A stretch of DNA of 64,000 bases from an uncultured delta proteobacterium (GTDB lineage Bacteria > Desulfobacterota > Syntrophia > Syntrophales > UBA2185), in NCBI GenBank assembly GCA_963695875.1, contig CAVOID010000010.1:64001-128000 (forward strand). Direction: 5' to 3'. Positions 1-64,000 of this stretch are shown piece by piece. Made by a program: the position numbers and the translations under genes. Below the pieces are notes generated by a model. It had not been told where the DNA came from and ran no database searches. It saw nothing but the letters and a program-made list of their open reading frames with translations. The first letter of the stretch is position 1; every line of letters starts with the position of its first letter.

Positions 1-17
1 GCTCTTTAAGAATCGAT

Positions 18-347
18 GTGTCCCAGCCGACAACCATAAGACTATATGAGGTAAGGGATATAAACGTCGAGAACGCTCGGCTTATTTACAGGGCTCGACT
101 TAAAACAGAGAATATTAAGGGGCAAGCGTATCTCGAGATGTGGTGTGTCTTCCCCGGAATGGGAGAATATTTCTCTCGTTCTCTGCAGAGTCCTTTGTCA
201 GGAACTCTTGACTGGACAACACAGGAAACACCATTCTTTTTACAAAAAGGACAGAAACCGGAGTTGGTTAAGTTGAATGTCGTAATCAACGGCCAGGGGA
301 CTGTGTGGGTTGATAATATATCTTTGCTTAAAGGGCCTTTGAAATAG
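18..347 (+). CDS. Hypothetical protein, probably 5'-truncated at window edge (beta-rich, carbohydrate-binding-like C-terminus)
   Basis: ORF track 109 aa; ends with GTVWVDNISL, typical of jelly-roll domains. Confidence 0.45.
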   Translation: MSQPTTIRLYEVRDINVENARLIYRARLKTENIKGQAYLEMWCVFPGMGEYFSRSLQSPLSGTLDWTTQETPFFLQKGQKPELVKLNVVINGQGTVWVDNISLLKGPLK

Positions 348-410
348 GTCTATGATTGTCATGGCATTACCGTTCCAGCGGGAATGCATCCTCTTGTTTA
401 AGAAATGTAA

Positions 411-887
411 ATGAATCACAAATACTTGAAGCTTTTAATAAATTTATACCCACCCTATTTGGGGACGGGGATTACCGTTAAGAGTATTTCTCCGGACTAT
501 AGAGAAATATGCGTGCAGATGAAAATGAGGTGGTACAACCGTAATTATGTTAAAACTCATTTCGGCGGATCTTTATATGCAATGACAGATCCCTTCTTTA
601 TGTTAATGTTGATACACATTTTAGGAAAGGAGTTTGTTGTTTGGGATAAAGCAGCTCATATTGATTTTGTCAAACCAAGTGCAGGCACGGTCACCGCGAG
701 ATTCTTGATAAAAGAGGAACAAATCGAAGACATAATTGATAGCACTTCGGGTGGTAAAAAATATTTTCCTGAGTTTTCGGTTGATATTGTGAATGAGGCA
801 GGAGAGAAAGTAGCGCATGTGGTAAAAACCCTGTACATAAGAAGAGTGCGTATAAAGGAAGACGGAGCAGCTGATGAGCGGCTTTGA
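411..887 (+). CDS. DUF4442/PaaI-like hotdog-fold thioesterase
   Basis: [23 protein letters not shown] and [11 protein letters not shown] motifs. Confidence 0.8.
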
Positions 888-1635
888 GTTCGTTCTCGTA
901 GGACTTGCCGCTATCGCAGGAGGCGCGGTGAATGCCCTTGCCGGCGGCGGCACACTCATCACATTTCCGACGCTGATTGCGGTAGGTGTGCCGGCAGTAG
1001 CCGCCAACGTAACTAATACAGTAGCGCTCTGCCCTGGCTACCTGGGAGGGACCTTCGCACAGATGAAGGACCTGCGTGGGCAGGAGAGTCGTCTGTGGTT
1101 TTTCCTGCCGATTTGTATGCTGGGTGGAATTGTAGGCGGCATTTTACTCTTGAACACAGGTGAGCAGTTGTTTAGCGCGCTGGTTCCGTACCTCATTTTG
1201 CTCGCCGCGGGGCTGCTTGCTGTACAGGATCCCTTGCGTACCTGGATCGCGCGTCGTGTCGAGCGGGAGGAATCAGCAGCGGCCCACCAGAAGTGGTCGA
1301 CACTGGCGCTTATCTCAGCTGCTGTCTATGGGGGTTATTTTGGCGCAGGGATGAGCGTGATCGTGCTCGCAGTGCTCGGTCTCGTGCTGGATGACACGCT
1401 GACGCGGCTCAACGCGTTGAAACAGGCCATCGCCTTCAGCGTCAATATCGCGGCCGCCATCTACTTCCTGTTCTCGGGACAGGTATTATGGCCGGTAATG
1501 CTGGTGATGGCTGTAGGCGCGCTGGCGGGTGGAGCACTGGGCGGCCGACTGGCGGGCTGGATTCGACCCGTCGTGTTACGCTGGATCGTCGTTGCGATTG
1601 GCATCTTTGTCGCTTTAATTTATCTGGTACGATAA
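874..1635 (+). CDS. Sulfite exporter TauE/SafE family membrane protein
   Basis: [13 protein letters not shown] and YGGYFGAG motifs; many TM segments. Confidence 0.9.
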
Positions 1636-1661
1636 ACTATGATTCTATTCTGAGGTGTAAA

Positions 1662-2213
1662 ATGAAAACTGGATTAATTTTAATCGATATTCAGAATGAT
1701 TATTTCCCCGGCGGGAATATGGAACTCGTCGCGATGGAACGGGCTGCGCAAAATGCAGTGTTGCTGCTTAAGAAGTTCAGGGAAAAGCAATTCGCTGTCT
1801 TTCATATTCAGCATGTTTCAAAGCGTCCCGGGGCGACATTCTTCCTGCCAAACACAAATGGTGTTGAGATACACAAATCAGTGGCTCCACAGCCTGATGA
1901 AGTCATCATTGAAAAGTACTACCCAAATGCCTTCAGAGATACTGATTTATTGGGGGCTATTAAGAGATCAGGGGTGGATGAAGTTGTAATTTGCGGAGCA
2001 ATGACTCACATGTGTGTCGATGCGACAACACGCGCGGCATTTGATTTTGGATTCCGGTGTACTGTTATTGAAGATGCCTGCGCCACACGCAATCTCGAAT
2101 ATAAAGGGATATTAGTAGAGGCAAGCAAGGTTCAGGCGGCATTCATGGCGGCACTGGCTGTGCCTTATGCAAAGGTAATATCCGCGAATGACTTTGTTAC
2201 TAAATTTGCATAA
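1662..2213 (+). CDS. Cysteine hydrolase / isochorismatase family
   Basis: LILIDIQNDYFPGG, K..PNAF, THMCVDAT; RBS GAGG before ATG 1662. Confidence 0.9.
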   Translation: MKTGLILIDIQNDYFPGGNMELVAMERAAQNAVLLLKKFREKQFAVFHIQHVSKRPGATFFLPNTNGVEIHKSVAPQPDEVIIEKYYPNAFRDTDLLGAIKRSGVDEVVICGAMTHMCVDATTRAAFDFGFRCTVIEDACATRNLEYKGILVEASKVQAAFMAALAVPYAKVISANDFVTKFA

Positions 2214-2255
2214 CTATAGGTTTGACCTGGAAAAGACTAAACGGAGTGAACCAGG

Positions 2256-2906
2256 GTGAAGGAAATATTGGACGCCCAGCGCCAGTATTGGCAGGAAACT
2301 TTGGTCCGGAATCCTGATATGTTTGGCCTTGAACCGAGCGAACCCGCCAGGGCTTCAGCGGAGCTGTTCAAGAAAGAAGGCAAAACCAGGATTCTCGAAC
2401 TTGGCGGCGGGCAGGGACGGGATACACTCTTCTTTGCCGGGAATGGTTTCGAGATCGCAGTGCTCGATTACTCCGACAGCGCGGTTAAGACAATTGCTGA
2501 TAAGGCGCGTAAACTTGGTTTATCCGGTTATCTCACCACGCTGAGGCATGATGTCAGAGAACGGCTTCCCTTCGATGATGAAACCATGGATGGCTGCTTT
2601 TCGCACATGCTTTATTGTATGGCACTGACGACTTCGGAGCTTGAGTTTCTCTCCCAGGAGGTGAGAAGGGTTCTGCGTCCAAACGGCCTGCATGTCTATA
2701 CAGTCAGACATACCAAAGACCCTCACTATGGAAAGGGCATTCACCGAGGTGAGGATATGTATGAATACGGCGGATTCATCGTTCATTTTTTCAGCAGGGA
2801 CAAAGTGGAACGCCTCGCAAAAGGCTATGAGATTGTCGGTATCGATGAGTTTGAAGAAGGGGAACTTCCCCGAAAGCTGTTTCGTGTGACACTCAGAAAG
2901 AGATAG
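2256..2906 (+). CDS. Class I SAM-dependent methyltransferase
   Basis: ILELGGGQGRD motif I; RVLRPNG. Confidence 0.85.
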   Translation: MKEILDAQRQYWQETLVRNPDMFGLEPSEPARASAELFKKEGKTRILELGGGQGRDTLFFAGNGFEIAVLDYSDSAVKTIADKARKLGLSGYLTTLRHDVRERLPFDDETMDGCFSHMLYCMALTTSELEFLSQEVRRVLRPNGLHVYTVRHTKDPHYGKGIHRGEDMYEYGGFIVHFFSRDKVERLAKGYEIVGIDEFEEGELPRKLFRVTLRKR

Positions 2907-3012
2907 GCATGACATATACCGTCTATATTTCCGGCTTCAGGCCTCGTTGGCCTATATCCGGCAGCAAAATATTAATTTTTTAATTACTGCGATCTGATTA
3001 GAGGGTTGAAAG

Positions 3013-3237
3013 ATGAATTTCAAACTAATATTGATTATCATCCTTACAAGTCTTGTTGTGACATTCATTACCCAAAATGTTGCTGTTGTGGAAGTTAGCT
3101 TTCTATTCTGGAGCGTTTCAATGTCGCGCGCACTGTTGATATTTCTTTTATTGGTTATCGGGTTTATTCTCGGGTGGTTCTTGCACAGCTACTTGTCTTA
3201 TCGGAAATCAAAGGATGAGTTTTCTGATGCCTTATAA
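3013..3237 (+). CDS. LapA/DUF1049-family small membrane protein
   Basis: Two TM helices around QN..VV.VSFLFW. Confidence 0.75.
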   Translation: MNFKLILIIILTSLVVTFITQNVAVVEVSFLFWSVSMSRALLIFLLLVIGFILGWFLHSYLSYRKSKDEFSDAL

Positions 3238-3352
3238 TTTTAAATAAAATATTTTCCCGCTTTCTGTTCTCAATTTTTTATGCTATATAATAAGCGAAAT
3301 TTCCTATCTTTTTAATGGAAAGACCTTTGAAAAATGTATCTTTTCTATAATT

Positions 3353-3479
3353 CTCATGAAGTTTATCCCCCGCTAAGGCGGGAAACTATACGATAAATAC
3401 TAGATTCCAGCCTCCACGGAAATGACACATCAGGTAAAGCGGGAAAGACATTAAAAAGTCTGATTTCGTGGGAATGACT
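3353..3479. repeat. Degenerate palindromic intergenic repeat (CCCGC..AGGCGGGAA / GGAATGAC type)
   Basis: CCCCCGCTAAGGCGGGAA, TAGATTCCAGCCTCCACGGAAATGAC, GGGAATGAC; resembles REP/RPE-type repeats. Confidence 0.45.
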
Positions 3480-3561
3480 ATTGAGATCATTTATAGCAAA
3501 ACCTGAAACGTTCATTGCATGAATTATTTTAAATACTCAACTAAAATAAGGAGCCTTACTA

Positions 3562-5701
3562 ATGACAAGTCCGAACATCAATCTTCACGACCGTCTTCGT
3601 TCACTGGCTATGAACCTTTGGTGGACATGGCACCCGGAGGTCATCAGCCTTTTCACTGACTTGGACCCACATCTTTGGCGCCAGGTCGACCATAACCCGA
3701 TTGCATTCCTGAATCAGATCACACCTGAACAAGTAGAGGAACGAGCCTCTGAACTGGTACTCCACAGCCGCATAAACTACGCCTTCCGGCGGCTCCATGA
3801 ATATATCACGAAGGACAGGACATGGGGAGTCATGCACTGCGGCAATCTAAACAACCGTCCGGTAGTCTATTTTTCCGCCGAGTTCGGCCTGCATGAATCG
3901 CTGCCGATATACTCCGGCGGGTTAGGTATCCTGTCAGGAGATCACCTGAAAAGCGCCTCTGATCTGGGAGTGCCTTTGATCGGAATCGGGCTTCTATACC
4001 AGCAAGGTTATTTCAGTCAGCGCCTGAACAAGGACGGTTGGCAGGAAGAAGATTACGTCAACCTTGATGTCAACAACCTTACCTCTGCAAGCCGTTATGG
4101 ATTCGAGCGGACAGCCATTAATCGTGCGGGTTGATACCAGGCATAATCCACTCAGCGCCCGTGTCTGGCAGGTTCAGGTGGGACGGGTTCGTCTGTTGCT
4201 GCTTGATTCCAATGTCGAGGGCAACTCGGCCGAAGATCGCCAATTGACTTCGCGACTCTACGGCGGCGACATCAGGTTGCGCATTCGACAGGAACTGCTG
4301 CTTGGGATTGGTGGTGCGCGAATCTTACAAGCGCTGAATATTTTCCCTGGGGTGCTGCATTTAAACGAGGGGCACAGCGCCTTTGCCATCCTCGAAGAGA
4401 TCCGCCGCACCATGGAGTATGACCAGATTCCGTTCCACCGCGCTCTCCGGCGTGTTTCATTGCGTACGGTTTTTACCACGCATACTCCTGTAGCCGCCGG
4501 CCATGACCGGTTCTCACCGGAGCTGGTCGAAGAAAATCTCGGCGTATTCAGGGAAAATTTGGGGCTGTCCCATGACGATTTTATGGCCCTGGGACGTATC
4601 AATCCGTATGACAAGTCGGAGCCCTTTTGCATGACAGTTCTTGCTTTAAAGTCCTCATGCCGGGCAAACGGCGTCTCGGCGATTCATGGCACTGTCAGCC
4701 GTCTGATGTGGCATCCTCTCTGGCCGACGCGGCCCGAGGCAGAAGTTCCAATCGGCCACATTACCAATGGGGTGCATGTTTTATCGTGGCTGGCGCCACA
4801 GATGTACCAATTGTTTGAAACACGCCTTGGGCAGGATTGGCCCACACGGCTGGTACACCCGGACATCTGGGAAAAAGTGGACGACATTGATGATGGAGAG
4901 ATGTGGGAAACGCATCAGAGTCTGAAGATGCGACTCATTCGCTTTGTCCGCCGGCGCCTGCAACTACAGGCAGAGCGTCTGGGCCACCGCGGGACAATCA
5001 AAGAAATCGATCAGATTCTTGATCCTGATGTTCTCACAATCGGCTGCGCCCGCAGGTTCGCAACCTATAAGCGGGGAGACCTGATTTTGTCCCAGGCCGA
5101 ACGCCTGGCCAAATTAGTTACAGACAAGGATCGACCAATACAGATAATTTTTGCCGGGAAAGCCCACCCGCGGGATGATGATGGAAAGCGTCTACTGCAG
5201 CGAATTGCCCAATACAGCTATAACCCCTCCAACAGAAGGAGAATCGTTTTCGTGGAAAACTACGATTACAACCTGGCCCGCCACCTTGTGCAGGGAGTAG
5301 ATGTGTGGTTGAACACGCCCCGCCGGCCCTTAGAGGCATGCGGCACCAGCGGCCAGAAGGTAGTTCTTAACGGAGGACTGAACCTTTCGGTTCTCGATGG
5401 CTGGTGGAATGAAGCGTATGACGGCAAGAATGGTTTTGCCATCGGTCATGGCGGAATGAACAATGACGAGAGCGTGCAATACAAGAGGGACGCCGAATAC
5501 CTTTATGAGACACTCGAAAAAGAAGTGATCCCTCTCTACTACGAGAGAGACGCAAGTGGAATCCCTCATCACTGGGTAGAGAGGATGAAACATGCAATGA
5601 AAAGTCTCGGTTGGCGCTTCAGTGCGGATCGTATGGTTATAGATTATGCCCACTGTTCATATCTGCCTGCGGCGAGCGCCATCTCAACCGAAATGTTATA
5701 G
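3562..5701 (+). CDS. glgP: Alpha-glucan (glycogen) phosphorylase, one frameshift near 4080
   Basis: ORFs 3562-4134 and 4064-5701 join; YFSAEFG, YSGGLG, HLNEGH, ARRFATYKR, EACGTSGQK motifs. Confidence 0.92.
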
Positions 5702-5772
5702 TTTCTTTTATTAGCCCTGCCATACCTTGCAAAACGATAGATGTGTACAGTGCGTCTGACCGAGGGAGAGCT

Positions 5773-6267
5773 ATGGTGGCACATGTCATAGCAATATTGC
5801 GTATCATCACAGGTACAGTTGGCCTCTTCTTCGGCTACTATGAGTTTTTCGACAATGATCTGGAAGCTGCACTGGATATTATCACCGTAACTGCGGTTGG
5901 GATCGTCGGGCTCCTGAGCTTCGTCGGCCATCTCATATTTCACAAGAGTGATGCCCGACGGCTGGGCTGGGAATCATCGACTCCTTACTACCAGTACGAA
6001 GTAGGGTTTGCCCACCTCGCCTTCTCACTGGCCGCAATCTTCACCTTTTTCGGTAACTGGGGACTTGCAGCTAAGATCCTGGCCATACTGGGCTACGCGC
6101 TATATCTCTTGCAGGTGGGTATACTTTACACCTGGAGATGCTATTCCGAACACATAGTCTTTTCCCGTTATTTCTTGAGGCATGCCATAGCGACCCTCAT
6201 ATATGTCGGAATGATGATCTATTTTGTAATCAGAGTAATGGCAATAACACATCTTACCCTGTTCTGA
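5773..6267 (+). CDS. Four-TM hypothetical membrane protein (DUF6790-like)
   Basis: ARRLGW...YQYEVGFA motif; hydrophobic segments. Confidence 0.6.
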   Translation: MVAHVIAILRIITGTVGLFFGYYEFFDNDLEAALDIITVTAVGIVGLLSFVGHLIFHKSDARRLGWESSTPYYQYEVGFAHLAFSLAAIFTFFGNWGLAAKILAILGYALYLLQVGILYTWRCYSEHIVFSRYFLRHAIATLIYVGMMIYFVIRVMAITHLTLF

Positions 6268-6390
6268 GCAGGATCATGGGTTAAAGAGCCATTCACACCG
6301 CCCCGCGGGTACGACTCTAATCAGTTGCACATAATAAAACCGAGATGGATTTGCTGCTGAGTTTTTCAGAGTGCTTCAGGATGATGCATC

Positions 6391-7290
6391 ATGGAAATAC
6401 CGCCATTTCATCCCTTTCGATCAACAAAGGCAAAAGAGCAATATCTGCGTCTGTATGATATGAGGGCGAAGAAGTGGCCTGTCCCTTCCGAGACCGGGAT
6501 GGTGGATACTTCTTACGGACAAACATTTATTCGGATCAGCGGGCCCGTTGATGCCCCGCCACTGGTGCTATTGCATGGAGGCAGCGGCAATTCACTACAG
6601 TGGATACCGAACATAAAAGAATTATCCGGATTTTTTAAAACCTATGCTGTGGACAATATCTATGACTATGGGCGGAGTGTATACACGCGACCCATCAAGA
6701 ATCCGGATGACTTTGTGAACTGGCTTGATGCGCTGTTCAACGTGCTTGAGCTTGGAGTCAATATCAATCTTATGGGCCTGTCTTATGGGGGCTGGCTGAC
6801 AAGCCTATACGCCCTCCGCTTTCCCCATCGCCTTGATAAAATAGTCCTATTGGCGCCGGCCTTTACTGTGTTACGCGTGCGGTTAAAGTGGATCATACGC
6901 GCAATCGTCGGTTCATTGCCCTATCGCCGCTTTGCCAGGAGTTTCATGTGCTGGCTGGCGGAGGATTTAGTGCATAAAGATGAAGCCGGTCGTATAATGG
7001 CAGAAGAAATGGCGGATGATGCGTTCATGGCTATGCGGTGTTTTAAGCCGAAGCGTATGGTATATCCGACAGTTTTGAAGGACGAGGAATTACAGAGCAT
7101 CAAGGTACCGACGCTTTTTTTGGTCGGTGAAAACGAAAAACTCTATTCCGCGCAGAAAGCCGCACAGCGCCTGAATAAGGTAGCGCCCCTTATAAAAGCA
7201 GAGATTATTCCCAATGCCGGTCATGACTTGACAATTGTGCAGGCTGAGATAGTTAATAGGAAGGTCCTCGATTTTCTGAAAAAACCGTGA
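6391..7290 (+). CDS. Alpha/beta hydrolase
   Basis: LLHGG, GLSYGG nucleophile elbow, AGH. Confidence 0.9.
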   Translation: MEIPPFHPFRSTKAKEQYLRLYDMRAKKWPVPSETGMVDTSYGQTFIRISGPVDAPPLVLLHGGSGNSLQWIPNIKELSGFFKTYAVDNIYDYGRSVYTRPIKNPDDFVNWLDALFNVLELGVNINLMGLSYGGWLTSLYALRFPHRLDKIVLLAPAFTVLRVRLKWIIRAIVGSLPYRRFARSFMCWLAEDLVHKDEAGRIMAEEMADDAFMAMRCFKPKRMVYPTVLKDEELQSIKVPTLFLVGENEKLYSAQKAAQRLNKVAPLIKAEIIPNAGHDLTIVQAEIVNRKVLDFLKKP

Positions 7291-7380
7291 CTCTTCTGTG
7301 CATGAAGGAAATTGGTGTTGAATCTTTGAAGGAACGAAATGTTATCCTGATTAGATGCTTGAGCGCGGGAGATTAAATCT

Positions 7381-7620
7381 ATGATTGATGAACGAGTTCA
7401 AGTCGAATGCCATAGCGGCTACAAAGCCAACGAACGGCCCGTAGCGTTTACCTATCAGGGACGTCGCCGGGAAGTGAAAGAAATTATCGATCGCTGGTAT
7501 GAGGGGGGTCTTGATCCGACCCGACCGGAAATAGACTATTTCAAGGTAAGAACCACCGACGGCCAGGTCTTTATCCTCCGCTATCTTTCCCTCTTTGATG
7601 CCTGGTCCATCCGCACTTAA
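7381..7620 (+). CDS. Small conserved hypothetical protein (DUF6504-like)
   Basis: ERPVAF...V.EIIDRWY...DYFKVRT pattern. Confidence 0.6.
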
Positions 7621-8516
7621 TGCTTGTCGCTCGCAGCCGGCTCTCCAATTTCCTTCAAGAGTAGTTCAAGCTCCTCCCGGTTAAACTGATACCTCCTGCG
7701 GCAGAATTCACAAGTCACCTCGGCTTCTCCCTGTTCGGCAATCAGGGCGGCTATGTCTTTGCTTCCAAGGGATATCAGGACACGCTCTATCCTTTCCCGG
7801 TTGCATGTGCACTTCAGGATAAGCTCTCTATTGTCCAGGGTGTGATAGGGAATCCCCTCGAAAATGATTTCCAGCATATCTTCCGGGGTCTTGCCGGAGC
7901 GCAGTATCTGTGTGACCGGCGGCAAGTTTTCGAGGCGTGTGATTAATTTGCCGACAATCTCTTCGTCAGACGGCGGAAGTGACTGAATCAGGAAGCCGCC
8001 GGAAGCGCTCACTACTCCTGTCGGTTCGACAAAGACACCAAGCCCAACGGCTGAGGGGATCTGCTCCGATTCAGCAAAATAAAAGGCAATATCCTCTGCG
8101 ATCCCGCCGGTACGTAACTCTACGATGCCTTTATACGGTTCCCCCAAGCCTATGTCTTTCATTACGGTGAGAAATCCCTTTTGGCCCAGCACCCTGGACA
8201 CATCCAGCTTCCCTTCCTTCAACGGCACGTCGGCATCGGGCACTGCCACAAAGCCCCGTACTGCTCCGCTGCTATCCGCTTCCACGATTATCTTCCTGAG
8301 GGGGCCGTCCGCCTCAAACTTGAGGGCCAGCCGTTGATCATCCTTCAATAGGGCCGCCATCATTACACCCCCGGTCAGGGCGCGTCCCAGCGCAGCACAG
8401 GCTGTAGGTGAAGTGCCGTGCAGATGACAAGCGTCATTTACAAGGTTGGTGGTCACGCAGGCCAGTCCCAATACATTCAATTTTTCACTGATGACCCTAA
8501 CCAGGTAATTTTTCAT
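7617..8516 (-). CDS. hslO: Hsp33 redox-regulated chaperone
   Basis: [12 protein letters not shown], CxC and CxxC Zn ligands (CTC, CEFC). Confidence 0.95.
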
Positions 8517-8534
8517 GAACGGCATTCCTTTTTT

Positions 8535-8569
8535 TGTCATTGCGAGGCATGAAATGCCGTGGCAATCCC
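8535..8569 (+). repeat. REP-like repeat, TGTCATTGCGAG...GGCAATC family
   Basis: Related copies at 37401, 52792, 54065 (inverse half) and 19387. Confidence 0.6.
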
Positions 8570-8678
8570 ATCATATTTCTTCGTATCTCTCCCAACAAAC
8601 TTCCCCTCTCTCATCGAGGGAAAGGGAACCGGGTTGTTTCGGGTCTATGTCTTGAACCAGCCTGTATTTCATATGACA

Positions 8679-10251
8679 TTATGAGGATTCAGCGATTTCC
8701 AGAATCTTATCCACATTGAAGACCCGCTTTTCCCGGCGCGTCATACAGAGAGCCTCCAGGCCGACAAAAGGATGGCCATTGTATTCCATGTCGCCGACGA
8801 CCAGGGGCCTGATAAGGCGTCGGGACTTCTCATCCTTGGCCTTGAGATACACGATTTCCAGGGTCTGTTTTTTCATGATGGCCTTCTCGAGAAGCTGCAT
8901 TTTCTTTTCCCTGGGCAACTGCCGTTCAGCCCGGTCGTACTGACAGCGTGTCAGGAATTTCACCACCTGCCAGTCCATCAGGATGTGTTTCTTCTGCAGC
9001 GGCTTCATCAGGACAATGCCGTCCAGAGTAGTGCAGCGGGACAGGGCCACATACATCTGGCCGTGGGCGAAGGTACCTTTGCCTACGTCAATGATAGCCC
9101 TCTCAAAGGTCTTCCCCTGGCTTTTGTGGATCGTGACGGCAAAGGCAAGCCTTACAGGAAACTGGGTAAACGATCCTACAGATTTGGAGGTAAGCTCACC
9201 GTTCTTGAGATAAAAATGAAATATCTCCCACGTATAGGGTTCAATTTCCACCTTCTTACCGTTATCCAGTCTGGCAATGATGATATCCTGTCCTTCTTCA
9301 TCCTTATTGATGCCTACCATTTTTCCCACAGTACCGTTCACCCATCGTCCCGATGAATCGTTGTTGAGGAGCATGATCTGGGCTCCCTTCTTTAGCTTGA
9401 GCTCCAGAGCCGTCGGCAGGTATTGCTCGCCAAAGTCGCCTTCAACGATGCCATAGACCGACCGGGTCCTGCCGGGCAATTTTGCAAGCTCCTCCTCATT
9501 GAGACGATCGGCCATCTCGTTTGTGGTAGTGAGATAAATGTAAAAATCGTCAGGAGGGGCTACGAAGCTGGGAGCGAAAGCGCTGATTGAGCTGAACGAG
9601 ATCATTATCGGTTACGGTGCGGTTGCGGATGGTGTTCAGGAGGCGGATAAACTCGTCGTCCTTCTGACGGTAGATTTTTTCCAGTTCAACGAATTCCCAG
9701 TCCAGACCCTGAAAGGCCCTCGCGCTGAAAAAGTATGGGGTCGTGTAATGTTCCCGGAAGATTTCCCTTTCATGACCCGTCACGACGGGCGGAAGCTGAT
9801 AGAGGTCGCCGATGAAGATCATCTGGACGCCGCCGAAGGGAAGTTTCTCGTCAGGGCCGTTGAGGCGCAGGAATTTATCCATGCAATCTAAAAGATCCGC
9901 CCGCACCATGGAGATCTCATCGATGACGATCGTCTCCAGCTTCCTGTAAACATTTTTTTTCTCATCACGAATTTTTTTACGAATTGCCCGCAGGGTCACA
10001 TCGGGCTTGAAGCCAAAGAAGGAATGAATCGTCTGCCCCCGCACATTGACAGCGGCCACGCCCGTCGGCGCCAGGACAACCGCCTTTTTGTCCGTATGTT
10101 CGCAAAAGTAAGTGAGCAGAGTAGACTTCCCCGTTCCCGCCCGACCTGTGATAAAGACATTCCTGTGAGTCTTCTCCATGAAATCCAGGGCACGCTGGAA
10201 CTGGGGATTGAAATCGATGGCAGACATATCGGTGGCTTTTTTTGCTTTCAT
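8679..10251 (-). CDS. Pif1/RecD-like SF1B helicase with C-terminal WYL-like domain; one frameshift near 9578
   Basis: TGRAGTGKS, DEISM, GDLYQLPPV, TIHKSQG, YVALSR; C-terminus AI..V.I.Y...S.R.IRP...A.C..R.E.R.F.VDKI is WYL-like. Confidence 0.88.
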
Positions 10252-10378
10252 CTTGGGTGGAACTTCGGTTTATTTTCCATGTTTACCATCTTAATCTTAA
10301 TAAGTGAAATATGGCAAGCGATTTGCGATAAGTGGAAAGAAATATGACCGTTTTTCCATGTTTTATGTTATAATATAA

Positions 10379-10450
10379 AATAAGTGGAAAATCCGTCCGC
10401 CTATATGTGATTATATGGCGGACAATTTTCCACTTATTACACTGTTAGAG
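10379..10450 (+). promoter_or_regulatory. Putative attI site / array leader with long inverted repeat
   Basis: GTTAGAG at 10444-10450 is the exact complement of cassette-1 R'' CTCTAAC (11030-11036); perfect 14-bp IR AATAAGTGGAAAAT/ATTTTCCACTTATT (10379-10392/10425-10438); extended -10 TGTTATAAT just upstream. Confidence 0.65.
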
Positions 10451-10456
10451 GTTCAA

Positions 10457-11035
10457 ATGGACTATTGGCAACAGCTTATAGCAATTATACTTACGCCCAC
10501 GTTATCAGTAGCTGCACTGGCCTGGATTTTAAAATCCTTGTTCAGTAGTGGACTACAGCGAGATCTTGAACGTTATAAGAGAGAGTTAGATGCCAAGCAA
10601 TTTGAACAGCAGACACGATTCTCCCTGATTCACCAAAAGCGAGCTGAAGTGATTTCAGAACTGTATGCTTGTCTTGCACGCGCAAAGGCGCGGCTTGGAG
10701 AGTTAGTCGCTATTTTTCAGCCCGGTGGGCAATCCCTTATCGAAAAAAGGAAAGTAACTGCTGAGGCATATAATCAGGCAAACTCATATTTTCACGAACG
10801 TAGGATCTTTCTGCCTGAGGAAATTGCTGAGAACGTAGATGCAGTTCTTGAAGCTATGAGAGATGCATTCGTAGAGTTTGATACCGCCCAAATGGGAAAC
10901 GAAGAATACAAACCAGACAACACGGGGCTTTGGATACAATCCTTTAATAAAGTACGGGACAAATTGCCACCGTTAATGAAAAAAATGGAAGAACAGTTTC
11001 GTTTTGAAATAGGTGCTATCGATAACAACCTCTAA
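10457..11035 (+). CDS. Integron cassette 1: N-terminal TM plus coiled-coil protein of unknown function
   Basis: GAGG RBS and ATG 10457 right after GTTAGAG; stop TAA lies within the attC R'' box. Confidence 0.75.
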   Translation: MDYWQQLIAIILTPTLSVAALAWILKSLFSSGLQRDLERYKRELDAKQFEQQTRFSLIHQKRAEVISELYACLARAKARLGELVAIFQPGGQSLIEKRKVTAEAYNQANSYFHERRIFLPEEIAENVDAVLEAMRDAFVEFDTAQMGNEEYKPDNTGLWIQSFNKVRDKLPPLMKKMEEQFRFEIGAIDNNL

Positions 11036-11103
11036 CCTCATGCTTTACTCGGACTGGTGCTACGCTGCCGCTCCGCATCAGCCGGTAAGCATGGCCGTTC
11101 GCA
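11030..11103 (+). mobile_element. attC site 1
   Basis: CTCTAAC ... ATGCTTTAC/GTAAGCAT arms ... GTTCGCA. Confidence 0.85.
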
Positions 11104-11112
11104 GGAGTTATT

Positions 11113-11562
11113 ATGGTTAACTTTCAACGAAATGGGGCTATAAGCAATACGCATGTTGGCAATGAATTCGAGGCTAAGGCTAAATCGTTTTTTGCTACAC
11201 AGGGTGTTATGCTTGAAAAAAATATATCAATTGAAATAGGTATTGAAGGCAAGAAAAAAGCACATAAATTTGATCTCGGTAATTCGGCGGATAAAATCAT
11301 AGTAGAATGTAAATCTCATACTTGGACTGAAACAGAAAATATACCCAGCGCGAAAATGACATCATGGAATCAAGCAATGTATTATTTCTTTGCAGCGCCA
11401 CGCGGTTACAGGAAGATTTTCTTTGCTCTTAAGCATTATAGCAAAAAGCATAAACAAACTTTAGCAGCTTACTATCTCAGAATTAACGACCACTTGATAC
11501 CTAGTGATGTAGAGTTTTGGGAGTATGACGAAGATAAAAAAACAGCACAAAAAATAAAATGA
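11113..11562 (+). CDS. Integron cassette 2: stand-alone PD-(D/E)xK nuclease-like protein
   Basis: GNEFE ... HKFDLG ... IIVECKSH; AGGAG RBS. Confidence 0.7.
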   Translation: MVNFQRNGAISNTHVGNEFEAKAKSFFATQGVMLEKNISIEIGIEGKKKAHKFDLGNSADKIIVECKSHTWTETENIPSAKMTSWNQAMYYFFAAPRGYRKIFFALKHYSKKHKQTLAAYYLRINDHLIPSDVEFWEYDEDKKTAQKIK

Positions 11563-11564
11563 AC

Positions 11565-11629
11565 TGCGAACAAGCCGCTCAAGCCGATCGCGGCCCGCTG
11601 GGCCGCTCCGGCTTAGCTTTTCGTTAGGC
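11565..11629 (+). mobile_element. attC site 2
   Basis: TGCGAAC (complement of upstream GTTCGCA) ... GCTCAAGCCG / CGGCTTAGC ... GTTAGGC. Confidence 0.9.
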
Positions 11630-11642
11630 CGAGTTAAGAAAT

Positions 11643-12438
11643 ATGTCAGAAAATGCTTTTTACGTGTATCCAGGACAGCCATTTATTGGTGAAGCTATTA
11701 TACACTTGCTTTTGGCATTTAATAATGAACCAAATAGTAAGGGTAGACGTTCGATTAATGAAGGGGAACATTCACAAATCGCTTATGCTTTGATAATGAT
11801 TGCTTTGGAAAGCATCATTAAAGTTAAACTCAATGAGAAAGATATAGTCGAGCCGGCAAAGACAGAAGACTTATTTGAACAAACAGTTGAGAAGTTCACT
11901 AAAGAGCATGGAAGTTTTGAACTCTGGGAATGAGTTAAAAATATTGAGAAACTCAATCGTTCACTCTGCATATTTTGAAAGGAATGCAAGAGGTGGGTAT
12001 ATTTCCAAAGCTACGAAGAAGAAGTTGAAATCCTCATATTATTCACCATATCTTGATCTGGATGAAGAATGCACAAAGAAATGGCGGCTTACTATCAATC
12101 CATTGAATGTTTCGAGGTATGAGGCCTTCGTCGGTTTGATGTTTTTTTATTGGTATGGCAAAGAAACCAGTGTTTGGAAAAGCAACAATCCTCTTGATAC
12201 ACCTTATGTAGATTGTCGAATGAAGTATAATATCCAGTGGATTAACAGAAATGATTATCAACACCTTGTTGGCCACGGCAAGGATTTTAGTTATCTTATT
12301 GGATATATGTCAGGCCGTTTATCAGAGAAACATCGTACGATATTAGTTGGCCTCGCAAATGAAGCACTTGGCATTGATTTAGATTCCTCTTTAAGAGTTG
12401 CCACTGGTATACTTGATATGTTCGCGCCCAGACTTTGA
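11643..12438 (+). CDS. Integron cassette 3: HEPN-like protein, split by one extra G at 11926-11928
   Basis: Removing one G gives ...FELWNELKILRNSIVHS..., with upstream IALES helix and RxxxxH motif; both ORFs lie between the same two attC sites. Confidence 0.6.
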
Positions 12439-12448
12439 AGAAGGTTAG

Positions 12449-12504
12449 CCCTAACAAAGTCAATCCAGCCGATCACTACGCTCCGGCTGATTTTTTCGTT
12501 ATGT
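12449..12504 (+). mobile_element. attC site 3
   Basis: CCCTAAC ... AATCCAGCCG / CGGCTGATT ... GTTATGT. Confidence 0.9.
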
Positions 12505-12520
12505 TCAAGGAGGATTTATC

Positions 12521-12982
12521 ATGATTCAAATGGTGACTATCCTTATAGCCGTAGTATCCCTCGTTATATCTTTCATAGTTCATCCTGCAGGGGCATGGAT
12601 TCCAATAGTTCTCGCAGACCTCGTTATCTGTATAAACTTATGGGCTGCAAAGCAAAAATATAGATTTAAATATCTCCCAGACTTATCACCAGAAGCAAAT
12701 GACCTTTTGCAGCATTACGGCCACTACTTCGCGATGCCATTTGCTTCAAAGGATTTCAGTGCAAGTGCGGCTACGAGTCAATTCGCTGGGATTATAATTG
12801 CCATCATTGGACTATTTAGAGGCTTTTGGTGGGCAATAGCTCTCGCAGCCGCAAATTGGTTTTTAATGGGTTTTGTTGCTGTTTCTCTCAGTCCGGTATC
12901 CCTATTAGTTGAGTCAACTGCTTTGCAGATAGTACATGATGAAGTTGTTGAATTTATTAATTCACAGCGTATTCAAAAATAG
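12521..12982 (+). CDS. Integron cassette 4: multi-TM membrane protein of unknown function
   Basis: AGGAGG RBS; about 4 hydrophobic segments in 153 aa. Confidence 0.7.
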   Translation: MIQMVTILIAVVSLVISFIVHPAGAWIPIVLADLVICINLWAAKQKYRFKYLPDLSPEANDLLQHYGHYFAMPFASKDFSASAATSQFAGIIIAIIGLFRGFWWAIALAAANWFLMGFVAVSLSPVSLLVESTALQIVHDEVVEFINSQRIQK

Positions 12983-12987
12983 ATAAA

Positions 12988-13042
12988 ACATAACCAGTCA
13001 ATACAGCCGATCGCTACGCTCCGGCTGATTTTTTCGTTATGC
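12988..13042 (+). mobile_element. attC site 4
   Basis: ACATAAC (complement of GTTATGT) ... GTTATGC; nearly identical to attC3. Confidence 0.9.
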
Positions 13043-13071
13043 CTTAAAGATATTTATTTCAATGGGGTCTT

Positions 13072-13857
13072 ATGCTTAAAATTCAAAGATATATATCTGA
13101 TGAATTGACACATTTTGTTGGAAAAAGCCTTTCTAGTGAAAGTGATCAATACAACCTGTTGGTCAATATTCTTAATTCAGGATGGCTGACTCATCCTCCT
13201 CATGAACACACTGACAGAAATTCCGGTGGTTTAGCTCTAAGCCGGCACTTAAAAATAAGCGAAAATCTAATGTATTCCCCAGAAGTCATTTGCTTTTGCG
13301 ATATTCCCCTTGATGACATTGGACTGCATGTTACAAAGTATAGCCACGTTGGTCTCGCTTTTAGAAAATCATTTTTAATTGAAAAAGGTGTCAATCCAGT
13401 TTTTTATATTTCTAAGGATTCCAAAGTGAGATATTGGCCTAGTGTTGACGAACCAAATAATTTTTTAAAAATACATCGTTCTGAATTGTTTGACACGATG
13501 ATCGATAATTATCAAGACCTCGTTAAAGAGCTCATGATATATTTCAAAGACCTTTTTTATCAGTCAGCCGAAGTTATTGCTTCAAAGGTACTTCAGGATA
13601 AAATCAGAAAATTTCAGGACCAACTGTTTGAACTGGAAAGGTTTCTAGATTTCCACATATTTAGCTATTTAAAGTTTTTTGACAGCTCTAAATCTGAGGA
13701 CGATCCTGAGAATTATTATATGGAGCGTGAATGGAGGATGATTGGTAATCTTCAATTTGATATATCTGATGTTCGCCGGATCTTTTTGCCTGAGCACTAC
13801 GCTGAACATTTCCGAAGAGATGTTCCGGCTTATTACGGGCAACTAACTTTTGTTTAA
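13072..13857 (+). CDS. Integron cassette 5: AbiGi-family (abortive-infection-associated) protein
   Basis: LTHFVG, ICFCDIP, Y..VGLAF.K, G.NPVFY, YYMEREWR motifs. Confidence 0.75.
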   Translation: MLKIQRYISDELTHFVGKSLSSESDQYNLLVNILNSGWLTHPPHEHTDRNSGGLALSRHLKISENLMYSPEVICFCDIPLDDIGLHVTKYSHVGLAFRKSFLIEKGVNPVFYISKDSKVRYWPSVDEPNNFLKIHRSELFDTMIDNYQDLVKELMIYFKDLFYQSAEVIASKVLQDKIRKFQDQLFELERFLDFHIFSYLKFFDSSKSEDDPENYYMEREWRMIGNLQFDISDVRRIFLPEHYAEHFRRDVPAYYGQLTFV

Positions 13858-13860
13858 GCT

Positions 13861-13916
13861 GCATAACAAAGCGTTGGAACCGATCGCTTACGCTCCGGCT
13901 CAACTCCGCGTTGGCC
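13861..13916 (+). mobile_element. attC site 5
   Basis: GCATAAC (complement of GTTATGC) ... GTTGGAACCG / CGGCTCAAC ... GTTGGCC. Confidence 0.88.
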
Positions 13917-13956
13917 TAAAATGAATATTAAAAGGAGACAATAAATGGCACATTAA

Positions 13957-14133
13957 TGGGGTCGGACCAAGATAAGTAGTAGGTATCACAAAGAATAGGG
14001 TTTAAAAACGGTCTATATTTAGCCTTAAACTGCCGATTTTGGCCACAAAAATATACTCCTAAGAATGATTGCTTGCAGAAAAAACCTATAAATCCGTAGG
14101 ACGCTTGTTCCTCGCACCAGTGATTTTTTCGTT
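13957..14133 (+). repeat. ~180-bp direct repeat copy 1, ending in a decayed attC
   Basis: Starts TGGGGTCGGACCAA, aligns with 14907-15091, ends ...GCACCAGTGATTTTTTCGTT. Confidence 0.85.
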
Positions 14134-14152
14134 CGCTTATAAATCATAAATA

Positions 14153-14181
14153 TTGACGTTTAGACGTTATGCCGTTATAAT
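14153..14181 (+). promoter_or_regulatory. Sigma70 promoter of the RHH/RelE cassette with overlapping short direct repeats
   Basis: TTGACG-17 bp-TATAAT; GACGTT/GACGTT/GCCGTT repeats (candidate antitoxin operator). Confidence 0.75.
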
Positions 14182-14209
14182 GCTTTTATTATAATTAGGA
14201 GGTAATATT

Positions 14210-14444
14210 ATGGCGACATTGGCGAAGCGAGCCACGATATACTTTGACACCGACCTACACAAAGCTCTGCGGCTTAAATCTGTTGAAACCTCTCGATCTG
14301 TGTCCGAGCTTGTAAACGAGGCCGTTAAAGAAGCCCTTGCTGAGGATGCTGAGGATCTCAAATCGTTTGACGAAAGGGCGCGCGAACCTCTAATAAGCTA
14401 CGAGGAAATGATCAAGAGGCTTAAAAAAAGATGGCCGAATATAG
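14210..14444 (+). CDS. CopG/RHH antitoxin (extra A in the A7 run near 14425; corrected end KRLKKDGRI*)
   Basis: KRATIYFD..LHKALRLK...SVSELVNEAV; overlaps the toxin start. Confidence 0.8.
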
Positions 14445-14688
14445 AATCTATTTCAAGCGTTCGGTTTGGAAAGACTTTGAAGGAATTTCGAAAAAGGATT
14501 TAAAACGAATTCTTCAACGCATCGAGAATCTTAAAAAAAATCCCAGGCCCACCGAATGTGAAAAGTTGACCGGTCAAGACAGATATCGTTTGCGGCAAGG
14601 TCGATACCGAATTGTTTACTCTGTACAAGATAATGACCTTACTGTGTGGGTCGTAAAAGTTGGACATCGCAGTAACGTATATCGCTGA
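14431..14688 (+). CDS. RelE/ParE family toxin
   Basis: NPRP..CEKLTG...YRLRQGRYRIVY...VVKVGHR. Confidence 0.92.
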   Translation: MAEYRIYFKRSVWKDFEGISKKDLKRILQRIENLKKNPRPTECEKLTGQDRYRLRQGRYRIVYSVQDNDLTVWVVKVGHRSNVYR

Positions 14689-14710
14689 AGCGAATCGGGT
14701 AGCTTTCCCT

Positions 14711-14830
14711 AATTGAAGCTCTCCGCAGTAAACTGCGGAGAATCTTCGATCCATAAGGAATAATAATGTTCCCCATTCGCTCGCTTACCCCGCAGCAAGC
14801 TGCGGGGAATGCGCTCGCTGCCGGATTCAA
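14711..14830 (+). mobile_element. Non-autonomous IS200/IS605-like palindromic element (PATE-like)
   Basis: Two related hairpins CTCCGCAG-TAAA-CTGCGGAG and CCCCGCAG-CAAG-CTGCGGGG; ends TTCAA; no transposase. Confidence 0.55.
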
Positions 14831-14897
14831 TCTATACTCAAAGCACGGAGATAATATGTACTGCTTCAAAATCGTTATCCTTCATGAATGTTCAAGG
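14828..14897 (+). repeat. Duplicate of the alkD-like gene 5' end
   Basis: 14862-14897 is identical (36 nt) to 15883-15918; similarity extends back to CAATCTATACT. Confidence 0.85.
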
Positions 14898-14906
14898 AAT
14901 TGAAAT

Positions 14907-15091
14907 TGGGGTCGGACCAAATAAGTAGTAGGTATCATAAAGAATAGGGTTAAAAAACGATCTATATTTAGCCTTAAAATTGCCAATTTCGGCCACAAAA
15001 ATATACTCCTAAGATACGATTGCTTGCAGAAAAAAATTAGGTCATCTAATCTATAAATCCGCTTATTCCTCGCACTGGTGATCTTTACGTT
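14907..15091 (+). repeat. ~180-bp direct repeat copy 2, ending in a decayed attC
   Basis: Aligns with 13957-14133 and diverges immediately after GTT. Confidence 0.85.
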
Positions 15092-15167
15092 ATGAATGAA
15101 AAATATGATTGATAATTCAGCCCATAATATCTATTATTAGAAAATAGCAAAATCTAAAAACAAGTTA

Positions 15168-15419
15168 ATGAAAAAACGAAAACTACTTGAAAAAATACTC
15201 GCGGGTTCTAAAAATATTCGATTCGCCGAAGCAACCGCCCTTGCAGAGGCGTTTGGCTTTAGGCTGGATCGTATCAACGGCAGTCACCATATTTTTGTAC
15301 ATCCGAACATTCCAGAGTTAATTAATTTGCAGGATGTCAAGGGTAAAGTAAAACCGTATCAATTAAAACAGCTTCTAAGCATTATAGAACAACACAACCT
15401 TCAAATGGAGGATCAGTAA
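15168..15419 (+). CDS. hicA: HicA family toxin (cassette)
   Basis: GF..DRINGSHHIFVHP...GKVKPYQ. Confidence 0.9.
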   Translation: MKKRKLLEKILAGSKNIRFAEATALAEAFGFRLDRINGSHHIFVHPNIPELINLQDVKGKVKPYQLKQLLSIIEQHNLQMEDQ

Positions 15420-15637
15420 TGAAAGATTATCATATTAATATTTTTTACAGCGATGATGATGACGGTTATATTGCAGATATTCCTGACCTGCGTCATTGCT
15501 CGGCCTTTGGTAAAACTCCGGACGAAGCTCTTTCAGAGGTTTTAAAAGCAAAAAGATCCTGGCTTGAATCAGCTCATGCAAATAAAAAAACCATCCCGAA
15601 GCCTCACTATCGTCCGGCGATTTACCAAGTAGCTTAA
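15419..15637 (+). CDS. hicB: HicB family antitoxin (cassette)
   Basis: GYIADIPDL..CSAFGKTPDEAL; TAATG overlap with hicA. Confidence 0.9.
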   Translation: MKDYHINIFYSDDDDGYIADIPDLRHCSAFGKTPDEALSEVLKAKRSWLESAHANKKTIPKPHYRPAIYQVA

Positions 15638-15734
15638 ACTATTTTACCACCTAGTGATTAGCCTCTTCATAACACCTATCAGGCCTCCTGATGTCAATAG
15701 ATAAATGTATCCCTGAACGAAGAAAGGGTTCACT

Positions 15735-15812
15735 TATCCAGGACCAGGTAAAGATGCATTCCACGGCAACGACAATATCCTCACGAAAGGGAGCAATGAC
15801 TTTGAGAAAGGC
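15735..15812 (-). pseudogene. IS110-family transposase fragment
   Basis: AFLKVIAPFREDIVVAVECIFTWSWI resembles the N-terminal RuvC/DEDD region of IS110 transposases. Confidence 0.55.
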
Positions 15813-15877
15813 GTCGTCAAGGCGACTTTTTCTGCAGACTTGTTGGGCCAGCAATCTATACTAGAGCATGGAGAAAT

Positions 15878-16609
15878 ATGGATGCTTCAAAATCGTTATC
15901 CTTCATGAATGTTCAAGGGATCCATGCAAGATTACAGTTGCTTGGTGATCCAAAAAGAGCAGAGGTGCTGCAGCGATACTTCAAAACAGGACCAGGAGAA
16001 TACGGGGAGGGAGATGTATTTGTCGGTATCCGTGCTCCGGAGATAAGAAAGCTAGCCAAAGAATACCAGGCACTTTCCCTTTCAGAGACGGTAAAATTAC
16101 TTCACTCCTCCATCCATGAATCAAGAGCGCTGGCACTCTTGATTCTGGTTCGTGCCTACGCCAAAGGAGATGCTTCTCTTCAAGAGAAGATTTATAATCT
16201 GTATCTTCAGAACACTCGGTTCATCAATAACTGGGACTTGGTGGATATCTCGGCTGAACATATTGTCGGTTCTCATTTGAGATATCTAAGCAAGGCGCCG
16301 CTCCATGCCCTGGCAGCATCGAACCTGTTGTGGGAACGCAGGATTGCAGTAATGGCAACATTTCACTATATTAAGCATGACGAGTTTGCCGAGACATTGC
16401 ATATTGCGGGTATGTTGCTCAGCGATACAGAAGACTTGATTCACAAAGCAGTTGGTTGGATGCTCCGGGAGATCGGCAAACGTGATCACATATCAGAGGA
16501 AGTCTTTCTAAGGGCACACTACAAGCTTATGCCGCGAACGATGCTCCGGTATGCTATTGAGAGGTTCCCGGAAGATTTAAGGCAACGGTATTTAAAAGGG
16601 AAAGTATAA
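15878..16609 (+). CDS. DNA alkylation repair protein (AlkD-like)
   Basis: YFKTGPGEYGEGD, INNWDLVD, HKAVGWMLRE, MPRTMLRYAIE. Confidence 0.92.
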   Translation: MDASKSLSFMNVQGIHARLQLLGDPKRAEVLQRYFKTGPGEYGEGDVFVGIRAPEIRKLAKEYQALSLSETVKLLHSSIHESRALALLILVRAYAKGDASLQEKIYNLYLQNTRFINNWDLVDISAEHIVGSHLRYLSKAPLHALAASNLLWERRIAVMATFHYIKHDEFAETLHIAGMLLSDTEDLIHKAVGWMLREIGKRDHISEEVFLRAHYKLMPRTMLRYAIERFPEDLRQRYLKGKV

Positions 16610-16635
16610 ATGACGCATCACAAGGTTGGTTATGA

Positions 16636-16890
16636 ATGAAGACATTTTTTGTCGCCGCTACTGAAAGAGGAACCGTGGTCACGTCAGCCAGGGTCGCCCT
16701 GGTTGTCGGATCAATCCTCGCACTGATCAACTATGGCGACCGCATCTTTCTGCACGGCAACATGGGCACACTGGACTGGGTCAAGCTCGCTCTTACCTAC
16801 TGCGTGCCGTATTGCGTGGCCACATACGGCGCCGCCAGGTACGCCACAAGACATATCAGGAACAAAGAACACAACCCAACCATGGAGTGA
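16636..16890 (+). CDS. NrtS-family small membrane protein
   Basis: ALVVGSILALINYG...LTYCVPYCVATYG. Confidence 0.75.
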   Translation: MKTFFVAATERGTVVTSARVALVVGSILALINYGDRIFLHGNMGTLDWVKLALTYCVPYCVATYGAARYATRHIRNKEHNPTME

Positions 16891-16957
16891 GTCTGACCCT
16901 AGTAAAATATAGACTTATTCCCTTTGTTTGGTAAATGAAATAAAGGAGGAGATGATT

Positions 16958-17359
16958 ATGCCACGAACAATTCATATGGCAGCTGCCCTGCCGGCCCCCC
17001 CAGATAAACTCTACGACATGTATCTCGATCCGGAATTACATTCCGCAATCACCGGTGCGCCTGTTTCCATTGGAGCAAAAGCCGGGGCGAAGTTTCTTGC
17101 CTTCAACGGAATGATTCAGGGAACAATCCTTCAGGTGGTTCCTAAACGACTGATCGTACAGTCCTGGAGAGCAAAGCACTGGAAGGCTAATGACCTTGAC
17201 TCAACTCTGGTCCTATCATTTTGGCCGGAAAGGCGAGGTACGCGGATAGAACTGGTTCACGTCAACGTAGCGGATCATGACTTCGCGGGCGTTAGCCACG
17301 GCTGGGAAATCTATTATTGGGCGCCCTGGAGAGAGTATCTGAAGAAGCACCGGCAATGA
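16958..17359 (+). CDS. SRPBCC/Aha1-like protein
   Basis: LIVQSWR, GTRIELVH.NV, GWEIYYW.PW. Confidence 0.85.
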   Translation: MPRTIHMAAALPAPPDKLYDMYLDPELHSAITGAPVSIGAKAGAKFLAFNGMIQGTILQVVPKRLIVQSWRAKHWKANDLDSTLVLSFWPERRGTRIELVHVNVADHDFAGVSHGWEIYYWAPWREYLKKHRQ

Positions 17360-17391
17360 GAGAAAATGGCAAGCCGGAAAGGATCTGATCA

Positions 17392-18495
17392 ATGGCTCAC
17401 CATTCCGATACGCAAATGCATAAGATTCAGGCGGCAGTATTGCGCAGGAGGGGCGGCCCTTTGAAGATTGAATCCCTCGAAATGGAGGGTCCGCGGGATG
17501 ACGAGGTCCTGGTGCGCATCGTTGCCTCAGGCATCTGCCATACCGATATAAGCTTCGTGGACGGTTGGGACGAGACCGACGGCCCGATAGTGCTGGGGCA
17601 TGAGGGTGCGGGTGTAGTGGAGCAGGTCGGCAAAAGCGTGAAGAGTGTCAGGCGCGGCGATCATGTCGTGCTCTCCTACCAATCCTGCGGCCGCTGCCGT
17701 AAATGCCGGAGCGGACACCCTGCGGATTGCGAAAATTTCTACGAGGCGAACTTCGGTTTCGCACGCCTGGACGGCAGCAACGCACTCAAGCGCAGCGGCG
17801 TGCGCGGGCATTTCTTCGGTCAGTCATCATTTGCCACCCACGTCCTGGCAACAGAACGCAATATTGTCAAGGTTCCCAAAAAATTAAATCTGGAGGTCCT
17901 GGCTCCGCTGGGTTGCGGCCTGCAAACGGGAGCCGGCACCGTGTTAAATTCGCTGGCGGTCCCGAAAGGAGCAAGCATCGCTATCTTCGGTACGGGAGCA
18001 GTCGGCCTTGCGGCAGTCATGGCGGCGCGCATTGCCGGGGCCAACCCGATCATAGGTGTCGACATTAAACCCAGGCGTCTCGAACTCGCCCTGGAATTGG
18101 GCGCCACCCACGTGATAGACAATCGCCGTGACAAAGCAGACTCACGCATCACCGATATCACCGGCAGTGGGGTTGATTACGTGGTGGAAACCACCGGTGA
18201 TTCGAAGATGTACCGACTGTCCATGGATATGTTGAATCCCCATGGCACCACGGCCTTTCTCACCGGCATAAGCGGCCCGGACTCTCTGCCGGAAAGGCGG
18301 ACAACCCTCAGCATAATCCAGGGCGACGCCGTGCCACAGCGCTTTATCCCTAAGCTAATCGCACTTTACCAGGCAGGACAGTTCCCGTATGACCGTCTCT
18401 TGAAATTCTATGACTTCAGCGAGATTAATAAGGCCATAGCCGATTCCAGACGCGGCGACACGATCAAGCCCGTACTGCGAATCAGCGAGACGTGA
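17392..18495 (+). CDS. Zn-dependent (aryl-)alcohol dehydrogenase
   Basis: GICHTD, GHEGAG, CGRCRKC, GHFFGQSSF, GTGAVG. Confidence 0.92.
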   Translation: MAHHSDTQMHKIQAAVLRRRGGPLKIESLEMEGPRDDEVLVRIVASGICHTDISFVDGWDETDGPIVLGHEGAGVVEQVGKSVKSVRRGDHVVLSYQSCGRCRKCRSGHPADCENFYEANFGFARLDGSNALKRSGVRGHFFGQSSFATHVLATERNIVKVPKKLNLEVLAPLGCGLQTGAGTVLNSLAVPKGASIAIFGTGAVGLAAVMAARIAGANPIIGVDIKPRRLELALELGATHVIDNRRDKADSRITDITGSGVDYVVETTGDSKMYRLSMDMLNPHGTTAFLTGISGPDSLPERRTTLSIIQGDAVPQRFIPKLIALYQAGQFPYDRLLKFYDFSEINKAIADSRRGDTIKPVLRISET

Positions 18496-19276
18496 AGCAA
18501 GGGAAAAATAACCCACCCGGTTTTGCCGGTTCCTCAGCATCGCCTTCGTACAAAACCCGCTCCAGGAAAAGGCCCGACGGAGGAGCTGTGCTCTTCGCCG
18601 GGAGGTCTGAAGGGTGTTCAAGCATGTTTTTGACATCACGTGAAGTCAGGTTTCCCCTCCCCGCTTCCACAATGATCCCCACCATTCTGCGGACCATCTT
18701 CCACAGGAAGTGAGAGCCGACAAACCGCAGGACAATCAGATCGCCCATCTCCCCAATGTCTGCAACATCCAGCTTGACCTTTGTGGACGCGTCTTTATCC
18801 AGACGTTTGTCTACAAAGGATGTGAAATCGTGAAATCCCGTAAACAGGTTGCAAGCTGATCGCATCTTCTCAATGTCCAATGCATCCCTCACCCACCATA
18901 CATACCTCTTCCCGAAGGCGGTCCGGTGTTTTGAGATAATATAAAGATAGCTTCTGGAGATGGCATAATGACGGGCATGAAAGCTGATGGGAACCTCCTC
19001 AATACGGAGGATGTTGATATTGGCTGGAAGCAGGTCGTTCAGACCTTCCATGATCTTTCGAGGAGGCATTGTCTTTGTCGTACCCAGGTGGGCAACCTGG
19101 CCGAGAGCATGTACTCCGGCATCGGTGCGGCCTGCTCCCTGAATTTCAACAGATTCTCCGAACAGTTTCTCCGCCGCATTGATCAAGGTGTCCTGAACGC
19201 TCCTTGCATTCTTCTGTGTCTGCCAGCCTCTGTAACTGGTCCCATCGTATTCAAGGGTGATTTTATATTTATACAT
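18482..19276 (-). CDS. truA: tRNA pseudouridine(38-40) synthase
   Basis: YDGTSY.GWQ, GAGRTDAGVHA, FLWKMVR. Confidence 0.95.
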   Translation of the reverse strand: MYKYKITLEYDGTSYRGWQTQKNARSVQDTLINAAEKLFGESVEIQGAGRTDAGVHALGQVAHLGTTKTMPPRKIMEGLNDLLPANINILRIEEVPISFHARHYAISRSYLYIISKHRTAFGKRYVWWVRDALDIEKMRSACNLFTGFHDFTSFVDKRLDKDASTKVKLDVADIGEMGDLIVLRFVGSHFLWKMVRRMVGIIVEAGRGNLTSRDVKNMLEHPSDLPAKSTAPPSGLFLERVLYEGDAEEPAKPGGLFFPCFTSR

Positions 19277-19455
19277 TATTCAAAAAGAAATCCCCTCCTC
19301 TCCGCAAAGAGGAAAGGGGGCAGGCGGACGCCTTTCCTGCCATTTAGCAGGTCGGGTATCCCGCAACTGACAATGATTGGGGAGATGGCGTGGCATCTAT
19401 GAATTCAAGGCTTATGAGATTGCTTCGTAGCTCGAATTAGAGTTGTGCCCGAATA

Positions 19456-20112
19456 TCAGCGTGCCATCTTCAACACTTCATTGATTAACTTCTCAATCCC
19501 CAGGGCAACCTTGGAAATGGTTGGGCCCAGCATATACGCGGGAGTAGTAACGATCTTGTTTTTCCGGTCAACTACGACATTTTCAACAGGAGAACCGACA
19601 TGTTTGCCTCCCATCTTCTCAATGGCTTCCGCTGTGTCTTTGTCGTTACCGATTGTTAACTCCGGATTACATGAACCCAGCACCTTCGCCGCAATAACCG
19701 GGGCGATACAGACAAATCCTATGGGTCTTTTCGCCGCATGCATTTCTTTTATCAATCTCTCAACTTGCGGATTGACGGCGCAGTCCGCACCCTTCACGGC
19801 AAAGTCACATAAATTTTTAGCCGCGCCGAATCCACCGGGAAAAACCAGCGCATCGAGATCAGCAGCTTTCACATCTTTGATGTCCTTGATAACCCCTCTG
19901 GCAATACGGGAAGATTCGACCAGAACATTCCGCTTTTCACCCGTGGGCTCCCCCTTTATATGATTCACTGCATGCATCTGATCTATATCAGGAGCCATGC
20001 AGACTATCTCGGCGCCTGCCCGATCCAGGAAAAGCAGCGTGAGGGTTGCCTCATGAATTTCAGCACCATCGAATACTCCACAACCTGATAGAACTACGCC
20101 CACTCTCGCCAT
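19456..20112 (-). CDS. elbB: ElbB (DJ-1/ES1 family glyoxalase)
   Basis: LSGCGVFDGAEIHE, ESSRIARG, PGGFGAAKNLC, TTPAYM. Confidence 0.93.
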   Translation of the reverse strand: MARVGVVLSGCGVFDGAEIHEATLTLLFLDRAGAEIVCMAPDIDQMHAVNHIKGEPTGEKRNVLVESSRIARGVIKDIKDVKAADLDALVFPGGFGAAKNLCDFAVKGADCAVNPQVERLIKEMHAAKRPIGFVCIAPVIAAKVLGSCNPELTIGNDKDTAEAIEKMGGKHVGSPVENVVVDRKNKIVTTPAYMLGPTISKVALGIEKLINEVLKMAR

Positions 20113-20158
20113 CTTCTACCTCCTCGTCTCTAAAAGTTAAATAGGGAAATAAGCATTT

Positions 20159-22318
20159 TTATTTTTTTGGATCACCGGTTGCTTCAAGGATTATTCTGCA
20201 GTCAGCTACGGTAGTTCCCTGTCCTTCTCTGTAAGCCATCAGCGGATTTATATCCATTTCTTTGATTTCAGGGTGGTTGACGACCATATTCGATAAACTT
20301 ACTACAGCTTTTTCGAGTGCTTCAATATCCGACTTCGGCCGCCCTCTAAATCCCATGAGGAGTCTATAGCCCTTGATCTGCTGGACCATTCTATGGGCTT
20401 CATTCCTCAATATCGGAGCGAGACGAAACACCACATCCTGAAAAACCTCAACAAATATTCCGCCGAGACCGAACATTAAGAGGGGACCGAAATTAGTTCG
20501 ATTCATCCCAATAATTACCTCTTCTCCCTGCATGGCCATTTTCTGGATCATGACCCCATCAATTTCAGCATCAGGTCTGAACTTCTTCGCATTCTCTATT
20601 ATCTCACGAAAGGCCGTCTGTGCTTCCGCTCTGTTTTTAATTCCTACGATAACCCCTTGTACTTCTGTCTTGTGGAGAATCTGCCCGGAAACAATCTTCA
20701 TGACCACCGGGAATGTCATACCATCTGCAATATCCGCAGCCTCATTTTCACTTCTCGCAAGCTGTGACGGCAGCACATTAAAACCGTAACACTTCAGGAG
20801 TCCGACACAATCCGATTCACACAGATGGGTCTCTCCTTGGGCAAGACTTCTTGCAATTATGGCTGCCGCCCCTTCTCTGTCATGCTTTAACGCAAACTGT
20901 GGGAGATGTTCTCTGTTCAACCAATGGGAGTACCGGTAGAGCACTCCGAAGGCCTTTGCTGCATTTTCCGGAAATCTGTAAACAGGAAAACCATTCTCCT
21001 GGAGATATTTCACGCCCGCGGAAACGTCGACAATACCCATAAAGCAGCATATGATCGGTTTCTGCGCTCCTCTCGCAACCCGCACAATGGCCTGTGCTGT
21101 GCCCAAGGCATTTGTCATGGATTGAGGTGTCAGAATAACAAGGGCTCCATCGACCCCTTTGTCCCTGATCACTGCTCTGAGGGCATTCTCATAGCGGTCG
21201 TAAGAGGCATCGCCGATGACATCGATTGGGTTGTGAATATTAGCTGTCAAAGGCAGGTGGCTCGCCAGATCCTCAATCGTATCTTTCTGGAATTCAGCAA
21301 GTACCAGGTCGGATGACACTGTCATGTCCGTTGCCAGTATCCCCGGTCCACCCGCATTGGTAACAATGGCAACACGATTTCCTTTTGGCAGTATCCTTGT
21401 GCGCTTTCCCAGTTTGCTCTCCTGCTTATAGGAAAATACATTTGCATAATCAAAAAGCTCATCGATGGAGTCAGCCCGGATTATGCCTGCCTGCTTGAAA
21501 ATAGCATCGTATACAGCATCACGTCCAGCCAGGGCGCCTGTATGAGACGCCGCTGCCAGGGCGCCTGCCTTTGTCCTTCCTGACTTAATGGCCAAAACCG
21601 GTGTAGGTCTCGCCCCCGATGTAATCTCTTTTACGGCTGATATGAATTCGGCCCCCTTGCGAAGTGCTTCTATGTATAGCATGACAACCGCAGTATCAGG
21701 ATCTTCGTGAAAGTACTGCAAAAGATCCAGCTCATCGACATCCGCCTTATTGCCTATGGAAATAAACTTGGAAAACCCGATGTCCCTGTCTGCCGCGAAA
21801 TCGAGGACTGCCGTACATAGGGCTCCACTCTGGGATATAAAAGAAATATTGCCGGGCGACGGCATACGAGCTGAGAAACTGGCATTCAAACTGACGGTAG
21901 GAATAGGATTTATGACTCCGAGACAGTTGGGACCAACGAGTCGAACTCCCGCGGCTCTGCAGACGGAGACTATCCTTTCTTCGATCTCAAGCCCTTCACC
22001 CCCGACTTCCCGAAAACCTGAAGAAACAATAACGAACCCCTTTATTCCCTTTTTAATGCCTTCTTCTACTGCAGCGAGAGAAACCTGGGGGGGAAGAATT
22101 ATTATTCCAAGATCCACACGATCGGGTATGTCAGTGATCGAAGGGTAGGCTTTGACACTCAGAATTGACTTGGCCTTGGGATTGACAGGATACAGTGTAC
22201 CCTGGTAGCGGCCACTCAAGATGTTGGCAAAAATATCATGTCCCACTTTTCCGGGCGTGTTAGAGGCGCCTATAATAGCAACTGATTCCGGCGAAAAAAT
22301 AGCATCAAGACCGTTCAT
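20159..22318 (-). CDS. Acetate/acyl-CoA ligase (ADP-forming), fused alpha-beta
   Basis: VAIIGAS, GPNCLG, SQSGAL, ASHTGAL, NAGGPG, C-terminal ATP-grasp. Confidence 0.9.
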   Translation of the reverse strand: MNGLDAIFSPESVAIIGASNTPGKVGHDIFANILSGRYQGTLYPVNPKAKSILSVKAYPSITDIPDRVDLGIIILPPQVSLAAVEEGIKKGIKGFVIVSSGFREVGGEGLEIEERIVSVCRAAGVRLVGPNCLGVINPIPTVSLNASFSARMPSPGNISFISQSGALCTAVLDFAADRDIGFSKFISIGNKADVDELDLLQYFHEDPDTAVVMLYIEALRKGAEFISAVKEITSGARPTPVLAIKSGRTKAGALAAASHTGALAGRDAVYDAIFKQAGIIRADSIDELFDYANVFSYKQESKLGKRTRILPKGNRVAIVTNAGGPGILATDMTVSSDLVLAEFQKDTIEDLASHLPLTANIHNPIDVIGDASYDRYENALRAVIRDKGVDGALVILTPQSMTNALGTAQAIVRVARGAQKPIICCFMGIVDVSAGVKYLQENGFPVYRFPENAAKAFGVLYRYSHWLNREHLPQFALKHDREGAAAIIARSLAQGETHLCESDCVGLLKCYGFNVLPSQLARSENEAADIADGMTFPVVMKIVSGQILHKTEVQGVIVGIKNRAEAQTAFREIIENAKKFRPDAEIDGVMIQKMAMQGEEVIIGMNRTNFGPLLMFGLGGIFVEVFQDVVFRLAPILRNEAHRMVQQIKGYRLLMGFRGRPKSDIEALEKAVVSLSNMVVNHPEIKEMDINPLMAYREGQGTTVADCRIILEATGDPKK

Positions 22319-22325
22319 TTTCCCA

Positions 22326-23688
22326 CTACCTTCCTTTGTTAATTATTTCCTCATTTTTAGGGCTTATCAGCACGGTCATACCCAGAACACCACTCATCAG
22401 ATCGCTCTCGGGAGTGCCGCCATCATGGAGTTCGAGACCCGGATGAATCGTGGTTATGGCTGCGTGGCCGACTATTCTTCTGCTTTCCCTGCCCAGTAAA
22501 TCCTTCGTTCTGACTCCCCAGAAATTATGAAATATGAGGGCCTTGCCCTGATAGCCTCCGATGTACAACATAATATGTCCTCTGCGCCAAATCAAGGTGA
22601 GATAAGGCACCCCCTGTTTCAGGATCATCCATTTCCTTCTCTGCCGGAGAAAGTTTCCGTAGGTCTATGAATGTGCCACCCTCTCTTGCCTGATCCGCCG
22701 AATTCCTCGGTAACCACAGCCCGAAGGGTGTAAACAGGTCCTTGATCATAGCCGAACAGTCTCTGTTCTGATACAAGCCCCCCCAGCCATAAGGTTCATT
22801 GATCAGTCCATTGGCCAGATTAGCAATATTAAAGGTCGTCAATCTCAGGGGTTTTGAAGCTGCGTCTTCTTTCGAAACAACGGCGCTTTTCATAAATGCC
22901 TTGCCATTTTCATCCGCCACGGCCACGAGCAGCTTGATGCTTTTTGTATCTTCCTCGATTTTTGGAAACACCGATCCTAATGGAGCTTTAAAAAGAAAAC
23001 GTCCTTCTCCATCATATACCGGGATTTTATCCCTTATAATAACCGCGTAATTGCCCCTTTCCCAGGTTCTTACGAAATTTTCATCCACAGAGGCCACACT
23101 TCTTACCGACATCCATCCCACAGCATATGGTGTTTCAGCCAAAACCCAGGCCTTATCCTTAGTCATATGGGATATAAAAACGGGGGTATTGGCGGCAATA
23201 GATGACTCTTGAAGGTTATCAAAGGGATATCCGCGATATGAATTATCTGAATCATAAAAATGGGGCTTATGGGTAGGAAGAACTCTCAAATCAGTATTAT
23301 CGATGGTGATGGCTAAGAAACCGCTATTCGGATAAGCCTCCAGATGGGCATTGGCAGCTAAATCTTTTATCCACGACTTCTCATGTTTTCTTCTATTTTC
23401 TCCATAACCTAAACTATTCCCGTATTTTTTAAATCCCGATTCAACTATGTCCAGCTGATAGAAGGGTTTCTCCCGATGCCAGGGAGAAAAATACAGGGCA
23501 TCATAATTGGCATCCATCTTTTTTTGGTAAACGGCAGTTATCAGCTCACGATCGGAAACAGATTTATCAATATAATACATGTGGTCCTGTTTGAGATCCC
23601 GGATGTCTCTGATCGTTTCAGGAACTCCTGCACATGCATATAAGAGAAAAATAAGGATAAAGAATATAGGGATATTATTAAATCTCAT
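22326..23688 (-). CDS. SH3/NlpC-P60 lipoprotein (peptidoglycan endopeptidase), frameshift near 22630
   Basis: Lipobox-like LYAC; PYGWGG...RDCS, LPRNSADQ, GHIMLYIG. Confidence 0.85.
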
Positions 23689-23885
23689 AGATAACGGTGC
23701 TTCAAACCATCATATTATTTTTACATATTAGGCATTTTTTCCAATAGATGCAATACTTTTATGCACCATTTGCTGACCTCTGATCAAAGCCTTTCGATAG
23801 ATATTTTTATGGCATTCCCTATAAAAGATTGGTATTATAATATCACAAAACATACATCTTTTATTCAGAAAGGAGGGAATGACAC

Positions 23886-24371
23886 ATGGTTTCGGTAGAT
23901 CTGCTCAAGAATTTTGGTTTTTTCAAAGGGTTCAGTGATGGTGAGTTAAAGAAATTCGCGGATATCGCTACTGAAGAGACTTATAAAGCCGGTGTCCAGA
24001 TTTACAAAAAGGGAGAGCCGGCAAAGAACCTCTCCCTGCTGGAAGAGGGAAAGGTCCTCATGACATTGGAAACTTATGTAGGACCCCAAAGACCCCCGAT
24101 GCAGGTTACCGTTGATATTGTCACGAAGGGTGAAGCCATGGGATGGTCGGCAGTGGTTGAACCTTACGTCTATACCCTGGGGGCTCGCTGTATCGACGAT
24201 TCGAGACTAATTAATATTGACTCTGCGAAATTGAGGGAAGTTCTAACTGCAGACAAAGCCCTGGGTTTTAAATTCATGCATGCCACTGCGAAAGTAATAG
24301 CCACCCGTCTTACCCATACCGAGATTATACTGGTTGGTGAGAGAGGACTTTCTGTTCTTTCTGAGATGTGA
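23886..24371 (+). CDS. Stand-alone cyclic-nucleotide-binding domain protein
   Basis: FFKGFSD.EL, GEAMGWSAVV, no HTH. Confidence 0.85.
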   Translation: MVSVDLLKNFGFFKGFSDGELKKFADIATEETYKAGVQIYKKGEPAKNLSLLEEGKVLMTLETYVGPQRPPMQVTVDIVTKGEAMGWSAVVEPYVYTLGARCIDDSRLINIDSAKLREVLTADKALGFKFMHATAKVIATRLTHTEIILVGERGLSVLSEM

Positions 24372-24386
24372 TGGAGGAGAGTAGTC

Positions 24387-24602
24387 ATGGCAGAAGAGAT
24401 CATAATTTACGGCAAGGGGGGTTGACCGTTTACAGACCAGGCCCGGGCGGCTTACGGAAAAAAGGCAAAGTATGTTGATGTGAAATCCGATGGCGCAAAG
24501 TTGCAGGAGATGCTCAAGCTCTCCGGCGGCGTTCGGCAGGTTCCGGTCATCATGGAGAATGGTAAAGTAACTGTCGGCTATGGGGGTTCCTGAGGTGTAT
24601 GA
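24387..24602 (+). CDS. Glutaredoxin-like selenoprotein with two Sec residues (UXX-star type), 71 aa
   Basis: GGAGG RBS; MAEEIIIYGKGG-U-PFT...VRQVPVI...VTVGYGGS-U-GV*; TGA at 24423 and 24591, each followed by a hairpin; selA in the window. Confidence 0.88.
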
Positions 24603-24828
24603 TGGCCGATAGGTAATCGGCTTCCCGACATTATTCTGACAAACTGGGGGACAATGTCCCTCAGCTTATATTATTAATACAGCAATAAAGCATATCAAAC
24701 CGGATAACCAACTAAAAACTTCGTGTATGATACACGGATCTGATACCTCATGGCAGGACATGCTATGGGGTAGTTCATTTTGGTCTAATAGAAAAATTTA
24801 AAATATCAGGGAGGTTCAATAGACAAGC

Positions 24829-26292
24829 ATGCTTAGTAAACCCCTAAGGTTTTTCTTAATTATTTTTCTGGTTTCTTTAACGTTATTCCCCCTTGCAGAT
24901 TATCCTTTATCTTCCCGGGAATCGATTCTGGGTCAGGCCTTTGCCGCTACTGCTGGAAAGGTGGCAGGAACACCTGTTTCTTTTGCTGACCTCGTGGAAA
25001 AATGGAGACCAACTGTCGTAAATATCAGTACAACGACCATTGTAAAAGGCCGACAGGGTAATCCCTTGGGAAACGAAATGCCTTTTCAAAGGTTTTTCGG
25101 TAAGGATGACTTTTTCAGAAGGTTTTTTGAAGATGCGCCTGAACGGGAATTTAAGCAGCGAAGCCTTGGATCAGGATTCATCATTTCCAGTGACGGCTAC
25201 ATATTTACCAATAATCATGTTGTTGAAAAAGCCAATAAGATAAAGGTCAAACTTTCCACCGGCAAGGAATACGATGCGGAAGTCAAAGGCAAAGATCCGA
25301 CAACCGATATAGCCCTGATAAAGATAAACCCGGAAAATAGTCTTCCTGTCGTAAAGTTTGGTGATTCTGACAAATTACGGACAGGCGACTGGGTTTTTGC
25401 CATCGGCAACCCTTTCGGTCTGGAACACACGGTCACAGCAGGAATAGTCAGTGCCAAGGGACGTGTCATAGGTTCAGGGCCGTATGACAATTTTATCCAG
25501 ACGGATGCTTCCATAAATCCCGGTAACAGCGGTGGTCCTCTCTTCAACCTTGACGGAGAAGTTATCGGCATCAACGCCGCTATTGTCGCCCAAGGACATG
25601 GGATTGGTTTTGCCATACCGATTAACACGGCAAAAAGTATTCTCGCCGATCTCAAGACCAAGGGAAGTGTTACCCGCGGCTGGTTAGGAATTTCCATACA
25701 GGATATTACAGAGGATATTGCTGAAAATTTGAAGCTGAAGGATACCAATGGCGCCCTTGTAGGTCATGTTTTTGAGGGTGATCCCGCAGACAAGGCCGGT
25801 ATTAAGACAGGAGATATCATTATCGAAATCGTCGGTACGAAAATTCAGGACACGCATGAACTGATGAGAATTGTTGCTGCTCAGACGGTTGGGGAAAAAG
25901 TTAAGATCAAAATTGTACGCGATGGCCAGGAGAAGATACTTCAGGTGACTATCGGCGAAAGAAGAGAAGAGCGGGAAATCGCAAGCAAAGGCAAGATCGG
26001 CGAGATTTACGGCATGGCAGTTCAAGAAATTACGCCGGAATTAGCAAGACATTTTGGACTGGCCGATCAAACCGGGGTTATCATCGCCCAGATACAGGAG
26101 GGAAGTCCTGCTGATGATGCCGGCTTGAAGATTCAGGATATTATTCTCCAGGTCAATAAGGTAAGAATTTCTTCCGTTAAAGATTTTCTAAATGAAATTA
26201 AGAAAAATAATGAGGGGGGAACGGTATTACTTTTAATCAAGAGGGGAGAGATGACCTTCTTCGTAACGTTAAAGAAAGGGGTAACGAAATAA
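24829..26292 (+). CDS. DegQ/HtrA serine endoprotease
   Basis: TNNHVV, DIALIK, GNSGG, two PDZ domains. Confidence 0.95.
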   Translation: MLSKPLRFFLIIFLVSLTLFPLADYPLSSRESILGQAFAATAGKVAGTPVSFADLVEKWRPTVVNISTTTIVKGRQGNPLGNEMPFQRFFGKDDFFRRFFEDAPEREFKQRSLGSGFIISSDGYIFTNNHVVEKANKIKVKLSTGKEYDAEVKGKDPTTDIALIKINPENSLPVVKFGDSDKLRTGDWVFAIGNPFGLEHTVTAGIVSAKGRVIGSGPYDNFIQTDASINPGNSGGPLFNLDGEVIGINAAIVAQGHGIGFAIPINTAKSILADLKTKGSVTRGWLGISIQDITEDIAENLKLKDTNGALVGHVFEGDPADKAGIKTGDIIIEIVGTKIQDTHELMRIVAAQTVGEKVKIKIVRDGQEKILQVTIGERREEREIASKGKIGEIYGMAVQEITPELARHFGLADQTGVIIAQIQEGSPADDAGLKIQDIILQVNKVRISSVKDFLNEIKKNNEGGTVLLLIKRGEMTFFVTLKKGVTK

Positions 26293-26425
26293 TCATCCTT
26301 TGTATTGACATAAAACAAACAAGCTGATAATGAGCCAACCATGCCCTTGTATATGCCGTTAGTGTCATTCCGATAATATCGCCGCTCACATCGCGAAAGG
26401 GGACAATGAATTCTAGGAGGGGGAA

Positions 26426-26974
26426 ATGAAACATCTTGTTCCCACAAAGATTTTTTTTACAAAGGGTGTCGGTACACATAAGGATGAACTCCACTCATTC
26501 GAGCGAGCACTGAGAGACGCAGATATAGAGATGTTTAACCTTGTTCAGGTATCGAGTATCTTCCCGCCGCATTGCAAAATGGTCTCAAAAACACAGGGGC
26601 TGAAAGAAATGGTGCCTGGTGGATTGACCTTCTGTGTCTTGAGCCGCTGCTGCAGTAATGAACCGAAGCGACTTCTGGCCGCTTCTGTCGGATGTGCCAT
26701 CCCGGCAGATACAAAATCCTACGGATATATTAGCGAACACCATGCATACGGTCAGACGGAGAAACAGGCCGGGGACTATGCCGAAGATCTCGCTGCCGCC
26801 ATGTTGGCATCAACACTGGGCATCGATTTTAATGTCGATGAAAGCTGGGATGAGAAAAAAGAGATCTTCAAAATCAGCGGGAAGATCGTCAGAACGCGCA
26901 ATGTGACGCAGTCTGCAATTGTTAAGAATGGAGGATACACTACCGTCGTTGCTGCTGCAGTATTCGTTTTCTGA
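26426..26974 (+). CDS. Pyruvoyl-dependent arginine decarboxylase
   Basis: [19 protein letters not shown] self-cleavage motif, YGYISEHH. Confidence 0.9.
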
Positions 26975-27087
26975 TTTATTGTTGATGAACTCGTAAAAAG
27001 TCGAAAATGTAGCTGAGGATGGGCGGGAACAAATTTAGAAAAGGCCGTCCCTTTTCTCCGGTTTATTTCTTTTTACGCGATAATCAA

Positions 27088-27852
27088 ATGATAAGTGTAT
27101 TCATAAAAAAGACCGCTGAGATCCTACACACTTCTCTATTTATTGTCATCTCCCTCACTATTCTATTAATCCAATCAACGGAACCCTCGGTCTTTGCTCA
27201 GAAGTCCGATGATACTACCTTCCTCGAGCAAAGAATATCGATGGTAAAAACCCAGATTGTGGAAAGGGGCGTTAATGATCCCCACGTGATCGGGGCGATG
27301 AAGTCCGTTCCACGCCATAAATTTGTTCCTGATAAGTATATCACCAGCGCTTACGACGACAACCCACTACCCATCGGATACGGACAAACCATTTCTCAGC
27401 CGTACATTGTAGCGTACATGACGGAAGTTTTGAATCTGAGAAAGACCAGTACGGTTTTAGAAGTAGGTACCGGATCTGGCTACCAGGCGGCAATACTCTC
27501 CCCTATTGTCAAGCAGGTCTATACGATTGAGATCATTTCTGAACTGGCAAAATCAGCAGCTATTCGCCTGAAAGATTTAGGCTATGATAATGTCGAAGTC
27601 GCAATCGGTGATGGCTATTATGGCTGGAATAAATACGCCCCCTTTGATGCGATCATTGTCACTGCGGCAGCCGGACACATTCCACCGCCCCTGCTGGAAC
27701 AGCTCAAAAATAATGGCAGAATGGTCATACCGGTAGGAGGTTCCTTCACAGTTCAGAATCTCATCCTGATCAGTAAGGATGGGGATGGCAATATAACAAC
27801 CAGAAATCTGATACCGGTGCGATTCGTTCCCCTTACCGGAAGTCGCGATTAA
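27088..27852 (+). CDS. pcm: Protein-L-isoaspartate O-methyltransferase with N-terminal hydrophobic leader
   Basis: GQTISQPYIV, VLEVGTGSGYQAA, APFDAIIVTAA, VRFVPL; start uncertain. Confidence 0.92.
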   Translation: MISVFIKKTAEILHTSLFIVISLTILLIQSTEPSVFAQKSDDTTFLEQRISMVKTQIVERGVNDPHVIGAMKSVPRHKFVPDKYITSAYDDNPLPIGYGQTISQPYIVAYMTEVLNLRKTSTVLEVGTGSGYQAAILSPIVKQVYTIEIISELAKSAAIRLKDLGYDNVEVAIGDGYYGWNKYAPFDAIIVTAAAGHIPPPLLEQLKNNGRMVIPVGGSFTVQNLILISKDGDGNITTRNLIPVRFVPLTGSRD

Positions 27853-27855
27853 TAT

Positions 27856-30264
27856 ATGGACGCCTGCCTCTCGTTAAAACGCATCCAGATTTCTGTCTTT
27901 CTGATTTCTGCGGCCCTCATCTCCTATCAGATACTCCTGATCAAGATGTTTTCCATACAGTACTGGTACCATTTTGCTTATCTTATCATCAGCATAGCCC
28001 TTTTAGGTTTCGGGGCGAGCGGTACTTTTATTTTTCTTTTTAAAAGACAGTTAAAGGATCATTTTCCGTCGGTCCTTTTCTTCTGTCCCCTTCTCCTCGC
28101 ATCGTCGATCTGGATGAACATCTACCTGAACCGGGAAATTGCTTTCAATCCACTGATGATTATCTGGAACAAATACGAAATCATTCGTCTCCTTATATTA
28201 AGCCTTTCCATCTTAGTCCCTTTTTTTTTAGGTGCACTTTGTATCGGGCTTAGTTTTATAGCCGCTTCCGATTACATTCATAGGATCTACTTTGCCAACT
28301 TAGCGGGTTCAGGTATGGGGAGCCTGATCGTTCTTTTAACCTTATTCCATATCAGACCTCATGGAATCATGCTTTTCATTTCGATGATCACAATCTGTGC
28401 GGCCCTGAGTGCAAGTACGAGTCGTATCAGGAAGGGAATCACCTGTGTTGCCGGAGTTGCAGTGATACTTCTCTATGTTTTCCTGTTCCGCCTCATGCCG
28501 CTCCCCATGAGCAGTTTCAAAGATCTTGTCCAGGCCGAGCATCTCATGGATACGAAAAAAGAAATGGAAGTCTTCGGCCCACTCGGTCTGGTTACCGTAC
28601 TGTCCAGCCCCGCTTACCACTATCTCCCCGACTTGAGCTTAAACTGTCCCTACCCCTTACCGCGACAGAAGGGACTCTTCCTGGATGGAAACACTGTCGG
28701 CCCCATCAATGAGTTCACTGGTGATTTAAATAATATTCATTTTATGGATTACCGGACGAACTCTCTTGCATACAAGCTTTTATATCACCCCGCTGTACTG
28801 ATTATCGGCGGCGGCTCCGGAACAGAAATACTCAATGCCGGTTACCATGCAGCCAAGAGCATCTCCGTTGTGGAAATGAATGCCGACATTGCTCATCTTA
28901 TGCAGAAACCTTACGGAACATATAGTGGAGACATATATAATCATGTAAATACAAATGTCCTTATTGAAGAAGGACGGGGATACCTGCAGAGGACAAAACA
29001 GCATTTTGATCTTATCGATATAAGCCTGCTCGAGTCTATGGGGACGGCTTCCGCCGGTGTTTACTCCCTTAATGAAAATTATCTTTTTACCACGGAAGCA
29101 ATAGCGGTTTGCCTGGAACGTCTCACGCCGGGAGGCATACTGAGCATCTCCACATGGATTAAGAATCCTCCAAGGGATAACATCAAGCTCCTTGCCACGG
29201 CAATTGAGGCCATAGAAGGACAAAAGAAAAATGTCCCTTCTCAATCGATAATCATGGTCAGGAGCTGGCAAACAGCCACTCTCCTGGTAAAAAACGGCGA
29301 CTTTGACGATAGAGACATGGCAGCCGTCAGGGAATTTTGTAAAAGCCGCCTTATCGATATTTCCTATCATCCGAGAGTTAAGAAAAGTGAAACTAATATC
29401 TTCAATAAGTTTGATGAAGACATTTTTTATTCCGCAGCGATCAAACTGCTATCACCTGAAAGAGAAAAGTTCTACGAAACATATCCATTTTATGTTAAAC
29501 CGGCCACAGATGACAGGCCCTTCTTCTCTCATTTTTTTAAAATTGACATGATGAAACAATATCTCAAATCATCCGACCGCGTCCTGATTCCTTTCCTGGA
29601 CTGGGGATATATTCTGGTATGGATAGCGGCATGCATTCTTTTTCTTATGGGCATGACTCTCATCCTGGCTCCCATGCCATTCCTACTTCCTTCCCAAAAG
29701 GGACTCTTTTCCATACTCATTTATTTCGGTTCTTTGGGAATGGCTTATATGTTTTTAGAAATATCCCTACTACAGCAGTTCATCCGCTACCTGTTTGACC
29801 CCATCTTCTCCGCAAGTGTTGTGATCGGCTCATTCCTCGTCTATTCAGGGATAGGAAGCCTGATTGCCGGAAAAGTCAGTCCGTTCAAATCGAAACACAT
29901 ATTCTGGTCCGTCCTTATAATTGGCATTACCGGCTTCATTTTCCTGACTTCTGACCGTTGGCTTCAGAGCATCCTCTCCGGATTACCTCTGTGGCTCAGA
30001 ATGCTTTCATGCAGCTTGATCATAGCACCACTTGCCATTCCCATGGGTATCCCATTCCCCTCGGGACTCAGCGAATTATCCGCGGGGAGGGAGGGCCTCA
30101 TTCCCTGGGCTTGGAGCATAAACGGGTTCTTCTCCGTCATAGGAAGTTCGACAACAGTGCTCATTGCCATAACGTGCGGCTTTAAATCTATTATTCTGAT
30201 GGCTGTCGTGCTCTATATACTGTCTGCATTCATGTTCACCCGGCTTAGAATGGGAGGAAGCTGA
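27856..30264 (+). CDS. Polytopic membrane protein with central spermidine-synthase-like SAM-fold domain
   Basis: N- and C-terminal TM blocks; IIGGGSG, EGR.YL, TDDRPFF. Confidence 0.85.
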   Translation: MDACLSLKRIQISVFLISAALISYQILLIKMFSIQYWYHFAYLIISIALLGFGASGTFIFLFKRQLKDHFPSVLFFCPLLLASSIWMNIYLNREIAFNPLMIIWNKYEIIRLLILSLSILVPFFLGALCIGLSFIAASDYIHRIYFANLAGSGMGSLIVLLTLFHIRPHGIMLFISMITICAALSASTSRIRKGITCVAGVAVILLYVFLFRLMPLPMSSFKDLVQAEHLMDTKKEMEVFGPLGLVTVLSSPAYHYLPDLSLNCPYPLPRQKGLFLDGNTVGPINEFTGDLNNIHFMDYRTNSLAYKLLYHPAVLIIGGGSGTEILNAGYHAAKSISVVEMNADIAHLMQKPYGTYSGDIYNHVNTNVLIEEGRGYLQRTKQHFDLIDISLLESMGTASAGVYSLNENYLFTTEAIAVCLERLTPGGILSISTWIKNPPRDNIKLLATAIEAIEGQKKNVPSQSIIMVRSWQTATLLVKNGDFDDRDMAAVREFCKSRLIDISYHPRVKKSETNIFNKFDEDIFYSAAIKLLSPEREKFYETYPFYVKPATDDRPFFSHFFKIDMMKQYLKSSDRVLIPFLDWGYILVWIAACILFLMGMTLILAPMPFLLPSQKGLFSILIYFGSLGMAYMFLEISLLQQFIRYLFDPIFSASVVIGSFLVYSGIGSLIAGKVSPFKSKHIFWSVLIIGITGFIFLTSDRWLQSILSGLPLWLRMLSCSLIIAPLAIPMGIPFPSGLSELSAGREGLIPWAWSINGFFSVIGSSTTVLIAITCGFKSIILMAVVLYILSAFMFTRLRMGGS

Positions 30265-30265
30265 T

Positions 30266-31144
30266 ATGCCTGTCGAAAAAGATGGCCTCGCAAAGCCCGT
30301 ATTAATGACTCAGAATGTTGGCGATGCCGATCTACCGTATCTCTTGTATGACGGCCATGGGCCAACCTTGATCCTCCTGCATGCAACAGGATTCTTGCCC
30401 TGGTTATGGCACCCGATTGCCACAGCGCTATCCCCATCATACAGAATCATCGCCCCCTACATCTGCGACTATCGGAAAGCAGATCCTGAAAAGGGGGGGC
30501 TCCACTGGATGACAGTCGCCAACGATATTGCCGCTCTTTGCAGAAAGAACAGTATCGAGAACCCTTTTCTGGTGGGGCATTCCATGGGGGCGACAGTTTC
30601 TATGATTGTACATGCCCTGTATGGCGTGAAGGCGAGGGCCATGATTCTAATAGAACCTATCTTCCTGCGTGATGATTTCTACAGCCTTCATTTCACTGTA
30701 AATGATCATCCGCTGGCTTCCAAAGCCTTGAAACGAAAAAATCGCTGGAAGAATCCATCTGAGGCTATGGGCTATCTCAAATCGAAATCACTCTTTAAGA
30801 ACTGGACACAGGAAATGCTGGAACTATATATTACATATGGAATGAAAGAGTCAAAAGAGGGCGGACTCGAATTAGTCTGCTCTCCCAAAACAGAAGCCGC
30901 CCTGTTTCTCGGCGGTGTGCAATACAACATATGGCCGCTTCTCTCAAAGGTTTCCTGTCCTGTTCTCGTCATCGAAGGAGAGAGCACCGACAGCAAAAAT
31001 TATATTGACATGGAACGCGCTGTTGCTGTGTTACCAAAAGCATCTCACATAATTGTTGCAGATGCCGGACATCTTATCCCCATGGAACAGCCGTCAAAAG
31101 TCGTGGCGATTATCGGAGATTTCTTCAGGAGTATACCGTTATAA
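30266..31144 (+). CDS. Alpha/beta hydrolase
   Basis: LLHATGF, GHSMG, AGHLIPME. Confidence 0.88.
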   Translation: MPVEKDGLAKPVLMTQNVGDADLPYLLYDGHGPTLILLHATGFLPWLWHPIATALSPSYRIIAPYICDYRKADPEKGGLHWMTVANDIAALCRKNSIENPFLVGHSMGATVSMIVHALYGVKARAMILIEPIFLRDDFYSLHFTVNDHPLASKALKRKNRWKNPSEAMGYLKSKSLFKNWTQEMLELYITYGMKESKEGGLELVCSPKTEAALFLGGVQYNIWPLLSKVSCPVLVIEGESTDSKNYIDMERAVAVLPKASHIIVADAGHLIPMEQPSKVVAIIGDFFRSIPL

Positions 31145-31329
31145 AAGACTAAGAGTCTTTGCCTGTCTGTATAAAATTGCAATCTGCATGCAATACTTTT
31201 AAAAAAATAAAAAAACATTGTATAATTTCTTGATAAATCATACCTTGTCATGTAAATATATTATTATAAGGTTAATGTATGAGTCTCATAGAGGCAAAGT
31301 GAAAAAATATTTTTAGGAGGGAAAGGAGC

Positions 31330-31542
31330 ATGGCAAGTTTAAGAAAAGGAGATTTGTTGACTTGTGAGGTATGCGGTCTTGTAGTTGCCGTCGATGAGGC
31401 GTGCGGCTGCGCCGTTGGCGAGATTGTTTGTTGCAAGAAAAAGCCCATGGTGAAGGGCAAGGCTGCTGCTGTTAAAGCAAAGAAGGTGAAAGCCTCTGCA
31501 AAAAAAGCTGTCAAAAAGCCTGCAGCTAAAGCCAAGAAGTAG
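31330..31542 (+). CDS. 70-aa Cys-rich metal-binding domain plus Lys/Ala-rich tail
   Basis: AGGAG RBS; CxxC...CxC...CC then 16 Lys in the last 35 aa; terminator follows. Confidence 0.8.
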   Translation: MASLRKGDLLTCEVCGLVVAVDEACGCAVGEIVCCKKKPMVKGKAAAVKAKKVKASAKKAVKKPAAKAKK

Positions 31543-31583
31543 TCAAGATTAAGTAGAGCGATTGTAATTTCTTAGTGTCCTGT

Positions 31584-31622
31584 AAAACCCCGCTTCTCGC
31601 ACTTACAGAAGAGCGGGGTTTT
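31584..31622 (+). terminator. Intrinsic terminator
   Basis: AAAACCCCGCT...AGCGGGGTTTT then T-rich run. Confidence 0.8.
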
Positions 31623-31812
31623 GTTTTTCATGATACCCACTCCGCGAGGAACTGTATAGGTAATTTGGACAATGGTACCTCATTGTTCTTGCTCCTTTCA
31701 CATTACTTCTGATAAAGTAAACCTAATGGTTTGTCCCCGGTAAATATAAAATGTTGATTACGCCACAGGCATTTATATTTAGTCTCCCCTAGAATGAGGT
31801 TCATGAGAAATA

Positions 31813-32559
31813 ATGGAGATGAAGATTATAGATTCACATATGCACTGCGGTATTCAGAATGTAAATCTGCCTTTCGAAGTCATAAAAAAATATCTGGATG
31901 CAGCAGGCATCCAGGGAGCATGCCTCTTTGCTCCTGTTGAGGATATCTATGACCGTTATGACTATGACTTTGAAGATAATACCGCATGGATGACCTGCAG
32001 ACAGCGGGCTAACAATTATCTCTTAGATATCCAGCAGACCCATGAACATATCTTTTCCTACTACTTTGTGTGGAACGACTTCAGGAAGGATGAGCTTAAG
32101 AGAGGCTACAGGGCAGTCAAGTGGCACCGCCATGAATATGAACCGGTCTACCACTACAACGATCCCCTCTGTGAAGCATTCCTGCAGGAAGTTTACCGTT
32201 TGAAGCTTCCCATTGTCCTTGAAGAATCTTTCGAGAACACCCGGTCTTTCATTAAGAGAGTCAATGGCAGAACCCCCATCATCATTCCTCATATGGGTGG
32301 ATTGAACGGCAGCTTTTCTGCGCTATTCAGATCAGGGACCTGGGATGATGATAATATCTTCGCCGACACTGCACTTGCCACAGGACAGGAAATCATGACA
32401 TTCTTAGAGAAGTACGGAAGTGACAGGCTCCTTTTTGGGAGTGACTTTCCTTTTGGCAATCCCGGCAACGAGCTTCAGGAAGTAATCCGGCTGAACTTAG
32501 GAAAACGGGATTTTGAAAATGTTGTCTGTCACAACATTTTAAGGTTGCTGCAGGTTTGA
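31813..32559 (+). CDS. Amidohydrolase family protein
   Basis: IIDSHMHCG, IIPHMGG, LLFGSDFPF. Confidence 0.88.
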   Translation: MEMKIIDSHMHCGIQNVNLPFEVIKKYLDAAGIQGACLFAPVEDIYDRYDYDFEDNTAWMTCRQRANNYLLDIQQTHEHIFSYYFVWNDFRKDELKRGYRAVKWHRHEYEPVYHYNDPLCEAFLQEVYRLKLPIVLEESFENTRSFIKRVNGRTPIIIPHMGGLNGSFSALFRSGTWDDDNIFADTALATGQEIMTFLEKYGSDRLLFGSDFPFGNPGNELQEVIRLNLGKRDFENVVCHNILRLLQV

Positions 32560-32645
32560 TGAAGTTTTGAAGCATGGTGACCACTTGGGCATGCAGTAAG
32601 TTCAATTATATCACAACCGACCATAGTGTCATTCAGGAGGTACAT

Positions 32646-33573
32646 ATGAAAATCGCAGTCATGGGAACCGGCGGGGTTGGAGGATATTATGGGGGATTGC
32701 TTGCACAGGCAGGGCAGGATGTGACGTTCATCGTGCGCGGGCCACAGTCTTCAGGCCATACGTGATAAGGGTCTTCAAGTAAAGAGTGTCCACGGCGATT
32801 TTACTGTCTCGCCGGCTAAGGCAACCGATAAACCTTCTCAAATCGGACCGGTTGATGTCATACTATTTGCGACAAAGACGTACCAGACCGACGAAGCGGC
32901 AAAGTTAATAAAACCCATTGTCGGTAGGGACACAGCGGTGGTTTCGCTCCAGAATGGCATAGACGCAGCAGATCGCATCGGTGCGGTTGTGGGTATGGAA
33001 CACATGCTGGGCGGTGCGACGTGGCTTTCGGCAGCGATTGAAGCGCCCGGCGTGATCGGCCAGTACAGCCAGTTCCGCCGCATCGTGCTGGGTGAGTTCA
33101 ACGGCCAGACGACAAGGCGCCTTAAGGCCGTTTATGATGCTCTACAGGCGACGGGTGCAACGGTTGAAACAAGCGATAATATCTTAAAAGTCCTGTGGAC
33201 AAAATTCGTATTTATCGCACCCGTCATGGCGATGGGAAGCCTGACACGCGTGACGTTCGGTGAGTACCGAAGCGTGCCGGAAGCACGCGCCGTGCTGATC
33301 GATGCCCTCAGCGAAGTGGCAGCAGTGGCTAAAGCCAAAGGTGTATCGCTTGATGCAGACGTAGTCGCCAAAACAGTAGCGTTTATTGACGGCAGCGCAC
33401 CGGGCATAAAGCCCTCGATGCAGCGTGATGTGGAATCCGGGAAACGCTCCGAACTGGAATCAATGATAGGAGTTGTTGTACGCATGGGCAAGCAGTACAA
33501 GGTACCCACGCCGGTAATGCAGTTTGCTTACGCGATGCTCAAACCGGGAGAGCTGAAAGCGCAGCAAAACTAG
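32646..33573 (+). CDS. panE: 2-dehydropantoate 2-reductase, frameshift near 32745
   Basis: [25 protein letters not shown]...SELE. Confidence 0.88.
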
Positions 33574-34283
33574 ATGTCAATTCTTTCAAGAAAGGCAGGT
33601 TTGAGAAGGATATATTTATTTTCCAACATTTCAATCTCACCTGATTGAATAAACCGTTTGATAAAGCGGGTTACTGTTTCTCTCGCGGTAGTTGCATGCT
33701 CTGCAATGTCCTTGTGCGTCAGTCTTAAATTGATAATTATCCCCCTCTGATCTTTAACCCCGAACTGGTTGCCGATATTTCTTAGGACCACTCTTATGCG
33801 CTGCTCGGCATCCGCAAAGCTTAATACCCTCAGCATTAACCATGCGTCTCTTAACCTCGAGCAGAGCATGGTAATAATCTCCATAAGGGCCTTTCTGTTC
33901 TGCAATAAATGGTTCTCAAAATCTTTCTTGGAGACAAATCCGACTTTAGTGTCCTCCATAGCGACAACTGTGGCTGGCGCAGTCATTCCATCAAGAATGG
34001 CCATTTCTCCGAAGAAATCACCCCTTTTACGAATCGCGAGAATCCTCTCCTGGCCATCAGCACTGAGTTGTATGGCCTTCACCTTGCCGGAATAAACAAA
34101 ATAGAAATAATTTGGTGTATCTTCTTCGTACAGGATGACCTGATTTTTTGAGAATTGTTTTTCAATGACGACGTTCTGGAATTCGGCTAATTCTGTTTCG
34201 GAAAGGCAGGCCAAAAATGGGATTTTTGGAACGATCAAATCAAACTGTGTTTTTTGCGGCTTAATTTTTGTTTCGCTTCTCAT
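33570..34283 (-). CDS. Crp/Fnr family transcriptional regulator
   Basis: FFGEMA cNMP domain; LTHKDIA...TARETVTR HTH. Confidence 0.93.
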   Translation of the reverse strand: MRSETKIKPQKTQFDLIVPKIPFLACLSETELAEFQNVVIEKQFSKNQVILYEEDTPNYFYFVYSGKVKAIQLSADGQERILAIRKRGDFFGEMAILDGMTAPATVVAMEDTKVGFVSKKDFENHLLQNRKALMEIITMLCSRLRDAWLMLRVLSFADAEQRIRVVLRNIGNQFGVKDQRGIIINLRLTHKDIAEHATTARETVTRFIKRFIQSGEIEMLENKYILLKPAFLERIDI

Positions 34284-34618
34284 ATATAATCTCAGAGATC
34301 TGTTTCAAACTTTTAGCAGGTTTTGTTAGACATACCTTTACAGATTTTCAGATTTGAAGCAACAAAAATTGTGAGGCCAGAGCATGACATCGGGAAGGCA
34401 TGACGTGTGAAATGATTCATCGTGGGAATAACGCTTCCGGGCAAAGATCCCACACGAGATTCATTTTTTGCCTGCGACTTAATCCATGTATTCGATATCC
34501 GTATGATATTCATCATACGGATTGCTTAATGTACCTGAAATAACAGCTTGTTGTGTATGGCATTGCAAGATCAAGAGGGAGAAAAACTATCTCGTGTTAA
34601 ATGATCAATTCAAATAAA

Positions 34619-35995
34619 TCAATATGGATTTTTGTCCGTCACCAGCTTTATCTCATGCTTGTAGCCATCGTTGAACGGACTTTTTATTTTACTGACTGAG
34701 AAAATTACAGTGGATCTGTCTTCGGATTTCAGCACCATTTCCTTCACGGCTGCACTCTTGCCCGTGAGCTTGACCCCGGCGAGGTCCACGCTGCTGTTGG
34801 AGGTAAGTATTGCGACGTCAGAATCGATGCTGCATCCGCTCAAATTCACGACTGAATCTATCGCCTTTACACCTACGTCCCCGGATTTTATATAGCTGCT
34901 TTCAATAGATACAATTGATCTTTCAATGTAAATGTACTTTGCAGTTACACTGACAATCCGCGTATCATTACTGTTTTTAACTTCTATTCGATCATAGTCG
35001 CCGTCGGATATCACACAGTCTTTGCCCTCGCATATAAATGCCTTATTGCTTGTGAATGAAGGCGTTTTGATCTCCTTTTTCTTAACCGGAACTGAAAGCC
35101 AGTCTATGACTATCTTATTAAAATCACCCGGGCGGTCAATCATCGGGCAGTGACCGAGTCCCGGCATTATCCTCAAATCAGACTCCGGAAGCATCCATTC
35201 CAGAAGCCGACCGGTCCGCAATGGTGATACGGGATCTTTCTCTCCCCAGACTATGAGGGAGGGAACTTTTGTTTTATCGACGATCTTGCTGAAATCGGTG
35301 TTGAGTAAAACCATCCCGGCTGTCTTCGCGGGATCACCGCTATACAGCTTCTTTTTCAATAATTCAGAACTCAGTGAACTGCCGCCGCTTTCCTCCTTGA
35401 ACCCTTTATCCATGCTCTCGAGGTTTGCGATTATAAAGTTCTGTACTGCCGATACCGGTATATTCATTACATCCAGAAATTTATTAGGCTCTATATTGAT
35501 AAAGTTTTTAATGAATGCTGAACGGTTAAGTATTCCTGCTGAATCTATAATGATAAGGCGCTCCAGGTTTTCCGGATATGTCCCCGCATAATAAAGCGCG
35601 ATCGCCCCGCCCAGTGAATGTCCGATGATGTATAGAGGTCCTTTTGTGTATTTCTTTACGATCCAGTTGACAAAGGCGGCGTAGTTTTGGGGGGAATACA
35701 GATCGTTTTCCTTGCTTGAACGGGCAAATCCGGGGAGATCGAAGGCGACAACATGATATTTATTCTCAAGCTCAGGTATCAGATTTTTCCAGATACCGGC
35801 ACCTTCATCTCCGATGCCATGTATCAGTACAACACTTATAGCATGTCCTTTGCCGGATTCGTAAAAATAGACTTTGCTGTTGAATATGGGCTCACGTATG
35901 AATTCTTCTCTGATGCCTTTCTTCCCATGCAGATCTGTTATGAAAAAGATGGAAGAGACCGTTAATACTATTATTAATGTCATTACTTTTTTCAT
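34619..35995 (-). CDS. Exported alpha/beta hydrolase with C-terminal beta-helix-like extension
   Basis: Signal-like N-terminus; LIHG, GHSLGG, GHCP; repetitive beta-strand C-terminus. Confidence 0.8.
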   Translation of the reverse strand: MKKVMTLIIVLTVSSIFFITDLHGKKGIREEFIREPIFNSKVYFYESGKGHAISVVLIHGIGDEGAGIWKNLIPELENKYHVVAFDLPGFARSSKENDLYSPQNYAAFVNWIVKKYTKGPLYIIGHSLGGAIALYYAGTYPENLERLIIIDSAGILNRSAFIKNFINIEPNKFLDVMNIPVSAVQNFIIANLESMDKGFKEESGGSSLSSELLKKKLYSGDPAKTAGMVLLNTDFSKIVDKTKVPSLIVWGEKDPVSPLRTGRLLEWMLPESDLRIMPGLGHCPMIDRPGDFNKIVIDWLSVPVKKKEIKTPSFTSNKAFICEGKDCVISDGDYDRIEVKNSNDTRIVSVTAKYIYIERSIVSIESSYIKSGDVGVKAIDSVVNLSGCSIDSDVAILTSNSSVDLAGVKLTGKSAAVKEMVLKSEDRSTVIFSVSKIKSPFNDGYKHEIKLVTDKNPY

Positions 35996-36001
35996 AAGAA
36001 A

Positions 36002-37357
36002 TTATAGAAGATGTAACATTTCACTGAGAGTCGGATGGGGAATGATCCACTTTTTCAATTCCTTTTTGCCCATTCCATTTGCCACAGCCAGACTCATCGA
36101 AGCAATAAGCTCACCAGCGTCGTCCCCGATGATGGTCACACCGATTAACCTGTCTTCGCTAAAGACCGCTTTCACAAACCCATTCCCTTTGAGCTCCGTC
36201 CTGGCCATGATATTGGATGCATATTCCACCCTCCTTGTTTCCACCTTTAAACCCTTTTCCGATGCCTGCCTTTCGGTAAGCCCGACACGGGCCACACTGG
36301 GATGAGTATATACCACGGAAGGTATTGCTTCCTCCCTGTATTTAATTGAAGGATCACCATTGATATAACTGGCAACAGCCCTTCCCTGTTGAATAGCCCG
36401 GTGCGCAAGCATTATACCTCCGGTGACATCACCAACGGCATATATGCCTTCTCTGCTTGTTCTTTGATTCTCATTAACAATTATGCCCCTTTGATCGTAC
36501 TCGATGCCACACCGATTCAATTCATCAATGAATAAAGCTGGCTTTCTGCCGGTACACACCAGGGCATAATCGGCGGTTAATTCGAGTGCTTGTGTGTTTT
36601 GAGTCGCTTTCAGATGCACTGCATTGGGAATCTCCCGGAGGGTTTCCATCCTGGCCGATGTGTGGATAGCAATGCCCAAGCCGGTTAGTTCCTGTCGTAA
36701 GAAACCAGCGGCCTCCTCATCCTCACAGGGAATTATTTGGTCTAAGAGTTCAACAATGGTCACTTTAACACCCAGCTCTGCAAGAAAAGTCGCAAACTCC
36801 ACACCGATAATACTTCCCCCGACAATGATGACAGACTCCGGCAAAGTCTCCAAAGCGAGGAAGCTGTCAGATGTTAAAACGCGCTGAGAAGGTTTGATAT
36901 GCGGCGGGAGCAGCGGCTCCGAACCCCAGGCGATAATTATATTATCAGCAATAATGCGTTGTGCATCACCCTGTGGCGAGACCCATATCACTTCTCCCGG
37001 ATTTGCGATCTTTCCCTCGCCGTATATAAGCTCAACTCCGGCGTCCTTTAAAGATTTCTGTACACCCAAGGATGAAGTGGTAACCATCTGCCGTTGGTGA
37101 CGCTTAACTGCGGTATAATCAACTGAGACTTCCCCGGTAGAAATACCGAGGCGCTTCAGTTTCTTGATATTCTTGTATTGCTTACTGCACGCCAATAGCG
37201 CTTTTGTAGGAACGCAGCCCCGATGGGTACATGTGCCGCCCCATTGATTCTTCTCAATAATGGCAACCTTCGTTCCCCTTCTGGCAACATATTCAGCCGC
37301 CGCATGGCCGCCAGGACCGGCACCAATAACAATGAGATTGTATGTTTCGGACATCAT
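36002..37357 (-). CDS. lpdA: Dihydrolipoyl dehydrogenase
   Basis: GAGPGG, GGTCTHRGCVPTK, HPTLSE; in the gcv/lipA cluster. Confidence 0.92.
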   Translation of the reverse strand: MMSETYNLIVIGAGPGGHAAAEYVARRGTKVAIIEKNQWGGTCTHRGCVPTKALLACSKQYKNIKKLKRLGISTGEVSVDYTAVKRHQRQMVTTSSLGVQKSLKDAGVELIYGEGKIANPGEVIWVSPQGDAQRIIADNIIIAWGSEPLLPPHIKPSQRVLTSDSFLALETLPESVIIVGGSIIGVEFATFLAELGVKVTIVELLDQIIPCEDEEAAGFLRQELTGLGIAIHTSARMETLREIPNAVHLKATQNTQALELTADYALVCTGRKPALFIDELNRCGIEYDQRGIIVNENQRTSREGIYAVGDVTGGIMLAHRAIQQGRAVASYINGDPSIKYREEAIPSVVYTHPSVARVGLTERQASEKGLKVETRRVEYASNIMARTELKGNGFVKAVFSEDRLIGVTIIGDDAGELIASMSLAVANGMGKKELKKWIIPHPTLSEMLHLL

Positions 37358-37400
37358 GAACCCTTATCTATTCGATTTTCTCTCTGTAAAATACTCAACT

Positions 37401-37489
37401 TGTCATTGCGAGCGACCGAAAGGAGCGCGGCAATCTTTTTGTTTATCAGTGATATAATACCCCTTTACTCCCCCTTGGTCGAAATGACA
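37401..37489. repeat. REP-like repeat pair, TGTCATTGCGAG family
   Basis: TGTCATTGCGAGCG...GGCAATC ... GAAATGACA. Confidence 0.6.
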
Positions 37490-37499
37490 AATTGGAAAT

Positions 37500-38366
37500 T
37501 TACCAACGTTCTTTCATCAGGTTTTCTGCGGCATGATAGGAACTACGGACAAGGGGACCGGCTTCAACATGTTTCAATCCCATTTCATACGCCATCCCCT
37601 TGATCATTTCAAATTCATCAGGGTGATAATATTTCATGACAGGCCAGTGATCGCGCGTCGGCTGCTGGTACTGTCCAATGGTTATCCTTTCACAGTTAAC
37701 CGATACCAGGTCATAGAGCAGCCCCAGAATGTCGCCCCAGTCCTCTCCAAAACCCACCATAAATCCCGATTTGGTTATGATTTTATTTTCACCGTACCGA
37801 TGCACCCGCTGAAGCACTTCCAGAGACGTGCGATAGTTTCCCTGGGGTCGAAGATTGCCAAAGAATGCGGGAACAACTTCCATATTGTGGTTAACCACAT
37901 GGGGATTGCTTTCGATGATGCATCTCAGGGCATCCCAATTGCCCCGAAGATCCGGAATAAGGACTTCTACCTTGCATCCCGGCACCACCCGATACAATCT
38001 TTCCACGCATCGGGCAAATATCTCCGCCCCTCCATCGGGCAGATCATCCCGTGTGACCGATGTTATAACAATATACTGAAGTCCCAGTTCTTTAACAGCC
38101 TTGGCAAGCCGATCCGGTTCACTTTCATCCACTCCGTCGGGTTTCCCATGTTGGACATTGCAATAGAGGCAGTTGCGGGTGCAGATATTACCCAGAATTA
38201 GAAAAGTGGCCGTCCCGGAATTAAAACATTCGGTTACGTTGGGACAGTGCGCCTCCTGGCAGATGGAGTGGAGATGTAAATTGGACAGGATACCCTTAAC
38301 ATGCTTGAATTCCTGTGACGAAGGGAGTCTTACTTTCAGCCATTCAGGTTTCCGTTTGATTTGCAT
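37500..38366 (-). CDS. lipA: Lipoyl synthase
   Basis: CQEAHCPNVTEC, CTRNCLYC, VRSSY. Confidence 0.95.
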   Translation of the reverse strand: MQIKRKPEWLKVRLPSSQEFKHVKGILSNLHLHSICQEAHCPNVTECFNSGTATFLILGNICTRNCLYCNVQHGKPDGVDESEPDRLAKAVKELGLQYIVITSVTRDDLPDGGAEIFARCVERLYRVVPGCKVEVLIPDLRGNWDALRCIIESNPHVVNHNMEVVPAFFGNLRPQGNYRTSLEVLQRVHRYGENKIITKSGFMVGFGEDWGDILGLLYDLVSVNCERITIGQYQQPTRDHWPVMKYYHPDEFEMIKGMAYEMGLKHVEAGPLVRSSYHAAENLMKERW

Positions 38367-38754
38367 CTGAGCTCTGAACCCGCTTCTTCGCCTTGAATAT
38401 ACCAATTATGCCGAACAGCAAAAATATTGTTCCCATGATGAGCTGAGGAATGGCTGCATCAAGCTGCCCTGTAAAGTGATACTGCATTATTGCCTGTACA
38501 AGATTCACAAGACCGAAAAAGAGAAAAAACCCCGGCACCACATAATTAAGAAGTTTACGGGCGTTCACAGGTACTTGGGGAAGTCTTTTCATCTGTTCCG
38601 GGGATGCAGCCGGAGCAGTTATTTTTGGTTTCACCGCAGACGGCCTCCCGCTCAACTCCTCCTTTTCCTTCCCTGCAAGAGCCCATATAAGCCTGTCTCT
38701 CTCTTTCGGATCTTTTACATCTTTCAGTTTTCTGATTATTCTGTCTCTCTCCAT
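38344..38754 (-). CDS. Hypothetical two-TM membrane protein
   Basis: ORF inside the gcv-lipA operon with RBS; two hydrophobic helices. Confidence 0.6.
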   Translation of the reverse strand: MERDRIIRKLKDVKDPKERDRLIWALAGKEKEELSGRPSAVKPKITAPAASPEQMKRLPQVPVNARKLLNYVVPGFFLFFGLVNLVQAIMQYHFTGQLDAAIPQLIMGTIFLLFGIIGIFKAKKRVQSSDANQTET

Positions 38755-38798
38755 ATGATCCTTCTTTGTGCAGATTCATCCTGCGCGTAGATTGCCCC

Positions 38799-40245
38799 CT
38801 AACACTTTCCCATCCAGCATACATCAGGTTCCCTGGCCGCTTTGACATCATCCAGGCGCTTTACCGGAGTAGTCAGAGGAGCAGACTTGACCATGTCCGG
38901 ATTTTCCTTTACCTCTGTTGCTATGGTAATCATAGTGTCACAGAAGGCATCCAAGGTTTCCTTGCTTTCTGTCTCGTTAGGCTCGATCATGATGGCCTCG
39001 GGTACAATCAAGGGAAAGTATATAGTCGGCGGATGATAACCATAATCCAGGAGACGTTTGGCGATATCCGAGGTATGGACACCACTCTCCTTGACCTGCC
39101 GTCTTCCTGAAAAGACACATTCATGCATACAGATCCGGTCATAAGCAAGGTCATAATGATCCCTTAATCGTTCTTTCACGTAATTGGCATTCAGGACAGC
39201 CATTTCACTTGCCCTCTTCAGGCCGTGCGGCCCGAGGGAACGGATATACGTGTAAGCCTTTACCATTACGTTAAAGTTACCATAAAAGGCCTTTACCCGT
39301 CCAACACTGTCTGGATAATCATAGTCCCAATCATAACGATCTCCATTTTTCACGACCCTCGGTATCGGGCAGATACGGTACCAGGTTCTTCCCGACTCCG
39401 ACGGGGCCGCTTCCAGGACCGCCGCTGCCATGCGGGGTAGAGAACGTCTTGTGGAGATTAAGCTGTATTACATCAAAGCCCAGGTCGCCCGGTTTTGTGA
39501 TTCCCATAAACGCATTGGCATTGGCGCCGTCACAGTATAAAAGGCCCTCCTTACCATGAATAATTTGAGCAACTTTTTCTGTATTCCTTTCAAAGAGACC
39601 CAGGGTATTGGGATTCGTTAACATCAGGCCGGCAACATTCTCTGTCATCAATTCACGTAAGTGATCGATATCTACGCCTCCCTCGGCATTGGAACGCACC
39701 GTGACCACCTGGTATCCGCACAGCGCCCCCGAGGCGGGATTAGTGCCGTGGGCTGTATCGGGAATTAATATGTGCGTCCGTTTTTCCCCCTTTTTCTCGA
39801 AGTATTTTTTGATGACCATGACGCCGGTCAACTCTCCGTGGGCGCCTGCGGCAGGCTGGAGGGCAAAATCAGCCATGCCGAAGATTTCACTCAAATACTG
39901 CCGCAGTTCATGCATGAGCTGCAGTGATCCCTGGGAAAATTCGACGGGCGCATATGGATGGAGGCTGGTAAATCCGGGAAGTTTTGCCACTTCTTCGTTG
40001 ACTTTGGGATTATATTTCATCGTGCATGAACCAAGGGGATAAAAGCCCACATCGACACCGAAATTTCGTTTCGATAACTGTGTATAGTGCCTGATCAGGT
40101 CAACCTCCGCCACTTCGGGAAGATCCACATCATCCCTGAGCAGGCCCTTGCTAATGATACTTTCAACCGCGACCTCCGGTACATCACATATCGGGATACT
40201 CGTGGCCACTCTGCCTGCCCGGCTTTTTTCAAATATCAGTTCCAT
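38799..40245 (-). CDS. gcvPB: Glycine dehydrogenase subunit 2, frameshift near 39365
   Basis: [39 protein letters not shown]. Confidence 0.93.
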
Positions 40246-40271
40246 CAGTTCCCTCCAGTTATATATCTTTA

Positions 40272-41599
40272 TTAAGCAACAAACGAAACAATCCTGTCAA
40301 TATCATCTTTCGTGAGCATTTCCGTAGCGCAGAAGAGAAGGGTGTTTTTTAGTTCGGGATAATCTTTTTGCCACTTCATAGCCGCCGATGATCCCTTTCG
40401 CCTTCAGTTTCTGATTAACTTTTTTGGGGTTAGGGCATCTGATGACGAATTCATTATAAACAGGAGCCGGGAAGACAACTTCCCAACCTTTGAGTCCGGA
40501 GAGTTTCTGCTTTAAATAGTGTGCCTTCTGTATGTTGAGTTCTGCTAATTTTTTGAGGTTTTTCCCCAGACTGACCAGGTAAACACCGGCCGCCAGGGCG
40601 CAGAGGGCTTCATTGGAGCAGATATTCGATGTCGCCCTTTCCCGCCTGATGTGCTGTTCACGGGTCTGGAGGGTGAGGACGAAGCCTCTCTTCCCTTCTC
40701 TGTCCACAGTGGCTCCGGCAAGCCTGCCGGGGATCTTTCTCAGGAATTTATCGGTGCTGGCAAAGATTCCCAGATAGGGGCCTCCGTAGTTCATGGGGTT
40801 TCCGAAACCCTGCCCTTCCCCGACGACAAAATCGGCCCCCATAGCACCTGCGGGTTTAAGAATACCCAAAGACGTCGCTTCCGTAAATCCGGAGACAAGA
40901 AGCGCGCCCTTCGCGTGCACTGCGGATTCAATCAGGGAGATGTCCTCAATGATCCCGAAGAAGTTAGGACTCTGCACGAGGACGGCAGCGGTATTTTCAT
41001 CTATCGCCTTCAGCAGGGCATCCCGATCAAGCTGACCGGATTTGCCGTAAGGAACTTCTGCCACTTCATATCCGTTTGACCAGGCGTATGTACCGACCAC
41101 CTGCCGGTATTCGGGATGTACGGAGCTTATGATAACGATCTTCGTCCGGTTCAGGGTCTTGGCAGCCAGTACTGCCGCCTCGGCCATGGCGGAGGCGCCG
41201 TCATACATGGAGGCATTGGCGACCTGCATGCCCGTGAGCTTGGCGATCATGGTCTGGTATTCGTAAATTGCCTGGAGGATTCCCTGACTGATCTCCGCCT
41301 GGTAGGGGGTGTATGCCGTGTAAAACTCCGACCGGGAAAGGACATGTACCCACAACGGCAGGGATATAATGGTTATAAGCCCCTGCTCCCATCAATGTGA
41401 TCGGGGAAACTGCGTTCTTAGAACCAATGCCTTTCATCAGTGTAAAGACTTCCTGTTCGGAAAGGGCGGGAGGTAAGTCCATCAGTTTCTTGATCTGATA
41501 CTTCTCGGGAATATCGACAAAAAGTTCTGCGATAGACTTGATGCCGATAGTCTCCATCATCTGTCTTTGATCTTCCGGGGTGTGGGGGACATAATCCAT
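40272..41599 (-). CDS. gcvPA: Glycine dehydrogenase subunit 1, frameshifts near 41350 and 40365
   Basis: TAYTPYQAEISQG, ANASMYDG, TREQHIRRERATSNICSN. Confidence 0.92.
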
Positions 41600-41679
41600 A
41601 ATGCATACCTTTCTCTTATGAGGTTAATGTTCAAGGCAAGGCGTTATTGTGGCTGAATACCTACACTGTCATTTCAGGA

Positions 41680-42078
41680 TTAATGTTTTTCTTCCTTTAT
41701 CATCTCCGAGTAACCGGCGGCATCCATAAGGCTATTCAACTCAGCAGGATTATCCATTTTAAGTTTCGCCATCCAGCCTTCTCCAAAGGCATCCTGATTA
41801 ACAAGTTCCGGATGGTTCTCAAGTACCTGATTGACTTCTTTAACTTCTCCGCTTACCGGTGCATAAACGTCTGAAACGGACTTGACGGATTCCACCACTG
41901 CTAACTGTTCCATCTGTTTTACTCTTTTCCCGATTGCGGGGAGTTCGACAAAGACAATGTCAGTAAGTAACTCCTGGGCATGATCGGTTATCCCCATCGT
42001 AATCGTCCCGTCTCCGTTATCTTTCGCCCATTCATGTTCTTTTGTATACTTTCTATCCGCTGGATTTGGTTTTGACAT
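41680..42078 (-). CDS. gcvH: Glycine cleavage H protein
   Basis: YTKEHEW, GITDHAQ, VESVKSVSD (lipoyl-Lys). Confidence 0.96.
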   Translation of the reverse strand: MSKPNPADRKYTKEHEWAKDNGDGTITMGITDHAQELLTDIVFVELPAIGKRVKQMEQLAVVESVKSVSDVYAPVSGEVKEVNQVLENHPELVNQDAFGEGWMAKLKMDNPAELNSLMDAAGYSEMIKEEKH

Positions 42079-42120
42079 GCTTTCCCCCTCAATCTATTTT
42101 TATAACTCTCTCAGAAATTA

Positions 42121-43215
42121 TTATTTCTTCCTCCTGTAAAAAGGCAACCCCACAATCCGAGCTTTTGCTTGATGATCACGGATCTGGATAGAAATCTCTG
42201 TACCCTGCTCACTGCATGCTGTGGGGACGAAGGCAAACCCCACTGCTTTCTGCAAGGTAGGGGTAAATGTTCCTGACGTCACTATTCCTATTTCTCTGCC
42301 TTCCTTGAATACCTTATACCCATGCCTGGCAATTCCCCTATCTGCCATCTCGAAACCGACCAGTTTCCTGTTCAGACCCTTTTCCTTTAATTGTCTCAAA
42401 GCATTGCTTCCAACGAAGTCTTTTTCAAGGTTCGTTATCCATCCGTAGACAACCTCCAAAGGAGTGATCGTTTCATCCATATCATTGCCGTATAACATCA
42501 TCCCCGCTTCCAAACGGAGCGTGTCCCTCGCACCCAGGCCCGCGGGTTTCAATCCAAAGCCCGTGCCGATTTTCAGTAGTTCATCCCAGATCTCTCCAAT
42601 TTTCCGACTGTCTGTATAGATTTCAAACCCATCCTCACCGGTATAACCGCTGCGTGATACAAGCGCAGGAATATTCATGACTTTAGTGTTCATAGAATGG
42701 TAGTATCTTAAAGTGTTTAAATCATTTGCAGCAAGTTTTTGCAGAATCATGGGCGACAGAGGTCCCTGTATATCCAGTTTACCTGTTTGATCGCTGATAT
42801 CGGTAATTTTTACATCGGGAAAACCTTTTTCCTTTTTTTGTTTTTCGATCCATGAGAAATCTTTGTCTTTCGTTCCTGCATTCGTCACGATCATGTAGTG
42901 GTCCTGGTCAAATTTATAAATAGTCAGATCGTCAATGATGCCACCATTTTCATTCGTTATAACACTCAGTTTGAGCTGCCCGATCGCCTGCCCCTCTATA
43001 TTTCTGCTCAATATCCATTGCAGCAACTCAAATGCCCCGGGGCCTTTGACATCAATCTCTCCCATATGACAGATGTCAAATAGTCCAGCTTTCATCCGCG
43101 TTGCGTGGTGCTCTTCAATGACATTGCTGTATTGAACCGGCATCGCCCATCCGCCGAAATCAATAATCTTTCCACCAAGTGTGAGATGACGATCATACAG
43201 GGGGGTTTTTTTCAT
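42121..43215 (-). CDS. gcvT: Aminomethyltransferase (T protein)
   Basis: FGGWAMPVQY, GYTGEDGFE, GARDTLRLEAG. Confidence 0.96.
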   Translation of the reverse strand: MKKTPLYDRHLTLGGKIIDFGGWAMPVQYSNVIEEHHATRMKAGLFDICHMGEIDVKGPGAFELLQWILSRNIEGQAIGQLKLSVITNENGGIIDDLTIYKFDQDHYMIVTNAGTKDKDFSWIEKQKKEKGFPDVKITDISDQTGKLDIQGPLSPMILQKLAANDLNTLRYYHSMNTKVMNIPALVSRSGYTGEDGFEIYTDSRKIGEIWDELLKIGTGFGLKPAGLGARDTLRLEAGMMLYGNDMDETITPLEVVYGWITNLEKDFVGSNALRQLKEKGLNRKLVGFEMADRGIARHGYKVFKEGREIGIVTSGTFTPTLQKAVGFAFVPTACSEQGTEISIQIRDHQAKARIVGLPFYRRKK

Positions 43216-43583
43216 GGATAAGTCTCCGTTGGAACGTTAGAAGGTTGTTATCTAGCAAGTCTATTTTCTTAGCTCGCTCAATAGAAGGGACCGTTTCTGA
43301 TTTACATAAACTACTTATAAACGAGAGACCGGATTGTGATAAAAATACTGCGACGGAAAAAATGTTCGTATTTGTAACAATATTTTGATCCTGCGACAAG
43401 ACATCTGCAGGTTGTTCATTTCAATTCAATGAGATTACGACTTTACGGATAAATACGGTAGGATTAGTAGCACGGTCCATCCGATATTTCAAGACATAAA
43501 TGCCTCGCCCATCAACATATGATTGGCTTCTCCCCTATTATCATCCACCCATACAGCGATGCATTTTGAAAAAAGGTAAAGTG

Positions 43584-44183
43584 CTAAAGTTTACTGGCAA
43601 CTGCGTCGTCGATGACTGGTTCTTGCTGTTTGAAAATCCTGGCAAAGAAATCTTGCCTCTGCTTCGGAATGTACATTGCACCTTCGTAGTCAATGATCAG
43701 CTTACCCTCCAGATGATCAATTTCATGTTGTGCAACGCGGGCGAGGTAATCCGTATAGCGCTTGCTTATTTTACGCCCACTCTTATCATATGCCCGGATT
43801 TTTATTTCGGGAAATCTGCTTACCTCGACCTGGATTTCCGGACATGAGAGACATCCCTCTGCCATCGTTACCAATTCTCCCCGGGTCTGGGTTATCCTGG
43901 GATTGACTAAAACATCATAGTCACTTTCGCTCTTTGACCAGTCTTTCTCGTTAAAACTTTTGTTTCTGAAGATAATTATTTTTTTACTTATACCTATTTG
44001 CGGAGCCGCCAGACCTGCGGCTTCATCCAACGCAAGGAAGGCATCGATGAGTTTTTTAATGTCCCTTTTTCTTGCTTCGTCAAAGGGAGCCGCTATATCT
44101 GCACAAGGGTTCCTCAGGACGAGCATCTCTCCTTCATTTATTCCGTCATTGTTCCACACTGTTAAAATTTTTCCCTTGGACAT
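43584..44183 (-). CDS. def: Peptide deformylase
   Basis: GLAAPQIG, EGCLS, QHEIDHL. Confidence 0.93.
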   Translation of the reverse strand: MSKGKILTVWNNDGINEGEMLVLRNPCADIAAPFDEARKRDIKKLIDAFLALDEAAGLAAPQIGISKKIIIFRNKSFNEKDWSKSESDYDVLVNPRITQTRGELVTMAEGCLSCPEIQVEVSRFPEIKIRAYDKSGRKISKRYTDYLARVAQHEIDHLEGKLIIDYEGAMYIPKQRQDFFARIFKQQEPVIDDAVASKL

Positions 44184-44276
44184 GACTTTCCCTCGATAAT
44201 GTTTGTTTTATTGACTAATATAACATCTCCGGTCCATTATTTCAAGGAACTACCGATTTTCAAATATCCTTGCTAA

Positions 44277-45584
44277 ATGAATGGATGTCTGTTAGTTTTT
44301 CGGCGTTGCTTTAACGCAGGAAAACACATAAATACGAGTATCACCTTGATAAACACCATCATCACCAGAAAGACGAGGCAAGAATTTGCCAGACTTATGC
44401 AATTTGAAAATGGAGGGTTACCAGGAATAAATCCTGGCAACACGGCGAAATTACCTCTTCTGTATATCCATATCCCCTTCTGCGAAAAACTTTGTCCTTA
44501 CTGTTCATTCCACCGTGTTGTGTTTGACGGCACCCTTTGCCGTGACTATTTTGTCGCCCTCAGGGGCGAGATCATGTTGTATAAAAATAAAGGATATGAT
44601 TTCAGCGGCATTTACGTGGGAGGAGGAACGCCCACTATCCTGATGGAAGAACTTGAAAAAACGCTTGAACTGGCAAGAGAATGTTTCTCAATCCGCCAAA
44701 TCTCTGTCGAAACTAATCCGAATCATCTGACGGACAGAAATATTAGAGTGCTCAAACGCATTGGTGTTAACCGCCTTTCCGTGGGAGTACAAAGCTTTGA
44801 CGACAATCTTCTCAGAAACATGGATCGATACGAAAAGTACGGGAGTGGTGAACTTATAGCAAAGCAACTATCGCAGACTCTGGGATATTTTGATACCCTA
44901 AACGCGGATATGATGTTCAATTTTCCATCCCAGACCATGACCATGCTGGACAGAGACCTGAATATGTTGATGGAAATAGGGATAGATCAGATTACATACT
45001 ACCCCCTGATGGTTTCAGATTTGACACGGCAGACAGTTAGCGAAAAATTCGGGCATGTCGATTACAGCAAAGAGGAACAGTTTTACCACCGGATTGTGGA
45101 GCGGCTGGTCCCAACATACCGGCACTCGTCAGCATGGTGCTTCTCAAAAAAAGCCGCCATGATCGATGAGTATATTGTTGACTACGATGAATACGCCGGC
45201 CTCGGAAGTGGTTCTATCGGATATTTAAACGGCACATGTTACGCTAATACCTTTAATATAGTGGAATACATCACCCGGATTAAGCGGGGTGAAATGCCCA
45301 TAATGGCATTCCGTAATTTCCTTCTTAAAGATCAGTTGCGCTATGATTTCCTCATGAAACTATTCGGTATGAAAATGGATATTCCGTCATTGAAAAAAAA
45401 GTACGGGGGAATTTTTTATCGGGCTCAGTGGTTCAATATACTTGCATTTATCCTCGCAGGTGCTTTACAGTATCGCTCACCTTATTTTCTTCTGACAAAG
45501 CGAGGATGCTATCATTGGGTGATCATGATGAGGGAGTTTTTTATAGCAGTTAATAATTTCCGTGATTTTTGCAGGTCAAGGTAA
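44277..45584 (+). CDS. HemN-like class C radical SAM enzyme, probable menaquinone methyltransferase (MenK/MqnK type); start uncertain
   Basis: LYIHIPFCEKLCPYCSF, GGGTP, QITYYPLM, C-terminal MREFF..VNNFR. Confidence 0.7.
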   Translation: MNGCLLVFRRCFNAGKHINTSITLINTIITRKTRQEFARLMQFENGGLPGINPGNTAKLPLLYIHIPFCEKLCPYCSFHRVVFDGTLCRDYFVALRGEIMLYKNKGYDFSGIYVGGGTPTILMEELEKTLELARECFSIRQISVETNPNHLTDRNIRVLKRIGVNRLSVGVQSFDDNLLRNMDRYEKYGSGELIAKQLSQTLGYFDTLNADMMFNFPSQTMTMLDRDLNMLMEIGIDQITYYPLMVSDLTRQTVSEKFGHVDYSKEEQFYHRIVERLVPTYRHSSAWCFSKKAAMIDEYIVDYDEYAGLGSGSIGYLNGTCYANTFNIVEYITRIKRGEMPIMAFRNFLLKDQLRYDFLMKLFGMKMDIPSLKKKYGGIFYRAQWFNILAFILAGALQYRSPYFLLTKRGCYHWVIMMREFFIAVNNFRDFCRSR

Positions 45585-45591
45585 AAGAAAT

Positions 45592-47022
45592 ATGAAAAAA
45601 CAAAAAATGGATGACCACAGAAAGACATTGTTGAGGGACTTGCCGAAGATAGACGAGGTAATGCTTTCTCTGGAGAAACATGATTTCTTTGCAAGAACCC
45701 CCAGAAATATTGTCAAATCTGTTTGCCGCTCCGTGGTGGAGGAACTGAGGCAGGAGATCCTGAGAACGAATAAGGAGGCAAAAAACATACGACTGCCTAA
45801 GGCCGTACAGGTTGCTGATAAGGTAACAGAAATAATAGAGAGCCTTCATCGGTACCACCTGCGCAAGGTAGTAAACGCAACAGGAGTAATTTTGCACACC
45901 AACCTGGGTAGAGCGCCTCTCTGTACCGATGCACTGCAAAGGCTTGTTGAAATAGCCGGAGGTTATTCAAATCTGGAATATGATCTTAAGAAAGGGGAGA
46001 GAGGACTCCGATATGATCATGTTCAGAAGATTCTATGTGAGCTATCCGGTGCGGAAGATACGTTAGTCGTAAATAATAATGCCGCAGCCGTGCTGCTCGC
46101 TCTCAACACCCTAGCTGAAGGGAGAGAGGTGATTGTATCAAGAGGGGAGCTTGTCGAAATTGGAGGTGAATTCCGAATTCCGGAAGTCATGGAGAAAAGC
46201 GGTGCACGCCTCCGGGAAGTGGGAACAACGAACCGAACACGCATTACGGATTATAAAAAGGTAATTGGTCCGGAAACTGGGCTTATTCTGAAGGTACACA
46301 CAAGTAATTTTAGAATCGTCGGTTTTACAGAAGATACAGATCTCACCTCACTCGTTGCCCTGGGTAAAAACCACGGCATACCCGTGATGTATGATCTGGG
46401 GAGCGGCTGCATCACTGAATTAAATCGTTACGGTCTGGAGAGGGAACCAACCGTCGGTGATGTGTTAAAAACAGGTGTAGATGTAATCACCTTCAGTGGT
46501 GACAAGCTCTTGGGTGGCCCGCAGGCGGGCATTATTCTCGGAAAGAATGACATTCTGCAGAAAATCAAGAAAAATCCCCTCAACCGGGCACTCCGTATCG
46601 ACAAATTGACCCTGGCTGCTTTAGAGGCAACAATGATGCAATACCTCCAGCCGGAAAGAGCCGTCAGTAGTCTCAGGGTTCTGAAGGCATTGACTGAACC
46701 GCTTACAGATGTTAATAAACGGGCAAAGAAGCTCCTGTCTCTGTTACGAAAGGAACATCTTGAAGGATTTCTGCTGTCTTTGAAAAAAGGATTTTCCATG
46801 TCGGGAGGGGGATCCCTTCCCACCCAGGAGATTCCTACAATGTTACTCAGTGTCGTATCAAAGCGCATGTCACCAAGCAGCATTGAAGACTGCTTAAGGT
46901 GCCTTGACATTCCGATAATTGCGCGCATTGCGGAAGATGAAGTTCTCTTTGACCTGAGAACTATTGAGGAGGAAGAATTCACATACGTAAGGGACGGCCT
47001 AAAAAGAATCGCCTCATCATAA
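45592..47022 (+). CDS. selA: L-seryl-tRNA(Sec) selenium transferase
   Basis: NATGVILHTNLGRAP, VNNNAAA, FSGDKLLGGPQAG. Confidence 0.96.
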   Translation: MKKQKMDDHRKTLLRDLPKIDEVMLSLEKHDFFARTPRNIVKSVCRSVVEELRQEILRTNKEAKNIRLPKAVQVADKVTEIIESLHRYHLRKVVNATGVILHTNLGRAPLCTDALQRLVEIAGGYSNLEYDLKKGERGLRYDHVQKILCELSGAEDTLVVNNNAAAVLLALNTLAEGREVIVSRGELVEIGGEFRIPEVMEKSGARLREVGTTNRTRITDYKKVIGPETGLILKVHTSNFRIVGFTEDTDLTSLVALGKNHGIPVMYDLGSGCITELNRYGLEREPTVGDVLKTGVDVITFSGDKLLGGPQAGIILGKNDILQKIKKNPLNRALRIDKLTLAALEATMMQYLQPERAVSSLRVLKALTEPLTDVNKRAKKLLSLLRKEHLEGFLLSLKKGFSMSGGGSLPTQEIPTMLLSVVSKRMSPSSIEDCLRCLDIPIIARIAEDEVLFDLRTIEEEEFTYVRDGLKRIASS

Positions 47023-47033
47023 AGGATGAACCG

Positions 47034-48008
47034 ATGGATTCTCAGAGAGGAAAAATCTATGAATTCATCGTTGCTTTATACGAAGCAGGTTTAAGGCTTG
47101 ATATTTATCTTTCCCGGAAGGATATAGGCTTATCCCGCTCTCAGATCAAGAAGTCCGTGGATGATGGCTTGGTCCGGGTGAATCATGCAAATACCAAGGT
47201 CAGCTACAGATTAAAGTGTGGGGACATTATTCAAATCAGCATACGTGAGCCGACCGTCTATCACGCGCTACCACAGGACATTCCGCTCTGCATTGTATAT
47301 GAAGATCCTTCTATTCTTGTAGTTGATAAACCGGCAGGAATGGTCGTGCATCCTTCGGCAGGGCATTCTCAAGACACTTTGGTCAATGCCATCCTTCATC
47401 ACTGCAAAGACCTTTCCGGCATCGGCGGTGTACTAAGGCCTGGAATTGTTCATCGACTGGATAAAGGGACATCCGGGTTGCTGGTGGTGGCCAAATCGGA
47501 TGAGGCGCACCAGGGATTGGCCGGTCAGTTCAAGCAGCACGAGGTTCGTAAGACATACAAAGCCGTGGTATATGGAAATCCCAAGAAGGATGAGGACATA
47601 ATCGATGCGCCTGTGGGCAGGCATCCAGTGGATCGAAAGAAGATGTCCACAAAGAGCCGGCGAGGCAAGGATGCACTTACGCACTGGCGGGTCCTTGAGC
47701 GATACGGAGTGGTAACCCTGTTAAATGTGGAAATTGTAACGGGAAGAACACACCAGATCAGGGTACACCTGACAGCCTTGAATTATCCTGTGGTGGGAGA
47801 CAGCATGTACGGAAACCCTAAGCGTGCAAACGCAATTGGTGACACCTTTTTAAGAGCAAAGCTGAAAGCAATGAAAAGGCAGGCCCTCCATGCGGCGCAT
47901 ATCAGTTTCGTCCATCCCATCACCCATCAGGATATGGCCTTTTCATCTCCCTTGCCGGATGATATGGCGGAGTTATGTAACTTTCTCAAGGAATACAAAA
48001 AGAAATAG
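47034..48008 (+). CDS. rluD: RluA/RluD pseudouridine synthase with S4 domain
   Basis: RPGIVHRLDKGTSG, TGRTHQIRVH, RQALHA. Confidence 0.9.
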   Translation: MDSQRGKIYEFIVALYEAGLRLDIYLSRKDIGLSRSQIKKSVDDGLVRVNHANTKVSYRLKCGDIIQISIREPTVYHALPQDIPLCIVYEDPSILVVDKPAGMVVHPSAGHSQDTLVNAILHHCKDLSGIGGVLRPGIVHRLDKGTSGLLVVAKSDEAHQGLAGQFKQHEVRKTYKAVVYGNPKKDEDIIDAPVGRHPVDRKKMSTKSRRGKDALTHWRVLERYGVVTLLNVEIVTGRTHQIRVHLTALNYPVVGDSMYGNPKRANAIGDTFLRAKLKAMKRQALHAAHISFVHPITHQDMAFSSPLPDDMAELCNFLKEYKKK

Positions 48009-48011
48009 CTC

Positions 48012-48743
48012 ATGCATCTCAAGAGTGTGACCTTTCATCAATTGAAATATCCAACAAAGGATATTTATCCTTTTAATTTATCCGTCTTTCAACAAACGAA
48101 ACATATAACCTTTGATGCCCAAGTGTCATTTTTTGTTGGCGAAAACGGATCGGGAAAATCAACATTATTAAAGGCTATGTCCCGTTCATGTGGTATCCAC
48201 ATATGGCAGGAACCTGAAAGAACGCGCTTCAATCGCAATCAATATGAAGACAAATTCTGCGATTACCTTACGATTCAATGGACGGATGGCAGTGTGCCGG
48301 GATCTTTTTTTGGCTCAGACATCTTCCATCACTTTACACAGATCCTTGACGAGTGGGCGGCAGCAGATCCCGGTCAACTCATGTATTTTGGCGGCAAATC
48401 ATTGATGACGCAGTCTCATGGCGAGTCCCTGATGTCATTTTTCAGATCACGTTACCAAATTAAAGGTCTCTATTTATTGGACGAACCGGAAACGGCACTT
48501 TCTCCGCGCAGTCAGCTTGCATTACTTGAATTATTGATGGATACAGATGGTACTGATCGTGCTCAATTCATTGTTGCAACACACTCTCCGATACTTCTGG
48601 CATGTCCCCGCGCATCGATATATAGTTTTGATTACAGCCCCATAAAAGAGGTCCGATACGAAGAGACGGAACACTACCGGATTTATAAAGAATTTCTGGA
48701 GAATAGGACGAATTACATGCAGCAATTGAGACGGGCAGAATAA
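48012..48743 (+). CDS. Stand-alone ABC/AAA-type ATPase (COG3910-like)
   Basis: GENGSGKST, SHGES, LDEPETALSP, ATHSP. Confidence 0.85.
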   Translation: MHLKSVTFHQLKYPTKDIYPFNLSVFQQTKHITFDAQVSFFVGENGSGKSTLLKAMSRSCGIHIWQEPERTRFNRNQYEDKFCDYLTIQWTDGSVPGSFFGSDIFHHFTQILDEWAAADPGQLMYFGGKSLMTQSHGESLMSFFRSRYQIKGLYLLDEPETALSPRSQLALLELLMDTDGTDRAQFIVATHSPILLACPRASIYSFDYSPIKEVRYEETEHYRIYKEFLENRTNYMQQLRRAE

Positions 48744-48926
48744 CCTTTCAGTAAGGGCTGTACACTGAATACGGATGATATGGTACTAAAGTATTCTTTA
48801 TGCACCTCCGATAAATAATAGGAAATAGAATAAAGAAATAAGGATGGTAAGCCCGGCCACATTTTGTAAAATAGACTTCTCCATTTCAAAATATCATGAC
48901 AAAATCCTTGTCGGGAAAGTATAAAT

Positions 48927-49640
48927 ATGGAAGATCGAGAGAAAACCGAAGAGCTGCTGATTAAAGAAATTAGCGATTTAAAGAATCGAATTGCTGAGCT
49001 GGAAGAGGCGGAAACTGAGCTTAAGCGAGCCGAGGAAACCCTCTCGTATAACCTTGAAAAGTTAAGGAGAGCGACAAGGTTTATCATTGACGTCATAGTA
49101 ATGGCTGTGGAGACAAGAGATCCTTATACGTCCGGACATCAAAAAAGGGTTACGGATCTCGCCCGATCTATTGCAACGGAGATGAAGTTATCTGCGGAAA
49201 TTATTGACGGCATCCGTATGGCAAGCTTAATCCATGATTTGGGAAAAATATCGATACCGGCGGAAATACTTGGACTACCTCGATACCTCAATAATGTTGA
49301 ATATAGTATTGTAAAAACTCACCCGGAGATAGGTTACCAGATATTGAAGGATATAGACTTTTCCAGTCCTGTCGCTCTAATCGTATATCAACATCATGAA
49401 CGGATGAATGGTAGCGGCTATCCGCAGGGTATCAGGGGAGAAGAAATCCTTCTGGAGGCGAGAATCCTGGCGGTGGCCGACGTTGTTGAGGCAATATGCA
49501 CTCATCGGCCTTACAGACCGGCGCTGGGTATAGATAAAGCATTGAAGGAGATATCTCAACACAGCGGTATCCTCTATGATCCGGAAGTGGTAGATGTTTG
49601 CATAAAACTGTTCAGGGAAGAAATGTTTAAATTTAAATAA
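48927..49640 (+). CDS. HD-GYP domain phosphodiesterase
   Basis: HDLGK, HHER..GSGYP, RPYR. Confidence 0.92.
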   Translation: MEDREKTEELLIKEISDLKNRIAELEEAETELKRAEETLSYNLEKLRRATRFIIDVIVMAVETRDPYTSGHQKRVTDLARSIATEMKLSAEIIDGIRMASLIHDLGKISIPAEILGLPRYLNNVEYSIVKTHPEIGYQILKDIDFSSPVALIVYQHHERMNGSGYPQGIRGEEILLEARILAVADVVEAICTHRPYRPALGIDKALKEISQHSGILYDPEVVDVCIKLFREEMFKFK

Positions 49641-49700
49641 GGTGGCGTCGAGATTCCTTTCAACGAACTGTCCGTCAACTCAGATTTTGACTGGGAGCGC

Positions 49701-49796
49701 ATCCCGCAAGTCCCGCCTTGTAGGCGGGGAGAAGGGGTGCAATGTAAGCATAGTTTCCTTTCCGGGAAGCCCCGCCCTGTGGGCGGGGAGCTTCAA
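49701..49796 (+). mobile_element. Non-autonomous IS200/IS605-like palindromic element (PATE-like)
   Basis: Hairpins CCCGCC-TTGTA-GGCGGG and CCCCGCCC-TGT-GGGCGGGG followed by AGCTTCAA. Confidence 0.6.
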
Positions 49797-49817
49797 TTTT
49801 ACAATTAATAGTTACTT

Positions 49818-50621
49818 ATGTTCCGGTTCTCGAAAAAAGGTACTGTAGAGTATTTAGAAGCAACTGCATTTAGTGAGTTCGATTTTCTGACTCATGCCTT
49901 TTGTACTCGGCGAGGCGGAATAAGCGAAGGCAAATTTTTCAGCTTGAATTTCAGTTCACGAGAAGGAGACAGCATTGAGAATGTCCGACAGAATTGGAAA
50001 ATCCTCGCCACAGCATTCAATCTTGAGATGGAACAGTTTTTTGTAGTCAATCAAGTTCACGGAGACAGGATTCTGATAATCGACCATAATGCTGGGGATT
50101 TTATAAGTCATCAGCCTTATCAGTGCGATGCCATTATAACCAATCAGCCAGGACTGGCAATCGGCATCAAAACAGCAGATTGTGTACCCATTTTGTTTCT
50201 AGATAAGATAAAGCGAATCGTTGGGGTTGCTCACGCCGGGTGGAAGGGAACCTCTTTGAGCATTGCCGCAAAGGTTGTTGATACCTTTGTGAAAAAATTA
50301 TTGTGTCGTGCAGATGATATAATAGCGGTTATCGGCCCAGCCATCGGCCCTTGTTGCTATCAAGTGGATGAGGTTGTTTTTAACTCAATGAAAGGAGACA
50401 AAGACCGGGAGTCTTTTCTTAGTCCCTGTTGTATGCAAGGACGCTGGATGCTTGATCTACCCCTTGCCAACAGGCTCCAGATTATCAGTAGCGGCATTCT
50501 CCCGACAAATGTATACACAACCGACTATTGCACTTCCTGCAATACAGGCATATTTTTCTCCCACAGACGTGAAGGGGGAAATACGGGAAGACAACTCAAT
50601 TTCATAATGCTAGCAGCTTAG
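49818..50621 (+). CDS. pgeF: Peptidoglycan editing factor PgeF (YfiH)
   Basis: QVHG, TADCVPIL, HAGWKG, IGPCCY, FFSHRR. Confidence 0.93.
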   Translation: MFRFSKKGTVEYLEATAFSEFDFLTHAFCTRRGGISEGKFFSLNFSSREGDSIENVRQNWKILATAFNLEMEQFFVVNQVHGDRILIIDHNAGDFISHQPYQCDAIITNQPGLAIGIKTADCVPILFLDKIKRIVGVAHAGWKGTSLSIAAKVVDTFVKKLLCRADDIIAVIGPAIGPCCYQVDEVVFNSMKGDKDRESFLSPCCMQGRWMLDLPLANRLQIISSGILPTNVYTTDYCTSCNTGIFFSHRREGGNTGRQLNFIMLAA

Positions 50622-50793
50622 TTAGTCCCATGCTGTCCTGAAAGAAAATGCCTTTATAACATTTCCAATTAATGGATTTATTGCGGAGTTAACCCTGAGT
50701 ATGCACGAAAAGCCCGTAATCACTATATCGGGGAGTTTACCAGAGGCAAAATGCAAAGGGTTGTTTTGAAATAATCCGTTACTTAAAAAATAC

Positions 50794-50822
50794 TTGACAT
50801 AGTTAATGGGTTGTTATAAATT
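50794..50822 (+). promoter_or_regulatory. Candidate sigma70 promoter of rho, with long pyrimidine-rich leader
   Basis: TTGACA-17 bp-TAAATT about 220 nt upstream of the rho ATG. Confidence 0.5.
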
Positions 50823-51044
50823 GCAAAAAAATCATAGAAAGGCTTAAATAAAGTCCTTCCTTTTGGATTGTCTCAATAACCCATTTTTACAACTCATTAG
50901 TAATCCACGTTATTCTTTATAATTTCGCTTTATGTTAAATCTGCCATACTTTCATTGATGAATGTGGCCCGGGATTAAGAATCGGGAACCTTAATGGGTA
51001 TTTATTAAATTACATAGAAAGAGGTACGTACAAGAGAACTGATT

Positions 51045-52292
51045 ATGAACATCGAAGAAATCAAAAGATTACCAATTAGTGAGCTTACAAATATGGCAAA
51101 AGATTTGAGTGTTGCCGGCGCGAGCGGCATGAGAAGACAGGATCTTATCTTTGCCATACTGCAAACCCAGGCCGAGAAGAACGAGAGCATAACGGGTTCT
51201 GGGGTTCTGGAAATCCTCCCTGACAGTTTTGGTTTCCTAAGAGCTGTCGATTACAACTATCTCCCAAGTCCAGATGATATCTATATCTCGCCGTCACAAA
51301 TCCGGAGATTTAGTTTGAGGACCGGTGATACAGTTTCGGGTGAGGTCAGACCTCCCAAGGACGGTGAAAAATATTTTGCCCTCCTTAAAGTGGACATGGT
51401 TAATTTTGAAGGTCCCGAGGGGGCCAGAGACAAGATACTGTTCGATAATCTCACGCCCCTCTACCCTGAGGATAAATTGAATCTCGAGGCTGATCCGGAA
51501 AATTATTCGACGAGGATTATGGATCTTTTCACACCTATCGGAAAGGGGCAAAGGGCATTAATTGTATCACCGCCGAGAGCAGGAAAGACGGTACTCCTTA
51601 AGGACATTGCCCATAGCATATCTACCAACCATGAAGAAGTCATACTCATGGTTCTTTTGATTGATGAGCGGCCGGAAGAAGTAACCGACATGCAGCGCAG
51701 TGTAAACGGAGAGGTAATATCATCGACCTTCGATGAACCGGCCACACGGCACGTCCAGGTAGCGGAAATGGTGATTGAGAAGGCGAAGCGTCTCGTCGAG
51801 CATAAAAAGGATGTAGTCATTCTTCTTGACAGCATCACCAGGCTCGCCCGGGCATACAACACTGTGGTTCCTCCCAGTGGTAAAGTCCTATCCGGCGGTG
51901 TTGATTCCAATGCCCTCCATAAACCGAAACGGTTCTTTGGCGCCGCCAGAAATATAGAAAATGGCGGTAGTCTGACCATCATTTCCACAGCCCTCATTGA
52001 TACTGGAAGCAGGATGGATGAAGTGATTTTTGAAGAATTTAAAGGTACGGGTAATATGGAACTACACCTGGACCGCAGGATTGCGGACAGAAGGGTATTC
52101 CCTGCTTTCGACCTCATTCGCTCCGGTACAAGGAAGGAAGAACTCCTGATACCCAAAAGTAATCTTAACAAAATCTGGATATTAAGGCGACTTCTCCAGG
52201 AGATGAACCCCATAGAGGCCATGGATTTTATCGTCGACAAGATACGTAAAACAGAAACAAACCAAGCCTTTTTAAATTCCATGAATCAGTAA
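51045..52292 (+). CDS. rho: Transcription termination factor Rho
   Basis: FGFLR, GKGQR...[27 protein letters not shown]. Confidence 0.98.
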
Positions 52293-52398
52293 GGCTCTCC
52301 AAATAACCCGGGGCTTTTTGAAGTGCATTTATACTTGCATTTACGGTGCAAATGATTATAATATATAATAAATATGTGAGGAGGATTATAATTATAAG

Positions 52399-52629
52399 AT
52401 GAAAGAAGGTATTCACCCAGAATATACAATAACGACGATCACCTGCGCGTGTGGAAATGTGATTGAAACCAAGTCCACCAAAAAGGACATAAGAATTGAG
52501 ATATGTTCTCAGTGTCATCCCTTCATGACGGGCAAACAAAAGATCATGGATACGGCAGGCCGGGTAGAAAGATTCAAGAAAAAATATGCCGGTGAATCAG
52601 CAAAAGTCAATAAGGGTAAATCTGCCTGA
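52399..52629 (+). CDS. rpmE: 50S ribosomal protein L31 (Zn-binding type)
   Basis: [22 protein letters not shown]. Confidence 0.97.
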
Positions 52630-52791
52630 ATTTAAGTGATTATATATCAAAGATACACATTACAGCGTAACACATCCGGAGTAATTCCCCCTCCCACCGA
52701 TGAGCCCTTTGTGCTGATAAGGGCATCGTTGTCCGGTATTCCTTCGCAAAGGCAATTTCTCTAGATTAGGTCTTAGAAAATCTACACGCTC

Positions 52792-52867
52792 TGTCATTGC
52801 AAGGAGCGACGTGGCAATCTTATTCTTATAAATAGATATAAGATTTCTCCCTTAACGCGAAATGACA
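52792..52867. repeat. REP-like repeat pair, TGTCATTGC family
   Basis: TGTCATTGCAAGGAGCGACGTGGCAATCT ... AGATT...CGAAATGACA. Confidence 0.6.
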
Positions 52868-52906
52868 AAACGGAAAGTCTTTAATTTATAATGTGATAAG
52901 GAAATT

Positions 52907-53977
52907 ATGTTCAGAAAACTGAAAGATATTGAAACAAGATATAAAGACCTGGAAGGGCTTTTAAGCAGTCTCGATCTAGTCGGCAAGCATAACGTCTATC
53001 AAAAATATGCAAAAGAGCATGCCGATCTTCATGACCTTGTCGAAACCTACAGGGAATATGAAAAAACAAGCGCCCGCATCGAAGAAGATCAGATGTTACT
53101 TCGGGGAGATGACGATGAATTGAAAGAAATCGTCAAAGAAGAACTGCCACAACTCAAGGAACATCTTGCGCTTTTAGAGGATAAACTTAAACTTCTTCTC
53201 CTTCCAAAAGATCCGAATGATGACAAGAACGTATTTCTGGAAATCAGGGCCGGCACCGGCGGTGACGAGGCCGGGCTCTTCGCAGGTGATCTCTTCCGCA
53301 TGTATGCCCAGTATGCGGAGAAGTGCCGCTGGAAGGTGGAAGTGATGAGCAGCAGTCCGGCAGGTGGCATGGGTGGATTCAAGGAAATTATCGCTCTTAT
53401 TGAAGGAAAAGGCGCATACAGCAAGTTGAAATATGAAAGCGGTGTACATCGCGTCCAAAGAGTTCCCGTGACGGAGTCCCAGGGACGAATCCATACCTCC
53501 GCAGTTACTGTGGCCATCCTCCCGGAGGCAGAAGAAGTGGAGGTTAACATCGATCCTAATGATCTGCGGGTTGATGTTTATCGTTCCAGTGGCCACGGCG
53601 GACAGAGTGTAAATACGACAGATTCCGCAGTCAGGATCACCCATTTGCCCACCGGTCTTGTTGTAACCTGTCAAGATGAAAAATCCCAGCACAAAAATAA
53701 GGCAAAAGCCATTAAGGTTCTCAGGGCAAGGCTTCTGGATATAATGGTACAGAAGCAGAATACGGAAATCTCCGAATCAAGAAAAACTCAGGTCGGCAGC
53801 GGGGACCGGAGCGAACGGATCAGGACATACAATTTTCCCCAAGCAAGGGTTACGGATCACCGCATCGGCATAACGCTATATAACCTGGAAGCCTTTCTCA
53901 ACGGCGACATTCAGGGTATGTTAGATGCCCTCGCCACGCATTTTCAGGCCGAGGCACTGAAACGATCCATCAGCTAA
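52907..53977 (+). CDS. prfA: Peptide chain release factor 1
   Basis: PVT motif, [11 protein letters not shown]. Confidence 0.98.
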
Positions 53978-54172
53978 TTCCTATTTTATAGATAAAATTT
54001 GAGAATTTTCCACTTTGTCAGTTCGAGTGAAGGGAGAAATCTTATAATCCCTTGATAAATAATAAGATTGCCGCGTCACTTCGCCTTCGCGTTGCCCAGG
54101 GCTTCGGCTTACCCTCGCGATGACGGTAGTCGTAAACTTTATATTTGCAATGACCTTACTGGAAGCAGCCAA

Positions 54173-55036
54173 GTGAATATCTTAAACGTACTTAAAGAAG
54201 CAGTAACTGTACTGGAAAGTCGTGGTCTCGCAAATCCCATACTTGATGCCGAGGTTCTATTGTCCTCTTGTTTAAGAAGAGATCGTACGAGCCTTTTCAC
54301 ACATCCCGAACAATCACTTACAGAAAAAGAACTTGAGGAATTTCGTCAATTTGTGGAAAGGCGGAGACGTGGTGAACCGATTGCTTATATAACTGGAAAG
54401 AAGGAATTCTGGTCGCTCACTTTCGAGGTCAACAGACACGTTCTCGTGCCCAGACCGGAAACAGAAATTCTTGTGGAAGAGGTCCTGAAGGTGTGCAAAG
54501 GGGAAAGAAGAGATAATCCCAGTATTCTGGAAATTGGTACAGGCAGCGGAGCAATAAGCGTTGCCCTGGCATCTGAATTGAAGAATGCACAAATAGTGGC
54601 GATAGACAGTTCGCCAGAAGCCGTGGCTGTCGCTTCCAGAAATGCAGAAAACAACGGCGTCGCCAACAAGATATCTTTTCTTGTCGGCGATTTATTTGAA
54701 CGCGTATCCGGTAAATTTAATATCATTGTTTCCAATCCTCCCTACATATCGCAAGAAGAATATGGCCGTCTGCCTCTGGACGTGCGGGGATTTGAGCCGG
54801 AATCGGCACTTCTTGCCGGAACTGAGGGAACTGAATTTCACGGAGAAATCATCCGAAAAGGGGCCATCTACTTAAAGAAAGGAGGCTGGCTTCTCATGGA
54901 AATTGGAGCCGGACAGAAAGACCGGGTAGAAAATATGTTGAAGGAATCTCACCTTTATGACAATATTGCCTTCAGAGACGACTATGCAGGCATCGTCCGG
55001 GTTGCTATGGCAAGGAGAGTTGTGACAGGTGGATAA
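54173..55036 (+). CDS. prmC: Release factor glutamine methyltransferase
   Basis: PRPETE, EIGTGSG, SNPPY; GTG start inferred. Confidence 0.95.
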
Positions 55037-56279
55037 AATTATCATCGTTGGCGGTAAAAAACTACACGGCGATGTCCACATCAGTGGAGCCAAGAATGCC
55101 GCTCTTCCCATCATGGTTTCCGCACTTTTGACACCAGGGGTAAGTACATTTCATAACATTCCCGATCTAGTGGATATCAAGACGATCAAGAAACTCCTCA
55201 GAAATTTAGGTGTTAAAATAGAAGGAGAATCGACTGTAAAAATCAATGCGGAAAATATTATAAATTGTGAAGCCCCGTATGACCTTGTCAAAACCATGAG
55301 GGCCTCCGTCCTGGTACTGGGACCCCTTGTAGCGAGGATGGGAGTAGCCAGAGTTTCTCTTCCGGGAGGATGCGCCATAGGAGCCAGGCCGGTTAATCTT
55401 CATATAAAAGCCCTTCAAGATTTAGGGGCAGAAGTGGAGTTGAAGGATGGTTATGTGGAGGCCAAAGCTAAGAGATTGAAGGGTACAACCATTTATTTCG
55501 ACATTTCCACGGTAACGGGAACGGAAAATATCATGATGGCTGCATGTCTGGCTGAAGGAACGACACTCCTGAAAAATGCAGCTAAGGAGCCTGAAGTTGT
55601 CAATCTTGCCGATGTCCTGAATGCCATGGGAGCAAAGATTATCGGCGCAGGTACGGACATAGTCAGGATAGATGGTGTCGATCAATTGCATCCCATTGAA
55701 GCGTCCGTTATACCTGACCGTATCGAGGCAGGTACTTTTATGATTGCTGCCGGGATTACAGGGGGAGATGTCAGAATTCTTGGCTGCGATCCCTCTCACC
55801 TTGATGCTTTAATCCTGAAGCTAAGAGATGCAGGTATGGAAATCACCATAATTGACGGTGGAATCAGGGCCACGGCCAGAAAGAAAATTAAGAGTGTGGA
55901 CATAAAAACGCTCCCTTACCCGGGATTTCCTACAGACCTGCAGGCTCAAATCATGGCCTTACTGGCTGTGGCAAGCGGCCTCAGCGTCATAACGGAAACA
56001 GTTTTTGAAAACAGGTTCATGCACGTAAGCGAATTGATAAGGATGGGAGCGGACATCCTGATTCATGGAAATAGCGCCATGGTGAAGGGGATTCCAAAAC
56101 TCAAGGGGGCTCAGGTTATGGCTACGGACCTCAGGGCCTCGGCTTCGCTGATTATCGCGGGATTAGCTGCAGAAGGAAAGACTGAACTATCGAGAGTTTA
56201 TCATATAGACAGGGGATACCAGGAAATCGAGAAGAAATTTTTGGCCCTCGGCGCCGACATAAAAAGAGTGTCCGGATAA
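55029..56279 (+). CDS. murA: UDP-N-acetylglucosamine 1-carboxyvinyltransferase
   Basis: [27 protein letters not shown]. Confidence 0.98.
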
Positions 56280-56290
56280 AAGATATTGAG

Positions 56291-57610
56291 ATGAAAATCA
56301 TTCGCACAGATACAGTATATTACAAGCATTTGTTGAAGAAGATTGAGAACCGCGGATTGTTTCCTGACGAATGCTGGGATATTGTCAAAGAGATCGTGAA
56401 GAATATCATGGATAAAAGGAAGAATCCTGAAAGGAAGGATCAGGAACTCTTTAAATATACAAGAATGTTGGATGGGTATGAACTGACCGCTGATTCTGTG
56501 GCTGTATCTCCTGAAGAAATGGAAAATGCCGTCAAACAAGTTCGAGCTGAGGACTTAGCGGTTCTAAGACTGGCCGTCGAGCGAGTCAAGATGTTTCACG
56601 AAAAAAACCGCATTGGAGATTGGTCCTATTCCGACGAGGAAGGCATTGAACTCGGTCAGCGCATAGAGCCGCTGGAACGGGTCGGCATCTATGCCCCCGG
56701 AGGTCTTGCCTGTTATCCTTCCACGGTTATTATGGCCGCAGTTCCGGCGAGAATTGCCGGTGTTCCCGAAATTGCCCTGGTAACACCTTCGAAGGGTGGA
56801 AAAGTAAATCCCCTCATTGCCGCGGCTGCAAAACTGAGCGGTGTTAAACAAATATTCAAAATTGGCGGTGCCCAGGCCATAGCAGCTCTCGCATCCGGTA
56901 CGAAATCAATACCACGGGTGGATAAGATCGTTGGTCCCGGCAACGCTTATGTGACGGCAGCAAAACTGATTGTATACGAAATGGGTCGGTGCGGAATCGA
57001 CATGGCCGCTGGCCCAAGCGAGGTTCTCATCATAGCTGACAGATCGGCCGATCCTTCTCTTGTGGCCGCTGATCTGCTTGCACAGGCGGAACATGATGAA
57101 ATGGCGAGCGCTATTTGTCTAACCCCGGATGAAAATTTGGCCAAGAAGGTAGCCTCAGAGGTTGAGATTCAATTGACAAGCCTGCAGAGAAAATCAATTG
57201 CCGAACGTGCCTTAAACAATTTCGGAGCCGTCATCGTAACCAGAGACATCGATCAGGCCATTGAAGAAGCCAATCGGTTCGCCCCGGAGCATTTAGAATT
57301 GATGGTCAAAAATCCTCGTGCCATACTCCCTAAAATAAAACATGCCGGCGCCATTTTTCTTGGACACAACACTCCGGAAGCCCTTGGAGATTATATAGCC
57401 GGACCCTGCCACATCCTTCCTACGGGGGGAACGGCAAGATTTTCTTCCCCTCTGGGGGTCTATGACTTTGTGAAGCGTAGCAGTATACTCTCTTTCTCCA
57501 AGGAAGCTCTTCAAAGATACGGGAAGCAAGCCGCACGCTTTGCTGAAATGGAGGGACTTGAGGCGCACGGCAGGTCTATTGAAAAAAGGCTATCGCGAAA
57601 AAAATCTTGA
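56291..57610 (+). CDS. hisD: Histidinol dehydrogenase
   Basis: GGAQAIAALA, GPGNAYV, AQAEHD, APEHLE. Confidence 0.96.
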   Translation: MKIIRTDTVYYKHLLKKIENRGLFPDECWDIVKEIVKNIMDKRKNPERKDQELFKYTRMLDGYELTADSVAVSPEEMENAVKQVRAEDLAVLRLAVERVKMFHEKNRIGDWSYSDEEGIELGQRIEPLERVGIYAPGGLACYPSTVIMAAVPARIAGVPEIALVTPSKGGKVNPLIAAAAKLSGVKQIFKIGGAQAIAALASGTKSIPRVDKIVGPGNAYVTAAKLIVYEMGRCGIDMAAGPSEVLIIADRSADPSLVAADLLAQAEHDEMASAICLTPDENLAKKVASEVEIQLTSLQRKSIAERALNNFGAVIVTRDIDQAIEEANRFAPEHLELMVKNPRAILPKIKHAGAIFLGHNTPEALGDYIAGPCHILPTGGTARFSSPLGVYDFVKRSSILSFSKEALQRYGKQAARFAEMEGLEAHGRSIEKRLSRKKS

Positions 57611-57682
57611 CAAAAAATCCCTGATGTTTAAGATGCTCCGTGCTGCTCCAATGTTTATCTGCTTTCTGACAACCTCTTCTGA

Positions 57683-57757
57683 GCGGGCGTAATTCAGCGG
57701 TAGAATGTCAGCTTCCCAAGCTGAACGTCGTGGGTTCAACTCCCATCGCCCGCTCCA
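57683..57757 (+). tRNA. tRNA-Gly (CCC)
   Basis: Acceptor GCGGGCG/CGCCCGC, anticodon arm TCAGC-TTCCCAA-GCTGA, GGTTCAA T-loop, encoded CCA. Confidence 0.97.
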
Positions 57758-57856
57758 ACCTTTATATTGCCTTTCCCTATAAATCCTAATTTTCTCTTGC
57801 AATCGGCTTTTTTCTGTGTTAGAAATTCCCCGAAAATCATCTTGTACGTACGTGAT

Positions 57857-57883
57857 GAGTGGGCAATTGCCCACTTTTTTTTT
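57857..57883 (+). terminator. rimP leader hairpin / attenuator
   Basis: AGTGGGC-AATT-GCCCACT plus T run, directly upstream of rimP-nusA. Confidence 0.7.
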
Positions 57884-57910
57884 CCGAGAAGGCGTAAGAA
57901 TTTTATAAAA

Positions 57911-58390
57911 ATGACTGATATTATGCATACATACAGAGAAGAGATAAGGCAGCTCATTGAGCCCGTTCTTGAATCTGAAAATATGGAAATGGTTGATATC
58001 GAATGCCTGAAGATGAAATCCCGCTGGCTGGTGAGAATTTACATTGATAAGGCTGGTGGAGTTACTATTGCTGACTGTTCTGAGATCAGCAAACAGGCAG
58101 GGGACATCCTTGATGTTCATAATGTACCTCCCGGTCCTTATACTTTGGAGGTTTCCTCGCCGGGCCTGGATCGACCGCTTACCCGTGACAAGGATTTTAT
58201 CAAATACATCGGGCATAAGGTCCGCGTGAGGGTGGGCGAAAAGCTTGAAGGTATAAAAAATTTTCAGGGAAAGTTAATCGATTATCTGGATGAAAACGGT
58301 AAGAAGACTTTGTTGGTAGATGTTTCCGGACATATTTATCACATACCGAGGGATTTGGTAGTTAAGGCGCATATCGAGTATGAATTATGA
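57911..58390 (+). CDS. rimP: Ribosome maturation factor RimP
   Basis: YTLEVSSPGLDRPL; position before nusA. Confidence 0.95.
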   Translation: MTDIMHTYREEIRQLIEPVLESENMEMVDIECLKMKSRWLVRIYIDKAGGVTIADCSEISKQAGDILDVHNVPPGPYTLEVSSPGLDRPLTRDKDFIKYIGHKVRVRVGEKLEGIKNFQGKLIDYLDENGKKTLLVDVSGHIYHIPRDLVVKAHIEYEL

Positions 58391-58468
58391 CAACGACTCG
58401 TTCATTCTTGAATAGTTACGATTTTTAATAGGATATTAGTTCTGATATATAAATACGGAGGATTCTAA

Positions 58469-59733
58469 ATGTTACCAGAACTTAAACGTCTGATAGAGCA
58501 GATGGGTAAGGATAGAGGTATAGACAAAGGTGTCATTATAGAGGCACTGGAATCGGCTATGTTAACCGCTGCACGAAAAAAATTGGGTCCCCAGGTAGAT
58601 ATCGAGGCCCACTATAATGAGGAAGCAGGTGAAATTGAGGTATTTCAGTTCAAAACCGTGGTGGATAAAGTACTAGATCCGGATATGCAGGTTTCGTTAG
58701 AAGAGGCCAGACGAAATTTAGATGAAGAGGCACAACGGGGAGATAGTCTCGGAATGAAAATAGAGACAAGTACCTTCGGCAGGATTGCCGTTCAGACGGC
58801 CAAGCAGATAATCATTCAAAAGGTTAAGGATGCGGAGCGGGATAATGTCTATGATGAATACAAAGATAAAAAAGGTGAACTGGTGAGTGGTTTTGTTCAA
58901 AGATTTGACGGCGGGAATATTATCGTTAACCTTGGTCGTGCTGAAGGTGTGATACCTACATCTGAGCAGATTTATCGGGAGACTTACAAGCGAGGAGATC
59001 GAATTCGTGCATATGTGTGCGATGTAAAAAGGATATCTAAAGGTCCTCAGATCATCCTTTCCAGAACGCACCCGGGCTTTCTCAAAGCCCTGTTTGAAGT
59101 GGAAGTACCTGAGATATCTGAGGGGCTAATTGATATTGTAAATGTGGCAAGAGAACCAGGAAAACGTGCCAAAATCTCCGTGAGAACAAAAGATAAAGAT
59201 ATTGATCCGGTAGGTGCCTGTGTTGGTATGAGAGGTTCCCGCGTACAGAGCGTAGTGCAGGAATTGAGGGGAGAAAAAATTGATATCGTCCCTTATTCTG
59301 TCGATAACGCTAATTATGTTTGCAGTGCACTTTCGCCGGCCAAGGTTAACCGGGTCATTATGGATGATGAGAATCGTTCCATGGAAGTGATAGTTCCGGA
59401 TGATCAGTTATCTTTAGCAATAGGGAAAAATGGACAGAACGTCAGGCTGGCCGTCAAATTGACGGGATGGAAGATCGACGTTAAGAGTGAATCCATGGCC
59501 GCATCGCAAGAAGAAGAGGGATTTAAATCTCTTATGAAAATTCCTGGTATAGACGAGGCTATGGCGGAGAAACTGTATAGTGAAGGGTTTAAAAGTATCG
59601 CCATGATTGCAACAATCGATCCCGATATGCTGTCAACTCATTCAGGGGGTAGGTGAAAACAAGCGCATCGCAATGGATTGAAGAAGCAGTCAGAATCATC
59701 GATCAAGAGACAAGTGGAACGAAGAACCCGTAA
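58469..59733 (+). CDS. nusA: Transcription factor NusA (frameshifted in the C-terminal tail)
   Basis: FGRIAVQTAKQ, DPVGACVG.RGSR, LAIGKNGQNVRLA. Confidence 0.95.
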
Positions 59734-59830
59734 ATAGAAGAGAGTCTAAGGAGAGTTCCCTCAAAGAGAGACTTTTCGCAAAGGTCTTTTGATATTACCA
59801 TTGTTTCAATTATATGCGAGGATTTCAAGA

Positions 59831-62521
59831 ATGACGAAGAAAAGAGTTTACGAGTTAGCCAAAGAGTTAGGTATTGACAGCAAGGAACTAATCTCTCGCT
59901 TGGAAAAACTCGGCATCGCTGTAAAAGCCGCATCAGAGCACACTCGAGGACACCGATCTGGAGAAAATACAGGCAGAGTTACTATTCAATGAACCACATG
60001 AAATGGTTGAGCAAAGAATTAAATCTACAGTTATCAGAAGACGGGCTGTGCGTCCAGTTGTCGAGGAAGTTAAACCGGAACCTGTCGAGCGCGGATATTT
60101 CGATAAAACCTGAAAAAGAAAAGATCGATAAAACAGTACCAAAAGAAGTTAAAAAAGAAAAACTGTTCCCAAAGAACACAAACCAAAAATTGCCACCCCG
60201 GTCGAAGTGGTGCCTAAAACTGCCGTTCCTGAAGAAGTAAAATCCACATCGAAGCCGCAAAACCGGAGGAACCAGTAGTTGAAAAGAAGGTAGAAATCCA
60301 GAAAAAGCCGGCAGCGGATGAAGTTGAAGAAATTCCAAAGAAGCCAAAAAAGAAAATTGAAGTCGTTGAAAAGAAGCCGGCGCCTCCGGAAGTAAAAGAG
60401 GCCCCGAAAGAAAGACGAAAAGAAAGAGGCAATATCCCGTCAGATACCAAAAGAACCTCCTGAGATCAAGAAAGAGCTCCCTAAGAAACCGATCTTAAGA
60501 TTGTAAAAGAAATTACGCCTCCCAAGGTAGTGGAAAAACCAGCCAAGTGGGAAGCCGGAAAAGCCAAAAATAAAAGGGAAAAAACCCGTTGAAGTGGTGA
60601 TGGAAGAGCTGCCATCGGCACGGAAAAAGGCTTTTATTAAGAAGCTCGTCGATAAAAAAGACAGGCGTGAGGATTTAGATAGAGAAGAAAGGATTATTAA
60701 ATGGAAGGATGGTAAAAAGCAGGTCACTGCAAAAATGAAAAAAACGGTAATTACTGTCCCAAAAGCAATAAAAAGAAGAATAAAGGTGGGTGAGGTAATA
60801 ACCGTCGGTGAGCTTGCTAAAAAAATGGGAGTTAAGGCAAGCGAAGTAATTAATAAACTCATCGGACTCGGCTTGATGGTTACCATAAATCAGGCTATAG
60901 AGTGTGATGCTGCGACTCTTATTGCCGGCGAATTTGGATATCAGGTAGAATCGGTTGGAACTGAATATGATGAATCCCTTCAAAAAGTTGACGCCGTCTT
61001 CCGAAAACCTGAAAGCGAGGGCGCCCGTTGTTACCATAATGGGACATGTTGACCATGGGAAAACGTCTCTTCTGGACGCAATAAGACAGACGAATGTGAT
61101 AGCAGGTGAGGTGGGGGGTATTACTCAGGCTATCGGAGCATATCATGTCCACATTAAAGACAGAGATATCGTATTTCTTGATACTCCCGGTCATGAAGCA
61201 TTCACTGCCATGAGGGCAAGGGGAGCTCATGTGACAGATATTGTTATACTGGTCGTCGCAGCTGATGATGGTGTAAAGGACCAAACCATAGAGGCCATTA
61301 ACCATGCAAGGGTGGCAGGAGTCCCCATTATCGTTGCCATCAATAAGATAGATAAACCTGGTGCTGACCCGGGAAAAATCAAACAAGTCCTCACCGATTA
61401 CAACCTTATGTCGGAAGAATGGGGTGGAGATACCATATACTGTGAAGTATCGGCTAAGAAAGAAGGAGGGAATAGAAGAACTCCTGGAAATGATCCTTCT
61501 GCAGGCGGATGTTATGGATTTAAAGGCCGATCCAGATCCGACCTGCTCGCGGCGTTATTATCGAAGCGAAACTTGATCGTGGACGTGGTCCGGTGGCAAC
61601 AGTGCTGATTCAGGAAGGTACCCTGAAAGAAGGGGATGCCTTTGTGTCTAAAACGGAATTTGGTAAGGTCAGGGCCTTGATTAACGATCAGGGAGCAGCG
61701 AGTCAAAGAGGCAGGACCGTCTATGCCGGTAGAGGTGATCGGTTTTTCAAAAGTCCCCCAGGTGAGTACAGAATTTATAGGTGTGGAAGATGAAAAAAAG
61801 GCACGCAGCATCGGCGAATACTGGATCAGAAAAGAGCGGGAACGGGAACTTTCCAAATCGTCAAAAATTACCCTTGAGCAGTTATATCAAAAAATTAAAG
61901 AGGGGGTTAAGGAACTGAATGTCATTATAAAGGGAGATGTCCAGGGTTCCATAGAGGCTTTGACCGAGGCATTGAACAAGCTGAGCACGGCGGATATAAA
62001 AGTAAAAATTATTCACAGTTCAACAGGTACTATAACAGAAACAGACGTCATGCTAGCATCGGCATCCAATGCCATAATTATCGGATTTAACGTCAGACCG
62101 GACAGCAGAGTAGTTGACATCGCAGAACAAGAGGGTGTCGAAATTAAACTATATGACATCATATATAACGTTATTGCAGACATGAAAGCTGCCATGGAAG
62201 GACTTCTCGAACCTATCTATAAAGAAACAGACATCGGTCGAGCTGAGGTACGGGAACTATTTAAAGTCCCCAAGCTAGGAACCATTGCCGGAAGCTATGT
62301 GACTGACGGCAAGATTACAAGAAATGCCAATCTCAGATTGGTAAGAGATGGTGTATTGATCTACAACAGCAAGGTCACTCTCCCTCAGGCGATTTAAGGA
62401 CGATGTCAAAGAAGTGAGTGCTGGTTTTGAATGTGGCATTGGAATAGAGGGCTTTAATGATATCAGAATAGGCGATATCATTGAGGCTTATATTAGCGAA
62501 GAGGTAGAGAGAAAATTGTAA
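59831..62521 (+). CDS. infB: Translation initiation factor IF-2, multiple frameshifts
   Basis: [46 protein letters not shown] across several ORFs. Confidence 0.95.
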
Positions 62522-62649
62522 AATAGCCTACAATTTATAATTTATCTCCGAAAAAGTTGCCGGCATCTTCAGATGAAAATAAACCCTTGAACCCTTTTTG
62601 CAACTGAATGGGAGAAGGACCGGATATTAGTATTTAGAGTTTATTCGAG

Positions 62650-62988
62650 ATGGTTATCGGATCAGGTATAATAGACTTATGGATCGTTGAGAGCAGGTCT
62701 CTGAAAGAAAAAAGAGGGGTCCTGAATAGAATATTAAAACGGACTCAAAACGAGTTCAATATTTCTATTGCAGAAATTGGCGATAATGATCACTGGAAAA
62801 GAGCAAAGATCGGGTTCAGTGTCGTAGGAAATGACAGGCGTTATATAAATGGAAAGATTGACCACATCTTAAAATTTGTTGACAATCTTCACCTCGCTGA
62901 AGTGCTTAACACAAAAATTGAAATCACCAATATCCCCGATTCGATGGATCACTTCGAATATAATGAGGATAAATATAATGAATTTTAA
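62650..62988 (+). CDS. DUF503 (YlxP) protein
   Basis: SLKEKR...FNISIAE; between infB and rbfA. Confidence 0.9.
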   Translation: MVIGSGIIDLWIVESRSLKEKRGVLNRILKRTQNEFNISIAEIGDNDHWKRAKIGFSVVGNDRRYINGKIDHILKFVDNLHLAEVLNTKIEITNIPDSMDHFEYNEDKYNEF

Positions 62989-63340
62989 AAGGGCAACACG
63001 TGTAGCAGATCTCATTATGGCTGATATTTCGGATATTCTGTTAAGAGAGATCAGGGACCCGCGGATTAAATCTGTCACTATTACAGGAGTCAAATTAACA
63101 GATGATCTCCGTTTGGCTAAAGTATTTTTTGTTGAGATGGGTAAGGATACATTCGATCCTCAAACCAAAGCAGCACTCCAAAAAGCAACGGGTTTCTTAA
63201 AAAGAGAACTCGGGAAAAGACTGAAACTGCGCTACGTGCCGGATATAATTTTCGTGTCTGACGAATCATTCGCATACGGGAGTCGAATTGACAGATTGCT
63301 GGCAGAAATACAAAAGACAGAGGAATCGAGTATTGAATAG
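62978..63340 (+). CDS. rbfA: Ribosome-binding factor A
   Basis: IRDPRI, DLRLAKVF, LRYVPDI.F..DES. Confidence 0.95.
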   Translation: MNFKRATRVADLIMADISDILLREIRDPRIKSVTITGVKLTDDLRLAKVFFVEMGKDTFDPQTKAALQKATGFLKRELGKRLKLRYVPDIIFVSDESFAYGSRIDRLLAEIQKTEESSIE

Positions 63341-64000
63341 TATCATCAACATGATAAATCGGTACAGATCTTTTCTTATTACGTCACATGTAAGACTTGA
63401 CGGTGATGCCTTGGGATCGGAACTGGCCCTGTATCAAATGCTCTTAGATAAAGGCAAGGAGGTTGTGGTTTACAATCAGGACGAAACACCGGACAATTAC
63501 TGTTTTCTTCCCGGCAACGATAAAATTATTCACAAACTTCCTGCAATTGAAAATTATGAGGTGGTCTTCATCTTCGATTGCAGCGACCTTGAATAGGATC
63601 GGAGATGAAGCTTCTCGCATTGGTAATATGGAGCGAATCATAAATATTGACCACCATATCTCAAACGGTAATTTTGGTAACATAGTCTTTACTGACCACC
63701 AGGCAAGTTCCACGGCAGAGCTTCTTTACAGGCTTATGATGGAGATGAATATTGATATCACAAAGGATATAGCAATCAATCTATACGCAGCTATTCTCAC
63801 TGATACGGGAGGCTTTTGTTACGGAAATACAAAAAAGAATACACTGATTGCAGCAGGAATCCTCGTGGAAAGAGGCGCTGATCCCCAGTGGATTTCAGAA
63901 AATATATATGAAAACAACCCCCTTTCCAAGATCAGACTCTTGACAAAAGCACTAGAAACACTTGCCTTTGACTGGAATGGAAAGGTTGGTTACATGGTTG
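63333..64000 (+). CDS. nrnA: DHH family phosphoesterase NrnA, frameshift near 63590, runs off window
   Basis: SHVRLDGDALGS, NIDHH, ILTDTG. Confidence 0.88.

Follow-up and report, generated by a model that had tools for sequence, protein, structure and literature searches.

Introduction

The Vibrio superintegron is an example of the sedentary chromosomal integrons. In Cury et al. 2016 (PMC4889954), an integron is counted as sedentary when it possesses more than 19 attC sites or is found in every genome of a species. The same study deals with the CALIN, which are clusters of attC sites without an integron-integrase; the loss of intI is listed among their proposed origins, recognisable intI pseudogenes were reported near only 15 of 279 CALIN, and most attI sites lay beyond the search performed. 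Integron cassettes have also been presented as anti-phage stores in "Mobile Integrons Encode Phage Defense Systems" (bioRxiv 10.1101/2024.07.02.601719; PMC12614218), and attC sites themselves are targeted by elements such as the IS1111-attC insertion sequences and the group IIC-attC introns. Arrays without an integrase, like defence genes carried by integron cassettes, have already been published.

The window considered here is a stretch of 64,000 nucleotides located on contig C10 (213,860 bases) of a 2.86-Mb assembly estimated as 82.6% complete. It contains an array made of an attI docking site and 7-8 captured cassettes, bounded by a PIF1-type helicase on the left and a DNA alkylation repair gene on the right, with a G+C content of 35-44% compared to 47-59% in the flanks. 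The array is very probably a sedentary chromosomal integron which lost its intI gene by a clean deletion of ~1.03 kb. What remains comprises codons 1-9 of intI and the former intI-attI spacer with its attI, followed by five canonical cassettes, an ORF-less segment, and two toxin-antitoxin cassettes, each with a promoter of its own and a damaged attC site. This kind of element is already known, as a CALIN or degraded sedentary integron.

The Head of the Array and the Deleted Integrase Gene

The helicase (8679..10251, minus strand), which carries a C-terminal WYL domain (Pfam PIF1 5.7e-28, WYL 1.4e-05), is read as two ORFs (9550-10251 and 8679-9605). Its ortholog in G004, a genome from another genus, is a single ORF of 522 aa, 82% identical, relative to which the window has one extra base near 9580, at a site outside any homopolymer run. 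Abutting the helicase start, a scar on the minus strand (10255..10280) retains the beginning of the integrase gene, i.e., ~9 codons counted from its start codon (MENKPKFHP). It is followed by the head (10281..10446, plus strand), the former intI-attI spacer, which holds attI with its crossover at G10444|T10445. Four AAGTG(G/A)AA boxes, three direct (10302, 10330, 10382) and one inverted (10428), occur in the head, together with a 29-bp hairpin (10379-10438, dG -21.5, z -8.45) and a promoter-like site (10353-10381, 9/12).

The 195-nt element preceding cassette 1 was found in 26 of the 121 genomes of the order, with 72-90% identity, and the matches stop at query positions 195-198, which correspond to the G|TT crossover. 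The initial annotation had proposed that attI was retained, and this is borne out by the comparison with relatives, whose intI-attI spacer is 89-90% identical to the head up to the G|TT crossover, where the homology ends. At seven other head loci, the sequences diverge directly after ACTG|TTA or ACTG|ATA; an intact intI of 330 aa adjoins three of these heads (L144, L145 and L149), and is broken or absent in the other four. In the relatives with an intact intI, the integrase gene lies between the head and the same PIF1 helicase. The extent of the deletion can be read from L144, since positions 10255-10447 of the window align with L144 1501-1696 (89.8%), the start of the match falling inside the 330-aa intI of G105, and positions 10150-10251 align with the 5' end of the helicase at L144 370-471, the 1029 bp separating these two segments being missing from the window. 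The G105 integrase scores 431.5 bits on the TIGR02249 profile (cut-off 265). With intI deleted and the head kept, the array thus possesses an attI without an integrase.

Paired Boxes and attC Sites

Five consecutive cassettes, spanning 10445-13910, show an opening GTTnnnn box whose reverse complement closes the cassette: GTTAGAG (10444) with CTCTAAC (11030; 7/7), GTTCGCA (11097) with TGCGAAC (11565), GTTAGGC (11623) with CCCTAAC (12449; one mismatch), GTTATGT (12498) with ACATAAC (12988; 7/7), and GTTATGC (13036) with GCATAAC (13861). Both this pairing and the box positions, to within 1-2 nt at most, agree with what had been annotated initially. Each opening box matches its own closing box at 4, 4, 3, 4 and 4 of the free bases, i.e., 19/20, against 8/20 (1, 1, 2, 3 and 1) for the R' box of the same site. 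A single one of the 120 possible pairing permutations reaches 19 matches, and the probability of such a matching by chance is ~6e-11 assuming uniform bases. A looser chain test, which accepted any GTT located 45-135 nt past a closing box, did not discriminate, shuffled sequence likewise giving exact chains (2-4 links). As the anatomy shows, each cassette entered at a G|TT crossover, and for this reason opens with a TTnnnn pairing with its own R'' box and closes with an attC hairpin.

The bottom strand of attC4 folds into a 7-bp R box, unpaired spacers of 5 nt, and a stem in which a single base is bulged. In the alignment of attC2-5, 97.9% of the cells are paired, compensatory changes occur in 3 of 12 pairs, and the covariation score was reached by none of 500 shuffles; attC3 and attC4 share 96% identity along 46 nt. 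The bottom-strand hairpin of attC1 has a dG of -14.5, and the folding z-scores of attC1 (-1.1), attC3 (-1.6) and attC5 (-0.6), calculated from single-strand energies, are close to those of shuffles. An attC model (R1), built from four sites (attC2-5) that are among those it later scored, gave clustered matches in 21 of the 22 genomes of the family, including two next to the G012 intI (C62:12787 and C62:14386) and four that immediately follow the G002 helicase; at E <= 0.01, attC1 and the two short sites preceding the toxin-antitoxin pairs went unscored. In four sediment metagenomes, the summed depth amounts to 15-372 for the attC3/attC4 cores compared to 0-10 for the cassette bodies, and the loose ends begin before 12992-12999 and after 13038/13039, the latter being the G|TT of R'. 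The identification as an integron cassette array, already put forward in the initial annotation, is upheld by the box chain, the attC anatomy, the matches of the attC model, and these loose ends.

The sites could also be regarded as intergenic terminator hairpins or REP-like repeats dispersed among small unrelated genes, a reading that fits the terminator-like pattern of attC2, the abundance of hairpin repeats in the genome, and the lack of any attC family in Rfam, as a result of which no curated model backs the sites. It is hardly credible, given that terminators leave unexplained the chain of boxes, the loose ends located exactly at G|TT, the intI scar and the match of the head to the intI-attI spacers of bona fide integrons, as well as the recurrence of the cassette 2 gene in cassette form, bounded by GTT, at 9-12 of 77 loci from other phyla versus 7 of 231 control windows. 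The head and intI comparisons and the box-pair chain contradict it.

Content of the Five Canonical Cassettes

All five canonical cassettes are read on the plus strand. Cassette 1 (10445..11097; attC1 11030-11103) contains an ORF of 192 aa (10457-11035), encoding a protein with one N-terminal membrane helix (hydrophobic residues 6-29), which had zero matches in Pfam, PADLOC, NCBIfam and PHROG and fell only into "hypothetical" clusters of the atlas. Cassette 4 (12499..13036; attC4 12988-13042) similarly encodes a membrane protein of 153 aa (12521-12982), with about four helices (hydrophobic residues 1-44 and 80-132) and zero family matches in the same four collections.

Cassette 2 (11098..11623; attC2 11565-11629) encodes a protein of 149 aa (11113-11562) with a PD-(D/E)xK fold, belonging to an unnamed family devoid of a Pfam entry. 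It has 232 homologs (57-91% identity); residues D54, E65 and K67 show no variation, and E20 shows almost none. The predicted model (pLDDT 90) retrieved with Foldseek, from the PDB, nucleases of the PD-(D/E)xK type or their relatives at ranks 1-8 and at most lower ranks, the best match having an E-value of 2.5e-3 and a TM-score of 0.54.

Cassette 3 (11624..12498; attC3 12449-12504) harbours a HEPN-domain gene distributed over two ORFs (11643-11933 and 11908-12438), split by a single additional G in the run at 11926-11928; the intact homologs, of 267-281 aa, span both ORFs and show invariant R102, N103 and H107 residues. HEPN proteins occupy the top rows of the VIA-align comparison (Z 8.6-5.5), and the Pfam HepT-like match is weak in the family (E 0.019, 3 of 15 members). 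Cassette 5 (13037..13910; attC5 13861-13916) encodes an AbiGi-like protein of 261 aa (13072-13857), recognized by Pfam AbiGi (1.7e-15) and PADLOC AbiGi (1.2e-16), and scoring 27.6 bits on the NCBIfam AbiGI model, whose cut-off is 300. For the AbiGii partner (PF16873), the genome gave no match in a search whose control queries also matched nothing.

The cassette mix is weighted to proteins of predicted nucleic-acid-targeting and abortive-infection types (PD-(D/E)xK fold, HEPN, AbiGi-like). Such a mix agrees with published accounts in which integrons serve as anti-phage gene stores, the present genes being candidate defence genes. The initial annotation had presented the cassettes as candidate undescribed defence systems, which is partly supported: the AbiGi match in PADLOC and the nuclease and HEPN assignments by fold or motif speak for it, but PADLOC recognizes just one of the ten array proteins, the AbiGi-like one, and the HEPN gene reads as broken. 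The sister array of G004 contains an XhoI-type restriction-modification pair, two Mrr_cat proteins, and an AbiJ_NTD4 protein.

Toxin-Antitoxin Cassettes, Repeats, and Insertions

Beyond cassette 5, an ORF-less segment (13911..14131, plus strand) contains a conserved 130-nt element (13955-14086) together with a 3' half-site of attC that ends in the R' box GTTCGCT (14131-14137), this 3' part aligning with attC3-5. A second copy, 83% identical (14904-15091), forms with a short attC the unit 14904..15095 (plus strand; R' GTTATGA, 15089-15095), and further copies of the 130-nt element occur in G004, G012, G011 and other genomes.

Each of these units precedes a toxin-antitoxin cassette on the plus strand. 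The first cassette (14132..14710) associates an RHH antitoxin (14210-14503) with a ParE/RelE toxin (14431-14688), according to Pfam matches to ParE_toxin (6e-13) and to RHH families (3e-05 to 6e-03), RelE_StbE at 27.9 bits being right at the cut-off. It has its own promoter-like site (14153-14181, 11/12), and its opening GTTCGCT (14131) is answered by an R'' AGCGAAT (14689-14695) ending in AAT instead of AAC. The contigs of metagenome runs X1-X4 have one base less at 14421-14426, in or beside an A7 run (14423-14429). Both the cassette 3 frameshift and that of the antitoxin lie in or beside short homopolymer runs, and for this reason may be assembly errors and not decay. The second cassette (15090..15673) associates HicA (15168-15419; HicA_toxin 1.7e-09) with HicB (15419-15637; HicB_lk_antitox 3.7e-05), with a promoter-like site of its own (15109-15137, 10/12), and its boxes GTTATGA (15089) and TCATAAC (15667-15673) pair 7/7.

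The attC sites of both cassettes are interrupted. That of the first contains a dispersed 120-nt repeat with two hairpins, of MITE- or REP-like type (14711..14831), with 37 more matches on 10 contigs of the genome and a very high summed depth in the four sediment metagenomes; it is followed by a segment duplicated from around the 5' end of the alkylation-repair gene (14828..14900, plus strand; cf. 15852-15921, 90-97% identical). The attC of the HicAB cassette contains an internally deleted IS110-family fragment (15672..15815, minus strand), whose two pieces correspond to both ends of ~1.4-kb elements (C7:30004-31472 and C11:223994-225461), the C7 copy encoding DEDD_Tnp_IS110 and Transposase_20 in two ORFs. 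In contigs of runs X2 and X3, position 14845 is joined to 15873, skipping 1027 bases, so that there are forms lacking the second unit.

The true end of the array is a last R' box, GTTGGGC (15842..15848, plus strand), 30 nt before the alkylation-repair gene (15878..16609, plus strand; DNA_alkylation 4.1e-61); G004 shows GTTAGGC at the equivalent place. This end had escaped the initial annotation, as had the intI scar, the ORF-less segment, the 120-nt repeat and the IS110-family fragment. Orthologs of this gene bound arrays in G004 (91%), G012 (88%), G001 (72%) and G002 (70%). In the congeners G001 and G002, it adjoins another type of integron, and the helicase-linked array of G002 stops at a contig end. 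These facts, together with the repeats of 46-190 nt in the array and three single-base frame anomalies within 6 kb, are those that a misassembly would invoke, the helicase-array-alkylation order and the missing intI then resulting from the joining, via attC or 130-nt repeats, of two arrays such as those of G002. Such an artefact is very improbable: the deletion junction sits in unique sequence outside the repeats, the contig is long, contigs from two metagenome runs bridge 14724-14845 to 15873-16000, linking the distal array to the alkylation gene, and the independently assembled G004 exhibits the same order on one 35-kb contig. The G004 locus places an 11-kb array between helicase and alkylation gene, with none of the cassettes of the window and only the 130-nt element in common.

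Missing Integrase and Fate of the Array

In agreement with the initial annotation, the window contains no tyrosine recombinase, none of the six PF00589 matches of the genome being on C10. No intI was found in the whole incomplete assembly either, the best TIGR02249 score being 82 bits (cut-off 265), and tblastn with three IntI proteins giving matches of <=31% identity that correspond to Xer-like genes. As to the further proposal that the array is served in trans, no intI was found in these 2.86 Mb and the array shows decay. A working store, shuffled in trans by an intI in the unassembled part of the genome, is conceivable, though rather unlikely. The MgsA-PALP-G3PDH locus, which holds a second intI, of 431 aa, in both congeners, is missing from the assembly (although all 4 relatives searched have MgsA), the five attC sites of the canonical cassettes are intact, and in G002 a helicase-linked array lacking intI (C34) coexists with a complete intI-bearing integron located elsewhere (C182). 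Similarly, only one of the three heads of G045 adjoins an intI, and such a mobilisation is discussed in Cury et al. 2016. Against it, the attI core that goes with the missing intI type is a different one, GTATATTAATTG|TT, which makes insertion by that enzyme at the present head doubtful, the repeat and the IS fragment were left within two attC sites, and the only structural variants seen in the metagenomes join in the 70-nt duplicate or the 130-nt repeat and not at attC crossovers. A comparable case is the closed genome G077, from the same order, which contains two heads while lacking any intI match at E <= 1e-30.

For the sedentary integron deprived of its integrase, the array would be frozen without a resident IntI, but the absence of the locus carrying the second intI from the assembly means that a trans-acting IntI may exist. 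Promoterless cassettes would be readable solely from a promoter in the head, and the two toxin-antitoxin pairs probably stabilise the array. Decay would be beginning, as suggested by the insertions within two attC sites and the loss of one R'', to which the frameshift of cassette 3 would possibly add; the five intact attC sites would remain substrates, given an IntI.

Comparison with Known Systems

With respect to the elements that target attC sites, the locus shows an IS110-family fragment lying directly after the R'' of HicAB, inside the attC, but only a deleted fragment remains. It resembles the integron defence stores by its small single-gene cassettes and their predicted nuclease, HEPN and Abi-type content, and differs from them by the single PADLOC match among ten proteins. 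Like sedentary integrons, it occupies a fixed chromosomal site across genera, with the PIF1 helicase on one side and the alkylation gene at the far end, its attC sites are similar to one another, its toxin-antitoxin cassettes have their own promoters, and its G+C is below that of the flanks; in contrast to them, it holds only ~8 cassettes and its integrase is gone. The array finally shares with the CALIN of PMC4889954 a cluster of attC sites without integron-integrase and cassettes mostly of no known function, but here the origin is visible, in a 26-nt scar of intI and a complete attI-bearing head that was kept.

Cassette Boxes and attC Sites

The array extending from position 10445 to 15848 is a chromosomal integron which has lost its integrase through a deletion that can be mapped, and which has retained its attI site together with its cassettes. 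It comprises cassettes 1–5 with their sites attC1–attC5 (10445–13910), an ORF-less segment and two toxin-antitoxin cassettes, RHH/ParE and HicAB. The initial annotation had interpreted this stretch as an integron cassette array devoid of integrase, and this interpretation holds by virtue of the pairing of the boxes, the anatomy of the attC sites and the mapped deletion of the integrase gene intI. All of the GTT box pairs it named are found by script, displaced by no more than 1–2 nt from their first placement. For cassettes 1–5, respectively 4, 4, 3, 4 and 4 of the four free bases of the opening box are complementary to the cassette's own closing box (19/20), as against only 1, 1, 2, 3 and 1 for the R' box of the same attC, which under integron recombination is the box of the next cassette. 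Among the 120 permutations of the pairing a single one attains 19/20, and the uniform-base probability is about 6e-11. The toxin-antitoxin cassettes are paired as well, through GTTCGCT/AGCGAAT, with AAT replacing AAC, and GTTATGA/TCATAAC. A looser chain test of our own, superseded by the box-pair count, was too permissive, the shuffles being indistinguishable from the window.

The attC sites associate a closing box R'' (...AAC) with an opening box R' (GTT...) located 50–150 nt apart, R'' being complementary to the first bases of its own cassette, and their bottom strand displays an imperfect inner palindrome (L''/L'), unpaired spacers and extrahelical bases. The sites attC1–5 measure 55–74 nt, each follows directly on the stop codon of an ORF read in the same orientation, and all contain inner palindromes; their box spacing and complementarity conform to this anatomy, as do the folds of attC3 and attC4 with their spacers. 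When folded, the bottom strand of attC4 shows an R box of 7 bp, a stem from which a single base bulges out and, on either side, unpaired spacers of 5 nt, which is the textbook picture of an attC. The minimum-energy fold of attC5 departs from this canonical picture, and the folding energies of attC1, attC3 and attC5 are only 0.6–1.6 sd better than those of shuffles. When attC2–5 are aligned, 97.9% of the cells are paired over the 12 pairs of the hand-drawn structure, with compensatory changes in 3 pairs; the covariation score is attained by none of 500 shuffles, and shifting the partner by 1–3 columns reduces the pairing to 12–44%.

A covariance model, R1, was built from attC2–5, attC1 being omitted because MAFFT placed it wrongly when all five sites were aligned; the model is hence not independent of these four sites and is informative in other genomes. 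At E ≤ 0.01 it finds matches, often clustered, in 21 of the 22 genomes of the family, two of them adjoining the intI of G012, a member of another genus, and four directly following the helicase of the congener G002. At the same threshold attC1 and both short sites preceding the toxin-antitoxin pairs were not scored. Rfam, which contains no attC family, returned for positions 8000–18000 a sole match to U6, a weak chance match (E 0.23). A regular expression for the attC core, allowing up to 2 substitutions, recovers 4 array sites and 24 scattered single matches elsewhere in the genome; it gave zero matches in the loci of four relatives, in which R1 later found related sites. A solitary hairpin much like the attC3–5 core occurs elsewhere in the genome (G000:C5:37933-37993, i.e., locus L140 2434–2494, minus strand), after a 382-aa ORF and with an R1 score of 37.5 bits; it was rejected as a cassette site, AAC and GTT boxes being absent. 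With five intact and two or three damaged sites, and no intI on the 213,860-base contig, the array corresponds to a CALIN, i.e., a cluster of attC sites without integrase.

Contigs from four sediment metagenomes inform on these sites independently; no run contains over 11% of the words sampled from the array, and the uncovered parts are uninformative. The attC3 and attC4 cores reach a summed depth of 15–372, versus 0–10 for the cassette bodies, and the non-fitting parts of the metagenome contigs begin before 12992–12999, after R'', and after 13038/13039, at the G|TT of R'. Deep cores with loose ends at R'' and at G|TT therefore indicate that the same site sits between many different cassettes in nature.

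The attI Region and the Deletion of the Integrase Gene

The head, i.e., the former intI–attI spacer preceding cassette 1, is a conserved element: a 199-base query (10252–10450) matches 26 of the 121 sampled genomes of the order with 72–90% identity, and the matches stop at query positions 195–198, which coincide with the crossover G10444|T10445. Its positions 10281–10446 are 89–90% identical to the intI-proximal spacer of two genomes, G105 and G089, where homology ends at G|TT. Seven other heads were extracted, three of which lie beside an intact intI of about 330–335 aa (L144, L145, L149) and two beside a broken copy (L147, L150); L146 is fused to a 3' remnant of intI, and L148 is partial and lies beside the helicase. 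The gene of about 330 aa encodes a bona fide integron integrase, scoring 431.5 bits against the integron integrase profile TIGR02249 (cut-off 265). The retention of attI, as proposed initially, is borne out by this conserved sequence located left of the first junction, found beside intI in relatives and ending at G|TT.

In L144, downstream of intI comes the 5' end of the PIF1/WYL helicase that also flanks the window's array on its left side (8679–10251, minus strand). The 5' end of the helicase in the window (10150–10251) aligns to L144 370–471, and window 10255–10447 aligns to L144 1501–1696 with 89.8% identity; the 1029 bp in between, consisting in L144 of the helicase–intI spacer and of intI codons ~10–330, are absent from the window. 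The leftover of intI comprises the start codon and about nine codons on the minus strand (10255–10280), these 26 nt of 5' end being all that persists of the gene which adjoins the array in a complete integron. The deletion has set the helicase start 3 nt after codon 9 of intI, behind the intI promoter region. Taken together, the head alignments and the mapped gap are direct evidence that the head corresponds to attI in a genuine class of integrons, and that intI has gone by deletion. A tblastn search with long-type IntI proteins found no remnant in the helicase–array spacer, because the scar is too short and of the other integrase type; it was detected solely through the DNA homology of the head.

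Four AAGTG(G/A)AA boxes, one of them inverted and the other three direct, occur in the head along with a strong hairpin (dG -21.5, z -8.45); by analogy with attI1, these features may serve as integrase-binding sites. A scan for cassette promoters identified one weak promoter-like site at 10353–10381 (9/12), the overall number of sites, 22 versus 16.3 ± 4.3 in shuffles, not exceeding expectation.

Search for an Integrase Elsewhere in the Genome

The absence of any tyrosine recombinase in the window, noted from the outset, extends to the entire contig: PF00589 identifies six such proteins in the genome and none on C10, the contig of the window. Over the genome assembly, which is 82.6% complete, TIGR02249 reached 82 bits at best, under its cut-off of 265, and tblastn with three IntI proteins yielded no more than 31% identity, to Xer-like genes.

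That the array is served in trans by an integrase encoded elsewhere, as first suggested, seems unlikely. A second integron type does occur in the family, characterized by an IntI of 431 aa and by a distinct attI core, GTATATTAATTG|TT. In the two congeners G001 and G002, the genes for MgsA, a PALP enzyme and a G3P-dehydrogenase-like protein precede intI of this long type, and the corresponding array runs up to the gene orthologous to the alkylation-repair gene of the window. The assembly of the window's genome yielded none of the three preceding genes, MgsA being present in all four relatives searched, and the whole MgsA-PALP-G3P-dehydrogenase-intI locus may simply be unassembled there. As a side observation, the integron integrases of this order often measure 430–465 aa, about 100 residues of which form an N-terminal extension ahead of the TIGR02249 region (L023:9939-11234 of G001; L057, G010:C14).

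Other genomes of the order illustrate further states of the system. No intact intI was found in G004, a 100% complete genome of another genus, and in G045 intI lies beside only one of three heads. In locus L142 of G004 (contig C98), the 3'-terminal 46 codons of an intI of the 431-aa type are joined to the attI region at 1429–1720, after MgsA, PALP and G3P-dehydrogenase-like genes; this locus represents a second, different degraded integron of that genome. The closed, 99% complete genome G077 possesses heads at C1:1453936-1454135 and 2980909-2981106, with no intI at E ≤ 1e-30. Both orphan and trans-servable states are therefore found in the order.

Chromosomal Site and the PIF1/WYL Helicase

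A single contig of G004 carries Hsp33, the helicase, an array and the alkylation gene, with flanks 79–91% identical to those of the window by blastn and 80–91% identical at the protein level by tblastn. Its array of 11 kb has zero cassettes in common with that of the window, a 130-nt element alone being shared, and contains an XhoI-type restriction-modification pair, two Mrr_cat, AbiJ_NTD4, MazEF and three redox enzymes. In G002, an array without intI occurs directly after the helicase.

Among the 121 sampled genomes of the order, intI scores above the cut-off in 43 and a helicase ortholog occurs in 56. In eight of these 121 genomes the helicase lies 33–232 nt downstream of intI and on its strand, and in one more the two genes are 2.2 kb apart; nine others, in which they lie on different contigs, are uninformative on adjacency. 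Two further adjacent cases, G010 and G031, occur beyond the eight, and the contigs concerned are G105:C174, G021:C12, G115:C18, G075:C5, G058:C7, G028:C23, G098:C61, G084:C109, G010:C14 and G031:C120. The pairing is found with integrases of either length type and extends over several families. According to the simplest reading, the helicase-linked locus is an old, fixed chromosomal site, i.e., a sedentary integron. The recurrent order in the 10 genomes may reflect such a site or else a functional pairing, in which a helicase co-expressed with IntI could help to make the single-stranded attC hairpins required for recombination; that the helicase is a working partner of the integron, beyond a mere neighbour, is regarded as improbable.

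The G+C content of the array amounts to 35–44%, versus 47–59% for its flanks. On the right side, the alkylation-repair gene (15878–16609, plus strand) is 91% and 88% identical to its counterparts in G004 and G012, which belong to other genera, versus 72% and 70% for the two congeners; an exchange among lineages may have affected the locus at its distal end.

Proteins Encoded by Cassettes 1–5

The cassettes had been proposed as candidate defence systems. This remains plausible for three of them as candidates only, since just one of the ten proteins matched a PADLOC model. The phage-defence candidates offered by the array are the nuclease family of cassette 2, the HEPN family of cassette 3, a lone AbiGi-like protein and two small membrane proteins.

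These two membrane proteins are the products of cassettes 1 and 4. The former (192 aa) has one N-terminal membrane helix and remained without match in family searches; the latter (153 aa) has about four membrane helices and gave no family match.

Cassette 2 encodes a 149-aa protein belonging to a large unnamed family, with 232 homologs at 57–91% identity; the species-level genome set contains 357 of its loci. Nucleases of the PD-(D/E)xK type display D...(D/E)xK catalytic residues on an alpha-beta-beta-beta-alpha-beta core. In 27 sequences of the family D54, E65 and K67 are invariant and E20 almost so, and the leading Foldseek matches of the model (pLDDT 90) are of PD-(D/E)xK type (XisH, SfsA, Cdn1, Cas4, CdiA-CT), these matches being weak (best E 2.5e-3, TM 0.54). 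By its residues and predicted fold, the protein thus qualifies as a putative PD-(D/E)xK nuclease; a PDB sequence search with the family profile gave 0 matches. The gene lies between a GTT box and its exact reverse complement in 12 of the 77 testable loci of other phyla, with the same geometry as in the window in 9 of those 12, versus 7 of 231 control windows; it is therefore a travelling integron cassette. The family may represent an undescribed single-gene anti-phage nuclease.

Cassette 3 holds a single gene read as two ORFs, the break being one extra base in the G run 11926–11928, and its intact homologs of 267–281 aa cover both ORFs. HEPN RNases are characterized by an Rx4-6H motif within a four-helix up-down bundle. 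In 15 homologs R102, N103 and H107 are invariant, the sequence in the window being RNSIVH, and the best VIA-align rows for the model of an intact homolog (pLDDT 76) are HEPN proteins with 103–123 residues aligned and Z 8.6–5.5, values only moderate for helical bundles. Motif and predicted fold together point to a putative HEPN protein. No usable match came from Foldseek against the PDB with the HEPN model, nor from an atlas search with the C-terminal ORF.

The protein of cassette 5 is AbiGi-like (Pfam 1.7e-15, PADLOC 1.2e-16), its score of 27.6 bits against the NCBIfam equivalog being far under the cut-off of 300. The AbiG abortive-infection system requires the AbiGi and AbiGii genes together; a search of the genome for AbiGii (PF16873) gave no match, control genomes being equally silent.

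Toxin-Antitoxin Units and Repeated Elements

Both toxin-antitoxin pairs consist of adjacent small genes of known type II families, RHH with ParE/RelE (ParE_toxin 6e-13) for the first and HicA (1.7e-09) with HicB (3.7e-05, below Pfam's own cut-off) for the second, and both have good promoter-like sites of their own. Each is preceded by a repeat of about 190 nt, composed of a conserved 130-nt element (13955–14086 and 14906–15037) and a short attC. This non-coding element shows 70–91% conservation in four genera and is followed by a short attC and then, in most cases, by a toxin-antitoxin cassette; in genus g6 it flanks an IS200-like gene (Y1_Tnp, 5.3e-11) bounded by inverted GGGGTCGGACCAAG ends (L034:1504-2438, G011). 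Within the window's genome, this motif is confined to the array, and the left edge of the element truncates ORF starts in both copies. Two other interpretations of the element were discarded: a structured RNA, the consensus over 15 copies giving -4.4 kcal/mol with 0 compensatory pairs, and, by eye, a small minus-strand ORF, because the copies differ by 1-nt indels.

A dispersed 120-nt repeat (14711–14831) interrupts the attC of the first pair; it has two hairpins and 37 further matches on 10 contigs of the genome, resembles a MITE or a REP doublet and attains a summed depth of 385–1427 in the four sediment metagenomes. The attC of the HicAB pair contains a fragment of an IS110-family element. 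In addition, the start of the alkylation-repair gene (~45 nt), together with the 25 nt that precede it, is duplicated (14828–14900 versus 15852–15921), this 70-nt duplicate being located between both units, before HicAB. Metagenome contigs from two runs join 14845 to 15873, and forms without the HicAB unit therefore exist; because the joint sits within the duplicate and not at the attC crossover, the loss of this unit points to homologous recombination rather than to integrase action.

Three single-base frame anomalies occur within 6 kb, at 9580 (helicase), 11926–11928 (cassette 3) and 14423–14429 (antitoxin), and two of the three fall in, or next to, a short homopolymer run. Compared with the window, relatives or metagenome contigs lack one base in the helicase and one at the antitoxin's A7 run or next to it (14421–14426). 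These anomalies may be assembly consensus errors rather than pseudogenes.

Comparison with Known Integrons

The presence of defence genes within integron cassettes is already published, and our understanding of integrons is left unchanged by the present finding. Its value resides in a clean scar, a defined attI head, a list of candidate genes and the recurrent pairing of intI with the helicase. An attI head and two integrase types are now defined for an environmental bacterial order where integrons are frequent, and the window represents a caught-in-the-act case of how integrase-less cassette arrays arise. According to PMC4889954, elements of this kind are already known as CALIN, and in most of them a remnant of the integrase is not recognisable. 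In contrast to these, the window keeps the scar of the deletion and an intact attI head, along with intact relatives with which both can be compared.
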